In this document: one piece after another, positions 1-64,000 of the stretch
Layout of the letters: each line of letters starts with the position of its first letter
Position numbering within the stretch: the stretch's first letter is position 1
Assembly: GCA_034530615.2 (NCBI GenBank)
Contig: JAVRCV020000048.1
Location: 51,366 to 115,365, forward strand
Origin: Aulosira sp. ZfuVER01
GTDB lineage: Bacteria; Cyanobacteriota; Cyanobacteriia; Cyanobacteriales; Nostocaceae
Direction: 5' to 3'
Length of the DNA: 64,000 nt
The notes under the pieces: generated by a model
Told to the model about the DNA's origin: nothing
Databases searched by the model: none
The model's input: only the letters and a program-made list of their open reading frames with translations
Position numbers and translations under genes: made by a program

Positions 1-321
1 AAAATAAAAACTAGGATGCACCCGTCTTAGGCGACTGAAGCATTGAGTCAAGCTCCTAAAAATAGGTAGAATAGTTGCAAAATTTCAATATATAAAATAG
101 TCACAAGCTACAAATCAATGCCACAGGCGCAATCTGTGCTTTTAGTTTGAGTATTAATGCTCATTAGCAAATATTGTTACTCTCAAATTTCTCCAAAAGC
201 TAAATCTCTTATTGACTTCTCAAGATAGATTTTTTAGGCTGTTCTGCTATCAGGTGCTATTGTTGAAGTCAAGTTTTAGCAACAAAAATACAAACAAATT
301 TTTGCAATTATGAGAATAGTT

Positions 322-339
322 GTTATATTAGTTTACATA
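322..339 (+). promoter_or_regulatory. Putative HLR1 (RpaB) direct-repeat site upstream of hli gene
   Basis: GTTATATT-AG-TTTACATA matches (G/T)TTACA(T/A)(T/A)-N2-(G/T)TTACA(T/A)(T/A) with one mismatch, about 40 bp before an HLIP gene. Confidence 0.6.
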
Positions 340-379
340 AGCTAATAACCCTTAGTAAACTCAGTTTGGAGTGCCAATC

Positions 380-562
380 ATGACAAATGCAACAAAAGTA
401 GTTACTGCTCCTATAGTTGAAGATCGTAACGCTTGGCGCTGGGGCTTCACCCCACAAGCAGAAATTTGGAACGGTCGCTTGGCAATGATCGGCTTTTTAG
501 CAGCAGCTTTAATTGAGCTGTTCTCTGGTAAAGGCTTTCTACACTTTTGGGGTATTCTTTAA
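380..562 (+). CDS. High-light-inducible protein (HLIP/SCP, CAB/ELIP family)
   Basis: [19 protein letters not shown] chlorophyll-binding helix motif; ATG at 380 (in-frame GTG at 371). Confidence 0.93.
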
Positions 563-599
563 TACCAATTTTGAATTTAAGGTTGTTGAGTTACCCTGA

Positions 600-607
600 G
601 CGATCGC
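600..607. repeat. HIP1 octamer GCGATCGC (one example; recurs throughout the window, e.g. 1325, 20718, 21730, 59030)
   Basis: Many exact GCGATCGC copies in coding and intergenic DNA. Confidence 0.95.
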
Positions 608-727
608 TTACAGTACTTGGCAATTTTGAATTGAAAGCTTTTACCATCAGGCTGTTTTCCTAATTTCAAACAACACTACCTATCTGCAATTGGTTTAAGT
701 ATTAAAATACAAAATTAGCTACAAATG

Positions 728-761
728 AAAAACCTGGGTATGTTTTCATACCCAGGTTTTT
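728..761. terminator. Bidirectional intrinsic terminator between convergent hli and sigA
   Basis: AAAAACCTGGGTATG-TTTT-CATACCCAGGTTTTT perfect hairpin with A/T tails on both sides. Confidence 0.8.
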
Positions 762-819
762 ATTCTTTGTTTATTAGTCATTAGCTTGAGACAAATGACT
801 AATAATTACTAACTAATTA

Positions 820-1998
820 CTAACGGATATATTCCTTGAGAACACTGTTACGATTTGGGTGGCGTAACTTGCGGAGTGCTTTTGCCTCAATCTGGCGAAT
901 GCGTTCGCGAGTCACGTTAAAAATCTGGCCAATTTCCTCTAAGGTCTTCATCCGACCATCATCCAAACCGTAGCGCAATCTTAGTACATCTCGTTCGCGG
1001 GGGCTGAGACTGTCGAGGACTTTTTCTAGATCTTCGCGCAACAGATTTTTGGAAACTTGGTCTTCTGGAGTCTCACCATCGGACTCAATAAAATCGCCCA
1101 ATCGAGAATCTTCTTCTTTCCCAATGGGTGTTTCTAAGGAAATAGGCAATTGGGCAGATTTAGCAATAAACCGCAACTTCTCAATTGTCATTTCCATGCG
1201 AGTAGCAATTTCCTCTTCAGTGGGTTTACGACCCATTTCTTGAGAAAGCAGCTTGGTGGTTTTCTTAATCCGAGAGATAGTTTCGTATAAGTGAACTGGA
1301 AGTCGGATAGTGCGGGATTGGTCTGCGATCGCTCTGGTAATTGCTTGACGAATCCACCATGTAGCGTAGGTAGAAAACTTATAACCTTTTTCATGGTCAA
1401 ACTTTTCTGCGGCACGAATCAAGCCAAGACTACCTTCCTGAATTAAATCTTGGAAGGACAAGCCACGATTCATATATTTCTTGGCAATTGAAACTACAAG
1501 GCGCAGGTTTGATTGCACCATTTTATCTTTTGCTCTGCGACCAATATGCAGCTTGTAGCGAAACGCTGACAATGGTAATTGCACAGCTTCTGCCCATTCG
1601 CTATCTTTTGGATCGCGTTCCAACTGTTCGGAAAGCTTTTCCCGTATCCTCTCTAATTCCAGTAATTCAGCAATTTTTCGCGCCAATTCAATTTCTTCGT
1701 CTGCCCGCAACAAACGAATTCGTCCAATTTCTTGCAAGTAAAGGCGAATTGAATCTTCCGTATAGTGCTTTTTCTTGCTTTGTGTCCGACGACGCGATTT
1801 AGCGGCTTTTCCAGACTTTGCGTCGTCCTCATCAGACTGAGGCTCTAAAAACTCATCAATTTCGCCTTCATCGTTTAGTAGTAAGTCTTCATCGACTTCA
1901 TCATCGATTAAGAGTGGGTCTAACTCGAGCTCAGGCTGATTTATCATTTCTAGGTCAGGCTGATATATGCTTTCGAGTACGTTGTTAGCCTGGTTCAT
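820..1998 (-). CDS. sigA: Principal RNA polymerase sigma factor (group 1)
   Basis: Region 1.2 [11 protein letters not shown], region 2 [32 protein letters not shown], region 4 [19 protein letters not shown], acidic N-terminus. Confidence 0.97.
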
Positions 1999-3483
1999 GC
2001 CGCGTTCCTCATGCTCCTTGCAGAATCAATTACTCAAGATGTGTTTACTGCTCTTATTAAACGAGCTAGTTTTGATACCGAAAATATTTTTTTGGCTGGT
2101 TGCCTGAGATATTTTCGGAAATTTTGTCTCTCCTTTGGAGGAGTTTCTTACTAAGTGTGGAAATCGCTGTTGTAGCTGACTTACTCACCTTAGTAAAGGC
2201 TATGCGTATTGTTCTCGCATATTACCTTTAACTGACTTGTCTAAAAAAAGACATGTCTTGAGAAAAAAATTTACCACTACAGTTAAATAAACATAACTGT
2301 TGGTAGATTTTTTCCGTAAAGACTGTTCCGATTGTAGCCTGTTTCACAGAAATTGCACTCTTTTTGTGTGTTAATCTTGTAGTCCTTTAGGCAGGTAAAG
2401 CCACTATTAACAAAAAGAACTTCAAAATGGTAGCCATGCCCTTAAATCTTTTCTGAAACTTTTTAGAATTGCAGTGGCATTGTCATTACATTAAACGGTA
2501 AGTACACCTGTTCATGCACTCTTCTAAGTACAATGCACAACATTAATTACTTAGAAACAGCGCATTTTATATTAACTCAAGCGAGAAGCAATAGCGCACG
2601 TATTTTTACATTTCCTTCATAAAGTACTCAGTTCGTGAAGCTAAAGCGAGAGTTCTCGCTAGGTAGATACAGCAGATATGCTGATGCTTGTCTTGGGGCA
2701 CTCTGCATTATGTACGCTCATTACCTAAACTAAGGAGTTGAGGTAAGGGTAGAATCAGCCTGATAGCAGATCAATTTAGATTCAACTAATTGGTCTTATT
2801 CACACGTTAGCGCACTGTTGCGATTTCAGCCCTATGAAACTTGACAAACTTTTCCTATTGTATACAACGATATTTTAATCAATTCATCAAGGATTTGACA
2901 TTAAAGACGAGCAATTATTTGTCTACTGAAGCTAAAGAATTTAGATGGTAGGTTAGGAACCTAGTTGAAAATCTACTTTAAGTAAAATATTTGTAAATTT
3001 TAATACTCACTAACGTAGTAATTTATTAGCTATATTTTTAACAATTAATTCCCAATTTACTTAGCAAAGCGGGCTAAGTAGATGAGGTTCAGCTTTGCTA
3101 TTCAAGGATAACAAATACATTGCTAGAAAGGAGACAAAATTTACTGGTATTCATCAAGTGTTGTTTTTCACTTGACTTAACTTAAATATCAGATGAAGTT
3201 AACAAACTTGCCAATGTGTAATCACTTAAGCTGAAAGAAAATATTGACAAAAAAAACATTATATGCAGTTGCTAACAGGGAATTAATTTGATGATTTTTG
3301 TAATGAATATTTATATATTTTATTAACCACTTTTTATTGTCTAACTGTGTTGCTGTTTGGGTACGTGCAATACACTCTCTAAAGAGAAAGAGGCTAGTGC
3401 AAGAAGGCAGCATGGGGCATTGGTATTCTTTACGCCCCATGCTTACGTAATCCCACTCCTTCCTGGGGTGGAATGACCTTAAT

Positions 3484-5475
<1,992 letters not shown>

Positions 5476-5648
5476 TCACTCCAAAATTCTAACACAAAAG
5501 CCTTGCTGGCGTCTGTAGGGCAATTTTGTGAGAAGTTTATACAGGGACTGCATCCCTGTTGAAATTGGGGGAGTAAGCGGGGAAAGGGGACAAGGAAGTG
5601 TGGGGAGTGTGGGAGAGGGTGGGGAGAAATAGGACAAGGGAAAATAAC

Positions 5649-5735
5649 AAATGACCAATGACTCTTGACTCTTGACTCTTGACTCTTGACCCTTGACCAT
5701 TAACTCTTAACTCTTGACTTTTGACTAAATGACTA
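5649..5735 (+). repeat. STRR-type heptamer tandem repeat (GACTCTT)n running into the miaA start
   Basis: gactctt gactctt gactctt gactctt gaccctt gaccatt aactctt aactctt gactttt. Confidence 0.85.
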
Positions 5736-6625
5736 AACTGGTTGTAATTTGTGGAGCAACGGCGACGGGTAAATCGGGTTTGGCCTTGGCTTTAGCTAGG
5801 CGGTTGGGTACTGTTATCCTCAGTGCGGATTCTCGCCAAGTTTATCGGGAGTTTGATATTGGCACAGCTAAACCTACATTAGCGGAACAAAAATTAGTGC
5901 CGCATTATTTAATAGATATCTGCGCTCCCACAAACACGATGACGGTAGCAGATTACCAAGAACAAGCGCAAGCTTTAATTGCTTCTGTTTCTGGTTCTCC
6001 TGTATTGCTGGTAGGGGGTACGGGTTTATACATACGTTCTATTGTGCAAGGCATGAAGATTCCTAGGGTTGCACCACAACAAAAATTGCGATCGCAACTC
6101 GAAGAAATTGGTCAAAATCAACTTTACGCTATGTTGCAACAAGTTGATCCTACTGCTGCACAAAAAATTCATCCCCATGATGCAGTACGTACTTTAAGAG
6201 CATTAGAAGTGTATTATATTACTGGAATACCTATTTCAGAACAACAAGGGGAGAACCCTCCAAATTACCCGATTTTGCAAATTGGTTTAGATTGTGACGC
6301 TGAAAGGCTACGCCTACGCATTCACAAGCGTACCGAGCAGATGATAGCAGATGGATTAGTTGCTGAGGTGGATTATCTGTGTCAGAAATATGGTGCTGAT
6401 TTATCTTTGTTAAATACTTTAGGATATCAAGAAATCAAGCAATATTTGGTTGAAGACATTTCTTTAGAAGCAGTCAAAGAATTAATAGTTTTACATACGC
6501 GGCAATTTGCCAAGCGACAACGCACTTGGTTTCAAGTATATCCACAAATCGAGTGGTTTGATGCAAACGATCCGGATTTATTTGCTAAAGTTTTGCAGCG
6601 TGTAGATAAGTTTATTGAAATTTGA
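5729..6625 (+). CDS. miaA: tRNA dimethylallyltransferase
   Basis: GATATGKS P-loop, SADSRQVY, DIGTAKP, VGGTGLY, TRQFAKRQRTWF. Confidence 0.96.
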   Translation: MTKLVVICGATATGKSGLALALARRLGTVILSADSRQVYREFDIGTAKPTLAEQKLVPHYLIDICAPTNTMTVADYQEQAQALIASVSGSPVLLVGGTGLYIRSIVQGMKIPRVAPQQKLRSQLEEIGQNQLYAMLQQVDPTAAQKIHPHDAVRTLRALEVYYITGIPISEQQGENPPNYPILQIGLDCDAERLRLRIHKRTEQMIADGLVAEVDYLCQKYGADLSLLNTLGYQEIKQYLVEDISLEAVKELIVLHTRQFAKRQRTWFQVYPQIEWFDANDPDLFAKVLQRVDKFIEI

Positions 6626-6683
6626 TCAATGATTATTAGCTAATTGATAGTCTTGACGAAAAAACTATTATAGCTATACCATA

Positions 6684-8534
6684 CTAACCTTTTAGAGATT
6701 CGTATAAAGCATCTAGTCTAGCTTGTATAGCTGGAGGTTTAGCAGTAAAATGAATATAAAAACTGGCATTATCTGCTGGTTTATCGAACACCTTGGCATA
6801 GATGTCTTCTTGAAGTTCTGGTGGGATATTCTGTACTAATAATTTGAGCTTTATATTCGTTTGTGAAGATGGGAGAGAAACTCCTGCGGCATTTTCACTA
6901 CGAACCTTAGCACCCTTAGCTGAAAGTTCAACTATACTGCCTTGATATATAGTTTCACTAATATGCTTTTCCTCCAAAAATGTATATTGTATGGGAATAA
7001 TTCCCGGAAGTGGAAAAAATTTCTCTTCTTCTCTAGGTAGAAAAAGATTGTAAGCTCCGCTGATTCCATAAACTTCGTATATAATGATTGGCTGTTTTAC
7101 ACCTTTTGGCTGTACCTGTTTGTGTCCACTTACCTTTACGATTGACCCAGCTGCTTTTAATGTCTCTTCTGAAATTAGAATTTCACCACCTGTTGTATAA
7201 GATTCAATTCGATAAGTTAGGTTTACCTGACTACCAACTATTCCATACTTCGTGCGTTTTTCGGAGCCGATATTTCCTAAAATTACCAGTCCGGTATTGA
7301 TACCAATACCCATATCTAGTTGAGGGAAGCCTAGATTTTTCAGTCTTTCATTAACAGCACCCATAGCTAATTGCATGGCACAAGCACAAGCTACGGCTTT
7401 AGCAGCGTCATCTTCTCTTGGTGTAGGCGCACCAAACAAAACCAAAATGCCATCACCCATAAATTCATTAATAGATCCTTGGTACTGGGTGATCACATCG
7501 GCCATGTATTCTAAATAGATGTTGAGAATAGTAATTACTTCTTCTGGTTGCGATCGCTCTGATATAGCTGTAAATCCTCGTAAATCTGATGTCAGAATGG
7601 TAATTTTCCGCCTTTCGCCACCAAGTTTTAATCCTTCAGGACTTTCTAATAAATTAGCTACGATATCATCACTGAGGTAACGTCCAAATACCTGGCGAAT
7701 CAGTGAATTCCTTTTTTCTAAGTCTGTGTTAGCTTGAGCCAAATCAGCAGTGCGTTCTGTGACACGCACCTCTAACTCCCTAGCGGTTTGACGCAGCCTA
7801 CCAATAACTAAGGTCAACCCAGTAAGCCCCAATACAGATAATCCACCCAACATTACAGAAGTTGTTTGCAGGCTTTTATTAGTCTTTTCTGTAAAGCTAT
7901 CTAGAGACTGAGTAATTGCCAAAACTCCGCGCACATCTCCCACTTGCCAATCGCGTTTTGGACTATTAGGGTCAGTGTCGTGACAAGCAACACAGCTAGC
8001 TTCCATCCGCACGGATTCCCCATATCGCCATAAGCTACGGCCATCTTTTGTCTCCAGACGAGAAAAATTTTTCTGTTCGGGATGTTGTCTTAGGTAAGTA
8101 AGCGCTTGTTTCTCAAACTCATCTCTCGGCCCACCTTCAGCTTTTCGCCAAGGATAAGGGTAATCACTGTATAAACGAACTGACATGCCATTCTGTTGTT
8201 CAGTGACTTTTTTGCCGAGTTCGATCGCATAAGTTGCTGGCGGAGGAATTGCGCCCTCTTTAATCAAGTAGTTGTGGGCAATGGTAATTCCTTGTACTTT
8301 TTTAGCCCGATTGGCCGCTGAATCACTGTAAAGTCTCCAAGCATCAATAATTGACTTGGCTTGCAATTCGGCATTCATGAGTGCTTGCGATTGCATTAGG
8401 TTAGTCGAGAGACTAGACATATTTGCTAAAGCTACACCCACTCCAATGGAGAATAAAAGCAGAAGAATTAGAACAGTTTGTTTAAAAAGCAGACTCAGAA
8501 AAAAGCGCCACACTCTAGAAATCGAATTATTCAT
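6684..8534 (-). CDS. Membrane class III nucleotide cyclase (Cya2-like, probably guanylate cyclase) with extracytoplasmic Tll0287/DUF3365-like c-heme domain and C-terminal PilZ-like domain
   Basis: Two TM segments flank a domain with RLYSDYP and CVACH; catalytic TSDLRGFT, EFMGDG, GIGINTG, KYGIVGSQVNLTYRIES. Confidence 0.88.
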   Translation of the reverse strand: MNNSISRVWRFFLSLLFKQTVLILLLLFSIGVGVALANMSSLSTNLMQSQALMNAELQAKSIIDAWRLYSDSAANRAKKVQGITIAHNYLIKEGAIPPPATYAIELGKKVTEQQNGMSVRLYSDYPYPWRKAEGGPRDEFEKQALTYLRQHPEQKNFSRLETKDGRSLWRYGESVRMEASCVACHDTDPNSPKRDWQVGDVRGVLAITQSLDSFTEKTNKSLQTTSVMLGGLSVLGLTGLTLVIGRLRQTARELEVRVTERTADLAQANTDLEKRNSLIRQVFGRYLSDDIVANLLESPEGLKLGGERRKITILTSDLRGFTAISERSQPEEVITILNIYLEYMADVITQYQGSINEFMGDGILVLFGAPTPREDDAAKAVACACAMQLAMGAVNERLKNLGFPQLDMGIGINTGLVILGNIGSEKRTKYGIVGSQVNLTYRIESYTTGGEILISEETLKAAGSIVKVSGHKQVQPKGVKQPIIIYEVYGISGAYNLFLPREEEKFFPLPGIIPIQYTFLEEKHISETIYQGSIVELSAKGAKVRSENAAGVSLPSSQTNIKLKLLVQNIPPELQEDIYAKVFDKPADNASFYIHFTAKPPAIQARLDALYESLKG

Positions 8535-8841
8535 TGCATAACCCTGGTCTTATGTATTTACCTGTCATGCCTGTAAAAGCTGAATACCTTAACAAAATAT
8601 ACTTTTTTAGTTCACAATTCTGTTAAGGGAAATATCAAAGTTAGCAAAAAGTTTTACTATATTGGCAAGACGGGTAGATTTATTGATTAATTTAGTGAAC
8701 TGTCAGCTCTGCTTAGACCTCCATCTATGCTGAAAATAAATGGAGATGCGATCGCACTCTTGTAACTCCTGCCACAATATTCTTTAGTATTAACCATGCA
8801 TTTGCAGTGAACCTGGGCTGCATCCCTATAAGAAACCACTT

Positions 8842-10314
8842 ATGCTCACCCAAGATAAACAACAACGTAACTGGAAACCCATCATCAACGCATTTGAAGC
8901 TGTACTGGGCAAAAATGGCGTGGTGCAACGCCGTGAGGAACTGATTACTTATGAATGTGATGGTTTAACAGGCTATCGCCAACGTCCGGCGGTAGTTGTA
9001 CTACCTAGAACAACAGAACAAGTTGCTGCGGTAGTGAAGATATGCAACAAATACTCTCTTCCCTTTATCGCGCGCGGTTCTGGTACTGGTTTATCTGGTG
9101 GTGCTTTGCCTGGGAAAGATTCAGTTTTAATTGTCACTTCCTTAATGCGGCAAATACTCAGCATTGATTTGGACAATCAAAGGGCTGTTGTGCAACCAGG
9201 AGTAATTAATAGTTGGGTAACACAAGCAGTAAGCGGTGCTGGATTCTACTATGCACCAGACCCCTCTAGCCAAATTATCTGCTCGATTGGGGGCAACATT
9301 GCGGAGAATTCTGGCGGGGTACATTGTCTCAAATATGGTGTGACTACTAACCATGTTTTGGGATTGAAACTAGTACTTCCCGATGGTGAAATTGTCGATG
9401 TGGGAGGGCAAATTCCCGAAATGCCTGGTTATGATTTAACAGGTATATTTGTCGGTTCGGAAGGTACTTTGGGTATCGCTACAGAAATTACGCTAAAAAT
9501 TCTCAAAAGTGCAGAATCAATTTGTGTTTTGTTGGCAGATTTTAATAGCGTTGAAGCTGCTGGGTCGACGGTTTCCGATATCATCAGTGCGGGGATTATT
9601 CCTGGTGGTATGGAAATGATGGATAACTTCAGCATCAATGCTGTTGAAGATGTTGTGGCCACAAATTGTTATCCCCGCGATGCTACTGCAATTTTGCTCA
9701 TAGAAATTGACGGTTTAGAAGTAGAAGTTGCAGGTAATAAACAGCGTGTAATTGAAATTTGTCAACAGAATGGTGCGCGTAGCGTGACTTCTGCTAGCGA
9801 TCCAGAGACACGCTTAAAACTTTGGAAAGGACGCAAAGCTGCTTTTGCGGCTGCTGGACATTTAAGCCCAGATTATTATGTTCAAGATGGTGTAATTCCT
9901 CGAACACAATTACCTTATGTGTTGCAAGAAATTGAGTTATTAAGTCAAAAATTTGGTTATCGTGTCGCCAATGTATTTCATGCTGGTGATGGTAATCTTC
10001 ACCCATTGATTCTTTACGATAATTCGGTGCATGGAGCATTAGAGAAAGTGGAAGAATTAGGAGGAGAAATTCTCAAACTTTGTGTAAGAGTAGGTGGTAG
10101 CATTTCTGGCGAACATGGTATTGGTGCAGATAAAAAATGCTATATGCCAGAGATGTTTAGCCAAACTGATTTAGAAACTATGCAATGGGTAAGGCAAGTA
10201 TTTAATCCTCAAGGTTTAGCAAATCCGGAGAAGATATTCCCAACACCACGCACTTGTGGTGAGGCAGCAAATGCAGCAAGTGTCAAGCAATTTGAAGGTG
10301 TGCAAAGATTTTAA
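8842..10314 (+). CDS. glcD: Glycolate oxidase/dehydrogenase FAD subunit
   Basis: RGSGTGLSGG, YAPDPSS..CSIGGNIAENSGG..CLKYGVT, GSEGTLG, HAGDGNLHP, GEHGIG. Confidence 0.9.
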   Translation: MLTQDKQQRNWKPIINAFEAVLGKNGVVQRREELITYECDGLTGYRQRPAVVVLPRTTEQVAAVVKICNKYSLPFIARGSGTGLSGGALPGKDSVLIVTSLMRQILSIDLDNQRAVVQPGVINSWVTQAVSGAGFYYAPDPSSQIICSIGGNIAENSGGVHCLKYGVTTNHVLGLKLVLPDGEIVDVGGQIPEMPGYDLTGIFVGSEGTLGIATEITLKILKSAESICVLLADFNSVEAAGSTVSDIISAGIIPGGMEMMDNFSINAVEDVVATNCYPRDATAILLIEIDGLEVEVAGNKQRVIEICQQNGARSVTSASDPETRLKLWKGRKAAFAAAGHLSPDYYVQDGVIPRTQLPYVLQEIELLSQKFGYRVANVFHAGDGNLHPLILYDNSVHGALEKVEELGGEILKLCVRVGGSISGEHGIGADKKCYMPEMFSQTDLETMQWVRQVFNPQGLANPEKIFPTPRTCGEAANAASVKQFEGVQRF

Positions 10315-10371
10315 TCAACGGTTAACTGTGAACAGTTTTTTAGTTAAAAGTAGTAAATCATTTCCAAGAAA

Positions 10372-10450
10372 TAAATTATCCGAATAAACCCCAGAGTCAT
10401 AGAGAAGATTTTTGCGTTATTTCTTGGATTGCTTTAATTGGAAGTCTCTA
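10372..10450. repeat. Small inverted-repeat element (TCCAAGAAATAA...TTATTTCTTGGA), related to the element at 19966-20092
   Basis: 12-bp inverted repeat; TCCAAGAAATAAATTAT is shared with 19974-19990. Confidence 0.6.
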
Positions 10451-10672
10451 GTATAAAAGCCTGCCAACACAGGCTTTTTTTGCATATTTATACTCTTCTA
10501 AAAGAGAAGCTATGTTTGATATTCTCTAAAATTGCTAGATTTGGATTTTTGCTAACTGCATCTTTGGTTATCATAAAAAATCAAGATCTAGCTACACGCT
10601 CCGGAGTCTTGAAATTTATTTTGTAGTTATATATAGTCCTTCTATTCGTTTAAAAGTAAGTCAAGCTCACAG

Positions 10673-11914
10673 ATGAATCGGTTTGCCCGCCGTTATTTTT
10701 GTTACTGGCTGTGTTTGGAATTAATATTATGCTTAATAGCATTTTCGCTTCCTTCTCACTCAGTTAATTACCAAAAAGCCAACCATCCAACTACAACAGA
10801 AATTCGGGGCGTTTGGCTAACTAATGTCGCTAGTGGCGTATTATTTGTACCTTGGGGTATTAACCGTGCTGTTAACCAACTCTCGGCACTCAACTTTAAT
10901 ACGATTTATCCTGTAGTTTGGAATAGAGGACATACTTTTTACAATAGTGCAGTTGCTAAAAAAATTATCGGTTCAGATACGCAAACTTTGCTCAAAATAA
11001 TGCATGGTGGTGGAGATATTTTAGCCAAGCTAATTAAACTTGCTAAACCTAAAGGTTTAAGTATTGTTCCTTGGTTTGAATATGGGTTAATGACACCGCA
11101 TAATTCGGAATTAGCTAGGCGGTACTCGGATTGGTTGACAATTGGGCAAGAAGGTATCAAATCTATTAAAGAAAGTCCCCGAGAAGAAATTGACAGTCAT
11201 ATTAGTAAGCAAGCTTGGCTGAATCCTCTACATCCGCAAGTTCAAGAGTTTCTTCAAGAGCTAATTGTGGAAGTTGTTAGCAATTATGATGTGGATGGTA
11301 TTCAACTTGACGATCATTTTGGGATGCCAGTGCAGTTTGGTTACGATGCTTTTACTGTTGAACTATATCAGCAAGAACATCAAGGTAAAAGTCCACCAAA
11401 AAACCCTTTTAACCCCGAATGGATGCGTTGGCGAGCTGATAAAATTACTGATTTTATGGCTGCGATTTATCAAGCTGTGAAGGCGATTAAGCCTCATGCC
11501 AAAATTTCTCTATCTCCGAATTCTCAAGCTTTTGCCTACAAATACTACTTGCAAAACTGGGAAGATTGGGTAAAAAAAGGTTTGGTAGATGAGTTGATTT
11601 TGCAGGTATATCGAGATAACAAAAGCAGTTTTATCGCTGAGCTGGAGAAACCAGCGGTAGAATTTGCTCGCAGTCAAATCCCTGTAGGTATTGGGATAAC
11701 AACTGGAACTTTACATGATTCTGTGGATACCGCTCAAATTAAAGAACAGGTTAAAGTGGTACGCGATCGCAAATTTCCTGGTATTTCATTTTTCTACTGG
11801 GAAAGTTTATGGGGTTACATCTCGCCGGAATCACCTCAGCAAAGGCGCAGGGCTTTTGGAGAGATATTTAATACCAAAGCTGCAAGACCAATCCTACTAC
11901 CAAAGAAAATTTGA
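10673..11914 (+). CDS. Glycoside hydrolase-like 10 (GHL10/DUF187) protein with signal peptide
   Basis: EIRGVWLT, PWFEYG, WLNPLHP, YDVDGIQLDDHFG, ELILQVYR. Confidence 0.88.
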   Translation: MNRFARRYFCYWLCLELILCLIAFSLPSHSVNYQKANHPTTTEIRGVWLTNVASGVLFVPWGINRAVNQLSALNFNTIYPVVWNRGHTFYNSAVAKKIIGSDTQTLLKIMHGGGDILAKLIKLAKPKGLSIVPWFEYGLMTPHNSELARRYSDWLTIGQEGIKSIKESPREEIDSHISKQAWLNPLHPQVQEFLQELIVEVVSNYDVDGIQLDDHFGMPVQFGYDAFTVELYQQEHQGKSPPKNPFNPEWMRWRADKITDFMAAIYQAVKAIKPHAKISLSPNSQAFAYKYYLQNWEDWVKKGLVDELILQVYRDNKSSFIAELEKPAVEFARSQIPVGIGITTGTLHDSVDTAQIKEQVKVVRDRKFPGISFFYWESLWGYISPESPQQRRRAFGEIFNTKAARPILLPKKI

Positions 11915-12483
11915 TGCTATTTGCACCTGCTAAAACTCAATTTAGCTTTACATTACGGTGGACTGTAGCTACTTTTAGCGGTTTTTTAGGGAGTTTGTTA
12001 TTTATTGAAATTGGTGAAAAGCCCGATTTGGGAGTACTACAAGCTTTGATTGGCGGATTAGCGATCGCCTCTGCTCAAAGTCTGATTCTCCGACATACAA
12101 GCTTTTATGCTAAGTGGGTGTTGTTCACTGTTTTGGGTTGGGTGGCGATCGCAATCATTGGCGTTGGTGTAGTCGGTTGGATTGTACCTACAACTCAGTT
12201 GCTTCCCCTAAGAATCCTGACAGGCGCATTTTACGGCGCAGTTGGCGGTTTTGTAATTGGACTGGCTCAATGGTTAGCAATTTACCAGCCAGTTCCTTTG
12301 GCTTGGCGCTGGATATTTATTAGTGCAGTCAGTTGGGCAATTGCTATGCCTATCGGTTCTGCTATCGGGATAATTTTACGCCAACTCACACAGGTATTTT
12401 TAGGCGAAGTTATCGGTTTGGCGATCGCCTGGCTGGTGGTTGCAATTCTCAGCGGGATTAATGCTTATAAATTATTGAATTAA
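11914..12483 (+). CDS. Hypothetical multi-pass membrane protein, translationally coupled to the GHL10 gene
   Basis: Gly-rich hydrophobic segments (GLAQWL, WRWI); TGATG stop/start overlap. Confidence 0.75.
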   Translation: MLFAPAKTQFSFTLRWTVATFSGFLGSLLFIEIGEKPDLGVLQALIGGLAIASAQSLILRHTSFYAKWVLFTVLGWVAIAIIGVGVVGWIVPTTQLLPLRILTGAFYGAVGGFVIGLAQWLAIYQPVPLAWRWIFISAVSWAIAMPIGSAIGIILRQLTQVFLGEVIGLAIAWLVVAILSGINAYKLLN

Positions 12484-12874
12484 ATTGGTAATTTGTCCTT
12501 TTTCAGGAATCAAGGACTATTTATTCACCTGCTTCCTTATCCCTTATCGTTTTGCATTAAGAATTATCACAATTATTGACTATCCTGCTTGATTCTGCCT
12601 AAGATATGTGCAAAAATCTTAAGGAATTATTAAAAATCAATCTCAAATAACTTGTTACTGATCTGTCCATGCATTTTCGGCTTCAATGAGTAGGGTAGGT
12701 TAAGTTTACAGTTATCGGCTTTCTGAGATTTTTGATTGGAAATAGAGAAAGACACAAATAAAAATCAATAAAGGCTGAAAATCCTTTGCTTTGGGCGCTA
12801 AGGAGCATTCTTATCATAGTAAAAATAAGAGAGAGCGCCTAGATGAGTCAGTAATACCAGACAGGGACTCTCGC

Positions 12875-15127
12875 ATGAATGTTAATCAATCCGAATCAAG
12901 TGTAGAGCTGAAACCACTATCACCGCCTTACTTTCTCTTCGGAACAGATATAGAGGATAAAAGTAGTAGTGAGCAGTTTCTACTAAGTATTTACGATTCT
13001 GGACAAGCATCTATTTTTGTAGTTGATGTTCTGGAAGATGGGGATTTTCGCTACGTAGCGCTTAACCCAACTCATGAACGATGGATAGGTATTCGCTCAG
13101 ATGAACTCAAAGGTAAAAGACCAGAGGATATTCTCTCACCAATGGATGCTGCTAGGGTACGGCAGCACTATAGTGACTGCGTGCGCTTTGGCAAAACAAT
13201 TTCTTACGAACAATGCTTGCAATTCCAAGGAGTTCCGACTTGGTGGAGTACGACTCTGACACCATTACGGGATGCTAATTCTAGGATTTATCGACTAATT
13301 GGGACTAGTAGTAATATTACTCCAGCAAAGCAGGTAGAAAGAGACGGGAGGCTTCAATCACAAAGGGCGCAACTAGTAGAAGCGATCGCTCAAAAAATTT
13401 GCCAATCTCAAGATTTAGAGACAATTCTGCAACAGATAGTTAAGGAAGTGCGGAATCTGTTAAACAGCGATCGCGTCTTAGTTTACCGCTTCTTGGCTAA
13501 TGGCAATGATGCGATCGTTGCAGAAGCAACTGTAGCTGCTAGCGGTTCGTTGTTGGATAAAAATATCACCGATCCTTGCTTCAGCAACAAAAATCGCGAA
13601 CGCTACAAACGAGGCGGGATTCAAGTAATTGAAGATATTTATGCAGCTGGGTTACATCCTTGCCAAATAGATTTCCTCGCCTCTTTGCAGGTTAGGGCTA
13701 ATTTAGTTGTACCGATTTTGTTACAGCAGGAATTGTGGGGGCTATTAATTGCCCAGCATTGCTGTAAACCCCATCAATGGCAAGATACAGAAATTGACTT
13801 ACTCAAGCATCTAGCAACCCAAATCGGAATTGCAGCCCAGCAAGCAGAACTTCAGCAGCAGTTACAACAGATTAAAGCTGAGATGGAGTTGCAAAAACAA
13901 CAATATACAGCCGAGTTACAAAAAATTCAGAACTTTCAAACACTGACACGACGCATTACCGAACAAATCCGCGATTCTCTAGATGCGAGCCAGGTCATAG
14001 AAACAGTAATTCAAGAATTAGCCTCATTACTCAACAGCGATCGCTGCCACATTGAACTCTATAGTAATGATTGCACCCTAGCAACCATTGCCTATGAACA
14101 CACTAATAGCGCACCTTTCTGTCAAGGATTGAGCAAACAAGTTGCAGACTTCCCCGAAATTTATCAACGATTATTGCAAAAACAACCTCTGCATTCTGTA
14201 GAAATTTTACCAGGATGGCAACCGGAAATACGGTTAGTGACGCAGATAGCTTATCCAATTTTCGATGAGCAAGGAGTTATAGGCAATCTTTGGCTGATCC
14301 GCGCTACACAACAGCCCTTTGATGAATTAGAAAATGGAATAGTGCAGCAGACAGCAAATCAATGTGCGATCGCTATTCGCAAATCTAGGCTGAGTGAAAC
14401 CATCCAAACCCAGGTGAAAGAGTTAGAAACAATCGAACGCCTCAAAAGCGAATTTCTCCGCACCCTAGCTCAAGAACTGCGCACACCCATCACCAGCATT
14501 AGCCTTGCAGCCCAAACTCTCGAAAGCGTTCTCACGATAGAAAGACTCTCAGATAAAGACATCGTGGCGCAATTGTTGCAAATTCTCCATAGCGAATGTG
14601 GCAGAGGTAGTAAGTTAATTAACGACTTGCTGACACTCACACATCAAGAAGACTCACTTGATCCCCAAACCTTAATCGCCATCGACTTACAAACCTGGCT
14701 GCCTCCAATTGTCGAGTCTTTTAGAGAAGTTACCGCTTGCCAGCGGCAGCAGTTAAAACTAGATATTGAGACAGCAATACTACCTTTAGAAACAGATATC
14801 ACAGAATTAGAGCGAATTATCACAGAACTATTGAGCCATGTCTGCAAATATACACCTGTGGGCGAAACAATCACAGTATCAGCGCAATTGATAGCAGATA
14901 TAGTACAGATTAGTTTCCACAATTCTGGATTAGAAATACCTGTCCAGCAAAGAGAAAGGATTTTTGAGCCGTTTTATCACCTTGCTAAAAACGACCCTTG
15001 GAAACATAGCGGCACTGGATTGGAACTAGCATTAGTACAGAAGATGGTCAGACATTTAGGTGGTTCAATTCAAGTAGAAAGTGTAGCAGGGCAAACCATC
15101 TTTATACTCAAATTCCCCAAAGCCTAA
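12875..15127 (+). CDS. PAS-GAF(cyanobacteriochrome-like, DXCF)-GAF-HisKA-HATPase sensor with degenerate kinase motifs
   Basis: PAS/PAC (WWSTTLTPLRD), GAF DRVLVYRF..DPCF..HPCQ..ANLVVPI..LWGLLIAQHC, H-box AQELRTP; start uncertain (TTG 12791 or ATG 12875). Confidence 0.88.
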   Translation: MNVNQSESSVELKPLSPPYFLFGTDIEDKSSSEQFLLSIYDSGQASIFVVDVLEDGDFRYVALNPTHERWIGIRSDELKGKRPEDILSPMDAARVRQHYSDCVRFGKTISYEQCLQFQGVPTWWSTTLTPLRDANSRIYRLIGTSSNITPAKQVERDGRLQSQRAQLVEAIAQKICQSQDLETILQQIVKEVRNLLNSDRVLVYRFLANGNDAIVAEATVAASGSLLDKNITDPCFSNKNRERYKRGGIQVIEDIYAAGLHPCQIDFLASLQVRANLVVPILLQQELWGLLIAQHCCKPHQWQDTEIDLLKHLATQIGIAAQQAELQQQLQQIKAEMELQKQQYTAELQKIQNFQTLTRRITEQIRDSLDASQVIETVIQELASLLNSDRCHIELYSNDCTLATIAYEHTNSAPFCQGLSKQVADFPEIYQRLLQKQPLHSVEILPGWQPEIRLVTQIAYPIFDEQGVIGNLWLIRATQQPFDELENGIVQQTANQCAIAIRKSRLSETIQTQVKELETIERLKSEFLRTLAQELRTPITSISLAAQTLESVLTIERLSDKDIVAQLLQILHSECGRGSKLINDLLTLTHQEDSLDPQTLIAIDLQTWLPPIVESFREVTACQRQQLKLDIETAILPLETDITELERIITELLSHVCKYTPVGETITVSAQLIADIVQISFHNSGLEIPVQQRERIFEPFYHLAKNDPWKHSGTGLELALVQKMVRHLGGSIQVESVAGQTIFILKFPKA

Positions 15128-15189
15128 AATATTTCTCTCTCTCTGCACTAGTAAAGCTGCCACCCATTTGCTATAATCACTTTTTGTAT

Positions 15190-15261
15190 GGGTGACTAGC
15201 TCAACGGTAGAGCATCGGACTCTTAATCCGCTGGTTCTGAGTTCGAATCTCAGGTCACCCA
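15190..15261 (+). tRNA. trnK: tRNA-Lys (anticodon CTT)
   Basis: GGGTGAC/GTCACCC acceptor stem, GCTC/GAGC D-arm, CT-CTT-AA anticodon loop, CTGAG-TTCGAAT-CTCAG T-arm. Confidence 0.95.
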
Positions 15262-15876
15262 CCTCCTAAAAATTTTTTAACCACTTAAATAGCGATGGCT
15301 TATCCTAAGGGAAACGCTGCACCAATGCTAACGCCTTCGGTGAACTTACTTGAGTAGATAATGCTGATATTGAATCGCGTTTTTCTTTCAAAAATAAACA
15401 TGCGATCGCTCACGCTCAAAAAATGCAAGTTATCCATAATATTAATGAATATATTGCAATTAGATAGTGTAATAAAGTTTCATCACCTGTAATGATGGAT
15501 AAGTTCATAGTATTGTTGTTTATCTGTAAGGCGGATAGTGTTAGTAAAGCGAGTCCGCCTGTTTACTTAGTACATGACAGCAGATAAACAATTTTTGGCA
15601 ATTGTCATTTGTCATTTCTTTCCCTTCTCCCTGTCCTCTTTGTCTACCTTGTCCTGTTTCACGAGTTGTTGTCAAAAACCTACACTTTTCAGCTACTCCC
15701 TGTTCCCGACAGCGCCAAGAGCCAAATTACAAATTATAAAGTTTTGCTGTAATTCAACAATTGCTTACATCCAGGTGAAAGTCCAAGTCTGGCAATGATC
15801 ACAGGTGCGATCGCGCTTCTGAAAGTCAGGGTATTATGTACTCGAAAACTATGCAGCATAAAACCTAAGGTTTTGC

Positions 15877-16902
15877 ATGAAAGTAGCTGTCTTCAGTACT
15901 AAAACCTACGATCGGCAGTTTTTAGAAGCTGCAAATTCTCCCAAACAGCACGATTTAGTATTTTTTGAACCCCGGCTAAATCGAGATACCGCTATCTTAG
16001 CCGCCGGATTTCCAGCAGTTTGTGTATTTGTACATGACCAGGTTGACGCCTCAACTTTAAAGATTCTCGCCTCAAACGGAACTCGCCTGGTTGCTCTGCG
16101 CTGTGCAGGGTTTAACAATGTAGATTTAACTACAGCAGCAGACTTAGGAATTACAATTGTACGTGTACCTGCCTACTCACCCTATGGGGTTGCAGAACAC
16201 GCTGTAGGATTAATTTTGAGCCTCAATCGCAAAATTCACCGCGCCTATAACCGCGTTCGCGAAGGCAATTTTTCCCTAGATAGATTGCTGGGATTCAACC
16301 TCAACGGACGTACTGTCGGGATTATCGGTACTGGCAAAATTGGTTTAATTTTGGGACAGATCATGAAAGGGTTTGGCTGTCACCTACTGGCCTATGACGT
16401 ATATCACAACCCAGAATTAGAAGCGATAGGCGGAAAGTATGTAGAATTGCCTGAGCTATTTGCTAACTCTGATATCATCTCTCTACATTGTCCCTTAACT
16501 CCTGAAACTCATCACTTGATCGATAATCAAGCGATCGCTCAGATGAAACCAGGCATTATGATCGTTAATACTAGCCGAGGTGCGCTGATTGACACCCAAG
16601 CAGTAATTGAAGGGTTAAAATCTGGTCAAATTGGCTATCTTGGTGTTGATGTATACGAGCAAGAATCAGAATTGTTCTTTGAAGATTTGTCAGGTGAAAT
16701 TATCCAAGATGATGTTTTCCAGCACTTAACAACTTTTCCTAACGTGCTGATCACCGGACATCAAGCCTTCTTTACAGAAGAAGCCCTGCGTAATATTGCG
16801 GATACAACTATGGCTAATATTGCTGATGTTGAACAGGGTCGCCCATGTCACAATGAAATCCGATCTCAACCGCAGCCTGGAAATAAGGTACTGGTTAGCT
16901 GA
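15877..16902 (+). CDS. ldhA: D-lactate dehydrogenase (D-2-hydroxyacid dehydrogenase)
   Basis: ALRCAGFNNVD, RVPAYSP..VAEH, GIIGTGKIG, NTSRG, DVYEQE, TGHQAF. Confidence 0.9.
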   Translation: MKVAVFSTKTYDRQFLEAANSPKQHDLVFFEPRLNRDTAILAAGFPAVCVFVHDQVDASTLKILASNGTRLVALRCAGFNNVDLTTAADLGITIVRVPAYSPYGVAEHAVGLILSLNRKIHRAYNRVREGNFSLDRLLGFNLNGRTVGIIGTGKIGLILGQIMKGFGCHLLAYDVYHNPELEAIGGKYVELPELFANSDIISLHCPLTPETHHLIDNQAIAQMKPGIMIVNTSRGALIDTQAVIEGLKSGQIGYLGVDVYEQESELFFEDLSGEIIQDDVFQHLTTFPNVLITGHQAFFTEEALRNIADTTMANIADVEQGRPCHNEIRSQPQPGNKVLVS

Positions 16903-17097
16903 TACCTGGTCTCTTAAAAGTCGCGTTTCCAGAGACAAAACCCGCCACCCTTCGGCTTACTATGTCTTATACATGATTTCCGACTCTTTATTTATGCTTG
17001 GCTGTACTAAGAAGCGGAATCTCTGAGGCTATCTGGTATACATTGGTAAGGGAAAAGTCTCAAGACGAGCCACTAGGCGTCCGCGCTTTAACAGAGC

Positions 17098-18906
17098 ATG
17101 ACAATAACCCTTCTCAACAATCGCTATCAAGTTATTCAGGTACTCGGTGCTGGTGGTTTTGGCGAAACCTTTCTGGCAGAAGATACTCATATGCCTTCTC
17201 GCCGTCGCTGTGTCATCAAGCAACTCAAACCAATCAGCAATGATCCGCCAACCTACCAGATGATTCAACAGCGGTTTGAAAGAGAAGCCGCAACTTTAGA
17301 GTATTTAGGCAAAAGTAGCGACCAAATCCCGGAACTTTATGCCTACTTTTCTGAAAACGGACAGTTTTACCTCGTTCAAGAATGGATTCACGGACAAACC
17401 TTGAGAGATGTTGTCCAAGCTAAAGGATACGAAAGTGAAACTGTAGTTCGAGAAATTCTCTTAAGTCTATTGCCCGTCTTAGACTATATCCACAGCAAGG
17501 GAATTATTCACCGAGATATCAAGCCTGATAACATCATTCTCCGTTCCCCAGATAGCAAGCCAGTTCTTATTGATTTTGGTGCAGTCAAGGAAACTATCCG
17601 TTCAGTAGTGAGTTCTCCAGGATTACCTGCGCAATCAATGGTAATTGGTACACCTGGGTATATGCCGAGCGAACAAGCTTTAGGACGACCAGTCTATGCC
17701 ACTGACATCTATAGTTTAGGCTTAACAGCGATTTATTTATTAACTGGTAAACAACCGCAAGAACTAGAAACCGACCAGCAAACTGGGGAAATTCTTTGGC
17801 AGGAATATGCTCCTAACATCTCTGTAAGTTTGGCAAAGGTACTAAATCAGGCAATTAAGCCTAATGCTGGCGATCGCTATACTACTGCCAGTAAAATGCT
17901 CTATGCTTTAGAGTCTGCCAGTTATATTGTTCCTCACGCAGTTACCACAGCTACGACAGCTGCTGTCTCAATTCGGCAAACCCAGCCATTATATTCGCCG
18001 CAACCCCAAAAAATTACCTCTAGAAATTGGCAGAAGCCTGCTGTAATTGTCAGCAGTTTAGTAGTAGGTGGATTGATTGGTGGGTTAGTGATTTCTAGCA
18101 TAACCCGCCAACCAGAATCGGCAGCACCTATCGTCAGTAATTCCACCCCTTCACCAGAATCATTAGGTACTAATCCCGAACCTACCGATACCCCAATTTC
18201 TTCCCAACCTTCCCCAAGCGCATCACCCTCGCCTGTGCAAGTAATTCCTGCACCTATTCCTCTTAACCCTAAAGTAGAATCCAATCCTCCAGAGACTACA
18301 ACATCACTGCCAAAGAGAGAGCCTGTAACTTCTGATACTCCTACACCAATCGCAACATTAGCACCACAACCAAAAACCGAAAATCAGCCACCTGTAGTTC
18401 CAACACCAGAAGTCCGTTCAACACCACAGAACAACGACCAGCCTACCAAGTCAGCTAGTATTAGCAGGCAAACCGTTCCGGCATTTCCTACTGGTACACA
18501 AAGAAGCAGCGTGGAAGCTACTCTTGGCAAACCAAGGAAAGATTTAAGAGGCCTGTGGCCCAATACTCGGGCAGTCACTTATAAGGTAGTACCAAACCAA
18601 ATTGACTTAGGTTACTTATTTGATCGTAAAACTGGAGCTTTGCGCCAAACAGAAGCAGCTTTTGCCCAATCGGTAGACCCCCAAGTAATGCAGAGTACTT
18701 TAGATGGAATGTTAGGTGGTCAAGCTACTGAAGAAATTAGACAAGGACTACAACAGATACAACGTCGTCAGTCTGATAATTTCCAGTTTTCCAAAGGTTC
18801 GGTGAAGGGTCAGATTGTCCGTCAAGATTGTGATTTTATTTACATCAGTATTTGGGATGCAGACTTACATGATTTTGTCAGTCCGTCGGCGGCAAAACAG
18901 TGTTAA
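17098..18906 (+). CDS. Hanks-type Ser/Thr protein kinase with TM segment, Pro-rich linker and extracellular domain
   Basis: LGAGGFG, VIKQL, HRDIKPDN, DFG, GTPGYMPSE, DIYSLG; TM VIVSSLVVGGLIGGLVI. Confidence 0.93.
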   Translation: MTITLLNNRYQVIQVLGAGGFGETFLAEDTHMPSRRRCVIKQLKPISNDPPTYQMIQQRFEREAATLEYLGKSSDQIPELYAYFSENGQFYLVQEWIHGQTLRDVVQAKGYESETVVREILLSLLPVLDYIHSKGIIHRDIKPDNIILRSPDSKPVLIDFGAVKETIRSVVSSPGLPAQSMVIGTPGYMPSEQALGRPVYATDIYSLGLTAIYLLTGKQPQELETDQQTGEILWQEYAPNISVSLAKVLNQAIKPNAGDRYTTASKMLYALESASYIVPHAVTTATTAAVSIRQTQPLYSPQPQKITSRNWQKPAVIVSSLVVGGLIGGLVISSITRQPESAAPIVSNSTPSPESLGTNPEPTDTPISSQPSPSASPSPVQVIPAPIPLNPKVESNPPETTTSLPKREPVTSDTPTPIATLAPQPKTENQPPVVPTPEVRSTPQNNDQPTKSASISRQTVPAFPTGTQRSSVEATLGKPRKDLRGLWPNTRAVTYKVVPNQIDLGYLFDRKTGALRQTEAAFAQSVDPQVMQSTLDGMLGGQATEEIRQGLQQIQRRQSDNFQFSKGSVKGQIVRQDCDFIYISIWDADLHDFVSPSAAKQC

Positions 18907-18959
18907 ATCTATGCAGACTTTTTTATGTAGCGACCTGCAAGACCATCTGAACAACTATA

Positions 18960-18981
18960 AGGGCGGGGTTTTCCTGCCCTT
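18960..18981. terminator. Hairpin downstream of kinase (terminator or REP-like)
   Basis: AGGGCGGG-GTTT-TCCTGCCCT followed by TATTT. Confidence 0.45.
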
Positions 18982-19288
18982 ATTTCTAATACCAATTTGA
19001 AAAAAGAATGATTTATTCCAAACGGCAACAGGCTTACTGGCTGACAGTCCAGATTCGTTGCTCATAAGTTTTTTAATAGTGATATGGCTTGCGATAAATA
19101 GTTAATCTATTTAAGCAACAGTTTATACTCAGATTCTTGAAAGCTGTTATAAATTGAACCTTAAATCATAAGGTGCATTAAGCTTTGCCATAACGCACTG
19201 AGATGGATGATGAATTACGGCTACTTTTTACTTTCTCAAACGCTCAATTTGTTACATGGTCGTAACACACGCTACTCCATATCAATAT

Positions 19289-19561
19289 TTCAGGCTCAAA
19301 CGTGCAACTTTGAGGATAAAAGGCGCAATTTCGAGGATAAAAGGCGCAACTTCGAGCCTCAAAGGTTCAACCGTCAGCCTTAAAAGCTCAACTGTCAGCC
19401 TCAGAGGTTCAAGCTTCAGCCTTAAAGGCTCAAGTGTCAGCCTCAAAGGTTCAATCGTCAGCCTCAAAGGCTCAAGTGTCAGCCTCAAAGGTTCAATCGT
19501 CAGCTTCAAAGGCTCAAGTGCTAGCTTCAAAGGCTCAATTGTTAGCCTTTAAGGCTCAAAA
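19289..19561. repeat. Tandem array of 13 x 21-bp units, consensus GTCAGCCTCAAAGG(C/T)TCAA(G/T/C)(T/C)
   Basis: Units aligned by hand at exact 21-bp period without indels; units 8 and 10 identical; units 1-3 most diverged. Confidence 0.95.
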
Positions 19562-19783
19562 ATGGCTTGATGAAGACAATTTGCGCCTACACAAACAAAA
19601 CCCGCCTTATCCCTCTTTTATCACTACGGGGAGAGAATAATACTCTACCCAATCTGAACCTTAGACAAAATCATCAATTGAGCGATCGCATGATCATTTT
19701 CTCATTTAACTTAGCTTGTTGATAAATAACCCAATAATAAGACTTAGGGATTATTCTCTGCTGAAAGTAACAAAAGAGGGCTT

Positions 19784-19886
19784 ATACCATTTCACCAAAA
19801 ATATGATGCAGACGCAAACCCTGGAACCTTTGCTGAGTCTCAATTTCTTAATTTTGAATTTTGAATTTTGAATTTTGAATTGGTAT
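19784..19886. repeat. Small element with ATACCA(T/A)TTC...GAATTGGTAT ends containing (AATTTTG)n STRR
   Basis: ataccatttc at left, gaattggtat at right, four aattttg heptamers inside. Confidence 0.6.
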
Positions 19887-19965
19887 TACCTGGGTTTCAA
19901 AAATCTGTGTTTCAACCACAGGGTAGAGAACAGCAATACTGTGCCCTTACGAAAAATCTATAATT

Positions 19966-20092
19966 TAGGGAACTCCAAGAAATAAATTATGCGACAAGTA
20001 GGGGCAGGGCACCAATAAAATATTGGTATTACCGAAAGTTTGTGGATGTCGTGCCCCTACAATTGAGTTATTTTTTATTTGTTAATCCCTTA
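19966..20092. repeat. MITE-like element carrying a REP-like GTAGGGGCA...TGCCCCTAC core
   Basis: Imperfect terminal IRs TAGGGAACTCCAAGAAATAAA / TTTTTTATTTGTTAATCCCTTA; inner IR 19998-20060. Confidence 0.6.
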
Positions 20093-20192
20093 TCGGGATT
20101 TTGGTGAATTTGTTACACCTGGTTATCCCACCATATTATTTAAATTGCTGGTGCGTTATGGCAGAACACCCAACGCACCATAATTTTCAGTG

Positions 20193-20666
20193 TTAGGTAG
20201 CAGAAGTTTCAGGTTGCTTTTTCTTAGGACGGCGGGTAAACCTGCGTCCCATCTCATCAATGACTGCGTCTAAACCTGTAACATCACCGCTAGCTTTAGC
20301 ATAGTTGTAAATTGCTAATGCTGATGTATATGCTTCACTACCAGCAGCCATACAAGTGTCATCCACTAGTTCTTGCAGTTGCGTCAGCGATAGCAGTACT
20401 GGATACAAGGCTTCATACAGCCCTAAATCCCGCCGCATCTCTTCTAAATCAAAGGAACGGGGTAAAAAATCGGGGTTTTGTGTGCCTACTTCCAAGGCTT
20501 TGCTGACAAAAGCCCGACTTTTATCACCCATTTTGACTATGGTGCGACGGTCTTCGGTTGTTAAATCAACTAAAAACGGTAATTTTTGCCGAATAGTCGC
20601 GATCGCTTTCATCACCTCATCCCGATCTGTTTGGGAAAATTTAGCACTGATATGATTTTCTGCCAT
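20193..20666 (-). CDS. Uncharacterised 157-aa helical protein
   Basis: AAGGAG RBS shortly before ATG 20666; protein-like motifs LPFLVDLT..RR...KMGDKSRAFV..AL...QNP.F.P and DT...GSEAY..AL..Y...K; no known domain recognised. Confidence 0.85.
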   Translation of the reverse strand: MAENHISAKFSQTDRDEVMKAIATIRQKLPFLVDLTTEDRRTIVKMGDKSRAFVSKALEVGTQNPDFLPRSFDLEEMRRDLGLYEALYPVLLSLTQLQELVDDTCMAAGSEAYTSALAIYNYAKASGDVTGLDAVIDEMGRRFTRRPKKKQPETSAT

Positions 20667-20743
20667 TTTTGGCACTCCTTGAGGACACTCAATCTCAGTA
20701 TTCCCAAAGTTAAAAAGGCGATCGCTAAACTCAACTGCATCAA

Positions 20744-21139
20744 TCAGCCTGAAATCACTGCGATACAATCAATTTCCACCAATACATCCTTCGGTAAGCG
20801 CGATACTTCTACACAAGCCCGTGCTGGCGCAGTGTCCTCCGGAAAATATTTGGCATAAATCGTATTTACAACTGCAAAATCATTCATATCAGCAAGAAAT
20901 ACAGTGGTTTTCACCACATCTTTAAAACTTGCACCTGCTGCTGTCAAAATAGCTTCCAAATTAGCCATTACCTGCTCAGTTTGCTTTTTCACATCATCAG
21001 TGTAGACAACCTGACCAATACGGGGATCGATGGCAATTTGTCCAGCCACAAACACCATTTGACCAGAAGCCGCGATCGCTTGATTATATGGACCCACTGG
21101 TTCAGGTGCGTTATCAGTACGAATAACAGTCTTACTCAT
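20744..21139 (-). CDS. ridA: RidA/YjgF family enamine/imine deaminase
   Basis: [53 protein letters not shown]. Confidence 0.92.
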
Positions 21140-21183
21140 CTTCTCTTCTCTCCGCGCCCTCTGCGCCTTGGCGGTTCGTTATC

Positions 21184-21615
21184 CTAACCCAATCTGGGAC
21201 GTAACCCATAATGCCGATACTGCCAATAATCCCGCAAAATGCGATCGTGGTCAAAACACAAATTCCCCGGCACAAGCCAAGACTCAAAAATTCCGATATT
21301 CTTAGCATCATCACCTGCTTTTGGCTCACCCTTAGCTGTAGCCAAAAACACAATGCTAATTGTATGCTGACGGGGATCGCGGTTGGGGTCAGAATATACC
21401 AAAAATTGTTCAACCAACTCCACCTGCAAACCAGTTTCTTCCTCAGCTTCCCGCCGCGCCGCGACTTCCACAGCTTCGCCGTAATCCACAAATCCACCAG
21501 GAAGCGCCCAACCTAGAGGTGAATTATGTCTCTCAATTAACACTATGGGTAGATGAGGACGATCCACCAATTCAATAATGATATCTACCGTTGGAGCAGG
21601 ATTTCTATAATTCAT
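21184..21615 (-). CDS. NUDIX hydrolase (ADP-ribose pyrophosphatase-like)
   Basis: [25 protein letters not shown]udix box, RDPR, FDH. Confidence 0.92.
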
Positions 21616-21785
21616 ATGCAGTATTAAGTATTAAGTAGTAATTATGCGCTTTCATAGGGATTTGTTACATTCTGTACTTCTCTCACCATAGGCAGCTATT
21701 AAACCAGTCCCTACCGTGATAAATTCGATGCGATCGCGTAGCGTGTCCATTAGACATCGCTTCCTCCTATATCATCTGATTAAAT

Positions 21786-23294
21786 ATGCCTTTTCCCAGA
21801 TCCAGCGGCATTTTGCTGCATCCTACTTCCTTTCCCAGTCGATTTGGAATTGGGGATTTAGGCTTAGAAGCCTATAGCTTTATTGATTTTCTCAAAGATA
21901 GCTACCAGCAATACTGGCAAGTTTTGCCTTTGGGGCCAACTGGGTATGGTAATTCTCCTTATGCTTGTTATTCGGCAATGGCAGGAAACCCCTTACTTAT
22001 TAGCCCAGAACAACTGAAAGAACAAGGTTTACTTGCAGACGATGATTTTGCTAACTTACCAGTATATGAATCATCTAAAGTAGAGTACGAGCAAATTAAA
22101 CCATTTAAGATTGATTTGCTCAAAAAAGCCTGTGAAAACTTTAAAACCAAAGCTACACCTTTACAGCAAAAAGAATTCGCTGGTTTTTGTCATAGCAAAG
22201 CCTATTGGCTAGATGACTATGCCTTATTTATGGCGCTGAAAGATACCCACGAAGGAACTAGCTGGCATACTTGGGAGCCAGAACTTGCCAAGCGCGAACC
22301 TCAAGCCATAGATCGGGCACAGCGAGAGCTAACTGCGGAAATATTCTTCCACAAATTTATTCAATTTGAATTTTTCCGTCAGTGGTCTGAACTCAAGAGC
22401 TATGCCAATATGAGCGGTATCCGCATTATTGGCGATATCCCCATTTATGTAGCTCATGATAGCTCTGATGTTTGGGCAAACCCTGACATATTTTGTTTAG
22501 ATGAAGAGACAGGGGAACCAGCTCTCATGGCAGGAGTTCCACCAGATTACTTTAGCGCCACTGGTCAACTGTGGGGGAATCCAGTATACAACTGGGAAGA
22601 ATTGGAAAAACAAGATTTTAAGTGGTGGCTAGGGCGCTTTCAAGCAATGCTGGATTATGTGGATGTAATTCGCATTGACCACTTCCGAGGTTTTGAAGCT
22701 TACTGGGCTGTGGAACAAGGAGAAGAAACCGCCATAAATGGAGAGTGGTTAAAAGCACCTGGGGAAGAGTTATTTGAAACGATTAAACAAAAGCTCGGCA
22801 CTCTACCTGTATTAGCAGAAGATTTAGGAGTAATTACACCAGAAGTAGAAGCATTGCGAGACCAGTTTGAATTTCCTGGAATGAAGGTCTTACAGTTTGC
22901 CTTTGGTTCCGATCCCGGTAATCCTTTTTTACCTTTCAACTATCCACGAAATGCGGTAGTTTACACTGGGACTCATGATAATGACACCACTCTTGGCTGG
23001 TTTAATCAAGCTAACGATTGGGAAAAGCAAAACTTGTTGCTTTATTTAGGTTGTATCAGTCCTGAAGGAATCCACTGGGATTTAATTCGACTGGCTTTGA
23101 GTTCGATCGCCAACCAGGCAATTATTCCTTTGCAGGATGTTTTGGGATTGGGAACAGAAGCGCGGATGAATTTCCCTAGTATTGCTGAGGGTAATTGGGA
23201 GTGGCGCTATCAACCAGAAGCTTTGACTGAAGAATTAGGTCAAAGGCTGAAAATTCTCACTACACTCTACGGCCGTGCTCCCAGACAATCTTGA
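21786..23294 (+). CDS. malQ: 4-alpha-glucanotransferase (GH77)
   Basis: WQVLPLGP, GVPPDYFS.TGQLWGNP, RIDHFRGF, AEDLG, YTGTHDN. Confidence 0.96.
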   Translation: MPFPRSSGILLHPTSFPSRFGIGDLGLEAYSFIDFLKDSYQQYWQVLPLGPTGYGNSPYACYSAMAGNPLLISPEQLKEQGLLADDDFANLPVYESSKVEYEQIKPFKIDLLKKACENFKTKATPLQQKEFAGFCHSKAYWLDDYALFMALKDTHEGTSWHTWEPELAKREPQAIDRAQRELTAEIFFHKFIQFEFFRQWSELKSYANMSGIRIIGDIPIYVAHDSSDVWANPDIFCLDEETGEPALMAGVPPDYFSATGQLWGNPVYNWEELEKQDFKWWLGRFQAMLDYVDVIRIDHFRGFEAYWAVEQGEETAINGEWLKAPGEELFETIKQKLGTLPVLAEDLGVITPEVEALRDQFEFPGMKVLQFAFGSDPGNPFLPFNYPRNAVVYTGTHDNDTTLGWFNQANDWEKQNLLLYLGCISPEGIHWDLIRLALSSIANQAIIPLQDVLGLGTEARMNFPSIAEGNWEWRYQPEALTEELGQRLKILTTLYGRAPRQS

Positions 23295-23438
23295 GTATCT
23301 AGTACTGAGTCCTGAGTAATGAGTTAAGTAAGGCACTTAGAAAAACTTCAGTCATGGAGAAAAAGAAATTTTTTCTTTTCAATTCCTTAACTTCAGTAAC
23401 TTAGCACTCACAACTCAGGACTCAGGACTCAGCACTTT

Positions 23439-24251
23439 TCAAAACTTAGGTTTGGCAGCAATTTGGATTTCCTCTGGCTTTCCAAGCTCACCCATTTCCT
23501 TGGGTTGTTCCTGATTAACGCTCATCAATACACCACCAGCATTATCAGTTTTCACAGTTAGTTGATCTTGAGCTTTCCAAGTGCGATGACTTCCTTGTGG
23601 AAGAGTACCTTCAAACTGAGTTTTGCCATCAGCTACAACACGAATCCAAGATGAAGCCTTCAATGTGACACCAATCTGCACTGGCTGACCATCTTTGTTA
23701 GCCACGAGAGTGTTGCTATCAGGTTTAACTTCTGGTGCTTGTTTTGATTGTGTGTGTTGGGGTTGCGCCAAGGATTCTTTTTCTGGGTTTGGCCGGGTGG
23801 GGGTAGTACTTGCTTGTAAAGCAGAATCATTTAGTAGTTGAGATAAGCCACTGACAGAGCAGATAATCACAACTATATAAAGCAAGTAAAGATGCAGGGG
23901 ACGTAATTGGTTAATTGGCTTATTAGTCCAAGCTGGCTTAGGGTTCACCTGTTGATAAACAATCGGAAAATTGCTAGCAAATTCCACTCCATTAAAGCCC
24001 AATGCATCGGCAAATTGCCTAATTAAGCCTTGAATATATATTGGTTCTGGTAGATCTTCTAAATTCCCTTCTTCAATAGCTTGCAACAGCCGTTTAGGAA
24101 TTCTCGTTAATAAAACCACTTCTTCTAGAGATAAACCCTGTTCTTGACGCGAGGCCCAAAGTTGACCACCTATTTCCGCTAACTTTTCGGCCTGCTGTTG
24201 CTCTACTGGAAGAGTTGGTGGCTGATTATCTTTCCTGCTAAACCATTTCAT
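23439..24251 (-). CDS. RodZ-like helix-turn-helix membrane protein
   Basis: N-terminal HTH (LQAIEEG..LPEPIYIQGLIRQFA), one TM helix, C-terminal SWIRVVADG...NAGGV domain. Confidence 0.85.
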   Translation of the reverse strand: MKWFSRKDNQPPTLPVEQQQAEKLAEIGGQLWASRQEQGLSLEEVVLLTRIPKRLLQAIEEGNLEDLPEPIYIQGLIRQFADALGFNGVEFASNFPIVYQQVNPKPAWTNKPINQLRPLHLYLLYIVVIICSVSGLSQLLNDSALQASTTPTRPNPEKESLAQPQHTQSKQAPEVKPDSNTLVANKDGQPVQIGVTLKASSWIRVVADGKTQFEGTLPQGSHRTWKAQDQLTVKTDNAGGVLMSVNQEQPKEMGELGKPEEIQIAAKPKF

Positions 24252-25041
24252 GCGTAGTTACACTCCTTAACTCAGCTGAATCTTTAATAGGTATGTGCTT
24301 GATTTGCTGTTGCAAAAAGCGCATCTCATCATCTTTTAGGGAACGATAGTTACCCTCTTTTAAGTAGGGTCTTTTGGGAATTTGTAATTGGATCGGTCCA
24401 ATAGCGGTTCTATGCAGCTTGATTACCGGGTAGCCTAACTGTTCGGCTATACGGCGAATCTGACGATTGCGTCCCTCCTTTAAAACAATTTCTAAAGAGC
24501 TTTGTGTATTCAAACTTTCTATAAGGCGCACTTCGGCTGGTCGTGTTCTTCTGCCGTCTAACAATACACCCTGACGCCACATTTGTAACAGATCTTCTGA
24601 GGGATGTCCCTTAACTATTACACGATAAGTCTTCGGAATGCTGTGACTTGGGTGGGTGAGAGCAAATGTGAGTTCGCCATCGTTAGTAAGTATTAATGCT
24701 CCAGTGGAATCAGTATCTAGACGCCCAACTGGATGAATACCTGCACCTTCTCGTATATCTTTTGGTAGTAAATCTAGAACTGTAGTTCTTCCCTGAGGGT
24801 CGTAGCAAGTAGAAACTACGCCAGCAGGTTTGTTTAGCAACAAATATATAAGAGCCGGACGTTGTTTTGTAACTACGAGTTTGCCGTCAACTGTAATTTT
24901 GTCTTTTTGGGGGTCAACTTTTTGACCTAGATGGGCCAATACTCCATTAATCCGCACACGCGATCGCCTAATCATTTCTTCGGCTTCACGACGTGAGGCA
25001 ATACCCCATTGGGCGAGAACTTTTTGTAACCGTGCCTCCAT
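24238..25041 (-). CDS. rRNA pseudouridine synthase (RsuA/RluB family)
   Basis: S4 domain RLQKVLA..SRREAE, LNKPAG, GRLD, EGRNRQIRR. Confidence 0.93.
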   Translation of the reverse strand: MEARLQKVLAQWGIASRREAEEMIRRSRVRINGVLAHLGQKVDPQKDKITVDGKLVVTKQRPALIYLLLNKPAGVVSTCYDPQGRTTVLDLLPKDIREGAGIHPVGRLDTDSTGALILTNDGELTFALTHPSHSIPKTYRVIVKGHPSEDLLQMWRQGVLLDGRRTRPAEVRLIESLNTQSSLEIVLKEGRNRQIRRIAEQLGYPVIKLHRTAIGPIQLQIPKRPYLKEGNYRSLKDDEMRFLQQQIKHIPIKDSAELRSVTTHEMV

Positions 25042-25178
25042 GTGGAAATTGCTTATTCTTTCGCTAGGATTTAAATCATATTATTTGCATTTTGTCGTTA
25101 ATAGCCTTAAATATTACATTTAAGGTCTGATTAACTTCAGCCAATTGTTGAGTTTCTACCCATAAACACAAAAGTTAA

Positions 25179-25892
25179 ATGCCTGAGCAAAATTCAGATC
25201 CTAAACGTACCCATAAGATACGGATAATTACGAATCTGCTCACAACAGCACTAAAGCTATGGTTGAGAGCGCAAGTCAGTCAAGTATCGCAAATAGAAGT
25301 GGAAATTAGAGCCAGCGATCGCCAACTTCTCTCCGGGAAAATTCCCTGGGTATCGATTTTTGCTAGTCATGCCGTTTATCAAGGTCTCCATATCGGACAA
25401 ATTCAACTAGTGGCAGAAAATATTCAGGTCAACATTGGCGCAATCATTAAAGGACAGCCACTAAGACTGTTAGAAACAGTACCAGTGGTTGGTGAATTGC
25501 TCGTCGAGGAGAAGGATCTGAATCATTCCCTCTCATCCGATCTATTATCAGCGGCTTTAAATGATGTACTGGTTAAACTTTTACCAGAACAATGCGCAAA
25601 AACCAAGTCTATTTCTTGGCAAAAAATTATTCTGGAGAATAATCAAATTATACTCAGTGGCATTTTAGCATCTGAAGGCAACCCTATGCCTGTGGAGATT
25701 TGCACAGGTTTAGATTTAATCAGTGGTTGCGAGTTGCAACTAGCACCTTTGCAAATAAAATACGACACGGGAACTTTAGCACAGAGTAATCAAGAGTACA
25801 ATTTCGATCTTGGCTCGGAAGTCGATATCCAAGAACTCACATTGATCCCCGGTCAGCTATTGTGTCGCGGACGGATTAACGTCAACCCCTAA
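25179..25892 (+). CDS. DUF2993/LmeA-like hypothetical protein
   Basis: LWLRAQVSQV..LLSGKIP.V...AVYQGL..GQPLRLLE pattern typical of cyanobacterial DUF2993 proteins. Confidence 0.75.
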   Translation: MPEQNSDPKRTHKIRIITNLLTTALKLWLRAQVSQVSQIEVEIRASDRQLLSGKIPWVSIFASHAVYQGLHIGQIQLVAENIQVNIGAIIKGQPLRLLETVPVVGELLVEEKDLNHSLSSDLLSAALNDVLVKLLPEQCAKTKSISWQKIILENNQIILSGILASEGNPMPVEICTGLDLISGCELQLAPLQIKYDTGTLAQSNQEYNFDLGSEVDIQELTLIPGQLLCRGRINVNP

Positions 25893-26146
25893 TGATTAGA
25901 AATCAAAAACTAAAAATGCTTATTATTTATAATAATTTATATTTTTACCAGTGAATAAGAATTGGTCATGGGGCATTGGGCAAACAAGGAGTGTGGGAAG
26001 TGTGGAAAGATGTGGAAGACGGAGGGGAGCTAATAAAGAAAGTGTGGTTCGTTTCTCCCCTCTCTCCCCACACTCTCCCATCCTCCTTGTCCGCCCGAAG
26101 TTCAGATCGCCGGAAGCCGGCGCTCCGATTTCTCTCCTTGTCTCCA

Positions 26147-27040
26147 TCATCTCCCTTCTGCAATCAGGGGCAATAACAAAGTCACGAAATAGTAAACTAA
26201 GGGAGCCGTAAAAATATAACTATCTGTACGATCTAAGATGCCGCCATGTCCAGGGATCAATTGTCCCGAATCCTTAACACCAGCATCGCGCTTGAGTACA
26301 GACTCGATTAAGTCGCCTAAAAGACTAGCAATCCCAATCAGCAAACCCAACGATAACCCAGTGTAGAGTGGTCTGGGCCAGTGAAGATAATAAGCCCCTG
26401 CTAAACCTACAGCAATGCTAGCGCTGATGCCAAACACGGCACCTTCAACAGTTTTTTTGGGGCTAATGTCAGACAAACGGGTTTTGCCGAAGAATTTGCC
26501 AATAGTATAAGCGCCAATATCTGCTGCCCAAATGCACAAAAACGTCAGCACGGTCGCTCTTAAACCTTGGGGGAGGGAGGCAAGATTTCTTTGATCTAGA
26601 ATATCTGTCCAGGTGGTAGGCCAGTAACCACCTAAAGGTAGATTACTGACTGCGGCACTAGCAAGCGATCGCAATCGCACCCAATAGCTTGGCAAGTAAC
26701 CGACATAAAATAGCCCCATAATCGAAGCGGAAATATCCGCGATCGTCGCCATTTTCGGCTGAAACAGTAGGTAAAAACAAATAAATGTCCCAGCTATAGG
26801 CATTACAGCATCAGCTAAATTTCCATCTAGAGTACAGATCGCTAGTAAGGCTAGGCTGACAAATATCGTGGTTTTAGCAGCGGGAGCTATGCCTCTAGTT
26901 CGCACTAAATTAAAATATTCCTCTTGCCCTAAAAAGACAACAACCCCAATCATCACAGTAAAGTACCAACCCCCCAAGAGGGTTGAAACCAGAGCCAGCG
27001 CGATCGCAATAATTCCACTAATAATCCGAGACCAAGGCAT
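26147..27040 (-). CDS. cdsA: Phosphatidate cytidylyltransferase
   Basis: SPKKTVEG, GDLIESVLKRDAGVKDSG..IPGHGGILDRTDS. Confidence 0.96.
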   Translation of the reverse strand: MPWSRIISGIIAIALALVSTLLGGWYFTVMIGVVVFLGQEEYFNLVRTRGIAPAAKTTIFVSLALLAICTLDGNLADAVMPIAGTFICFYLLFQPKMATIADISASIMGLFYVGYLPSYWVRLRSLASAAVSNLPLGGYWPTTWTDILDQRNLASLPQGLRATVLTFLCIWAADIGAYTIGKFFGKTRLSDISPKKTVEGAVFGISASIAVGLAGAYYLHWPRPLYTGLSLGLLIGIASLLGDLIESVLKRDAGVKDSGQLIPGHGGILDRTDSYIFTAPLVYYFVTLLLPLIAEGR

Positions 27041-27126
27041 AGAAATTAAAGTATGAAGTATGAAGTATTAAGGATGAAGTTTTGCGTATGAGGTGTTAAA
27101 TATTTAATTTTCATACTTTAGCCTTT

Positions 27127-27244
27127 AGCCTACCCTGCGGGTAGCCCTTCGGGTTCAGCAGTTGCTTTAAGTCGGGAAACCCGCCCAACGCACTGCTGAC
27201 GCTCCTACGTCGCTACCGCTGCGCTAACACCGCTTTGCGTCTAC
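27127..27244. repeat. Composite GC-rich small dispersed repeat element
   Basis: Stacked mini-hairpins (CTACCC/GGGTAG, CCCTTCGGG, GGGAAACCC) similar to 50700-50800. Confidence 0.6.
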
Positions 27245-27255
27245 ATCCTTCAAAT

Positions 27256-27858
27256 TTAGTCTAGTTTCTCACCACTGAGGATAAAAATGGGATCTACGGC
27301 GGCAAAGGTTTGAGAAAAGCCCCGCATCTCTAGGCGATTGACCGCAGATTGCACAACTTCAATATTGCGAGCTCTTAATTGGGCAAAACTTTGAGAAATA
27401 GCATACAGACTTTCTAGATTAGCAGCTGTAGCTACAACTCTACCGGTTGTTGGGAGATAATCCCACACGGCTTGTAAGATTTCTTGGATGGGGCGTCCTC
27501 CTTCAATGCAAACGCGATGAGGAGTAACTTTCAGGTCTTGCAAACATTCTGGGGCGCTACCTTCAATGACTTCAACATTTTTTACCTCAAAGCGATCGCA
27601 GTTGCGGCGGATGAGATTGGCTACTTCTTCATCCCGTTCTACAGCGATAATTTGCCCGCCTGGACATAGCAATCCTACCTCTACAGGAATTGTACCTGTA
27701 CCTGCGCCAATATCCCACAATACTGAATCTGCTTGAAGTCGTAATTGGGAAATGAGCAATAGCCTAACTTCTCGCTGACTCAGAGGTATTCCGGGCAAAT
27801 GCTCGAACAATTCATCAGGTATACCTGGGGTAATGTAAGGCCAAATTTCAGAGGGCAT
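27256..27858 (-). CDS. cbiT: Precorrin-6B/6Y C15-methyltransferase subunit
   Basis: GIPDELF, REVRLL, LWDIGAGTGTI SAM motif, GSAPECL. Confidence 0.92.
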   Translation of the reverse strand: MPSEIWPYITPGIPDELFEHLPGIPLSQREVRLLLISQLRLQADSVLWDIGAGTGTIPVEVGLLCPGGQIIAVERDEEVANLIRRNCDRFEVKNVEVIEGSAPECLQDLKVTPHRVCIEGGRPIQEILQAVWDYLPTTGRVVATAANLESLYAISQSFAQLRARNIEVVQSAVNRLEMRGFSQTFAAVDPIFILSGEKLD

Positions 27859-27952
27859 AGAACTTAGATATTTATACTAAAGATATCAGCTTGTCTGTTT
27901 GATCGGTCGTAGGCTGTAACCAGCTTTAGGCGCAGCGTTATCAGTAATCACA

Positions 27953-29347
27953 ATGACTAACGAAATATTAAGCAGTCGCTACGAAGTTCAGCAACAATTG
28001 GGAAAAAAGGCAGGGCGACGGACGCTATTAGCCCGTGACTTACTAACTCAGGAACTCGTCATCATCAAGTTACTTATTTTTGGAGGTGACTTTGAATGGG
28101 ATGATCTCAAGCTATTTGAACGTGAAGCTGAAACTCTAAAATCTTTATCAAATCCCTCTATTCCCAGCTATTTAGATTATTTTGAGCTGAATTCACCTAA
28201 TCTTAAAGGATTTGCCCTCGTACAAACTTATATCTCAGCACAACCTTTAGATCAGTATTTAAAAGCTGGGCATATTTTTACAGAAGCAGAAGTTAAACAG
28301 ATAGCTAAAGCGCTTTTAGAAATTCTCTGTTACTTACATGGGCTACATCCGCCTGTAATTCACCGCGATATTAAGCCTAGCAATATTTTATTGGGGAATC
28401 GCTCTGGTAATAGCGTTGGTCAAGTTTATTTGGTAGATTTTGGCTCAGTACAGACTGTTTTGGCAACTGAAGGGGCGACTCGAACTGTCGTAGGAACCTA
28501 TGGTTATATGCCTCCAGAGCAATTTGGGGGACGCACCGTTCCCGCTTCCGATCTTTATAGTTTAGGTGCGACATTAATTTACCTGGTGACGGGTATCCAG
28601 CCAGCAGATTTACCTCAAAAGGATTTTCGGATGCAGTTTGAGCCAGTGGCTAATCTCAGCCCCAGCCTAACTAATTGGTTGCGGTGGCTAATTGAACCTA
28701 ACCTAGAACGGCGCGCTAGTTCTGCCTTAGAGGCCCTACAAGCATTAGATAGACCTGAAAATCCCTATTCCTCAGAATTAGTAATTAGCCAACCACCAGG
28801 TAGCAAAATTCAACTAACAAAAAATGCGGATGAATTGGAAATTATTATTCCACCGAGTGGTTGGCAACCATCTATGATTTTCTTAGGTACATTTGCGATC
28901 GCTTGGAATTCATTTATTCTATTTTGGACAATAGGCGCGCTTTCTGCACCCTTCCCCATTAACCTGCCCTTTGCCTTGTTCTCTCTGCCTTTTTGGGGTG
29001 CTGGCTGCTTTATGATGTATGGTTTTTTATTTAGCATCTGGGGAAGCATTCGACTACGCCTAGATTGGCAAAAAGTAGCCTTAACTCACGAGTTATTCGG
29101 ATTTAAATTCCATCGTCCCCGACCATCACCCAGACAAAATATTACTAATTTGGTCTATATTCCGCAACATTTTACTAAAGACTCTGAGGGTAATAGAACT
29201 CAAGTCCCCGCGCAATTAGAGCTTTGGGCTGGGGTAGAAAAATATCAAGTTGGGAGTAATCATGGTGTCATAAAATCTCAAGCAGAACTGGAATGGCTAG
29301 CTCATGAATTAAGTGATTGGTTAAGTTTGCCTATTACAAGAGAATAG
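27953..29347 (+). CDS. Ser/Thr protein kinase with two C-terminal TM segments
   Basis: HRDIKPSN, DFG, GTYGYMPPE, DLYSLG; FAIAWNSF and FSLPFWGAG TM region. Confidence 0.92.
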   Translation: MTNEILSSRYEVQQQLGKKAGRRTLLARDLLTQELVIIKLLIFGGDFEWDDLKLFEREAETLKSLSNPSIPSYLDYFELNSPNLKGFALVQTYISAQPLDQYLKAGHIFTEAEVKQIAKALLEILCYLHGLHPPVIHRDIKPSNILLGNRSGNSVGQVYLVDFGSVQTVLATEGATRTVVGTYGYMPPEQFGGRTVPASDLYSLGATLIYLVTGIQPADLPQKDFRMQFEPVANLSPSLTNWLRWLIEPNLERRASSALEALQALDRPENPYSSELVISQPPGSKIQLTKNADELEIIIPPSGWQPSMIFLGTFAIAWNSFILFWTIGALSAPFPINLPFALFSLPFWGAGCFMMYGFLFSIWGSIRLRLDWQKVALTHELFGFKFHRPRPSPRQNITNLVYIPQHFTKDSEGNRTQVPAQLELWAGVEKYQVGSNHGVIKSQAELEWLAHELSDWLSLPITRE

Positions 29348-29603
29348 CTATCTAGGTGTGTTCAGATTATCGGTCTCTATGTATAGATTACATTAAAAAA
29401 ACTGCATTAAAACTTAGAACTATCTACTGTTTATCTAGTTTAAAATAAATAATTATTGTCGCTAAGTTTGATAATTTTATTGTTCAAAATACAGATAAAA
29501 ACCGATAACTATCTATATTCATCTTTGGTTAAATAAAAAATTGACTTTAACAAAACTCTGATTGTATTACATTCACATAAAAATTGCTCTAATACCGATA
29601 TTA

Positions 29604-29630
29604 CGTAAGGTGGGCAATGCCCACCTTACG
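29604..29630. repeat. REP-like perfect palindrome
   Basis: CGTAAGGTGGGCA-A-TGCCCACCTTACG. Confidence 0.75.
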
Positions 29631-29735
29631 AATACTTGGATTTTTGAAAAAATCAAGCCAGATTTTTATATTTCATTTCCATTAAAATCACTGTAATGTC
29701 TATAGTTAACTATAGATTGTTTCAAGGAGAAGCTT

Positions 29736-29909
29736 ATGTTGTTTGGACTGGGATGGCCAGAGGTGGCAATAATTGTGATAGTCGCTATTGTAATTTTTGG
29801 ACCAAAAAAAATTCCCGAACTGGGGAATGCATTGGGTAAAACTCTACGGGGTTTTAAGGAGGAAGTTAAAGGTTCTAGTGCAGATAACAATTCAGAACAC
29901 GAGCAATAA
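29736..29909 (+). CDS. tatA: Twin-arginine translocase TatA/E subunit (57 aa; absent from ORF track)
   Basis: Hand translation MLFGLGWPEVAIIVIVAIVIFGPKKIPELGNALGKTLRGFKEEVKGSSADNNSEHEQ; AAGGAG RBS. Confidence 0.93.
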   Translation: MLFGLGWPEVAIIVIVAIVIFGPKKIPELGNALGKTLRGFKEEVKGSSADNNSEHEQ

Positions 29910-29975
29910 TATTCACCATTGGGAGCAACCAAGGGTCAAAAGTAGAGATACGAGCGATCGCATCTCTACTTTTGA

Positions 29976-32678
29976 CTACAGCAGTGTATTGATGATCGAA
30001 GATGCAACGCCATTTTGAGAATCTACGATCGCCGTAGTCGCATTTTGTTGATGTGTTTCTTCTTTAACTACGCCACGTGCCCTAATTAAGCGAATAGCGC
30101 GGCTGACGCTTTCTGGTAATATCACGACCAGGCTGTTCTCTGGAGCCATGTCTAAGGCTTTATTGATGGCTTGGGTTTCATCTAAGATTGATTCAAAACG
30201 GCAATTGGGTTTAACCTGGGTAATGCCTTTAGTAATCAACTCTGAGGCTGAACCTCTAGGACGACCCCTAGTGTCATCGTCTTCTTTGATGATGATGTAA
30301 TCAAAAATATCGGCTGCTAATTTACCCAAGGTAACAAAATCTTCGTCGCGGCGATCGCCTGGGCCCCCAACAACACCAATTCGCTGTCCCGAATTCCAGT
30401 TACGGACGAAGGAACCTACAGCTTCGTAACTTGCTGGGTTGTGAGCATAGTCTATCAAAGCATGATAGTTGCCTAAATTAAACAAATTCATCCGTCCTGG
30501 CGTTTGACTGACGGAAGCCCGAAAGGTCTTCAAGCCGGCGCGAATCTGCTCAATTGTGACGTTTTGTACAAAAGCTGCCAAACTTGCTGCTAAAGCGTTA
30601 GCAATCATAAATGGCGCACGTCCACCCATTGTTAAGGGAATAGCTTCTGCCCTTTCGATGCGGTGTGTCCAATCGCCTTTGACAATTGAGAGATAGCCAT
30701 TTTCATAAACTGCTGCTACTCCCCCCTTTTGAATGTGCTTGCGCACGAGTTCCGAGTCAGGGTTCATTGTGAAGTAAGCAATATTCGCTTTGGTTTTTTC
30801 TGCCATTGCTGCAACCCGATGATCGTCGGCGTTGAGTACAGCATAGCCATCAGGAAATACTGCTTCTGCTACTACACTCTTGAGGTTAGCTAATTGGTCA
30901 ATAGTATCTATATCGCCTATTCCTAAGTGATCGGCAGCAACATTTAACACTACACCTACATTTGCAGCTTCAAAACCCAGCCCCGAACGCAGAATCCCGC
31001 CACGAGCGCTTTCCAACACAGCTACTTCTACTGTGGGGTCTTGCAAGATTAGATGGGCGCTTTGCGGCCCGGTATTATCGCCAGCTTCTACTAAGTAATC
31101 ACCGATATAAGTTCCATCAGTAGTTGTATAACCAACTACTTTACCTGTCTGCTTGTAGATGTGTGCCAGTAGTCTAGTGGTAGTAGTTTTACCATTAGTA
31201 CCAGTGACGCTGAGTATGGGAATGCGGCTAGATTGTTCATTGGGGAACAACATATCCATGACTGCGCCAGCGACATTGCGGGGAATACCTTGACTGGGCG
31301 CAACGTGCATTCTAAAGCCAGGGGCAGCGTTCACTTCGACAATTACGCCATCTACTTCCCTTAAGGGGCGACTAATATCTGTAGTGACGATATCCAGTCC
31401 GGCAATATCCAAACCAATAATCTTCACTACCCGTTGTGCCAGCCAAACAGTTTCGGGGTGGATTTCATCAGTACGGTCTAGGGCACTGCCTCCTGTACTT
31501 AAATTAGCTGTAGCTCGCAGATAACAAACTATACCTTTGGGCAGAATGCTATTGAGCGTATAGCCTTGCCTTTCTAGAAGCTGGTAGCTTGTCCGGTCGA
31601 GTTCAATTTTGGTGAGAACATTGTCATGTCCTTCACCGCGATTTGGATCTTGGTTTGTTTCCTCTATCAGTTCCGCAACACTAGATCTGCCGTTACCAAC
31701 TACATGGGCTGGTACACGTTCAGCTACTGCTACAACTTTGCCATCTACCACCAATACCCGATGATCTCGCCCAACGTAATACCGTTCAACAATAATTGAT
31801 CGGGAAACCTGTCTGGCTGCTTCATAAGCTGCCTCGGCTTCTTCCCAGGTTCTAATATCAATGGTGATCCCGCGTCCGTGATTACCGTCTAAGGGCTTGA
31901 TGACTATGGGATAACCACCAACATATTCAATTGCTTCTTCTAAATCGTCCAAGAAGCTGATGACTGTACCTTTAGGTACTGGTACACCAGCAGCAGCGAG
32001 GATGCGTTTGGTGGCTTCTTTATCGCAAGCTAGTTCTACTCCCAAAATGCCCGTGTTGTCGGTCATTGTTGCTTGCATCCGCTTTTGGTTCACGCCATAG
32101 CCTAGCTGAATCAAAAAGCGTGCCCCCAAAGCCATCCAGGGAATACCACGTTTTTCTGCTTCTTTGACGATCGCTTCTGTAGATGGCCCCAAAGATGAAT
32201 CTCGCCAAAAGTCTTTTAAGTCTTGAATATCTTGTTCTAGCTCGGCTTTGGGATAACGACCGCGATCGACAATACTTTGGCACAAACGCACCGCTGCTCG
32301 TCCAGCGTAGCGTCCTGCTTCCTCATTTAGGTACTCTAGTACTACCTGATAAATGCCAGGTGTAGCCGTTTCGCGGGTGCGACCAAAGCCTACGTGCATC
32401 CCAGCTAATTCTTGTAGCTCTAAAGCTACGTGTTCAACGATATGGCCCATCATTGTGCCTTCTCGCACCCGCATTAAAAAACCACCACGACAGCCCGGTG
32501 AGCAATAGTGGCCCTCCAGACTTGGCAGCGCCTCAACTAATCCTTCGTAAAAACCAGGGATTTCATTCGAGGGCGTCTCGGCAAGGTTTTCTAAATCGAG
32601 GCGCATGACGATCAGCTTGTGGCGTCGAATGCTCCAGTAGTTTGGGCCGCGTAAGGTCTGGATCTTGAGGATTCTCAT
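29976..32678 (-). CDS. cphA: Cyanophycin synthetase
   Basis: MRILKIQTLRGPNYWS, ATP-grasp KPLDGNHGRG and EVNAAPGFRMH, Mur-ligase GTNGKTT and DYAHN. Confidence 0.97.
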   Translation of the reverse strand: MRILKIQTLRGPNYWSIRRHKLIVMRLDLENLAETPSNEIPGFYEGLVEALPSLEGHYCSPGCRGGFLMRVREGTMMGHIVEHVALELQELAGMHVGFGRTRETATPGIYQVVLEYLNEEAGRYAGRAAVRLCQSIVDRGRYPKAELEQDIQDLKDFWRDSSLGPSTEAIVKEAEKRGIPWMALGARFLIQLGYGVNQKRMQATMTDNTGILGVELACDKEATKRILAAAGVPVPKGTVISFLDDLEEAIEYVGGYPIVIKPLDGNHGRGITIDIRTWEEAEAAYEAARQVSRSIIVERYYVGRDHRVLVVDGKVVAVAERVPAHVVGNGRSSVAELIEETNQDPNRGEGHDNVLTKIELDRTSYQLLERQGYTLNSILPKGIVCYLRATANLSTGGSALDRTDEIHPETVWLAQRVVKIIGLDIAGLDIVTTDISRPLREVDGVIVEVNAAPGFRMHVAPSQGIPRNVAGAVMDMLFPNEQSSRIPILSVTGTNGKTTTTRLLAHIYKQTGKVVGYTTTDGTYIGDYLVEAGDNTGPQSAHLILQDPTVEVAVLESARGGILRSGLGFEAANVGVVLNVAADHLGIGDIDTIDQLANLKSVVAEAVFPDGYAVLNADDHRVAAMAEKTKANIAYFTMNPDSELVRKHIQKGGVAAVYENGYLSIVKGDWTHRIERAEAIPLTMGGRAPFMIANALAASLAAFVQNVTIEQIRAGLKTFRASVSQTPGRMNLFNLGNYHALIDYAHNPASYEAVGSFVRNWNSGQRIGVVGGPGDRRDEDFVTLGKLAADIFDYIIIKEDDDTRGRPRGSASELITKGITQVKPNCRFESILDETQAINKALDMAPENSLVVILPESVSRAIRLIRARGVVKEETHQQNATTAIVDSQNGVASSIINTLL

Positions 32679-32826
32679 GGGAATAGGTAGATGGAGATTC
32701 GGAACCAAAATTCTAGTTTCTTACTGGAATTGATCGCTAAACTGTTCATAATAAACAGTTTTTTCTTTTTAAATGCTATTTCTCTCGTTTTTCTACAGTA
32801 AGAAATAAATATGCGATCAACTCAGT

Positions 32827-32840
32827 GTAACCTCAGATAC
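32827..32840. promoter_or_regulatory. Putative NtcA box in cphB-cphA intergenic region
   Basis: GTA-ACCTCAGA-TAC. Confidence 0.55.
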
Positions 32841-32849
32841 TCTATTCCG

Positions 32850-33713
32850 TCAGCTGGAGATACGGTGTACAGCGGGCAGTACAGTCCGCTGATACAGGTG
32901 AAAGCGATCGCCATAGCTGAGGATATGCAAACGTAAATTATGTACAGTTAAGGGTTCATTGGCACCTACATGGGGTTCGTTGGTGTGAGTTAACTCCGTG
33001 GGATCAACTATTGTGACGCTACCTTTACCCATAACTTGTAGCCAACCATCGCGCTCGAACACAGCACAAGTATCTTCATCAATACCAATACCTAGGCGAT
33101 CGGGATGCGCGGCGATCGCACTAATTAATCGCCCCATGCGATTACGGTTGTGAAAGTGTTGGTCTACAATCACTTCAGGAATAAATCCTAAACCTGTTGC
33201 CATATCTACCAGAGAACGGTTTGGCGTTTCCCCACTACCGCCGCCAGCAATCATGTGATGCCCCATTACTGCTGCCCCCGCACTAGTACCTGCTAAGGTA
33301 AGTTGCCCTGCCCTCACTCGCTGTCGGACAATTTCCATCACTGGCGTATCTGCCAATACGCCACACAGACGCAATTGATCTCCTCCTGTCAAAAAGACTC
33401 CACTACAGGCTTCCAGGGATGCTTTAATTTGAGGGGCTTCGCACTGTTCCCGTTCGCGAATATCTAAAATTTCAACCTTCTCAGCACCCATTTCTTCAAA
33501 AATCCGAATATACCGACCACCAATGATGGCAGGTTCGCGAGAGGCAGATGGAATAATTGTAATATAGGCCTTGCTAGCACCAGCACGACCAAAAAAAGTT
33601 CTAAGGATATCACGTCCATGAACTTTATCTTCTGCGCCTCCGATAACCAGTACGGCGGTTTTAGTAGCTTGAGGTGTCCTCATTTCCAGCGATTTAGCTT
33701 GTAATTGCGGCAT
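32850..33713 (-). CDS. cphB: Cyanophycinase
   Basis: IGGAEDK, TGGDQLRL, GTSAGA nucleophile motif, DQHF..RNRMGRL, GIDEDT; start taken at MPQLQA. Confidence 0.96.
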   Translation of the reverse strand: MPQLQAKSLEMRTPQATKTAVLVIGGAEDKVHGRDILRTFFGRAGASKAYITIIPSASREPAIIGGRYIRIFEEMGAEKVEILDIREREQCEAPQIKASLEACSGVFLTGGDQLRLCGVLADTPVMEIVRQRVRAGQLTLAGTSAGAAVMGHHMIAGGGSGETPNRSLVDMATGLGFIPEVIVDQHFHNRNRMGRLISAIAAHPDRLGIGIDEDTCAVFERDGWLQVMGKGSVTIVDPTELTHTNEPHVGANEPLTVHNLRLHILSYGDRFHLYQRTVLPAVHRISS

Positions 33714-34148
33714 TGTGTTTCTCCTGTCAACAACTTCAGGTGAATATAACAAGGTTAAGTAGCCTGATTGTTTTTAGCACTTGGCTTTTTGGGGAGGACA
33801 CTTTTTTGCAGTTTTGGATTAGCTATTGCCGCTGCTCCAAATTCTTGCTCGATCCACACGACGCCTCAGCTTTAATATGTCCGTTGTCCTCAAAGCCATC
33901 GCCTTGTTTTTCACCTGTCCACTTTTGCCAGTTGGGCAAAATAGTGCGAAGGGCTAAGTGGGGGCTAGGCTGTGCCCTAGAGTAGGGCAAACAGGTCTTG
34001 ACAAGCTGTATTCTGAGGCTGGCTCGATGCATCCTGGAAGTTGTTAACTTAGTTCAGAATATTAATTTAAATGTAGTTGTGACAATATTTAAACATAAAT
34101 TAAGTAATTAGAAAAACTTTTAATCTCACGCAAGATCTAAGTTTTCTG

Positions 34149-34162
34149 GTACTTTTAGTTAC
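34149..34162. promoter_or_regulatory. Putative NtcA box upstream of cphB, between divergent cphB and trmD
   Basis: GTA-CTTTTAGT-TAC. Confidence 0.5.
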
Positions 34163-34258
34163 TATTGACAAACCTTATCTGTAGTTTTACCAGACATTAG
34201 CTTCTTGTTTTTGCTAGACATACAAATTTAAGATTAGTGTTCTTGAATACGAATAACT

Positions 34259-34984
34259 GTGCGCTTTGATATAGTTACGCTTTTTCCTGACTGTTTTACC
34301 TCGGTTTTGAGTTCTGGATTGCTGGCTAAAGCCTTAGCCAAACAGATTGCTCAAGTCAATCTGGTTAATCCACGGGACTTTACGAATGATAAGCACCGAA
34401 AAGTCGATGATGAACCCTATGGCGGTGGTGTGGGGATGCTGATGAAGCCTGAACCCATTTTTGCCGCGGTGGAGTCGCTGCCGATTCTACCTCAAAGAGA
34501 AGTGATTTTGATGAGTCCGCAAGGAGAAACTATCAATCAACCGCTTTTACGTGAGTTGGCAGAGGGTTATAACCAATTAATCGTCATTTGTGGTCATTAC
34601 GAAGGAGTAGATGAGAGGGTACTGCATTTAGTTACCCGTGAAGTTTCCTTAGGTGATTTTATTCTTACAGGTGGTGAAATACCCGCAATGGCTTTGCTAA
34701 ATGGGGTGGTAAGACTGCTACCTGGAACTGTAGGCAAGGTAGAGTCATTGACAGCAGAGAGTTTTGAGGAAGGTTTGTTGGATTATCCCCAATACACTCG
34801 TCCAGCAAACTTTCGGGGGTGGAAAGTGCCAGATGTCCTACTGTCTGGGAATCATGCAGCAATTGCCAAGTGGCGTTACGAACAACAGATCCAAAGAACA
34901 GGCGATCGCCGTCCCGATTTACTGGAAAAATGGAAGCGGGGAAAGCAGGGGGATGAGGGGGACAAGGGGGACAAGGGAGAATAA
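34259..34984 (+). CDS. trmD: tRNA (guanine37-N1)-methyltransferase
   Basis: VDDEPYGGG.GM, CGHYEGVDER, SLGDFILTGGE, YPQYTRP, LLSGNH. Confidence 0.97.
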   Translation: MRFDIVTLFPDCFTSVLSSGLLAKALAKQIAQVNLVNPRDFTNDKHRKVDDEPYGGGVGMLMKPEPIFAAVESLPILPQREVILMSPQGETINQPLLRELAEGYNQLIVICGHYEGVDERVLHLVTREVSLGDFILTGGEIPAMALLNGVVRLLPGTVGKVESLTAESFEEGLLDYPQYTRPANFRGWKVPDVLLSGNHAAIAKWRYEQQIQRTGDRRPDLLEKWKRGKQGDEGDKGDKGE

Positions 34985-35021
34985 TTAGTATCAATGCCCA
35001 ATAACAAATAACAAATAATAA

Positions 35022-35507
35022 ATGACAAATATACGTATTGGTAACGGCTACGATATTCATCGACTAGTGAGCGATCGCGCTTTAATTTTAGGTGGAGTGA
35101 ATATTCCCCATGAACTGGGTTTGCTGGGTCATAGCGATGCTGATGTCCTGACCCATGCGATTATGGATGCCATGCTGGGGGCACTATCTTTAGGAGATAT
35201 TGGTCATTATTTTCCCCCCACCGATCCCCAATGGTCGGGAGCAGATAGTTTGGTGCTATTAACTCAAGTACACGAGCTAATACGTGATCGCGGTTGGCAA
35301 ATTGGCAATATTGATTCTGTGGTAGTCGCAGAACGACCAAAATTGAAACCTCATATTGAGAAAATGCGCGATAAGCTAGCGGCTGTTTTAGAGTTACAAC
35401 CAAATCAAATTGGCATTAAAGCTACTACCAACGAAAAATTAGGCCCCGTTGGACGGGAAGAAGGCATCTGTGCTTATGCTGTGGTCTTACTGGTAGCTGC
35501 TGATTAA
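35022..35507 (+). CDS. ispF: 2-C-methyl-D-erythritol 2,4-cyclodiphosphate synthase
   Basis: [33 protein letters not shown]. Confidence 0.97.
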
Positions 35508-35532
35508 ACTCTTTGTTCGTGTATTTATAATC

Positions 35533-37317
35533 ATGAAATTTATTTCTATCTTGTCTACGATTAAACGGTTTTGGTTACTAATAATTGTGAGCATCGCAAC
35601 AGCACTGACAGTTGCTGCTTGTAATCCATCGAATTTTAAAACAACAGCTGCTCAAGTCCCGCAATTAGTAACTAGTATTCTCAGCGATCCTAAAACATTT
35701 AACTTTCCTCTCAGTTCTGAGTCACCCAATATTTTTGGTTTAACTTATGAAGGCTTAATTACTGAAAATTATGAAACTGGTAAAGTTGAACCAGCTTTAG
35801 CAGAATCCTGGGAAATTTCTGATGATAAATTAAAAATTGTTTTTACCCTGCGTGAGAATCTTAAATGGTCTGATGGGCAACCACTTACAGTAGATGATGT
35901 AGTGTTTACCTATAATGACATTTATCTTAATGAAGCAATCCCCACAGATGCTAGAGATGGTATGAGGATTGGTGAAAGTCGCAAGCTACCAACTGTGAGA
36001 AAAATTGATAATCGGCGGGTTGAATTTTCTGTCCCAGAACCCTTTGCTCCATTCCTACGTAGCGCTACCGGATACCCAATTTTACCAGCCCACGCATTGC
36101 GAGAATCAGTCACTACAAAAGACCAAGAAGGTAAACCTAAGTTTCTATCAAAATGGAGTGTGGATACACCACCAAATGAACTAATTGTGAATGGCCCTTT
36201 TAAGCTAGAGCGATACGATACTAGTCAACGTATAGTTTTCCGGCGCAATCCGTACTACTGGCGCAAAGATGCACAAGGAAAAGCCCAGCCTTATATCGAA
36301 AGAATCGTTTGGCAAATTGTCGAATCAACAGATACATCTTTACTACAATTTCGTTCTGGCGGATTAGATACGGTAGGTGTTTCTCCTGAGTACTTTTCGT
36401 TGCTGAAAGTGCAAGAAAAACAAGGTAATTTTAAGATATATAATGGCGGACCCGGAGCGGGAACAACCTTTTTAATCTTTAATTTAAATAAAGGTTCAAG
36501 AGAAGGAAAACCACTAATTGAACCAAAAAAATCACGTTGGTTTAATACTGTAGAATTTCGCCAAGCAGTAGCCTACGCCATTGATCGGCAAACGATGATT
36601 AACAATACGTTTCGCGGCTTAGGTCAACCTCAAGATTCACCTATCTCTGTACAGAGTCCTTATTATCTTTCAGCTAAAGAAGGGCTAAAAACTTATAATT
36701 ATAATCCAGATAAAGCTAGGCAGTTGCTAATAAAAGCGGGATTTAAATATAACGAAAAAAATCAACTAATAGATGCAGAAGGCAACAATGTTCGTTTCAC
36801 TTTGTTGACGAATGCTGGTAACAAGATTCGTGAAGCAATGGGATCGCAAATTAAACGAGATTTGAGCAAGATTGGTATTCAAGTGGATTTTACGCCGCTG
36901 GCATGGAATACTTATACGGACAAGCTTGCTAACACTCTAGATTGGGAAGCTTCTTTGTTAGGCTTAACAGGTGGTTTAGAACCGAATGATGGTGCTAACG
37001 TCTGGTCTCCTGAAGGGGGATTACATATGTTTAATCAAAAACCCCAAGCAGGACAAAAACCAATTCAGGGTTGGCAAGTTGCTTCTTGGGAAGCAGAAAT
37101 TGGTGAACTTTACATCAAAGCAGCAAGGGAGTTAGACGAAGCCAAGCGCAAAGGAATTTATGCTGATACTCAAAGACTCGCTCAGGAATACTTACCATTT
37201 ATTCACTTAGTTAATGCCTATTCGATGTCAGCAGTCCGCAATCGTTTTGAAGGCATTAAATTCTCTGGACTTGGTGGCGCATTCTGGAATATTCATGAAA
37301 TCAAAATTGTAGATTAG
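35533..37317 (+). CDS. ABC transporter substrate-binding lipoprotein, family 5 (peptide/nickel)
   Basis: Lipobox VAAC, PALAESW, WSDGQPLTVDDVVFT, NGPFKL, RNPYYW. Confidence 0.92.
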   Translation: MKFISILSTIKRFWLLIIVSIATALTVAACNPSNFKTTAAQVPQLVTSILSDPKTFNFPLSSESPNIFGLTYEGLITENYETGKVEPALAESWEISDDKLKIVFTLRENLKWSDGQPLTVDDVVFTYNDIYLNEAIPTDARDGMRIGESRKLPTVRKIDNRRVEFSVPEPFAPFLRSATGYPILPAHALRESVTTKDQEGKPKFLSKWSVDTPPNELIVNGPFKLERYDTSQRIVFRRNPYYWRKDAQGKAQPYIERIVWQIVESTDTSLLQFRSGGLDTVGVSPEYFSLLKVQEKQGNFKIYNGGPGAGTTFLIFNLNKGSREGKPLIEPKKSRWFNTVEFRQAVAYAIDRQTMINNTFRGLGQPQDSPISVQSPYYLSAKEGLKTYNYNPDKARQLLIKAGFKYNEKNQLIDAEGNNVRFTLLTNAGNKIREAMGSQIKRDLSKIGIQVDFTPLAWNTYTDKLANTLDWEASLLGLTGGLEPNDGANVWSPEGGLHMFNQKPQAGQKPIQGWQVASWEAEIGELYIKAARELDEAKRKGIYADTQRLAQEYLPFIHLVNAYSMSAVRNRFEGIKFSGLGGAFWNIHEIKIVD

Positions 37318-37433
37318 TCAATGGTAATTAGTTAATCGTCAATGGTTATTGGTCATTGGTTATCGTACAAATGACCAATAACAAATGGCAAAGGACAGAG
37401 GACAAATAACAAATGACAAAGGACTAATTATCA
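37315..37433 (+). repeat. STRR heptamer repeats ((C)AAATGAC/AAAGGAC family) in inverted arrangement
   Basis: gtcaatg/gtcattg units followed by aaatgac caataac aaatggc aaaggac agaggac aaataac aaatgac aaaggac. Confidence 0.8.
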
Positions 37434-38216
37434 ATGACTAGTGAAAAAGCTTTGCGATCGCTCTTAGAATCGGTTGCTCATGGTAAAGTAACCCCAGATA
37501 AGGCATTAAACTCACTCAAAGACTTAGCCTATGAAAGAGTGGGTGATTTTGCCAAAATTGACAACCATCGGGCGCTGAGAACTGGTTTCCCTGAAGTAAT
37601 TTGGGGTTTAGGTAAGACTACTGACCAGATTGTACAAATTATAGAGGTAATGCGTCAGCGCAATCCGGTAGTCATGGCAACTCGGATTGAACCAGCGGTA
37701 TATGCTGCATTGCAATCTAGGGTGAGAGGTTTGCGATACTACGAATTGGCAAGAATTTGTGCAATTACTCCTGCTGAAATCGAACCGCAGTTTGAGGGTG
37801 TTATCGGTATTCTGTCTGCGGGAACGGCTGATTTACCTGTTGCTGAAGAAGCCGCAGTGACAGCAGAACTTTCTGGTTTTCGAGTTCAGCGTCTTTGGGA
37901 TGTTGGGGTTGCAGGTATCCACCGCTTGTTGAGTAACCGCCACTTGATCGAGTCAGCTTCAGTCTTGATTGTCGTAGCAGGGATGGAAGGTGCATTACCT
38001 AGCGTTGTTGCAGGTTTGGCGGATTGTCCTGTAGTGGCTGTCCCCACCAGCATCGGTTATGGCGCAAGTTTTGGCGGGTTAGCACCATTATTGACAATGC
38101 TCAACTCCTGTGCGCCAGGGGTGGGTGTAGTCAATATTGATAATGGCTTTGGCGCAGCAGTGTTAGCAGGACAAATTTTGCGGACAGCTGAGAAATTAAG
38201 AAAATTTGAGGGGTAA
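37434..38216 (+). CDS. larB: LarB/CpmA family (PurE-like) protein
   Basis: RTGFPEVIWG.GKT, AGTADLPVAEEA, DVGVAGIHRL, AGMEGALPS, PTSIGYG, NIDNGFGA. Confidence 0.92.
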   Translation: MTSEKALRSLLESVAHGKVTPDKALNSLKDLAYERVGDFAKIDNHRALRTGFPEVIWGLGKTTDQIVQIIEVMRQRNPVVMATRIEPAVYAALQSRVRGLRYYELARICAITPAEIEPQFEGVIGILSAGTADLPVAEEAAVTAELSGFRVQRLWDVGVAGIHRLLSNRHLIESASVLIVVAGMEGALPSVVAGLADCPVVAVPTSIGYGASFGGLAPLLTMLNSCAPGVGVVNIDNGFGAAVLAGQILRTAEKLRKFEG

Positions 38217-38360
38217 TTTTTTGTCATTGGGTATTGCCCAATAGGCAAGAGTCATTTTTTATTTCTCCCTCATCCTCCTTGTCCCCCATTCCCCTTTCCC
38301 TTCACTGGACATTACCTGCAAGTAAAGGTTATGACATAAAAATCTTTCAGGTTACTAAGT

Positions 38361-38564
38361 ATGAACTACTTCAGCGATTTGCTATCTGAGTTATTTTGGC
38401 ATTCGCCTGTAACTTCATTGTTAGCTCAATACGTTCACGATCCCAACGTTATGGGGCAGATTCAGCAGGGGTGGCAGCACTTTGTCAAGACAGGTCAAAT
38501 TTGGGCAATGTTAATTGGTTTAATAATTGGCTATATGCTTCGTACTCTAACTAGCTACGGTTAA
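38361..38564 (+). CDS. Small hypothetical membrane protein (67 aa)
   Basis: ATG start, amphipathic WQHFVKTGQIW followed by hydrophobic AMLIGLIIGY. Confidence 0.75.
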   Translation: MNYFSDLLSELFWHSPVTSLLAQYVHDPNVMGQIQQGWQHFVKTGQIWAMLIGLIIGYMLRTLTSYG

Positions 38565-38686
38565 GGTAATTTTAGATTTTAGATTTTGCGAAAAGTCGGA
38601 GCGCCGGAAGCCGGCGATCTGAACTTTTCAAGATGGATTTTAGATTCATCCAAAATCTAAAATTGATTGGCCCACTTTAAAAATTT

Positions 38687-40081
38687 ATGACCGAACAAAA
38701 AACTTGGAGTCAGCGGTTTGAATCAGCGTTGCATCCAGCGATCGCTTGTTTTAATGCCAGTATAAGTTTTGACATTGCATTAATCGAATATGACCTCACT
38801 GGCTCTCAAGCCCATGCGAAAATGCTGGCTCACACTGGCATCATTTCCACCGAAGAAGGAGAACAACTAGTTACCGGCTTAGAACAAATTCGCCAGGAAT
38901 ATCGCCAAGGAAAATTTCAGCCTGGTATTGATGCGGAAGATGTCCACTTTGCAGTGGAACGCCGATTGACAGAAATTGTTGGTGATGTTGGTAAAAAGCT
39001 GCATACTGCGCGATCGCGTAATGACCAAGTAGGCACTGATACTAGACTTTATCTCCGCGACCAAATTCAACAAATCAAGAGCCAATTACGCGAATTTCAA
39101 ACTGTTTTACTAGATATAGCCGAAAAAAACGTTGAAACTCTGATTCCTGGCTATACCCACCTGCAACGCGCCCAACCCCTGAGTTTAGCTCATCATCTCT
39201 TGGCGTACTTTAGTATGGCGCAACGCGACTGGGAACGTCTGGGAGATGTTGATCGCAGAGTTAATATTTCTCCCTTGGGCTGTGGTGCTTTGGCAGGAAC
39301 AACTTTTCCTATCGATCGCCACTACACCGCCGAACTCTTAGGGTTTGAGAGTATTTATGCTAACAGCTTGGATGGAGTGAGCGATCGCGATTTTGCGATT
39401 GAATTTCTCTGTGCGGCTAGTCTAATAATGGTTCACCTCAGCCGGTTCTCAGAAGAGGTAATTCTTTGGTCATCTGAGGAATTCCGTTTTGTTACCCTTA
39501 AAGATACCTGTGCCACAGGTTCCAGCATCATGCCCCAAAAGAAAAACCCCGATGTCCCAGAACTTGTACGGGGAAAAACAGGGCGTGTATTTGGTCATCT
39601 GCAAGCGATGTTGGTAATTATGAAAGGGCTACCCTTGGCATATAACAAAGATTTGCAAGAAGACAAAGAAGGTCTATTTGACAGCGTCAACACAGTAAAA
39701 GCCTGCCTAGAAGCAATGACAATTTTGCTGCGAGAAGGATTAGAATTTCGTCCCCAGCGCTTGGCAGAAGCAGTCACAGAAGACTTTTCTAATGCTACAG
39801 ACGTAGCAGATTATTTAGCAGCAAAAGGTGTCCCCTTCCGAGAAGCTTATAACCTCGTGGGTAAGGTGGTAAAAACCAGTATTGCCGCAGGTAAACTTCT
39901 CAAAGATTTGAAATTAGAAGAGTGGCAACAAATTCATCCAGCATTTGCAGCCGATATTTATGAGGCAATATCTCCTCGTCAAGTCGTTGCAGCCCGTAAT
40001 AGTTACGGTGGTACTGGCTTTGTACAAGTACGCAATGCGATTCTGGCTGCCCGCACTCAAATTGCTGAACTGAAAGCCTAA
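38687..40081 (+). CDS. argH: Argininosuccinate lyase
   Basis: [45 protein letters not shown]. Confidence 0.97.
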
Positions 40082-40242
40082 CAGCTTGGGAATGAAAGGC
40101 AAGAGGGAATGTGAAGGGGGAGAAGGAGTATGAGGAAGCAGGGGAAGCAAAGGAGTGAGGGAAAAAACTATAAATGATTTTTCGATTTTTCCCTATTGCC
40201 TTTTGACCTTTGACTCTTGACAAATCCCCAATAAATTAAATA

Positions 40243-40267
40243 AGGGCGTACAGATTTTGTACGCCCT
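40243..40267. terminator. Hairpin between convergent argH and small basic protein gene
   Basis: AGGGCGTACA-GATTT-TGTACGCCCT. Confidence 0.6.
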
Positions 40268-40309
40268 GAAAAATCAAAAATTCAACGAGTAAGGATTTTA
40301 TTTGATGGC

Positions 40310-40474
40310 TTACTCAGCATCAATTGCTGCTGCGCCTTCATCTTCTTCACTCTTAGGAGGTCTTTGTTGGAACCTTCTCTGCATTCTTCCTGTAGTAGTT
40401 CGTTTACGAAACTTTCTGGCATATGCCTGGTTCCGTAGCGCCTTTTCTTTTTTCGGGTTACGGCGCTTAGCCAT
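40310..40474 (-). CDS. Small, very basic protein (54 aa)
   Basis: MAKRRNPKKEKALRNQAYARKFRKR..., GAGGTG RBS just before ATG 40474. Confidence 0.85.
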   Translation of the reverse strand: MAKRRNPKKEKALRNQAYARKFRKRTTTGRMQRRFQQRPPKSEEDEGAAAIDAE

Positions 40475-41380
40475 GTTCACCTCATTAATAAACAACAAAA
40501 AAGAGCTACTAGGCAATATCAGCTACCGTTGTTATTGATATATTTTTAGCCTAGTCTAGCTATCAGACAGTTTGAACAACGTACAATTATAACGTCTTTT
40601 TATTTGTAATGTCAATATATATATTGAATAATTTTATTGTTAATTAGCAGCTTTGAGCAAATCATCTGTTATGGATATTGCACAAGGGGTAAGGATTGGC
40701 TTTAATGTTTTTGTGTATTTACTATATAAGCATATATCGTGAATAGAGGAACTGCGGATTGGAAATTGGCAAATGCAGAATTCTAAAAATAGAGATTTTT
40801 ATTCCCTGCGTTTAGGCAACCGTGTGGTTGTTTATTCTAAAAATAGAACAGAAGGAAAGCAATTTTTGAATCTTTTTCGTGCGTTATACTTTATAGGCAT
40901 CTCTGACAGAAAAACAATTTTATCAAAAATAAATCCATAGATGAACGCAGTTATTTATTGCTGTCAATGTTTTATCTGAAATAATAAATAATGCTTTTGT
41001 ATTATTATTCAAATTAAGTATTAAACTCTGTGTGATTTTGGATATATCCCTCAAACCATGAATATCGGTTAACTCTAGAAATCCTTATGGTATAAGAGAT
41101 ACTGTAAATTTAAATTCAGAGTATTCCCTAAATATCTAAAATATTTATTTGTAAATATATAAATAAATTTTATCAGTTTAATTAAACAGTAAAATTAGGA
41201 ATTAGCTTGTAAATTTACTGGAATTCGTTACTGTAATTAATATTTTGCAATAGTTACCAATATCTTAAATTACTCTACAAACTGATTGATAAAGGCTTTA
41301 AATCTTAAATCTATAGTCTCAAGTTGCTATTATACACATACTAAGTAAAAGTTAAAAAAGCTAATTAATCAGTTTTCTTT

Positions 41381-41422
41381 GTATAAAGATATACGCTAAT
41401 TTATTATAGCTGATGGTAAGAT
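41381..41422 (+). promoter_or_regulatory. Canonical NtcA-activated promoter (GTA-N8-TAC-N22-TAN3T)
   Basis: GTA-TAAAGATA-TAC at 41381-41394, exactly 22 nt, then TAAGAT at 41417-41422. Confidence 0.65.
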
Positions 41423-41560
41423 TGAGATATTCTAATGAAGTGTTAGAATAAAATTCCAAACTACTAATATAAATGTATAATTAATAACTTAATACATTAG
41501 TATTTAGACATCTATGTTAAGTAGTAAGGATATATAGAACACAACCCAAACATTTTTAGA

Positions 41561-42055
41561 TTGAACGTTCTTGCTTTTTTTACGATAGCTGTAAAGTCCA
41601 CACGTAGCTTATGGCGGTTTGGACAAACGGTATTGGGTATAATATTTCGTCATCCCATTACTGGCACCAGCATCATCCCGATTTTACCTGATGGTCGGAT
41701 TGTGCTGATTCGGCGTAGTGACAATGGTCGCTGGTCACTACCTGGAGGTATGGTGGACTGGGGAGAAGATATTCCAACTACAGTCCGCCGAGAGTTGCAG
41801 GAGGAAACTGGATTAGAATTGGTGCAAATCCGGCGTTTGGTGGGGGTTTATTCTTCCCCGAACCGCGATCCCAGAATTCATTCAATTTGTATTGCTGTGG
41901 AAGCAGAAGTAAAAGGAACAATGGAGATTTACGATACATTGGAAGTCATAGACATCCAAGCGTTCTCTCCTAACTCCCTACCTTCAGAACCAATGTCTCA
42001 CGACCACTCTCAGCAGTTGCAAGACTATTTAAATGGCTTGACAACATTGGCATAA
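41561..42055 (+). CDS. NUDIX hydrolase
   Basis: PGGMVDWGEDIPTTVRRELQEETGL, RDPR; TTG start uncertain. Confidence 0.9.
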   Translation: MNVLAFFTIAVKSTRSLWRFGQTVLGIIFRHPITGTSIIPILPDGRIVLIRRSDNGRWSLPGGMVDWGEDIPTTVRRELQEETGLELVQIRRLVGVYSSPNRDPRIHSICIAVEAEVKGTMEIYDTLEVIDIQAFSPNSLPSEPMSHDHSQQLQDYLNGLTTLA

Positions 42056-42298
42056 CAATATTTTGTTCGTCATTAGTCATTAGTCTTGTGCTTAAATTCT
42101 GTTTCTCGTAAATCATGACTATTAACTATTGACTAACTATGCTAAAACTTAAAGCGGTTTAAGGTTGAGTGTAAGACAAATTTTTGTGCTGGAACAAGGG
42201 GTAACGGCCACTATTCAACGGTTGTCTGTTCCCAATTTTCAGATGTCAAAATTCATCTACATCACCCACTGAAAATTGCTATAACTCTTAAAATTCAG

Positions 42299-43126
42299 AT
42301 GGATACGCTATTTCATAACTCCCGGAGAAAACTCTCGCAAGGGCTATTATTCTGGCGCGAAGCTGGTAAAGGAACTCCGGTAATTTTGTTACATGGTGCT
42401 TGGAACGATAGCAGTCAATGGGTATCAGCGATCGATTCTTTGTCTTGTAATTTCCATTGCTTTGCACCAGATTTATTAGGATTTGGTGAATCTGAAAATC
42501 CTAATATCCACTACTCAATTGATTTACAAGTGGAGTGTCTAGCTGAGTTTTTGCAAGCTTTGAAGCTAGAAAAAGTATATTTAGTAGGACATTCTCTTGG
42601 CGGGTGGATTGCGGCTAGCTATGCTTTAAAGTATCCAGAACAAGTGAATGGTTTAGTTTTGCTTTCACCAGAGGGTGTAGAAATAGCAGGACAGGAAAAG
42701 TATTGGCAAAAGATGCAGCGGTTAGTTAAATATTCACCGTTGATATTTAAACTCTTAAAACTGCTTCGTCCCTTAACTAAAATTCTGGGTTTGCAAACAA
42801 AAATTCAAGAATATTTGCAGCCACGTAAGTTGATTTTACAATATCCTACAGCCTGCCAGTTATTGTTTCAAAGACAACAGCCAGAGTTAGAAGCAGAATT
42901 ACTGCAAAACCGATTACATCTGATAGAAGTCCCAACTTTAATCTTACAAGGTGGTAAAGATACACCAGATGCTATAACCAAAAGTCAAACTTATGCTCAA
43001 CTTATTCCTAAAGTCGAGTTTAAAATGATGTCTCACGCGGGAAACGATATCCTAGAATCTTGTGTTGGGGTTGTCACTGAAGATATTCAGGAATATATCA
43101 AAGAAAGGTGTTCTTGGGTGATATAG
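42299..43126 (+). CDS. Alpha/beta-fold hydrolase
   Basis: LLHGAW, APDLLGFGES, GHSLGG nucleophile elbow. Confidence 0.9.
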   Translation: MDTLFHNSRRKLSQGLLFWREAGKGTPVILLHGAWNDSSQWVSAIDSLSCNFHCFAPDLLGFGESENPNIHYSIDLQVECLAEFLQALKLEKVYLVGHSLGGWIAASYALKYPEQVNGLVLLSPEGVEIAGQEKYWQKMQRLVKYSPLIFKLLKLLRPLTKILGLQTKIQEYLQPRKLILQYPTACQLLFQRQQPELEAELLQNRLHLIEVPTLILQGGKDTPDAITKSQTYAQLIPKVEFKMMSHAGNDILESCVGVVTEDIQEYIKERCSWVI

Positions 43127-43206
43127 ATTCCTCGGAATAGAGTAGAAATTTCCCAGGAAATGGTATTCTTCTTTGGTACATCCAGCCATTTTCTACCCAT
43201 TTTCCA

Positions 43207-44760
43207 GTGAATGTTGCTGAATTAGTCACTGTTTCAATTATTCTCCTACTCGTAGCCACCGTTGTAGCTTTACTGTCGCGCTGGTTACGAGTTTCTTATG
43301 TTGCGGGTTTAGTTTTAGCGGGTTTAGCAGTTACAGAAATTTTGCCACAGCGCATTGGTTTAAACGATTCCCTAATTTTGAATTTATTTCTGCCGATTTT
43401 GGTGTTTGAGGCAGCTATTAATACAGATATTAGCCGCCTCCGCACTACTGTTAAACCAATTGCTTTATTAGCTGGGCCAGGAATCTTAATTTCCTCTGGT
43501 GTGACAGCAGTACTTTTGAAATGGGGACTCGAATTAAATTGGACAGCAGCATTGCTGGCTGGAGTTATTTTGGCAATTACTGATACTGTCTCTGTAATTG
43601 CTGTATTTAAGGAGGTACAAGTCCCTTCTCGTCTTTCCACCATTGTTGAGGGAGAAAGCTTATTTAACGATGGTGTGGCGCTAGTTTTATTTAGTCTGAT
43701 TTTAAAAGTTCATGCAGCTGGTTCACTGTCATTTCTCGCAGGACTGCAAGAATTATGTGTGGTAATTATTGGGGGAACCTTAGTAGGGTTAGCTGTAGGA
43801 TCTTTGAGTACAGGCTTATTTGTCCGCGCTGATGAGCCGCTTAGTAGCATTTTGCTAACGGTAGCTGTGGCTTTAGGAGCTTTTCAACTCGGACAATCGT
43901 TCAGCGTCTCTGGTGTAGTTGCTGTGGTTGTTGCTGGGTTAATTGTCGGAACAGTAGGACTTTCAGGTAAAGTATCGGCTTCTACTCGTTTGACATTACT
44001 TAGCTTTTGGGAATCTATTGCTTTTGGGGTAAATAGCTTTATTTTTCTGCTTATTGGTATAGAAGTTGACTTAACAACTCTATGGAGAACTTTACCTGCT
44101 GTACTGCTAGCGATCGCAGCTTATCAAATAGCACGCATAGTCTCTGTCTATCCACTGTTAGCTATTGTACGTTTATTTGACCGTCCAATTCCTGGGCAGT
44201 GGCAGCACGTTCTATTCTTTGGCAATATTAAGGGTTCTCTTTCAATGGCGTTGGCGTTGAGTATCCCCACAAACGTAATAGGACGAGAACAACTAATTGC
44301 CATAGTATTTGGCACAGTATTGCTGTCTTTAGTTGGTCAAGGAGTGAGTTTACCGTGGTTGGTGAAGCGGTTGCAATTGTCTCCGGTATCAGCAACTCGC
44401 CAGCAGGTTGAAGAATTGCAAGCACAATTAATTACGGCTAAAGCAGCACAGGATGAATTAGATACTCTATTGAAAACAGGGGTGTTACCAAAAGCTGTAT
44501 ATGAAGAGATGCGTTCAGCTTACCAAGTGCAAGTAGCGAGTGCAGAAAAGACATTACGAGAATTATATAATCGCCGTTCGGATGAGTTGGAAACTAAAAG
44601 TGGTGAACCCAGTAAGCTTGATGCTATTCGCCGTCGATTGCTGCTAGCGGAGAAAGCAGCACTCAACGAAGCAATACGTCAGCGAATTCTCTCAGAAGAG
44701 ATTGTGTATGAACGGCTGAGAAAAATTGATGAGCAATTGTTGAAGTTAGAAGATGATTAA
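43207..44760 (+). CDS. CPA1 (NhaP-type) Na+(K+)/H+ antiporter
   Basis: FLPILVFEAA, AITDTVSV, EGESLFNDG, FWE; cytoplasmic C-terminal tail. Confidence 0.92.
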   Translation: MNVAELVTVSIILLLVATVVALLSRWLRVSYVAGLVLAGLAVTEILPQRIGLNDSLILNLFLPILVFEAAINTDISRLRTTVKPIALLAGPGILISSGVTAVLLKWGLELNWTAALLAGVILAITDTVSVIAVFKEVQVPSRLSTIVEGESLFNDGVALVLFSLILKVHAAGSLSFLAGLQELCVVIIGGTLVGLAVGSLSTGLFVRADEPLSSILLTVAVALGAFQLGQSFSVSGVVAVVVAGLIVGTVGLSGKVSASTRLTLLSFWESIAFGVNSFIFLLIGIEVDLTTLWRTLPAVLLAIAAYQIARIVSVYPLLAIVRLFDRPIPGQWQHVLFFGNIKGSLSMALALSIPTNVIGREQLIAIVFGTVLLSLVGQGVSLPWLVKRLQLSPVSATRQQVEELQAQLITAKAAQDELDTLLKTGVLPKAVYEEMRSAYQVQVASAEKTLRELYNRRSDELETKSGEPSKLDAIRRRLLLAEKAALNEAIRQRILSEEIVYERLRKIDEQLLKLEDD

Positions 44761-44787
44761 TTTAATTCGTAATTTGTAATTCGTAAT

Positions 44788-45351
44788 TCATCTTGAAGAT
44801 GTACTTTGCGAAGCTTTTTGAGTTTTTATGACTTTGCCGGGACTTACAAAAGAAACTCCTTGCTGGAATTCAGTTGCTATCATCACTGCTTCTACTATCG
44901 GCTCGGAAATTGCTTTTTGGGATACCCATTCCACAATAAAATTTGCTCCTGAACCACCACTTGTATCTGTTCTATTAACAAAAAAGTCTGTAGAAGCTAG
45001 GGCATTAAGTTGTATGGGGCGTTCTAAATACTGCTTAATTAATTTACCATTTGAATCATAGTAACGCACAGCAGTAACAATCATCGGATTGGTTAAATCT
45101 GTATTCCGGATACTCAGGGTAGCTGCTAAATCTAAAATCTTGCGCTCATCATTATGATAAATATGAGAATAGACGGGTACATAAATTGTTTGTCCCATTG
45201 CTATTTGAAAGTTTTTGTCCAGAGTCACTACTTGTTGAGATGATTGTGTCTGGGTAGTTTGGGATTGTGGCTTTTGGGAATTATTTAATGATGTGCAAGC
45301 CACCAAAAAAATTAAAGCAATTACTAAATAAAAACGTAAGTACAGCTTCAT
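44788..45351 (-). CDS. DUF3124 family lipoprotein
   Basis: Lipobox LVAC, GQTIYVPVYSHIY, LSIRNTD, YYDSNG, GGSGANFIVEW. Confidence 0.85.
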   Translation of the reverse strand: MKLYLRFYLVIALIFLVACTSLNNSQKPQSQTTQTQSSQQVVTLDKNFQIAMGQTIYVPVYSHIYHNDERKILDLAATLSIRNTDLTNPMIVTAVRYYDSNGKLIKQYLERPIQLNALASTDFFVNRTDTSGGSGANFIVEWVSQKAISEPIVEAVMIATEFQQGVSFVSPGKVIKTQKASQSTSSR

Positions 45352-45356
45352 TCAAT

Positions 45357-46034
45357 TTATTTACAGCCTTCAATAAAATCTATCATTTGATGCAATGACC
45401 CTGGTTTGGTTACAACCAGCACAGTTGAACCAGGTTCTAATACTGTACTCCCATTGGGAATGCTTAAATCTTCTTGAGGATGGGGTTGATAGCCAATAAT
45501 TAGAGAACCAGTAGGAAAGCGTGAATCCTGCGCAATTTCGGCAATGCTACGATTAACAACATAGCAATTGTTAGGAATTGAAAGTTTTAAAACTTCAATT
45601 TGTCCTTGCTCAAAATGCATCATTGATTCTACTTGCGGATATTCGATCGCATTTACCATTGTGGAAACCGCTAGTTCAACAGTACCAATAATATGATTGG
45701 CTCCAGCTAATCGAAAAGGTTCAGCAAAATCTGAATGGCGCATCCGAGTCACAATATGAGGGACACCATAATGTTTAGCGAGAGTTACCATCGCCAAGTT
45801 CAACGCATCACTTCGCAACATAGCTGCTAAAGCGTCGGCTTTCCGAATTCCCGCTTCCAACAACACGTCTGTACTAACAGCGCTACCTTCAAAAGCCATT
45901 GCTCCTACTTGTTCCCGTGCGTAGCGACAAGCATTAGGATCGATGTCAATCACAGCTACGGTATGTCCTAGTTCTATTAATTTCTGCGCCAAGCTTAGTC
46001 CTACCAAACCAGATCCACCAATTAGCACGTACAT
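45357..46034 (-). CDS. TrkA/KtrA-like RCK regulatory subunit
   Basis: N-terminal IGGSGLVG Rossmann motif, LLEAGI..AD, C-terminal TrkA_C domain (PNGSTVLEPG). Confidence 0.88.
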   Translation of the reverse strand: MYVLIGGSGLVGLSLAQKLIELGHTVAVIDIDPNACRYAREQVGAMAFEGSAVSTDVLLEAGIRKADALAAMLRSDALNLAMVTLAKHYGVPHIVTRMRHSDFAEPFRLAGANHIIGTVELAVSTMVNAIEYPQVESMMHFEQGQIEVLKLSIPNNCYVVNRSIAEIAQDSRFPTGSLIIGYQPHPQEDLSIPNGSTVLEPGSTVLVVTKPGSLHQMIDFIEGCK

Positions 46035-46082
46035 AGGCTGCTTTTGGATAATGTTCGACTCTTACTTTACCAAAGCTAGCTT

Positions 46083-46967
46083 TTATGAGATGCCTACTAT
46101 TTTTTCCATACCCCAAAAAATCAAATTGGGTTCTATAGTCAATCGTAGTGCGATCGCAGGATACAAAACTTCAAGATAATTGCATAATATTGTGCGATCG
46201 CCTCCTTTAATCGCAACATTACCCTCAGGATATAATTGCCACCACGCCTCCATAAAATCTTTGATTCCAGCAAGTAGCGTATAAATCACGCCGCTTTGAA
46301 TTGCTTCTGTTGTATTTAAAGCAAAGCGTGGCGGTAGAGATGAAATCAATTGCGTCTCTATTGAAGGTAATTGTCCTGTTTGTTGACCGAGAGTTGTAAA
46401 TTGCAAACCTAATCCTGGTAGAATCGCACCCCCAACTAAACACTGGTTATCATCCGCCGCCGTAAAAGTCAGTGCAGTTCCAGCATCAATCACCAGCATA
46501 GGAAATCCCCAAGTTTTAGCAGCACCCCATAACGCCAAAGCGCGATCAATTCCCAGTGTGGGATACACATTCTTTAGCGGTATTTGGTCTAAGGTGATTA
46601 CCTGAAGATTAGGGTAAGTTTGCCAAAGTGCTGTTTGGCTGGGAACTACAGAGGCGATCGCAAGAGGGAGGGGGGGAAAAGATGGGGGGGACAAGGGAGA
46701 CAAGGGAGAGGCGGAAGCATATTCTTTTTTGTCTCCTTGTCTTGCCAATATTCCACTTCTGTAAATGCAGGGGAAAACTTCTGGTGGTAAATTATCCAGT
46801 GTTTGACATTGTGCCAATTTCTGTATGACTGACTTAGGTAAATAGTCAGTGTCCCAAGTACAGTCGAGCTTTTCGCCTAAGAACAATGCCCAATGTAGCC
46901 GGGAATTGCCAATCTCCAAGGCTAACCAAATATTGTCTCTGTGTACTTTGTGCCTCTGTGGTTCCAC
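46083..46967 (-). CDS. coaX: Type III pantothenate kinase
   Basis: [44 protein letters not shown]; start uncertain. Confidence 0.92.
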
Positions 46968-47077
46968 TCTTTTAACTTTTTTAAGTTATCTATAGCTTTT
47001 TTAATAAAAATTTACAATCGATACGTGTAACAATAAAGTCAGAGGAAAATATACTCATTGTGTTAAGGAAGGGAGTT

Positions 47078-48802
47078 ATGGTAGCGCTCACCGAAAGAAC
47101 TGAAAAAAGGCTCACCATACAAACTGTGGAAATTGCTCCAGATACTACAGCAATTCGCTCTTTGGATTGGGATCGCGATCGCTTTGATATTGAATTTGGT
47201 CTGCAAAACGGTACGACCTATAACTCATTTCTGATTCGCGGTGAGCAGACTGCTTTAGTTGATACTTCCCACGAAAAGTTTCGTCAGCTGTATTTTGACA
47301 CGCTCACGGGGCTAATTAATCCTAAAGAGATTGATTATTTAATTGTCAGCCACACCGAGCCAGACCACAGTGGCTTAATCAAAGATTTGCTGCAAATGGC
47401 TCCGGAAATTACTGTTGTCGCCTCGAAAGTGGCGATTCAGTTTCTAGAAGATTTGGTACATCAGCCGTTTAAGCGTCGGATTGTGAAAAATGGTGATCGC
47501 TTAGATTTGGGTAATGGTCATGAATTTGAATTTGTCATCGCCCCAAATCTTCACTGGCCCGATACTATCTTCAGCTTCGATCACCAAACCCAAATTCTCT
47601 ACACCTGCGATGCTTTCGGGATGCACTATTGCACCGAAAGTACTTTTGATGACGATTTAAAAGCTATTGAACCTGATTTTAAATATTACTACGAATGCTT
47701 GATGGGGCCGAATGCACGGTCAGTGCTGTCAGCCTTAAAGCGTATGGGAGAACTGCCGCATATTGGTATGATTGCCACTGGTCACGGGCCGCTACTGTAC
47801 CACAACGTTGAGGAACTGACTGGACGTTACCGCACTTGGAGTCAAACGCAAGACAAGCCAGAAACAGCAATAGGAATATTTTACGTTTCCGAATACGGCT
47901 ATAGCGATCGCCTCGCCCAAGCAATTGGCAACGGTATCAGCAAAACTGGGGTGGCTGTGGAATGGGTAGACTTGAGTTCAGGCATTGATTTACAAGAACT
48001 ACGGGAATTGGTAGGTCGTTGTACTGGACTGGTTGTAGGTGTACCGCCAGTTTCTAGTTCTGCTAGTACTCAAGCAGCCCTCAGTACCGTTTTAGGATCT
48101 GCCAAAGAAAAGCAAGCCATTGGCATATTTGAAACTGGTGGCGGCGATGACGAACCAATAGATCCTTTATTGAGTAAATTCCGTAACTTAGGATTGGCAA
48201 CAGTTTTCCCCGCAATTCGGATTAAACAAACGCCTACGGAAAACACCTATAAACAGTGTGAAGAAGCGGGAACCGACTTAGGGCAATGGGTAACACGCGA
48301 TCGCAGTATCAAGGCGATGAAATCTCTAGGTGCTGACTTAGATAAAGCCCTCGGTAGACTTAGTGGCGGATTGTATATCATTACCGCCAAAAAAGGCGAT
48401 GTCTCCAGTGCGATGTTAGCCTCCTGGGTAGCGCAAGCCAGCTTTAAACCCTTGGGATTTTCCATTGCAGTAGCTAAAGACAGGGCGATTGAATCACTGA
48501 TGCAAGTTGGCGATCGCTTTGTCCTCAATATTTTGGAAGAAGGTAATTACCAAACATTGATGAAGCACTTTCTCAAGCGATTCGCCCCAGGTGCAGATCG
48601 CTTTGAAGGCGTGAAAACTCAGCCAGCCGAAAACGGCGCACCTATCCTCACCGATGCCCTTGCATACATTGAGTGCGAAGTCAAAAGCCGAATGGATTGT
48701 GGCGATCACTGGGCAGTTTACAGCACCGTCTACGCCGGACGAGTTTCTAAAACAGAGGCCTTGACTGCTGTGCATCACCGTAAAGTTGGTAATCACTACT
48801 AA
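47078..48802 (+). CDS. flv3: Flavodiiron protein, Flv3-type (canonical iron ligands)
   Basis: GTTYNS, HTEPDH, HWPD, CDAFGMH, GHGP; flavodoxin and flavin reductase domains; HHRKVGNHY. Confidence 0.88.
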   Translation: MVALTERTEKRLTIQTVEIAPDTTAIRSLDWDRDRFDIEFGLQNGTTYNSFLIRGEQTALVDTSHEKFRQLYFDTLTGLINPKEIDYLIVSHTEPDHSGLIKDLLQMAPEITVVASKVAIQFLEDLVHQPFKRRIVKNGDRLDLGNGHEFEFVIAPNLHWPDTIFSFDHQTQILYTCDAFGMHYCTESTFDDDLKAIEPDFKYYYECLMGPNARSVLSALKRMGELPHIGMIATGHGPLLYHNVEELTGRYRTWSQTQDKPETAIGIFYVSEYGYSDRLAQAIGNGISKTGVAVEWVDLSSGIDLQELRELVGRCTGLVVGVPPVSSSASTQAALSTVLGSAKEKQAIGIFETGGGDDEPIDPLLSKFRNLGLATVFPAIRIKQTPTENTYKQCEEAGTDLGQWVTRDRSIKAMKSLGADLDKALGRLSGGLYIITAKKGDVSSAMLASWVAQASFKPLGFSIAVAKDRAIESLMQVGDRFVLNILEEGNYQTLMKHFLKRFAPGADRFEGVKTQPAENGAPILTDALAYIECEVKSRMDCGDHWAVYSTVYAGRVSKTEALTAVHHRKVGNHY

Positions 48803-48914
48803 CAAACTTACAGAAGACGCGGTGGCTTAAAGACGCGGGGACGCGGGGATATTTCCCTCACCGTGTCTCCGCGTCTTCCCTTCCCCATGTCCTTTTCCTA
48901 TTGCCCAAACTACC

Positions 48915-50627
48915 ATGTCAACAACCAAACCCCGCGACGTTCAAGTTTACCCGATAGCCACAGATACAACAGTACTGCGATCGCGCAGTTGGTCAAGGTT
49001 AAGGTTTGAAATTGAATATGCTTTAGCCAAGGGTACAACTGCTAATTCTTATGTGATTCAAGGGGATACAATCGCCCTAATCGATCCGCCAGGTGAAACT
49101 TTTACTCAAATCTATTTAGATGCTTTGCAACAAAGATTTGATGTCAAAGCCATCGATTATGTAATTTTGGGTCATGTTAATCCCAACCGCGCCGCGACTT
49201 TAAAAGCTTTGCTGGAAGTTGCACCGCAAATTACCTTTGTGTGTTCTAATCCCGGGGCAATCAATTTACGCGGAGCGCTAGAAAACCCAGATTTACCAAT
49301 TATGGTGATGCGGGGGGAAGAAACCCTAAATTTAGGTAAGGGTCACGATCTGCAATTTGTTCCTACCCCCAACCCCCGTTATGCAGATCTACTTTGCACC
49401 TATGACCCCCAAACAGAAATTCTCTATACAGATAAATTCTTTGGGGCGCATATTTGTGGCGATCAGGTCTTTGATGAAGGCTGGGAATCGATTAACGAAG
49501 ATCGCCGCTATTATTTTGATTGCTTGATGGCTCCTCATGCGCGTCAAGTTGAAACAGCGTTAGATAAACTTGCCTATTTTCCTGCGAGAATTTACGCCAC
49601 TGGACACGGGCCTTTGGTGCGCTATGCCCTAATTGAACTGACCAAAGCTTATCGGGAATGGAGTCAGCAGCAGACATCTGCCGATTTGACAGTAGCCTTA
49701 ATTTATGCATCTGCTTATGGTAATACAGCCACTTTAGCCCAAGCGATCGCGCGTGGTATCACGAAAGCTGGTGTCGCTGTAGAATCAATTAATTGTGAAT
49801 TTACCGACCCTGAAGATATTCGCGCTGCTGTAGAAAAATCTGCTGGTTTTGTCATCGGTTCGCCTACCCTTGGCGGTCATGCACCCACACCTGTACAAAC
49901 AGCTTTAGGTATTGTTCTCGCCACCGCTACCAATAATAAACTCGCAGGCGTATTCGGTTCCTTTGGCTGGAGTGGCGAAGCTGTTGATTTAATTGAAGGT
50001 AAACTCAAAGACGCTGGCTATCGCTTTGGATTTGACACTATCCGCGTCAAATTTAAACCCAACGATGTCACCTTACAGATGTGTGAAGAAGCCGGAACCG
50101 ACTTTGCTCAAGCATTGAAGAAAGCCAGAAAAGTGCGATCGCAAAGCGTTCCCGCTACCACCGTTGAACAAGCAGTTGGGCGAATTGTTGGTTCGCTGTG
50201 CGTTCTCACAGCCAAACAAGACGATATCTCCAGCGCGATGTTAGCTTCTTGGGTTTCTCAAGCCAGCTTTAGTCCACCTGGCTTAACCATAGCCGTTGCT
50301 AAAGACCGTGCTGTAGAATCTCTGACGCACACAGGAAATCAATTTGTCCTAAATATCCTTAAAGAAGGCAATCATTTAGGCTTGATGAAACAATTCCTCA
50401 AACCCTTTGGCCCAGCAGAAGACAGATTTGCTGATGTCGCCACTCAAGAAGCCGAAAACGGTTCTCCAATTCTCAACGATGCTTTGGCATATTTGGAGTG
50501 TTCTGTAAAAAATCGGATGGAATCTGGCGATCACTGGCTAGTTTATGCGACTGTCGAGAATGGCAAAGTGCTAAATCAAGATGGTGTCACAGCCGTGCAT
50601 CATCGCAAGTCGGGGACTCATTATTAA
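48915..50627 (+). CDS. flv1: Flavodiiron protein, Flv1-type (non-canonical ligands)
   Basis: HVNPNR replaces HxExDH, DKFFGAH, YASAYGNT, GSFGWSGE, HHRKSGTHY. Confidence 0.85.
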   Translation: MSTTKPRDVQVYPIATDTTVLRSRSWSRLRFEIEYALAKGTTANSYVIQGDTIALIDPPGETFTQIYLDALQQRFDVKAIDYVILGHVNPNRAATLKALLEVAPQITFVCSNPGAINLRGALENPDLPIMVMRGEETLNLGKGHDLQFVPTPNPRYADLLCTYDPQTEILYTDKFFGAHICGDQVFDEGWESINEDRRYYFDCLMAPHARQVETALDKLAYFPARIYATGHGPLVRYALIELTKAYREWSQQQTSADLTVALIYASAYGNTATLAQAIARGITKAGVAVESINCEFTDPEDIRAAVEKSAGFVIGSPTLGGHAPTPVQTALGIVLATATNNKLAGVFGSFGWSGEAVDLIEGKLKDAGYRFGFDTIRVKFKPNDVTLQMCEEAGTDFAQALKKARKVRSQSVPATTVEQAVGRIVGSLCVLTAKQDDISSAMLASWVSQASFSPPGLTIAVAKDRAVESLTHTGNQFVLNILKEGNHLGLMKQFLKPFGPAEDRFADVATQEAENGSPILNDALAYLECSVKNRMESGDHWLVYATVENGKVLNQDGVTAVHHRKSGTHY

Positions 50628-50640
50628 TGAAAGGACATAA

Positions 50641-50876
50641 AAAACTCCACCCACAACGGGACGGAGTTTTAGGGCATGAGGAATGGGACATAGCAAAGAT
50701 TCACCCTTCGGGTGACGCTCCTTCTCCCAAGGGGAGAAGGCTTTATGCTGCGCGAACGCCAGTCACTTACAACGGGAAACCCGTCTTCAGTGCTGGACTC
50801 ACCAATGCCCTATGCCCAAAGTCGGCGGGCGGCTGTCCCTCTCCACCCACAAGGGAATGGAGTTTCCCGCCGACTT
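50641..50876. mobile_element. Non-autonomous IS200/IS605-like miniature element with nested small repeats
   Basis: Two similar subterminal hairpins in direct orientation (CTCCACCCACAACGGGACGGAG; CTCCACCCACAAGGGAATGGAG), no transposase. Confidence 0.55.
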
Positions 50877-50884
50877 CCAATTAA

Positions 50885-50914
50885 AAAAGCTCAAGCATCG
50901 GTGCTTGAGCTTTT
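50885..50914. terminator. Bidirectional terminator between flv1 and rbp
   Basis: AAAAGCTCAAGCA-TCGG-TGCTTGAGCTTTT. Confidence 0.8.
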
Positions 50915-50987
50915 GCAAATTTTAATTAGTTGATGGGCCTGATGAAATGACCAACAGCCCCTAACCTTTTTTTATAAAACCTATAAC

Positions 50988-51296
50988 TTAGTAGCGATTG
51001 CGATTACCACCGCCGTAGCCACCACGGTTACCACCACCAAAGGAACCTCTATCTTCCTTGGGCTTGGCTTTATTAACTTTCAGGTCACGTCCCATCCACT
51101 CAGCACCATCAAGAGCCTCAATGGCAGCTGTTTCTTCGGTGTCTGTACCCATTTCCACAAAAGCAAAGCCGCGTACACGGCCTGTTTCACGGTCGGTAGG
51201 TATTTGAACACGCTTTACAGAACCATATTCTGCAAAAACAGCAGTCAATGCCTCTTCTGTAACTTGGTAAGAAAGGTTACCTACATAAACTGACAT
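50988..51296 (-). CDS. RRM RNA-binding protein with Gly-rich tail (RbpA family)
   Basis: RNP2 VYVGNL, RNP1 RGFAFVEM, DGAEWMGRDLKVNKAKP. Confidence 0.95.
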   Translation of the reverse strand: MSVYVGNLSYQVTEEALTAVFAEYGSVKRVQIPTDRETGRVRGFAFVEMGTDTEETAAIEALDGAEWMGRDLKVNKAKPKEDRGSFGGGNRGGYGGGNRNRY

Positions 51297-51335
51297 AGAA
51301 AGTCTCCAAAATCATCAGAACGTAGAGATTTAGAT

Positions 51336-51404
51336 TTCGGAGAGAGTCTGAAAATACCAAAAGGAAAAAGCCAATCAATACTAACAAAAAACACTATCAC
51401 CGAA
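51336..51404 (-). promoter_or_regulatory. Conserved rbp 5'-UTR boxes (TTCGGTGA ... TTTGTTAGT ... TCTCCGAA)
   Basis: Minus-strand TTCGGTGA (51404-51397) and TCTCCGAA (51343-51336) are near-complementary and match boxes described for cold-induced Anabaena rbp genes. Confidence 0.7.
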
Positions 51405-51803
51405 TTAATTCTCATCTCTCATAATAATACCTCAACTCACTATAGAAGAGGAGAATTTAAAAAACTTTTAATGAGGTCGGCACAAAGAAACTGAACTTGC
51501 TAGAATCGTAGATTATCAAGAAGTAATAGACAAGGGTCAAACAATTTTAGATTTTAGATTTTGAATTGACCCCTGAGGCCAATCTAGGCGACTCAGAAAT
51601 TTTTGGATTTTGCGGAAAGTTGCGTGGGCGGCTCTGCCGACTTGAGCAAACTTTCCTAGGCTGATTTTCGATAGATTCCACAGATAAATCTGAATGCTTA
51701 TACCATCAAGGAATTATTGGTCAGAGTTTTGAGATTGCTACGCTTCGCAATATTGAATTTACTTGTTCCCCGATCTGCTTTTCCTTGCAAATCTACGCCT
51801 TAA

Positions 51804-52358
51804 CTACTCGAAAGGCTCATTCTCTAATCTTGTCTCTAAATACTGACCAATCATCAACTGTTCACCAGCACGCGAAATAATAGTCTGGCGAGTACGGTAT
51901 TTACTACCAATCAGCTTTAACTCTTCCTCAAATACTGATCTGTTATATTCTGTTCGCAAACACAGGGTTTTGGGATTGGGAAAATAATATTCGGCGGTCA
52001 CTGGTTTGGATGTGGCAAAACCGCGATCGCGATACAGAATGTTTCCTAAAGCACCAAATAGAGTGGAACCTTGAGATTCTTTCTTTCCTGTGATTGAATC
52101 TGTACTTTCCCAGGTCACTTGAGTACCACATACCAAACTTACAGAATCTGGTAAGTCATGCAACTGAGCCAGCTTTTGTAATTCTTCGCATCCCTGTTCT
52201 AAAAATCGAATGGCGATCGCACTCACCATTTCTTTGGTAGTTCCCGATTGCAAGGTGTAATAGCGCCGTTCCGATCGCCACTTACCCACGGATTCCTGAA
52301 AAAATTCTGCAATCAGGCATTCTTCAGCAGTTTTTACAATTTTTAGGGGTGATGTCAC
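51804..52358 (-). CDS. Phycobiliprotein lyase, CpcS/CpeS family (CpcV-like)
   Basis: EFFQESVGKWRSERRYY, LYRDRGF, FEEE, RTRQT...GQYLETR. Confidence 0.85.
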   Translation of the reverse strand: MTSPLKIVKTAEECLIAEFFQESVGKWRSERRYYTLQSGTTKEMVSAIAIRFLEQGCEELQKLAQLHDLPDSVSLVCGTQVTWESTDSITGKKESQGSTLFGALGNILYRDRGFATSKPVTAEYYFPNPKTLCLRTEYNRSVFEEELKLIGSKYRTRQTIISRAGEQLMIGQYLETRLENEPFE

Positions 52359-52837
52359 TGGGTGTCTTCCTCTTACAAACTCAATACATAGTTAGGCGTT
52401 GAGACTCGTTACATTACGTCTGTCCCAAATACCAAATTTATTTACTATTCTTAATCTAAACTAGATAAGGAAATAATTACTGATAGTTTAGCTACAATGC
52501 CAAACCTTCAGATAGCAAATTAATTACTTCTAAAGATAGAAGCTAAAACGCAGAAAATTATTTTTAGCATTTTTATCAGCCTTATACCTTGAGGCGGAGT
52601 TTAGAAAAGCTAAAAATACGTATACTAATCTTTACAATTGGCTGAATATAAAATTCTCTGCACCTGCCATAGCAGTACAGTGTTGAGTTTTTTCTAAATT
52701 TTGGTTGAGAAAAACATGACTTTTTATACTCGAACATTTTTGAGAAAAAACATAGACTTGTTAAACAAACGTGTCAAAAACACTTATTAGGAAACGGCTG
52801 TTTTTAGCTAAAAGCCGCCCTAGGAATCACAAAATCA

Positions 52838-54280
52838 ATGTTTTTGAACAGACATAAACTGCATAATCTGTTGAAAATGCCAAATACCATAGTTGCATCT
52901 CAGCTACTTAAGTCTCAATTACATGAGGCAGGTGATAAAAAAAATCGGCGAAAGTCTCCCCATGACTTTAGCTCGCAGTCTAGTTTATTGATTGCTTGTT
53001 TCCTGGGGATTGGGTTGATGACAGGAAGTTGTGTTTCATCGCAGAAGGAATCAGCCGACGCACAATCTCAAGGACCCAGTACTGCAAGACAAGGCGGTGG
53101 AGCAACACCTGTAGATGTAGCGATCACTCGTACAGAGGCTCTACAAAAACAACCAGAGTATACAGGTACTACCACACCCTTCCGCACAGTGTCAGTGCGA
53201 TCGCAAGTAGAAGCAAGGCTGTTAGCGTTGAATTTAGATGTTGGAGATCGAGTTAAGCAAGGGCAAAACATCGGCCAATTAGATGATGTCTTGCTGTTAA
53301 CAGACTTAAAGCAAGCAGAAGCAGAATTAGCATCCCTAAAATCAGAAGTAGCAAGGGCAACAAATCAGGTAAGTAATGCCCGTGCCCAAGTTGAAAGGGC
53401 GCGATTAGAACTGGTGCAAGCACAAGCAGACTCACAACGCCAGCAGCAGCTAGTCAAACAAGGTGCGATCGCTGAACAAACTGCCCAACAAGCTCGCACT
53501 GAAGCACAAACAGCCGCCCAAGCGCTACGGGCTGCGACTGAGCAAGTGCGTACAGAACAGCAAGCAGTCGCCGCCGCCCAAGGTAGAGTAGTTGCTCAAC
53601 AGGCAGTAGTTGCCCAAGCCAAAGAACGCAGATCTTACACCCGATTGACATCTCCTATCACTGGTGTCGTCACCGAAAAGGTAACAGAACCGGGCAATTT
53701 GCTCCAAGCAGGCGGTGAAGTCTTAAAAATTGCTGACTTCAATCGTGTCAAAGTTGTAGTCCAAGTTTCCGAATTAGAATTGGCACAAATTCAAGTTGGG
53801 CAATCTGTACAAGTTCGTTTAGATGCCTTTCCTAATAAAGAACTAATTGGTAGAGTGGCGCGCATTTCCCCCGCAGCTGATGCCACAGCCCGCTTGATAC
53901 CTGTAGAAGTAGTGATTCCCAACAGTGATGGCAAAATTGGTAGCGGACTGCTAGCACGAGTAAATTTTGCAACTCAGGCCGTAAAGCGAGTAGTAGTACC
54001 GCAAATAGCTATTCAGAAGCAAGCAAGGAATAAAGCCTCTTCCCAACCAACAGTAACTAAAGAAGGATCAGATGACCAAAATGGAACTGTGTTTGTCGTT
54101 ACTAATGTTGAAGGGAAAGCAAAGGTAACAGCCCGTGCTGTAACTCTTGGAAAAAGGGCTGATGGCAAAGTCGAAATTTTATCTGGTTTAAAACCAGGAG
54201 ACCGCTATGTTGTTCGCAGTAGTAAGCCGTTAAAAAATGGAGACGCAGTGCGTCTTTCAATTATTTCAGAAAAATCTTAG
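52838..54280 (+). CDS. RND efflux membrane fusion protein
   Basis: Lipoyl-like halves (VGDRVKQGQ, SPITGVV), long alpha hairpin, VEILSGLKPGD. Confidence 0.92.
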   Translation: MFLNRHKLHNLLKMPNTIVASQLLKSQLHEAGDKKNRRKSPHDFSSQSSLLIACFLGIGLMTGSCVSSQKESADAQSQGPSTARQGGGATPVDVAITRTEALQKQPEYTGTTTPFRTVSVRSQVEARLLALNLDVGDRVKQGQNIGQLDDVLLLTDLKQAEAELASLKSEVARATNQVSNARAQVERARLELVQAQADSQRQQQLVKQGAIAEQTAQQARTEAQTAAQALRAATEQVRTEQQAVAAAQGRVVAQQAVVAQAKERRSYTRLTSPITGVVTEKVTEPGNLLQAGGEVLKIADFNRVKVVVQVSELELAQIQVGQSVQVRLDAFPNKELIGRVARISPAADATARLIPVEVVIPNSDGKIGSGLLARVNFATQAVKRVVVPQIAIQKQARNKASSQPTVTKEGSDDQNGTVFVVTNVEGKAKVTARAVTLGKRADGKVEILSGLKPGDRYVVRSSKPLKNGDAVRLSIISEKS

Positions 54281-54415
54281 TCAACCCCTACGGGGAATCA
54301 TACCAAGTTGCAATTAAAGATAGTATCTGCCATTGCGACCGAAATGCAGTGAAGGCAAGCAATCTCATTATGCAACTTAGTATCAACAGTAATTTTTGAA
54401 TATTTAATTAGAAAG

Positions 54416-57400
54416 ATGCAGCAGGTAAAAAACGGCAGCGGATTTAGTATTAGCGCTATTTCCATCCGCCAGCACATTGGCACACTCATGCTCACTCTGG
54501 CGGTGATAGTGTTGGGTGTCTTTTTTATCGTCAAGCTACCAGTAGATTTACTGCCATCAATTACATATCCCCGGATTGGAGTGCGGGTACAAGCTCCCGG
54601 TGTCTCCCCAGAGGTAGCAGTTGATGAAGTGACCAAGCCCTTAGAAGAAGCGTTTTCTGCCACAGAGGGAGTAATACAGGTTTTTTCTCAAACCCGTGAA
54701 GGACAAGTCAGTTTAGATTTGTACTTCCAACCAGGGGGAAATATTGACCAAGCCTTGAATGATGCTACAGCGGCTTTTAATAGAGCCAGAAGCACATTAC
54801 CGGACACTATAGAAGAACCACGCTTATTTAAAGTCGATCCTTCCCAGTTACCGGTTTATGAATTCGCATTAACCTCACCATCTTTACAAGGCGTTGATTT
54901 GCGAGTTTTTGCCGAAGAAGAACTAGCCCGTGAACTCGGTGTTGTACCTGGAGTTGCTGGGGTAGACGTATCCGGCGGAGCGCAAGAAGAAGTCAGAGCC
55001 AATATTGATTTGGCTCGCTTGCAAGCTTTAGGTGTAGGTTTAACTGATGTCTTAGATGAACTGAGAAACCGTAACCTAGACGTTTCTGGCGGTCGAATTT
55101 TGGGGCAAAATTCGGAGCCGTTAACCCGGACTGTGGGGCGTTTTCAAAATGCTAATGAAATTAGGAATTTGTCGTTTGAGGTATCCTCTATTCCTGGTGA
55201 CACAACCACTAGTTCCCAGTCCGCAGCACCCAAGCGCCGCGTCTATTTGCGAGACTTTGCCGAAGTTATTGATGGCTCAGAACAACAACGGGTTTACGTC
55301 CAACTCAATGGAGAAGAGGCGGTAAAAGTCAGTATTCAAAAGCAGCCGGATGCCAACACAATTAACGTTGTTGATGGTGTAAAAAAACGCTTAGAAGAAC
55401 TGCGGAACTCTAATGTTGTTCCTGAAGGGACAATTCTGACGCCTACCTTAGATGAATCACGTTTTATCCGCAATTCCATCTCTAATGTTACCAGTTCCGG
55501 TTTAGTAGGAACAGCATTAGCTGCGATCGCAGTTTTACTATTTCTTGGCTCCCTAAGACAAACTTTTATCATCGTCATTGCCATTCCCTTAGCAACTCTC
55601 GCTGCGATTATCTTGATGGGGATGTTTGGCTTATCGCTCAACGTTTTCAGCTTGGGCGGTTTAGCACTGGGCGTAGGGATTGTAGTAGATAACTCCATCG
55701 TCATGTTGGAGAACATTGCCGAAGGTGCGGGGATGACTCCGGGTAAAGATACGAAAACCCGCTTGAGTCAAAGTGAACTAATTTCCCAAGCTGAACAAAG
55801 TAGCCAAGAAGTAGAATCAGCCCTAGTCGCTTCCACCAGTACCAACTTGGTCGCAGTATTGCCATTTTTGCTGATTGGTGGCTTTATCGCCTTACTCTTC
55901 AATGAGTTAATTCTCACCATCACCTTTTCTGTCGCCGCCTCAATTGTGATTGCGGTAACGGTTGTGCCAATGCTGGCTTCTCGAATGCTAGCATGGCGAT
56001 TTTCCAGCCATTTGAGCGAATTTTGGCTGCTGCAACAATTTAATCGCCGTTTTGATGCAGCTACGGGGGGATATGGTCGGTTTTTGGCTGGGATATTACG
56101 CTTGCGGTTAATTACAGTCGGACTAGTGCTGCTACTTTTCGGCGGTGGTAGTTTGTGGATGGCTCCGCAAATTCCCCAAGAAATTCTCCCCCGCATCAAT
56201 ACTGGACAAGCAAACTTAAATGCTCAATTTCCTCCTGGTACTCCTCTAGAAACTAACCGCAAAGTTATGAATGCGGTGAACGAAATTCTCCGCAACCAAC
56301 CAGAAACTGAATATGTATTTTCGACAATTGGTGGCTCTCTCTTTGGCAATACTACCAATGCTAATCCTTTACGGGGTTCTAGCAACATTACCCTCAAACA
56401 AGGTACAGATGTCGAAGCTTATACCGAACGAGTTACCCTGGAGTTTAACAAGCTGAATTTAGCAGGAATTCGCCTGCGTCTTGCCCCTGGTCAAGTCAGA
56501 GGTTTAATTCTCAGTAACTCTCCTGTACGCGGTGCAGATGTTGATGTAATTCTTCAGGGAAATAACGAAGATACACTGCAACAATCGGGTCGTCAGGTAT
56601 TAGCAGCCTTAGAAGAGCAAGTTACCCTAGCCAGATTCCGTCCCGACGCTGACGACCGTCAACCAGAAATTCAGATTCGTCCCGACTGGGAGCGAGTTGC
56701 AGCTTTAGGGCTAACTACTCAAGAGATTGGAGACACAATTCAAACTGCGATCGAAGGTAGCGTACCAACTCAACTACAACGTGGTAATCGTTTAGTAGAT
56801 GTACGAGTACAGTTAAATGAAAGCTCTGTACAAGAACCTTCGCAATTAGAAAGATTGCCTTTATTTGTAGAGAACAATCGCCAAGTCCGCTTGAGCGACG
56901 TAGCTAAAATTGTCGAAGCTCAAGCACCTGGAGAAGTTCAACGGATTAATCAACGTCAGGTTTTCTTAATAGTCGGTAACTTGAGTGAAGGTGCAAGTCT
57001 GAGTAGTGCTTTAGAGCAGGTGAATACAGTAATAAATAGTCTAAATTTACCTGAGGGTGTTAGTATTCTGCCAAGTTCGGCCGTTGAATCTAATCAACAA
57101 CTGCAAAGCTCACTACAACTTTTAGGGGGATTAGCTACCTTTTTAGTCTTCGTCGTCATGGCAGTGCAGTACAATTCCCTCGTTGATCCATTAGTGATCA
57201 TGTTTACCATCCCCTTGGCGTTAGCAGGGGGTATTTTCGGTCTTTACATTACCAAAACAGCTATTGGCGCAACTGTGATAGTTGGTGCTGTTTTATTGGT
57301 AGGTATTGTAGTAAACAACGCCATCATCATGGTCGAATTAGCAAATCAAATCCTGGAAAAGGAAGAAGTTGACCGGAAAACAGCGATTTTAAAGGCTGCG

Positions 57401-57658
57401 CCACAACGTTTGCGTCCAGTATTAATGACTACAATTACCACAGTTTTAGGGATGTTCCCCCTAGCCTTGGGAATTGGTGAAGGTTCAGAATTTTTGCAAC
57501 CCTTGGGTGTGGTGGTATTTTCGGGTTTGTCTTTAGCTACAGTGCTGACCCTGTTTATTATTCCTTGTTTTTATACTCTGCTACACGATATTTTCGATTG
57601 GGGTTGGATGAAGCCAATTTTTCTGCGACTAAATTTATTGCGGAAAAATTTTTACTAA
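54416..57658 (+). CDS. RND efflux permease (AcrB/AcrD/AcrF family)
   Basis: LPVDLLP, VTKPLEE, GIVVDNSIVMLEN, GIVVNNAI, RLRPVLMTT. Confidence 0.95.
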   Translation: MQQVKNGSGFSISAISIRQHIGTLMLTLAVIVLGVFFIVKLPVDLLPSITYPRIGVRVQAPGVSPEVAVDEVTKPLEEAFSATEGVIQVFSQTREGQVSLDLYFQPGGNIDQALNDATAAFNRARSTLPDTIEEPRLFKVDPSQLPVYEFALTSPSLQGVDLRVFAEEELARELGVVPGVAGVDVSGGAQEEVRANIDLARLQALGVGLTDVLDELRNRNLDVSGGRILGQNSEPLTRTVGRFQNANEIRNLSFEVSSIPGDTTTSSQSAAPKRRVYLRDFAEVIDGSEQQRVYVQLNGEEAVKVSIQKQPDANTINVVDGVKKRLEELRNSNVVPEGTILTPTLDESRFIRNSISNVTSSGLVGTALAAIAVLLFLGSLRQTFIIVIAIPLATLAAIILMGMFGLSLNVFSLGGLALGVGIVVDNSIVMLENIAEGAGMTPGKDTKTRLSQSELISQAEQSSQEVESALVASTSTNLVAVLPFLLIGGFIALLFNELILTITFSVAASIVIAVTVVPMLASRMLAWRFSSHLSEFWLLQQFNRRFDAATGGYGRFLAGILRLRLITVGLVLLLFGGGSLWMAPQIPQEILPRINTGQANLNAQFPPGTPLETNRKVMNAVNEILRNQPETEYVFSTIGGSLFGNTTNANPLRGSSNITLKQGTDVEAYTERVTLEFNKLNLAGIRLRLAPGQVRGLILSNSPVRGADVDVILQGNNEDTLQQSGRQVLAALEEQVTLARFRPDADDRQPEIQIRPDWERVAALGLTTQEIGDTIQTAIEGSVPTQLQRGNRLVDVRVQLNESSVQEPSQLERLPLFVENNRQVRLSDVAKIVEAQAPGEVQRINQRQVFLIVGNLSEGASLSSALEQVNTVINSLNLPEGVSILPSSAVESNQQLQSSLQLLGGLATFLVFVVMAVQYNSLVDPLVIMFTIPLALAGGIFGLYITKTAIGATVIVGAVLLVGIVVNNAIIMVELANQILEKEEVDRKTAILKAAPQRLRPVLMTTITTVLGMFPLALGIGEGSEFLQPLGVVVFSGLSLATVLTLFIIPCFYTLLHDIFDWGWMKPIFLRLNLLRKNFY

Positions 57659-57820
57659 ATCCTGATTTGGATATCAAGCCACAGATGAACAACGATATTT
57701 ATCTGTGTTCATCGGTGTTCATCTGTGGTTACTTTTTGCTTTATTCGGATTTCTGCAACTGAATAGAACGCCCAAAACTCTATCCATGAAATCTTTATGC
57801 AATCCAAAATCCAAAATGTA

Positions 57821-58813
57821 TCATGCTTTGCCACCATCCCAAATCTCTGTAACGCTATCTAATGGCAAATCAGTATTAATCAGTATAAATTTTTGCAGAT
57901 GAGAATTAGGGCGATTTAAACGGCGTGATAAAACAGCAATTAGTAACAGCCACCAAGCAACAAGAGAAAAAATCGCTGGATATACCATAGTGAGAAATAG
58001 CTTTAGCTGTCCTTGCTTCAATGCCACCAAAGACCAGTGTAGTCTGAGATAATTTTTGGTATTCTCAAACTTGGGTACATGCGATCGGTGCTTTTGATCG
58101 ACTAAAGCATAAATCTTCTCCTTCATCAAAATATTTGTCTCTAACCGTTTAAAAAGAGAAAACTTTTGATTGTAAGCACCAGTCCAAATTGTGCGGAAAG
58201 CAAGGCATTGATTTAGGAAAATAGCATCCCCAAACTGAGCAATGCGTATCCAAGAATCAATGTCATCACAGTTAGCATCAAGCTGGGAATCCCAACCACC
58301 AGTTTGCAAGAACGTGTCACGAGAGCAAGCTACTTGAACAGGTGTACCAAAAGGTACAAGCTCTAAGAGCATACCGTAATGAATATCAGCTTGGGGAATA
58401 TAAAAAGCCAACCCAGGGCCAAATTGTGTGGTACGGCTGAGTTCAACTTCATTACTATCTACCTGAGCCGCAATACAAGAACACATAACAGCATGAGGAT
58501 GAAGTGAGATAGCCTTTGCCATCTCTTCTAGACAATTAGGAGCCAAGTAGTCGTCATCATCCAAAAACTTAATCCAGTCACCGCTAGCTTTTTCAGATCC
58601 TATGTTTACCGTAGCAGCATGGCCTTTGTTCGTTTCATTGCGATGGTAAACAACAGAGTTACCTAAGCTTTTAACATAAGTTTCAGTTTCATCAGATGAA
58701 CAGTCATCAGCAACCACGACTTCACAGGGAATCGTTTGCTGAATAACTGAGTCAATTGCTCTTCGCAGTAAGTTTACGCGATTGTAAGTAGTAATAACAA
58801 CACTAAATTTCAT
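57821..58813 (-). CDS. Glycosyltransferase family 2
   Basis: SVVITTYNR, VADDCSSD, FLDDDD, GGWD..DDID. Confidence 0.9.
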   Translation of the reverse strand: MKFSVVITTYNRVNLLRRAIDSVIQQTIPCEVVVADDCSSDETETYVKSLGNSVVYHRNETNKGHAATVNIGSEKASGDWIKFLDDDDYLAPNCLEEMAKAISLHPHAVMCSCIAAQVDSNEVELSRTTQFGPGLAFYIPQADIHYGMLLELVPFGTPVQVACSRDTFLQTGGWDSQLDANCDDIDSWIRIAQFGDAIFLNQCLAFRTIWTGAYNQKFSLFKRLETNILMKEKIYALVDQKHRSHVPKFENTKNYLRLHWSLVALKQGQLKLFLTMVYPAIFSLVAWWLLLIAVLSRRLNRPNSHLQKFILINTDLPLDSVTEIWDGGKA

Positions 58814-58843
58814 AATTTTGCTAGCAATCAATAGGGGATTTAA

Positions 58844-59100
58844 ATCGCCGAATTCTTAAACTCGACTTTAGCCATTTGCACGTTTACTAGACTTCAGCAG
58901 CATTAGGGTTTGACGGAATTGTTAGGGGGTAAAACAGGATTACGGATTTTGGGTACTCCGGTTTTCATCAGAATTCTTGACCTAAAAGGGTTTTGTGGAT
59001 TTCATCCCTAAATTGCTATGATCCGCACTGCGATCGCTATTGGAGACAATGAGTATCAGAAATCTCAATTGGCTAAAGTCGAGTTAAAGAATTCGGGGAT
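58844..59100. mobile_element. MITE-like element (257 bp) with 31-bp terminal inverted repeats
   Basis: ATCGCCGAATTCTTAAACTCGACTTTAGCCA vs TGGCTAAAGTCGAGTTAAAGAATTCGGGGAT (29/31 complementary). Confidence 0.7.
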
Positions 59101-59383
59101 CTGGTCTTGAAAATTGGTTAAGCAATGTCAGTCCCATAAATCATTGCCCATTACACCAGTTATAACTCCGTAATTCAGTAACCGCTTTTACTGGTATGTG
59201 ATACTCAGTGTTATTTCTCAACAGATTGAGGATTAACTTTTGACAACAATGCTGATATAGCTTTAAGTAACAATTTTTATAGAGCGGCGCTGATGGTTGG
59301 GAAAAATCATCAATTTAAAATCACTGGACTCTCAGGCTGGAATGGATTTATGATTGATGATCGTGAGTTTTTTAAAGTAGACC

Positions 59384-59746
59384 ATGAACGCTCAAGAGAT
59401 CATCCGCTCCATTGAAGCGGAACAACTAAAATCGAATCTGCCCGAAATTTACGTTGGCGACACAGTAAAAGTCGGCGTGAAAATTAAAGAAGGTGATAAA
59501 TACCGCGTCCAACCCTACGAAGGTGTAGTAATTGCCAAACGTAATGGCGGTATCAACGAAACAATTACAGTCCGTAGAGTATTTCAAGGCGTTGGCGTAG
59601 AACGAGTATTTCTGCTGCATTCACCTCGGATTGATAGCATCAAAGTCATGCGTCGCGGTAAAGTACGACGTGCTAAACTCTACTACTTGCGCCAGCGTGT
59701 GGGTAAAGCCACCCGGATCAAGCAACGCTTTGATCGCGCTTTGTAA
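59384..59746 (+). CDS. rplS: 50S ribosomal protein L19
   Basis: [32 protein letters not shown]. Confidence 0.98.
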
Positions 59747-59896
59747 TTTACGATTACAGGTATGGGAGAAGTTTTAAACAAAAAGCGGCATCTGCCGCTG
59801 ACTTGTCTTCTAAAAAAAATTAAGGTAATATAAGATTCTGAATTGCGTTAAACTAAAATTAAGTTCAGCGCAATTACTGAATCCAAGACAGCTTGT

Positions 59897-59969
59897 GCGC
59901 TCTTAGTTCAGTTGGTAGAACGCAGGTCTCCAAAACCTGATGTCGGGGGTTCAAGTCCTCCAGGGCGCG
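59897..59969 (+). tRNA. trnW: tRNA-Trp (anticodon CCA)
   Basis: GCGCTCT/AGGGCGC acceptor, CAGGT-CTCCAAA-ACCTG anticodon arm, GGTTCAAGTCC T-loop; usual position before secE. Confidence 0.97.
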
Positions 59970-60157
59970 CTCAAAAGCAAAAAACACAGCCCGGAATAGC
60001 AAGACAGCTGCTATATTAGCGGTTAGTATTGATGATTTCGGGTATAATTATTTTGCAGCTTTTTTGCTTCCAGATTTAAGTTGGGATAGAGTCAAGCTGT
60101 AAACCTGAATCAAAATTAGCAGCGTCTAGCTGTAAAAAAAACGGGGGATAAACGGCT

Positions 60158-60379
60158 GTGTCCAAAAAAAATGAAGCGGAAATCCCAGAAAACACAAATG
60201 GGTCAGCCTTAGCTAACTTTTTTCAAGGAACTAAAGAAGAACTTGAAAAAGTTGTCTGGCCCAGTCGCAAACAACTGGTGAGCGAATCAGCAGCTGTTTT
60301 GTTAATGGTGACACTCTCTGCATCTTTGATTTATTTGGTTGATGGATTGTTTGGCTGGGCAGCAAAACAGGTGTTCTGA
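60158..60379 (+). CDS. secE: Preprotein translocase subunit SecE
   Basis: EELEKVVWPSRKQL plus a TM helix; synteny. Confidence 0.95.
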   Translation: MSKKNEAEIPENTNGSALANFFQGTKEELEKVVWPSRKQLVSESAAVLLMVTLSASLIYLVDGLFGWAAKQVF

Positions 60380-61011
60380 TGACTTTTGCAACAGAAGAAC
60401 CACGCGACTCAACATTGCAGTTAGAGGAAGCCGCAGAAGCAGCGCTCAAAGAAGCACGGTGGTATGCGGTGCAAGTAGCCTCAGGCTGTGAAAAGCGTGT
60501 TAAGACAAACTTGGAGCAGCGCATTCAAACTTTTGATGTAGCTGACAAAATTATCCAAGTCGAAATTCCGCACACGCCAGCGGTAAAAATCCGTAAAGAT
60601 GGTAGTCGCCAGCATACAGAGGAAAAGGTTTTCCCTGGTTATGTCTTGGTGCGCATGATCCTGAATGACGATACCTGGCAGGTAGTACGCAACACCTCCC
60701 ATGTGATTAATTTTGTGGGAGCAGAGCAAAAACGTGGTAGCGGTAAAGGTCGTGGACACGTCAAGCCAGTACCTTTAGGTCATTCAGAAGTTGAACGTAT
60801 ATTTAAACAGACTAGCGAACAAGAGCCAATTGTTAAAATTGACATGGCTACTGGTGATAAGATAGTCGTGCTTTCTGGGCCGTTTAAAGACTTTGAAGGC
60901 GAGGTCATTGAAGTTTCTCCAGAGCGGAGTAAGCTCAAAGCCTTGCTATCGATTTTTGGACGAGATACACCAGTAGAGTTGGAATTTAATCAGGTAGAGA
61001 AACAGAGCTAA
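60379..61011 (+). CDS. nusG: Transcription termination/antitermination factor NusG
   Basis: WYAVQVASG.E, FPGYVLV, KOW GPFKDFEG, IFGRDTPVEL. Confidence 0.98.
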   Translation: MTFATEEPRDSTLQLEEAAEAALKEARWYAVQVASGCEKRVKTNLEQRIQTFDVADKIIQVEIPHTPAVKIRKDGSRQHTEEKVFPGYVLVRMILNDDTWQVVRNTSHVINFVGAEQKRGSGKGRGHVKPVPLGHSEVERIFKQTSEQEPIVKIDMATGDKIVVLSGPFKDFEGEVIEVSPERSKLKALLSIFGRDTPVELEFNQVEKQS

Positions 61012-61017
61012 ATAAAA

Positions 61018-61443
61018 ATGGCAAAGAAAGTAGTAGCGGTCATTAAACTGGCCCTGAATGCTGGCAAAGCCAACCCAGCACCGCCAGTTGGTCCTGCTTT
61101 GGGTCAACACGGCGTTAACATCATGATGTTCTGCAAAGAGTACAACGCCAAAACAGCAGACCAAGCTGGGATGGTAATTCCTGTAGAAATTTCGGTGTTT
61201 GAAGACCGGAGTTTTACATTTGTACTCAAGACCCCACCAGCATCAGTACTAATTCGCAAGGCAGCGAAGATTGAGCGTGGCTCAAACGAACCCAACAAAA
61301 AGAAAGTTGGCAAAATTACCAGAGCGCAATTACAAGAGATTGCGCAAACTAAGCTACCCGACCTCAACGCCAATGACATAGAAGCGGCGATGAAGATTGT
61401 GGAAGGTACTGCCAAGAATATGGGCGTGACAATTGCGGATTAG
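61018..61443 (+). CDS. rplK: 50S ribosomal protein L11
   Basis: [27 protein letters not shown]. Confidence 0.98.
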
Positions 61444-61518
61444 TCAAGAGTCCAAAGTCCAAAGTCCAAAGTCAAGTGACTTAAAACTCAAAACTCGGCA
61501 CTCATAACTAAAAATTAT

Positions 61519-61550
61519 CGGGGGAGAAGCAAAGCTTCGGAATTACCCCA
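61519..61550 (+). promoter_or_regulatory. Putative L1-binding autoregulatory mRNA structure before rplA
   Basis: GGGGGAG-AAGC-AAA-GCTT-CGGAATT-ACCCC hairpin with asymmetric internal loop, next to the rplA RBS. Confidence 0.6.
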
Positions 61551-61560
61551 GGAGATAAAA

Positions 61561-62277
61561 ATGGGAAAAAAAATATCACGCCGCTTGCAGGCATTGCAAG
61601 AAAAAGTAGAAGATAGGGATTATACACCCTTAGAGGCGCTAAATCTCCTCAAAGAAACAGCAACAGCTAAATTCCCCGAAGCCGCTGAAGCGCATATCCG
61701 GTTGGGAATTGACCCGAAGTATACAGACCAACAATTGCGGACAACGGTAGCACTGCCCAAAGGTACAGGACAAGTGGTACGGGTGGCAGTAATTGCTAGA
61801 GGTGAAAAGGTCAACGAAGCGAGTAATGCTGGTGCGGATGTCGTTGGTTCAGAAGAGCTGATTGACGAGATCCAAAAAGGTAGAATGGACTTTGACAAGC
61901 TAATTGCGACACCAGATGTGATGCCACAAGTGGCTAAGCTCGGTAAATTGCTTGGTCCTCGGGGTTTGATGCCATCACCTAAAGGTGGGACAGTCACATT
62001 TGACATAGCAAGTGCGATCGCAGAATTTAAAGCTGGTAAATTAGAATTCCGTGCTGATCGGACAGGTATTGTCCATGTTATGTTTGGTAAGGCATCCTTC
62101 TCGCCAGAAGATTTGTTAGTCAACCTGAAGGCGTTGCAAGAGACAATCGATCGCAATCGTCCTGCAGGAGCCAAAGGTCGTTATTGGCGCACAGTATACG
62201 TGTCTGCCACAATGGGGCCATCAATTAAAGTCGATATCAGTGCCCTACGGGATTTGAAACTGACCGAAGCAGCCTAA
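61561..62277 (+). CDS. rplA: 50S ribosomal protein L1
   Basis: [31 protein letters not shown]. Confidence 0.98.
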
Positions 62278-62324
62278 TCTCAGCTATTAGTCATTTGACT
62301 AATGCCAAAGGACAAAATTCAATA

Positions 62325-62475
62325 GACAAAGCCGGAGACAGCAGGAGCCATTGGCTTAAATATCCTGCCGAGGTTAAAGCTCTAAATTGCCTGAAGTACC
62401 ACCCGTAACGGAGTGATTACTATGGCAGCAAGAGTCTTGCTACTAAACCCCGGCCTCGAAAGCTGGGGTTTATTG
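62325..62475 (+). ncRNA. Ribosomal protein L10 leader (cis-regulatory RNA)
   Basis: GGAGACAGCAGG...TTAA..CCTGCCGAGG core and downstream CCCCGGC-CTCGAAA-GCTGGGG hairpin before rplJ. Confidence 0.8.
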
Positions 62476-62545
62476 TTTGGGTTGGTCAGAACAAAATGCA
62501 CAAGTAGGGAAAATCGATGATTTTGCCCTAGGAGGTGAAATAAAG

Positions 62546-63097
62546 ATGGGTAGAACTCTAGAAAACAAAAAAGAGATAGTAGCTGACCTCAAAGAAACTT
62601 TGAGTGAGTCAACTCTAGCACTGGTAATTGATTATCAGGGATTAACTGTTGCTGAAATCAGCGACTTACGGCGGCGGTTGCGTCCGAGCGGCACTGTTTG
62701 TAAGGTGACAAAGAACACCTTTATGGGCATTGCCATTCAAGATCAAGAAAAATGGCAACCACTGTCAGAACTGCTGAAAGGGTCTTCTGCCTTTTTGCTA
62801 GTTAAAGAAGATTTCTCTTCTGCAATTAAGGCTTACCAAGATTTCCAAAAAGTCACCAAGAAGACAGAACTTCGCGGTGGCGTTATGGAAGGTCGCCTGC
62901 TTAAAGAACCTGATGTCAAGGCCTTAGGAGACTTGCCATCTAAGGAGCAACTCATGGGTCAAATTGCCGGAGCTATCAACGCTTTGGCTACCAAGATTGC
63001 CGTGGGTATCAACGAAGTTCCTGGCTCACTGGCGCGTGCTTTGCAAGCGGTGGCTGATGCAGAAAAAGGCGATAGTGCTGACAGTGCTGGCGAATAG
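62546..63097 (+). CDS. rplJ: 50S ribosomal protein L10
   Basis: [36 protein letters not shown]. Confidence 0.97.
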
Positions 63098-63190
63098 ACT
63101 TCGCAGTTTTTAGTCCACAGTCTAAAGTCAAAAGTCTGAAATCATGGCTGTTGACAAATAACTAAATCAAACATCATAGGAGTTATATCA

Positions 63191-63583
63191 ATGTCTGCTA
63201 CAACCGATAACATTTTGGAACAATTGAAATCTTTGACTTTGCTAGAAGCTGCTGAATTAGTCAAGCAAATTGAAGAAGCTTTTGGTGTAAGTGCCGCTGC
63301 ACCTGCTGGCGGTATGATGATGATGGCAGCTCCTGGTGCTGCTGCTGCTGCTGAACCAGTAGAAGAGAAGACCGAATTCGACGTAATTCTCGAATCCGTT
63401 CCCGCTGACAAGAAGATTGCTGTACTGAAGATTGTTCGGGAAATCACTGGTCTGGGCCTGAAAGAAGCCAAGGATTTGGTGGAAGCTGCGCCCAAGCCTG
63501 TTAAGGAAGGTATTGCTAAAGATGCTGCTGAAGACGCTAAGAAGCGCATCGAAGAAGCTGGCGGTAAGGTAACAATTAAGTAA
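63191..63583 (+). CDS. rplL: 50S ribosomal protein L7/L12
   Basis: [31 protein letters not shown]. Confidence 0.98.
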
Positions 63584-63611
63584 TCAAGTTTTCATTACCT
63601 GTTGTTAATTC

Positions 63612-63638
63612 AGGAGCCTAAATTTGGCTCCTTTTTTT
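63612..63638 (+). terminator. Intrinsic terminator after rplL
   Basis: AGGAGCC-TAAATTT-GGCTCCT followed by T-run. Confidence 0.85.
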
Positions 63639-64000
63639 ATTTTTTACACTTTACTCATTATTAGGCTTCTTGCAAAAATCCGAATATGAATAAAAGGAAC
63701 TACAGATACATTAGGGCTTGCTGAAAAAGTAATAAAAAAGCCTTTGAAGAATTAATTTGTTATTCAAGTAAGAAACAAGATAAGTTTTTATTTACTATGA
63801 GTTGATAAAGCATAAGCCTCAATAATAGTAGATAGGAAAAAAGGTGTATTTTTCAAATATAGACACAAAAAAGCCGTAATTAACCGTGACAGATGAGCAG
63901 ATAGATTCATCACTAAAAAAGTCATAGCAATTGCAGTTTGACAAGTATAGCTATAGCCATCAAGATTAGGACGTAAACTATAAGAGTTCCCAAGTGCATC

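Follow-up and report, generated by a model that had tools for sequence, protein, structure and literature searches.

Two neighboring elements in the genome of the cyanobacterium Aulosira sp. ZfuVER01 raise the question of whether a small orphan gene and a tandem array of 21-bp units belong together and, if they do, to what end. They lie in a 64,000-nucleotide stretch of DNA, called here the window, in which the gene, encoding a 157-amino-acid protein, has a kinase gene and ridA as its neighbors; among relatives the neighbors vary. A sequence-only reading of the window had proposed that gene and array may form a two-part unit, the protein binding the repeats as RNA or DNA or else partnering a heptad peptide encoded by them, loosely in the manner of a type III toxin-antitoxin pair. 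The features of the locus are collected in Table 1.

Table 1. Features of the gene-array locus, in window coordinates. G000 is the window's genome and G008 its closest relative.
Feature	Position	Strand	Remarks
Array of 13 x 21 bp, family F4 of G000	19288-19560	minus	Imperfect dyad units; polar, with 3' units diverging
Later insertions: multi-copy MITE-like elements and a heptamer repeat (19850-19881)	19609-19889		Not part of the module; absent in G008, multi-copy in G000
REP-like palindromic dispersed repeat in the gap	19999-20062		Not part of the module; 6 genome matches over about 20000-20060
Family A gene	20193-20666	minus	157-aa all-helical protein, predicted antiparallel homodimer, basic C-terminal tail
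Ribosome-binding site AAGGAG	20675-20680	minus	Upstream of the 157-aa gene
J-box GGGAATACT, SigJ extended -10 promoter element	20697-20705	minus	30 nt before the ATG

The array is present as the sequence-only reading described it, with 13 units in register and no indels. Between 13 and 20 of the 21 bases of each unit correspond to the consensus, and dyad symmetry is detectable (p = 0.017). Once heptamer-derived repeats are excluded it is the only 21-, 42- or 63-bp array in the window, as had been claimed, but this uniqueness is local, as five further arrays of the same sequence family, F4, lie elsewhere in the genome, away from any gene of the families described below. Gene and array are separated by 634 bp, in agreement with the earlier estimate of about 630 bp, yet this spacing is atypical; in relatives the first array begins 36-485 nt past the stop codon, and the gap in the window is inflated because it includes multi-copy elements missing from the closest relative (Table 1). 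A search of positions 18900-20800 against Rfam gave no match.

The earlier description of the gene also stands. Its coordinates and its strong AAGGAG ribosome-binding site are as reported, and searches with the protein against Pfam, NCBIfam and PHROG found no family; the sole match in PADLOC covers 33 residues, with E = 0.0095. We refer to the protein and its relatives as family A. The relatives number 997 at 90% clustering among 1024 candidates, almost all of them named hypothetical, and at 50% identity the family comprises 2635 clusters. Some records carry the automatic name 'methyl-accepting chemotaxis protein', for which Pfam gives no support. No homolog was found in a phage collection, nor by a pattern search of viral contigs, and a plasmid search returned one, on a Thiodictyon plasmid, without an array at the thresholds used.

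Linkage between the gene and the array was analyzed in 80 named loci, dominated by Nostocales, of which 69 have 1 kb of sequence on both sides. A 21-, 42- or 63-bp array lies within 1 kb downstream of the family A gene in 66 of these 69 loci and upstream in none, compared with a background of 71 out of 4352 long ORFs of the window's genome with an array within 1 kb. The enrichment of period-21 arrays next to homologs is thus borne out, and it is confined to one side. Because the Nostocales loci are kin, we added more distant loci, which supplied 72 different proteins and came from metagenome contigs and, in one case, a plasmid. Where there was sufficient flank an array is located downstream in 31 of 50 loci and upstream in 0 of 63, with no array detected downstream at the thresholds used in the other 19. 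Among proteins of this sample that are less than 60% identical the corresponding numbers are 13 of 22 and 0 of 30. When the metagenome loci were pooled, the autocorrelation at lag 21 was 0.43 downstream versus 0.28 upstream, and peaks at lags 21, 42 and 63 were present in the downstream flank only. Judged by cluster name the carriers include Planktothrix agardhii, Pyrinomonadaceae (Acidobacteria) and Cloacimonadota, with others on contigs of 30-37% GC, and the gene-array link is seen beside the Acidobacteria-, Cloacimonadota- and Planktothrix-named relatives too. Some of the arrays begin at the very stop codon of the gene. An association of gene and array that extends over several phyla is thus strongly supported.

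The window's genome (G000, 8.03 Mb) contains many more arrays. There are 69 with a period of 21, 42 or 63, which fall into 10 multi-member sequence families; this census left aside 15 singleton arrays, about half of them inside genes. An extra family has four members with a period of 20, making a total of about 73 arrays in 11 families, or about nine per Mb, of which about 60 are solo. Family A is represented by four full-length genes, one of them interrupted by a stop, and all four are followed by an array; these arrays are of three different families. Reading the neighbors of the remaining arrays revealed a second protein family, B, which is unnamed, helical and 120-140 amino acids in length. 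G000 has 12 full-length copies, 11 of which have an array upstream and none downstream; in other genomes the array is upstream in 20 of 27 cases and downstream in 1 of 27. The distance from the end of these B-linked arrays to the start codon is about 150-470 nt, and they lie upstream of the B promoter. All matches of family B in Pfam and NCBIfam searches were under the cut-off. Every one of the 11 multi-member array families has at least one member beside an A or a B gene, and the genome also holds one fragment of family A and five of family B. The two families are not combined in an A-array-B cassette, there being no B gene in the A loci examined and no A gene in the B loci examined. The proposed two-part unit is therefore right about the link between gene and array, but the unit is not a closed one, given the many solo arrays and the second protein family.

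In one set of 301 cyanobacterial genomes family A is found in 23, family B in 21 and both in 19. Within the Nostocaceae-level family f1, B is present in 14 of 15 A-positive genomes versus 0 of 22 A-negative ones, these genomes being kin and not independent. Arrays were matched in the 301 genomes with two candidates scored per genome, giving F4 in 10 and F0 in 12, and every one of these genomes is A-positive. The sequence-only reading had named the occurrence of the same array independently of the gene as evidence against a link. Arrays of family F4 do lie away from the gene, yet they are found only in genomes that carry family A, indicating that the system is wider than one locus and leaving the link intact. 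The pairing has an exception in G031 and G015, which carry F4-like arrays while their sole A gene belongs to the other clade, and within the clade of the window gene the array unit differs among proteins less than 0.2 changes per site apart. On a quick protein tree the array labels cluster, with 15 changes versus 58 when shuffled, the F0 or F4 label being ambiguous for one intermediate unit; given the kinship of the carriers and the ambiguous label, we do not use this clustering as evidence of coevolution.

We traced six solo-array sites in five relatives, whose genomes are only 80-92% identical. At three of the six an array of the same family is kept in all relatives with both flanks (3/3, 5/5 and 5/5), while the units turn over in order and in number (about 2-20). 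At the remaining sites the array is kept in two of the five relatives, and elsewhere it is absent at a synteny break or swapped for a different family, the swaps being found at two sites, in G009 and G003. In none of the five relatives did any of the six sites prove to be cleanly empty, with its flanks joined. At the window locus itself, the gene and array of G008 are 14.4 kb apart. Among 13 further relatives, an F4 array lies by ridA in G003 and G013, where the gene is missing, and a related array is in that place in G001 and G011; nine have neither.

The promoters provide a connection to development. Of 120 cyanobacterial A genes, 82 carry the J-box sequence GGGAATACT exactly, in almost every case 30-31 nt ahead of the start codon. 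Its frequency is 16 in 3363 background ORFs, 0 in 39 B genes and 8 in 72 metagenome A genes. Homologs outside the cyanobacteria mostly lack the J-box, and there are no hormogonia there, the hormogonium being a motile, plant-infecting stage whose cells become smaller by division. Proximity to J-boxes is no more frequent among the arrays than by chance, with 4 of 69 compared to a random mean of 2.5. In the promoter lists for Nostoc punctiforme the J-box (GGGaAtacT) is the promoter element of SigJ (PMC6495340). In its last 46 bases the promoter listed for Npun_R5806 agrees at every position with the sequence upstream of A genes from Nostoc that share a clade with the window gene, and the promoters of Npun_R1178 and Npun_F0425 are similar to the two remaining A types; all three genes are hypothetical proteins of the sigJ regulon (PMC6495340). 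Expression of Npun_R5806 rises from 45 to 3604 at 12 h, against 21-27 without sigJ (PMC6495340, Data Sets S1 and S2), and from 0 to 12 h Npun_R1178 goes from 29 to 2098 and Npun_F0425 from 44 to 1072, both remaining approximately flat without sigJ (PMC6495340). Four further listed promoters, of Npun_R4620, Npun_F2654, Npun_R1246 and Npun_F1224, resemble sequences upstream of B genes, and the source places these hypothetical proteins in one sigC cluster (PMC6495340). Their expression increases from 10 to 2002, 27 to 5042, 4 to 344 and 7 to 2063, respectively, with induction lost on removal of either sigC or sigJ (PMC6495340). According to the same source SigC is dominant in reductive cell division (PMC6495340). 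Npun rows that were matched by the same short words but are unlike the A or B promoters were left out. The Nostoc punctiforme genes with A-type (SigJ) and B-type (SigC) promoters, which are up 24- to 295-fold in hormogonia, are likely counterparts of A and B, an assignment made by the likeness of the promoters and not by protein sequence, and strongest for Npun_R5806 and Npun_R4620. The sequence-only reading had noticed neither family B nor the J-box.

The proteins of both families are predicted to be helical throughout. The model of family A (pLDDT 95) comprises helices at residues 12-28, 37-42, 48-63, 74-126 and 133-143, with no strand, and that of family B (pLDDT 86) has helices at 9-24, 36-89 and 94-98. 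The helix layout of B resembles that of the last three helices of A. A profile comparison of the two (hhalign) gave a probability of about 1%, so the common layout is an observation, and homology is unsupported. Family A is predicted to form a homodimer with an ipSAE of 0.80, the best of three controls scoring 0.00; the runs agree in at least 84% of contacts, with pLDDT of at least 80, and in a benchmark 20 of 30 known pairs attained this mark, as did 1 of 23 single chains. The chains of the predicted dimer are intertwined, with the long helices lying antiparallel about a two-fold axis at residue 98 of the 53-residue helix, and with residues 112-119 of one chain packed on helix 48-63 of the other. 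Family A proteins are on the whole slightly acidic, with a mean net charge of -2.1; their basic columns are confined to about residues 40-49 and 141-148, and the geometry of the predicted dimer would gather these conserved residues at the two ends of a rod. Estimated from 1.5 Å per residue, without coordinates, the ends may be 60-80 Å apart, compared with 71 Å for 21 bp. Family B is basic (+5.6), with basic ends. A sequence search of solved structures with A gave a designed bundle as the best match (E = 0.0018), and fold searches with A and B gave no significant match, only generic helical hairpins (best VIA Z 5.9 for A and 6.8 for B). Novelty of fold does not follow from such generic hits. 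No known DNA-binding, nuclease, transposase or reverse transcriptase fold or domain was found in fold and domain searches with either protein.

All the array periods are 20-22 bp or sums thereof, including 22 and 43 beside A genes (at loci L232 and L212) and 20 and 62 beside B genes. Two turns of B-DNA correspond to 20-22 bp. Variation between units takes the form of substitutions scattered across all 21 bases, with no alternation of repeat and spacer. Dyad symmetry reaches p < 0.05 in 29 of 68 arrays of G000, in 19 of 33 metagenome arrays and in 19 of 31 linked arrays (a sample of every third array), kin arrays within these counts not being independent; the dyads are imperfect, and more than half of the solo arrays miss this level. 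Twelve dissimilar families of A-linked units have in common a weak dyad scaffold, approximately GAA-n-YTY-n-RAR-n-TTC, with an information content of 7.3 bits versus 5.6 ± 0.35 in 30 permutations, where the maximum was 6.65.

We propose that the arrays are phased docking sites in double-stranded DNA for developmentally staged dimers of A and B, a reading to which we give an even chance. Each array would be a non-coding row of imperfect dyad sites, one for every two helical turns, and all the sites would thus be presented on the same face of the helix. Family A would form an elongated antiparallel homodimer with its basic ends about 70 Å apart, roughly one repeat unit, and these dimers may polymerize or dock along the gene-adjacent array and along the solo copies in the chromosome. 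Family B would act likewise on its own array families. In hormogonium development of Nostoc, A would be switched on by SigJ and B by SigC, in two waves, and the system may organize, compact or mark the chromosome, or tune the genes adjacent to arrays, as the cells shrink by division and become motile. From the staging by SigJ and SigC a role on the chromosome or on neighboring genes would seem the most likely. That A and B bind the arrays, that they do so as double-stranded DNA, that the lengths match, and the role in the cell, are all matters that we infer. A more ambitious version, in our estimation rather doubtful, has about 16 paralogous rod dimers (A and B together), each with its own array family, folding or tethering the Nostoc chromosome at about 70 loci in SigJ and SigC waves; just as doubtful is its corollary that other phyla would have simpler versions, with one gene and one array.

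Might the arrays be read out as peptide or as RNA instead? On the gene strand the window array does read (L/I/V)EPL(R/K)LT, as the sequence-only reading noted, in a frame that is open over 12 units with conservative-looking changes, but its first unit contains a stop, and a start codon is lacking. A sense frame is open in 79 of 93 A-linked arrays and an antisense frame in 82 of 93, and while an in-frame ATG lies within 150 nt in 7 of 26 B-linked arrays, none of 152 arrays has an open frame together with an ATG and a ribosome site. Variation shows no codon-phase excess in any of the eight families tested (p = 0.24-0.95), a per-array test of synonymous excess put no frame consistently ahead in 109 arrays, and some arrays have stops in all six frames. 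The non-triplet periods (20, 22, 43 and 62), the lack of starts with a ribosome site and the absence of a codon-phase signal argue against a variable heptad peptide partnering the protein, and we regard this as very improbable. The arrays could act as RNA, as a 3' extension or a separate transcript, folded through its dyads and coated or processed with the proteins to serve as a scaffold, sponge or stability element while cells differentiate. This would suit the A-linked arrays, which are always downstream in a fixed orientation and sometimes start from the stop codon, as well as the basic tails, which are as appropriate for RNA as for DNA. The window array folds more stably than shuffled sequences on both strands (z = -6.8 and -5.6), and one Planktothrix-type unit can be read as a short stem with a TTCG loop at its end. 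However, any tandem row of dyads folds well on either strand, a hairpin needs no period of 20-22 nt, and the distance between gene and array extends up to the 14.4 kb found in G008. The 63 classifiable solo arrays are placed in tandem gaps (40), between divergent genes (12) and between convergent genes (11), close to the background mix, and those in tandem gaps occur in both orientations (11 sense and 4 antisense). The B-linked arrays upstream of their promoter and the 12 arrays between divergent genes fit DNA better than mRNA. Contigs from four freshwater metatranscriptome runs covered all 30 bins of the Planktothrix-type locus L212, the gene, array and flanks alike; the greater summed depth in the array bin arises from repeated words, so that we draw no conclusion on transcription at this locus. 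A function as RNA is in our view unlikely, and we favor the arrays acting as DNA rather than as RNA or peptide.

Other explanations concern the origin of the arrays. They might belong to a selfish or domesticated system in which every protein would maintain and propagate a repeat family of its own, with the solo arrays as non-autonomous insertions of little function for the host. In RAYT-REPIN systems a dispersed repeat family has a cluster beside its cognate single-copy gene, as described by Bertels and Rainey 2011 (PMC3116915), and here too one gene lies beside one member of each dispersed family (11 of 11 in G000), there are several such pairs per genome, and the units are palindromic. Arrays are found only in genomes with the proteins, are often at synteny breaks and were exchanged for another family at the two sites in G009 and G003. 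Yet RAYTs are HUH (Y1) tyrosine transposases, whereas the models of A and B consist of helices, and searches with them found neither a catalytic domain nor any fold or domain of a nuclease, transposase or reverse transcriptase; REPINs are inverted doublets, whereas these are head-to-tail arrays of 20-22 bp, mostly stable in position across species, with retention at three of six sites and no clean empty site. Tight control by SigJ and SigC also points to a role in the host. We rate a RAYT-like origin a little less probable than a function as RNA. Alternatively the solo arrays could be relics of duplicated cassettes that are now gene-less, with only the gene-adjacent array mattering, in autoregulation. 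The arrays by ridA that have no gene (F4 in G003 and G013, a related one in G001 and G011) and the broken A and B copies in G000 would be expected from this, but the gene fragments number just one for A and five for B beside about 60 solo arrays, and these arrays remain homogeneous and keep their positions in genomes with no more than 80-92% identity. We consider relics improbable. Lowest in our ranking, and hardly probable at all, is a type III-like toxin-antitoxin or phage-defense pair. Type III pairs likewise set a small gene beside a short tandem array, and the distribution of family A is patchy (23 of 301 genomes). In type III systems, though, the array is upstream of the toxin in one operon, with units of about 34-57 nt, whereas here it is downstream in 66 of 69 loci with a period of 21. 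No match of the ToxN, CptN or TenpN type was found, and no match to a toxin in PADLOC, Pfam or fold searches; genes without an array and arrays without a gene are both common, and neither the phage collection nor the viral contigs contain a homolog. The analogy made by the sequence-only reading is weak, in view of fold searches that found no nuclease, the dozens of solo arrays and the developmental promoter.

Docking of A and B dimers on phased sites in DNA, the reading we prefer, can be compared with several known systems. Helically phased tandem sites lie beside the gene of a small dimer in R1 parC/ParR, in pSM19035 omega and in the P1, F and RK2 iterons. The present arrays are likewise phased (20-22 bp and multiples) and lie beside the gene of a small predicted dimer. 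They differ in that there is no ribbon-helix-helix or winged-helix match and no nearby partner NTPase or origin at the window locus (the check for a partition NTPase or initiator covered the neighbors in the window and in relatives), and in that they are chromosomal, with about 70 arrays in 11 families per genome and developmental promoters. MatP/matS, SlmA/SBS, Noc/NBS and ParB/parS operate on single sites, with one protein and one class of site per genome. In common with these we have a small elongated dimer (predicted here), dyad sites that are numerous and dispersed and, possibly, a connection with cell division; by contrast the sites form 10-unit tandem arrays, and no sequence or fold match was found. 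Elhai et al. are said to have described in 2008 the STRR heptamers of cyanobacteria, with a 7-bp period, and SDRs, single inserts of 21-27 nt. The arrays are similar to STRRs and SDRs as short dispersed repeats abundant in the intergenic DNA of Nostocales, but STRRs lack a cognate gene, and a 7-bp sub-period like theirs is significant in just 10 of 68 solo arrays. CRISPR, TIGR-Tas and VIPR systems, like the type III pairs, set a tandem array beside a dedicated protein gene; ours lacks repeat-spacer alternation and any known effector fold, and has a period of 20-22 in place of 60-79, 18 or 5 nt. An atlas of periodic intergenic elements gives periods of 60-79, 18, 5, 10, 8 and 7 nt, and its main text makes no mention of 21-nt or cyanobacterial arrays (bioRxiv 10.64898/2026.10.21.760802). 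A literature search, with limited coverage of subscription papers, gave no description of the A and B proteins or of the arrays. Outside RNA-guided, partition and RAYT-REPIN systems we know of no dispersed satellite-like arrays with dedicated cognate proteins in bacteria. The protein-array system is real and apparently undescribed.

The system is broader than the sequence-only reading saw, with two unnamed protein families of thousands of members tied to satellite-like arrays, and the link to developmental promoters makes it testable in a model strain. Few hypothetical genes are induced as strongly in hormogonium development as the probable N. punctiforme members, as judged by their promoters. 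Seven loci are now named in this genetically tractable strain, each with a candidate target sequence, so that the fate of the chromosome during hormogonium differentiation becomes directly testable. If many paralogous dimers do fold the chromosome through their own array families, this would be a developmentally staged system of chromosome architecture in bacteria that is based on satellite DNA. Orthogonal protein-array pairs at a fixed pitch of 21 bp would also be of use as DNA scaffolds.

Family B, the second family of helical proteins, is marked by a basic N-terminal start together with a YGKxSxEYxxAGG motif, and each of its genes has its own array upstream. Two types of promoter motif recur 5' of these genes, CTGAACC..GGCAAGCTAG and ACGTATGACAAC..GTCCACTATAG, the first of which is probably linked to SigC. 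In the promoter of the window's family A gene a HIP1 octamer (GCGATCGC) lies at 20716-20723, a little 5' of the SigJ element (J-box), and it is similarly placed in many Nostoc family A promoters. Arrays also occur with other periods, those of the Planktothrix type having periods of 43 (21+22) and 22 (L212, L232).

Family B genes, the 20-bp-period array family and Planktothrix-type arrays (G000, the Aulosira genome; C, its contigs; L, compared loci)
Feature	Location	Remark
Family B genes	G000:C66:64355-64780 and 16 other places (L309-L320)	unnamed helical proteins, 120-140 aa
20-bp-period array family, four members	G000:C32:36860-37054; C18; C34; C73	one copy 5' of a family B gene
Planktothrix-type arrays	L212:1178-1400; L232:1566-1700	begin right at the stop codon

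A fragment of a family A gene (residues 81-115; G000:C79:85744-86165) lies a little 3' of an array of the dispersed family F5, a B-type array family, so that the usual order is inverted. At L220, L222 and L211 an array lies between tandem family A genes.

Two relatives (G009 at L293, G003 at L280) carry an array of another 21-bp family at the position that holds an F1 or F5 array in G000. In the closest relative, G008, gene and array are separated by a 14.4-kb block of ordinary genes (L126:2067-16428), with the break falling within repeats of the gene-array gap.

The neighboring ridA is free-standing in G000, G006, G008 and G009, and in most same-genus relatives forms part of an ORF of 350-436 aa, in which a pentapeptide-repeat-like domain is joined in frame to its N-terminal side (L123, L127-L132, L134-L136). 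Several G000 arrays adjoin similar genes of ~200 aa (C19:113103, C8:143203, C15:120795, C34:49101, C46:4547), presumably resembling Uma2-family proteins; this proximity may arise from common insertion-prone regions.
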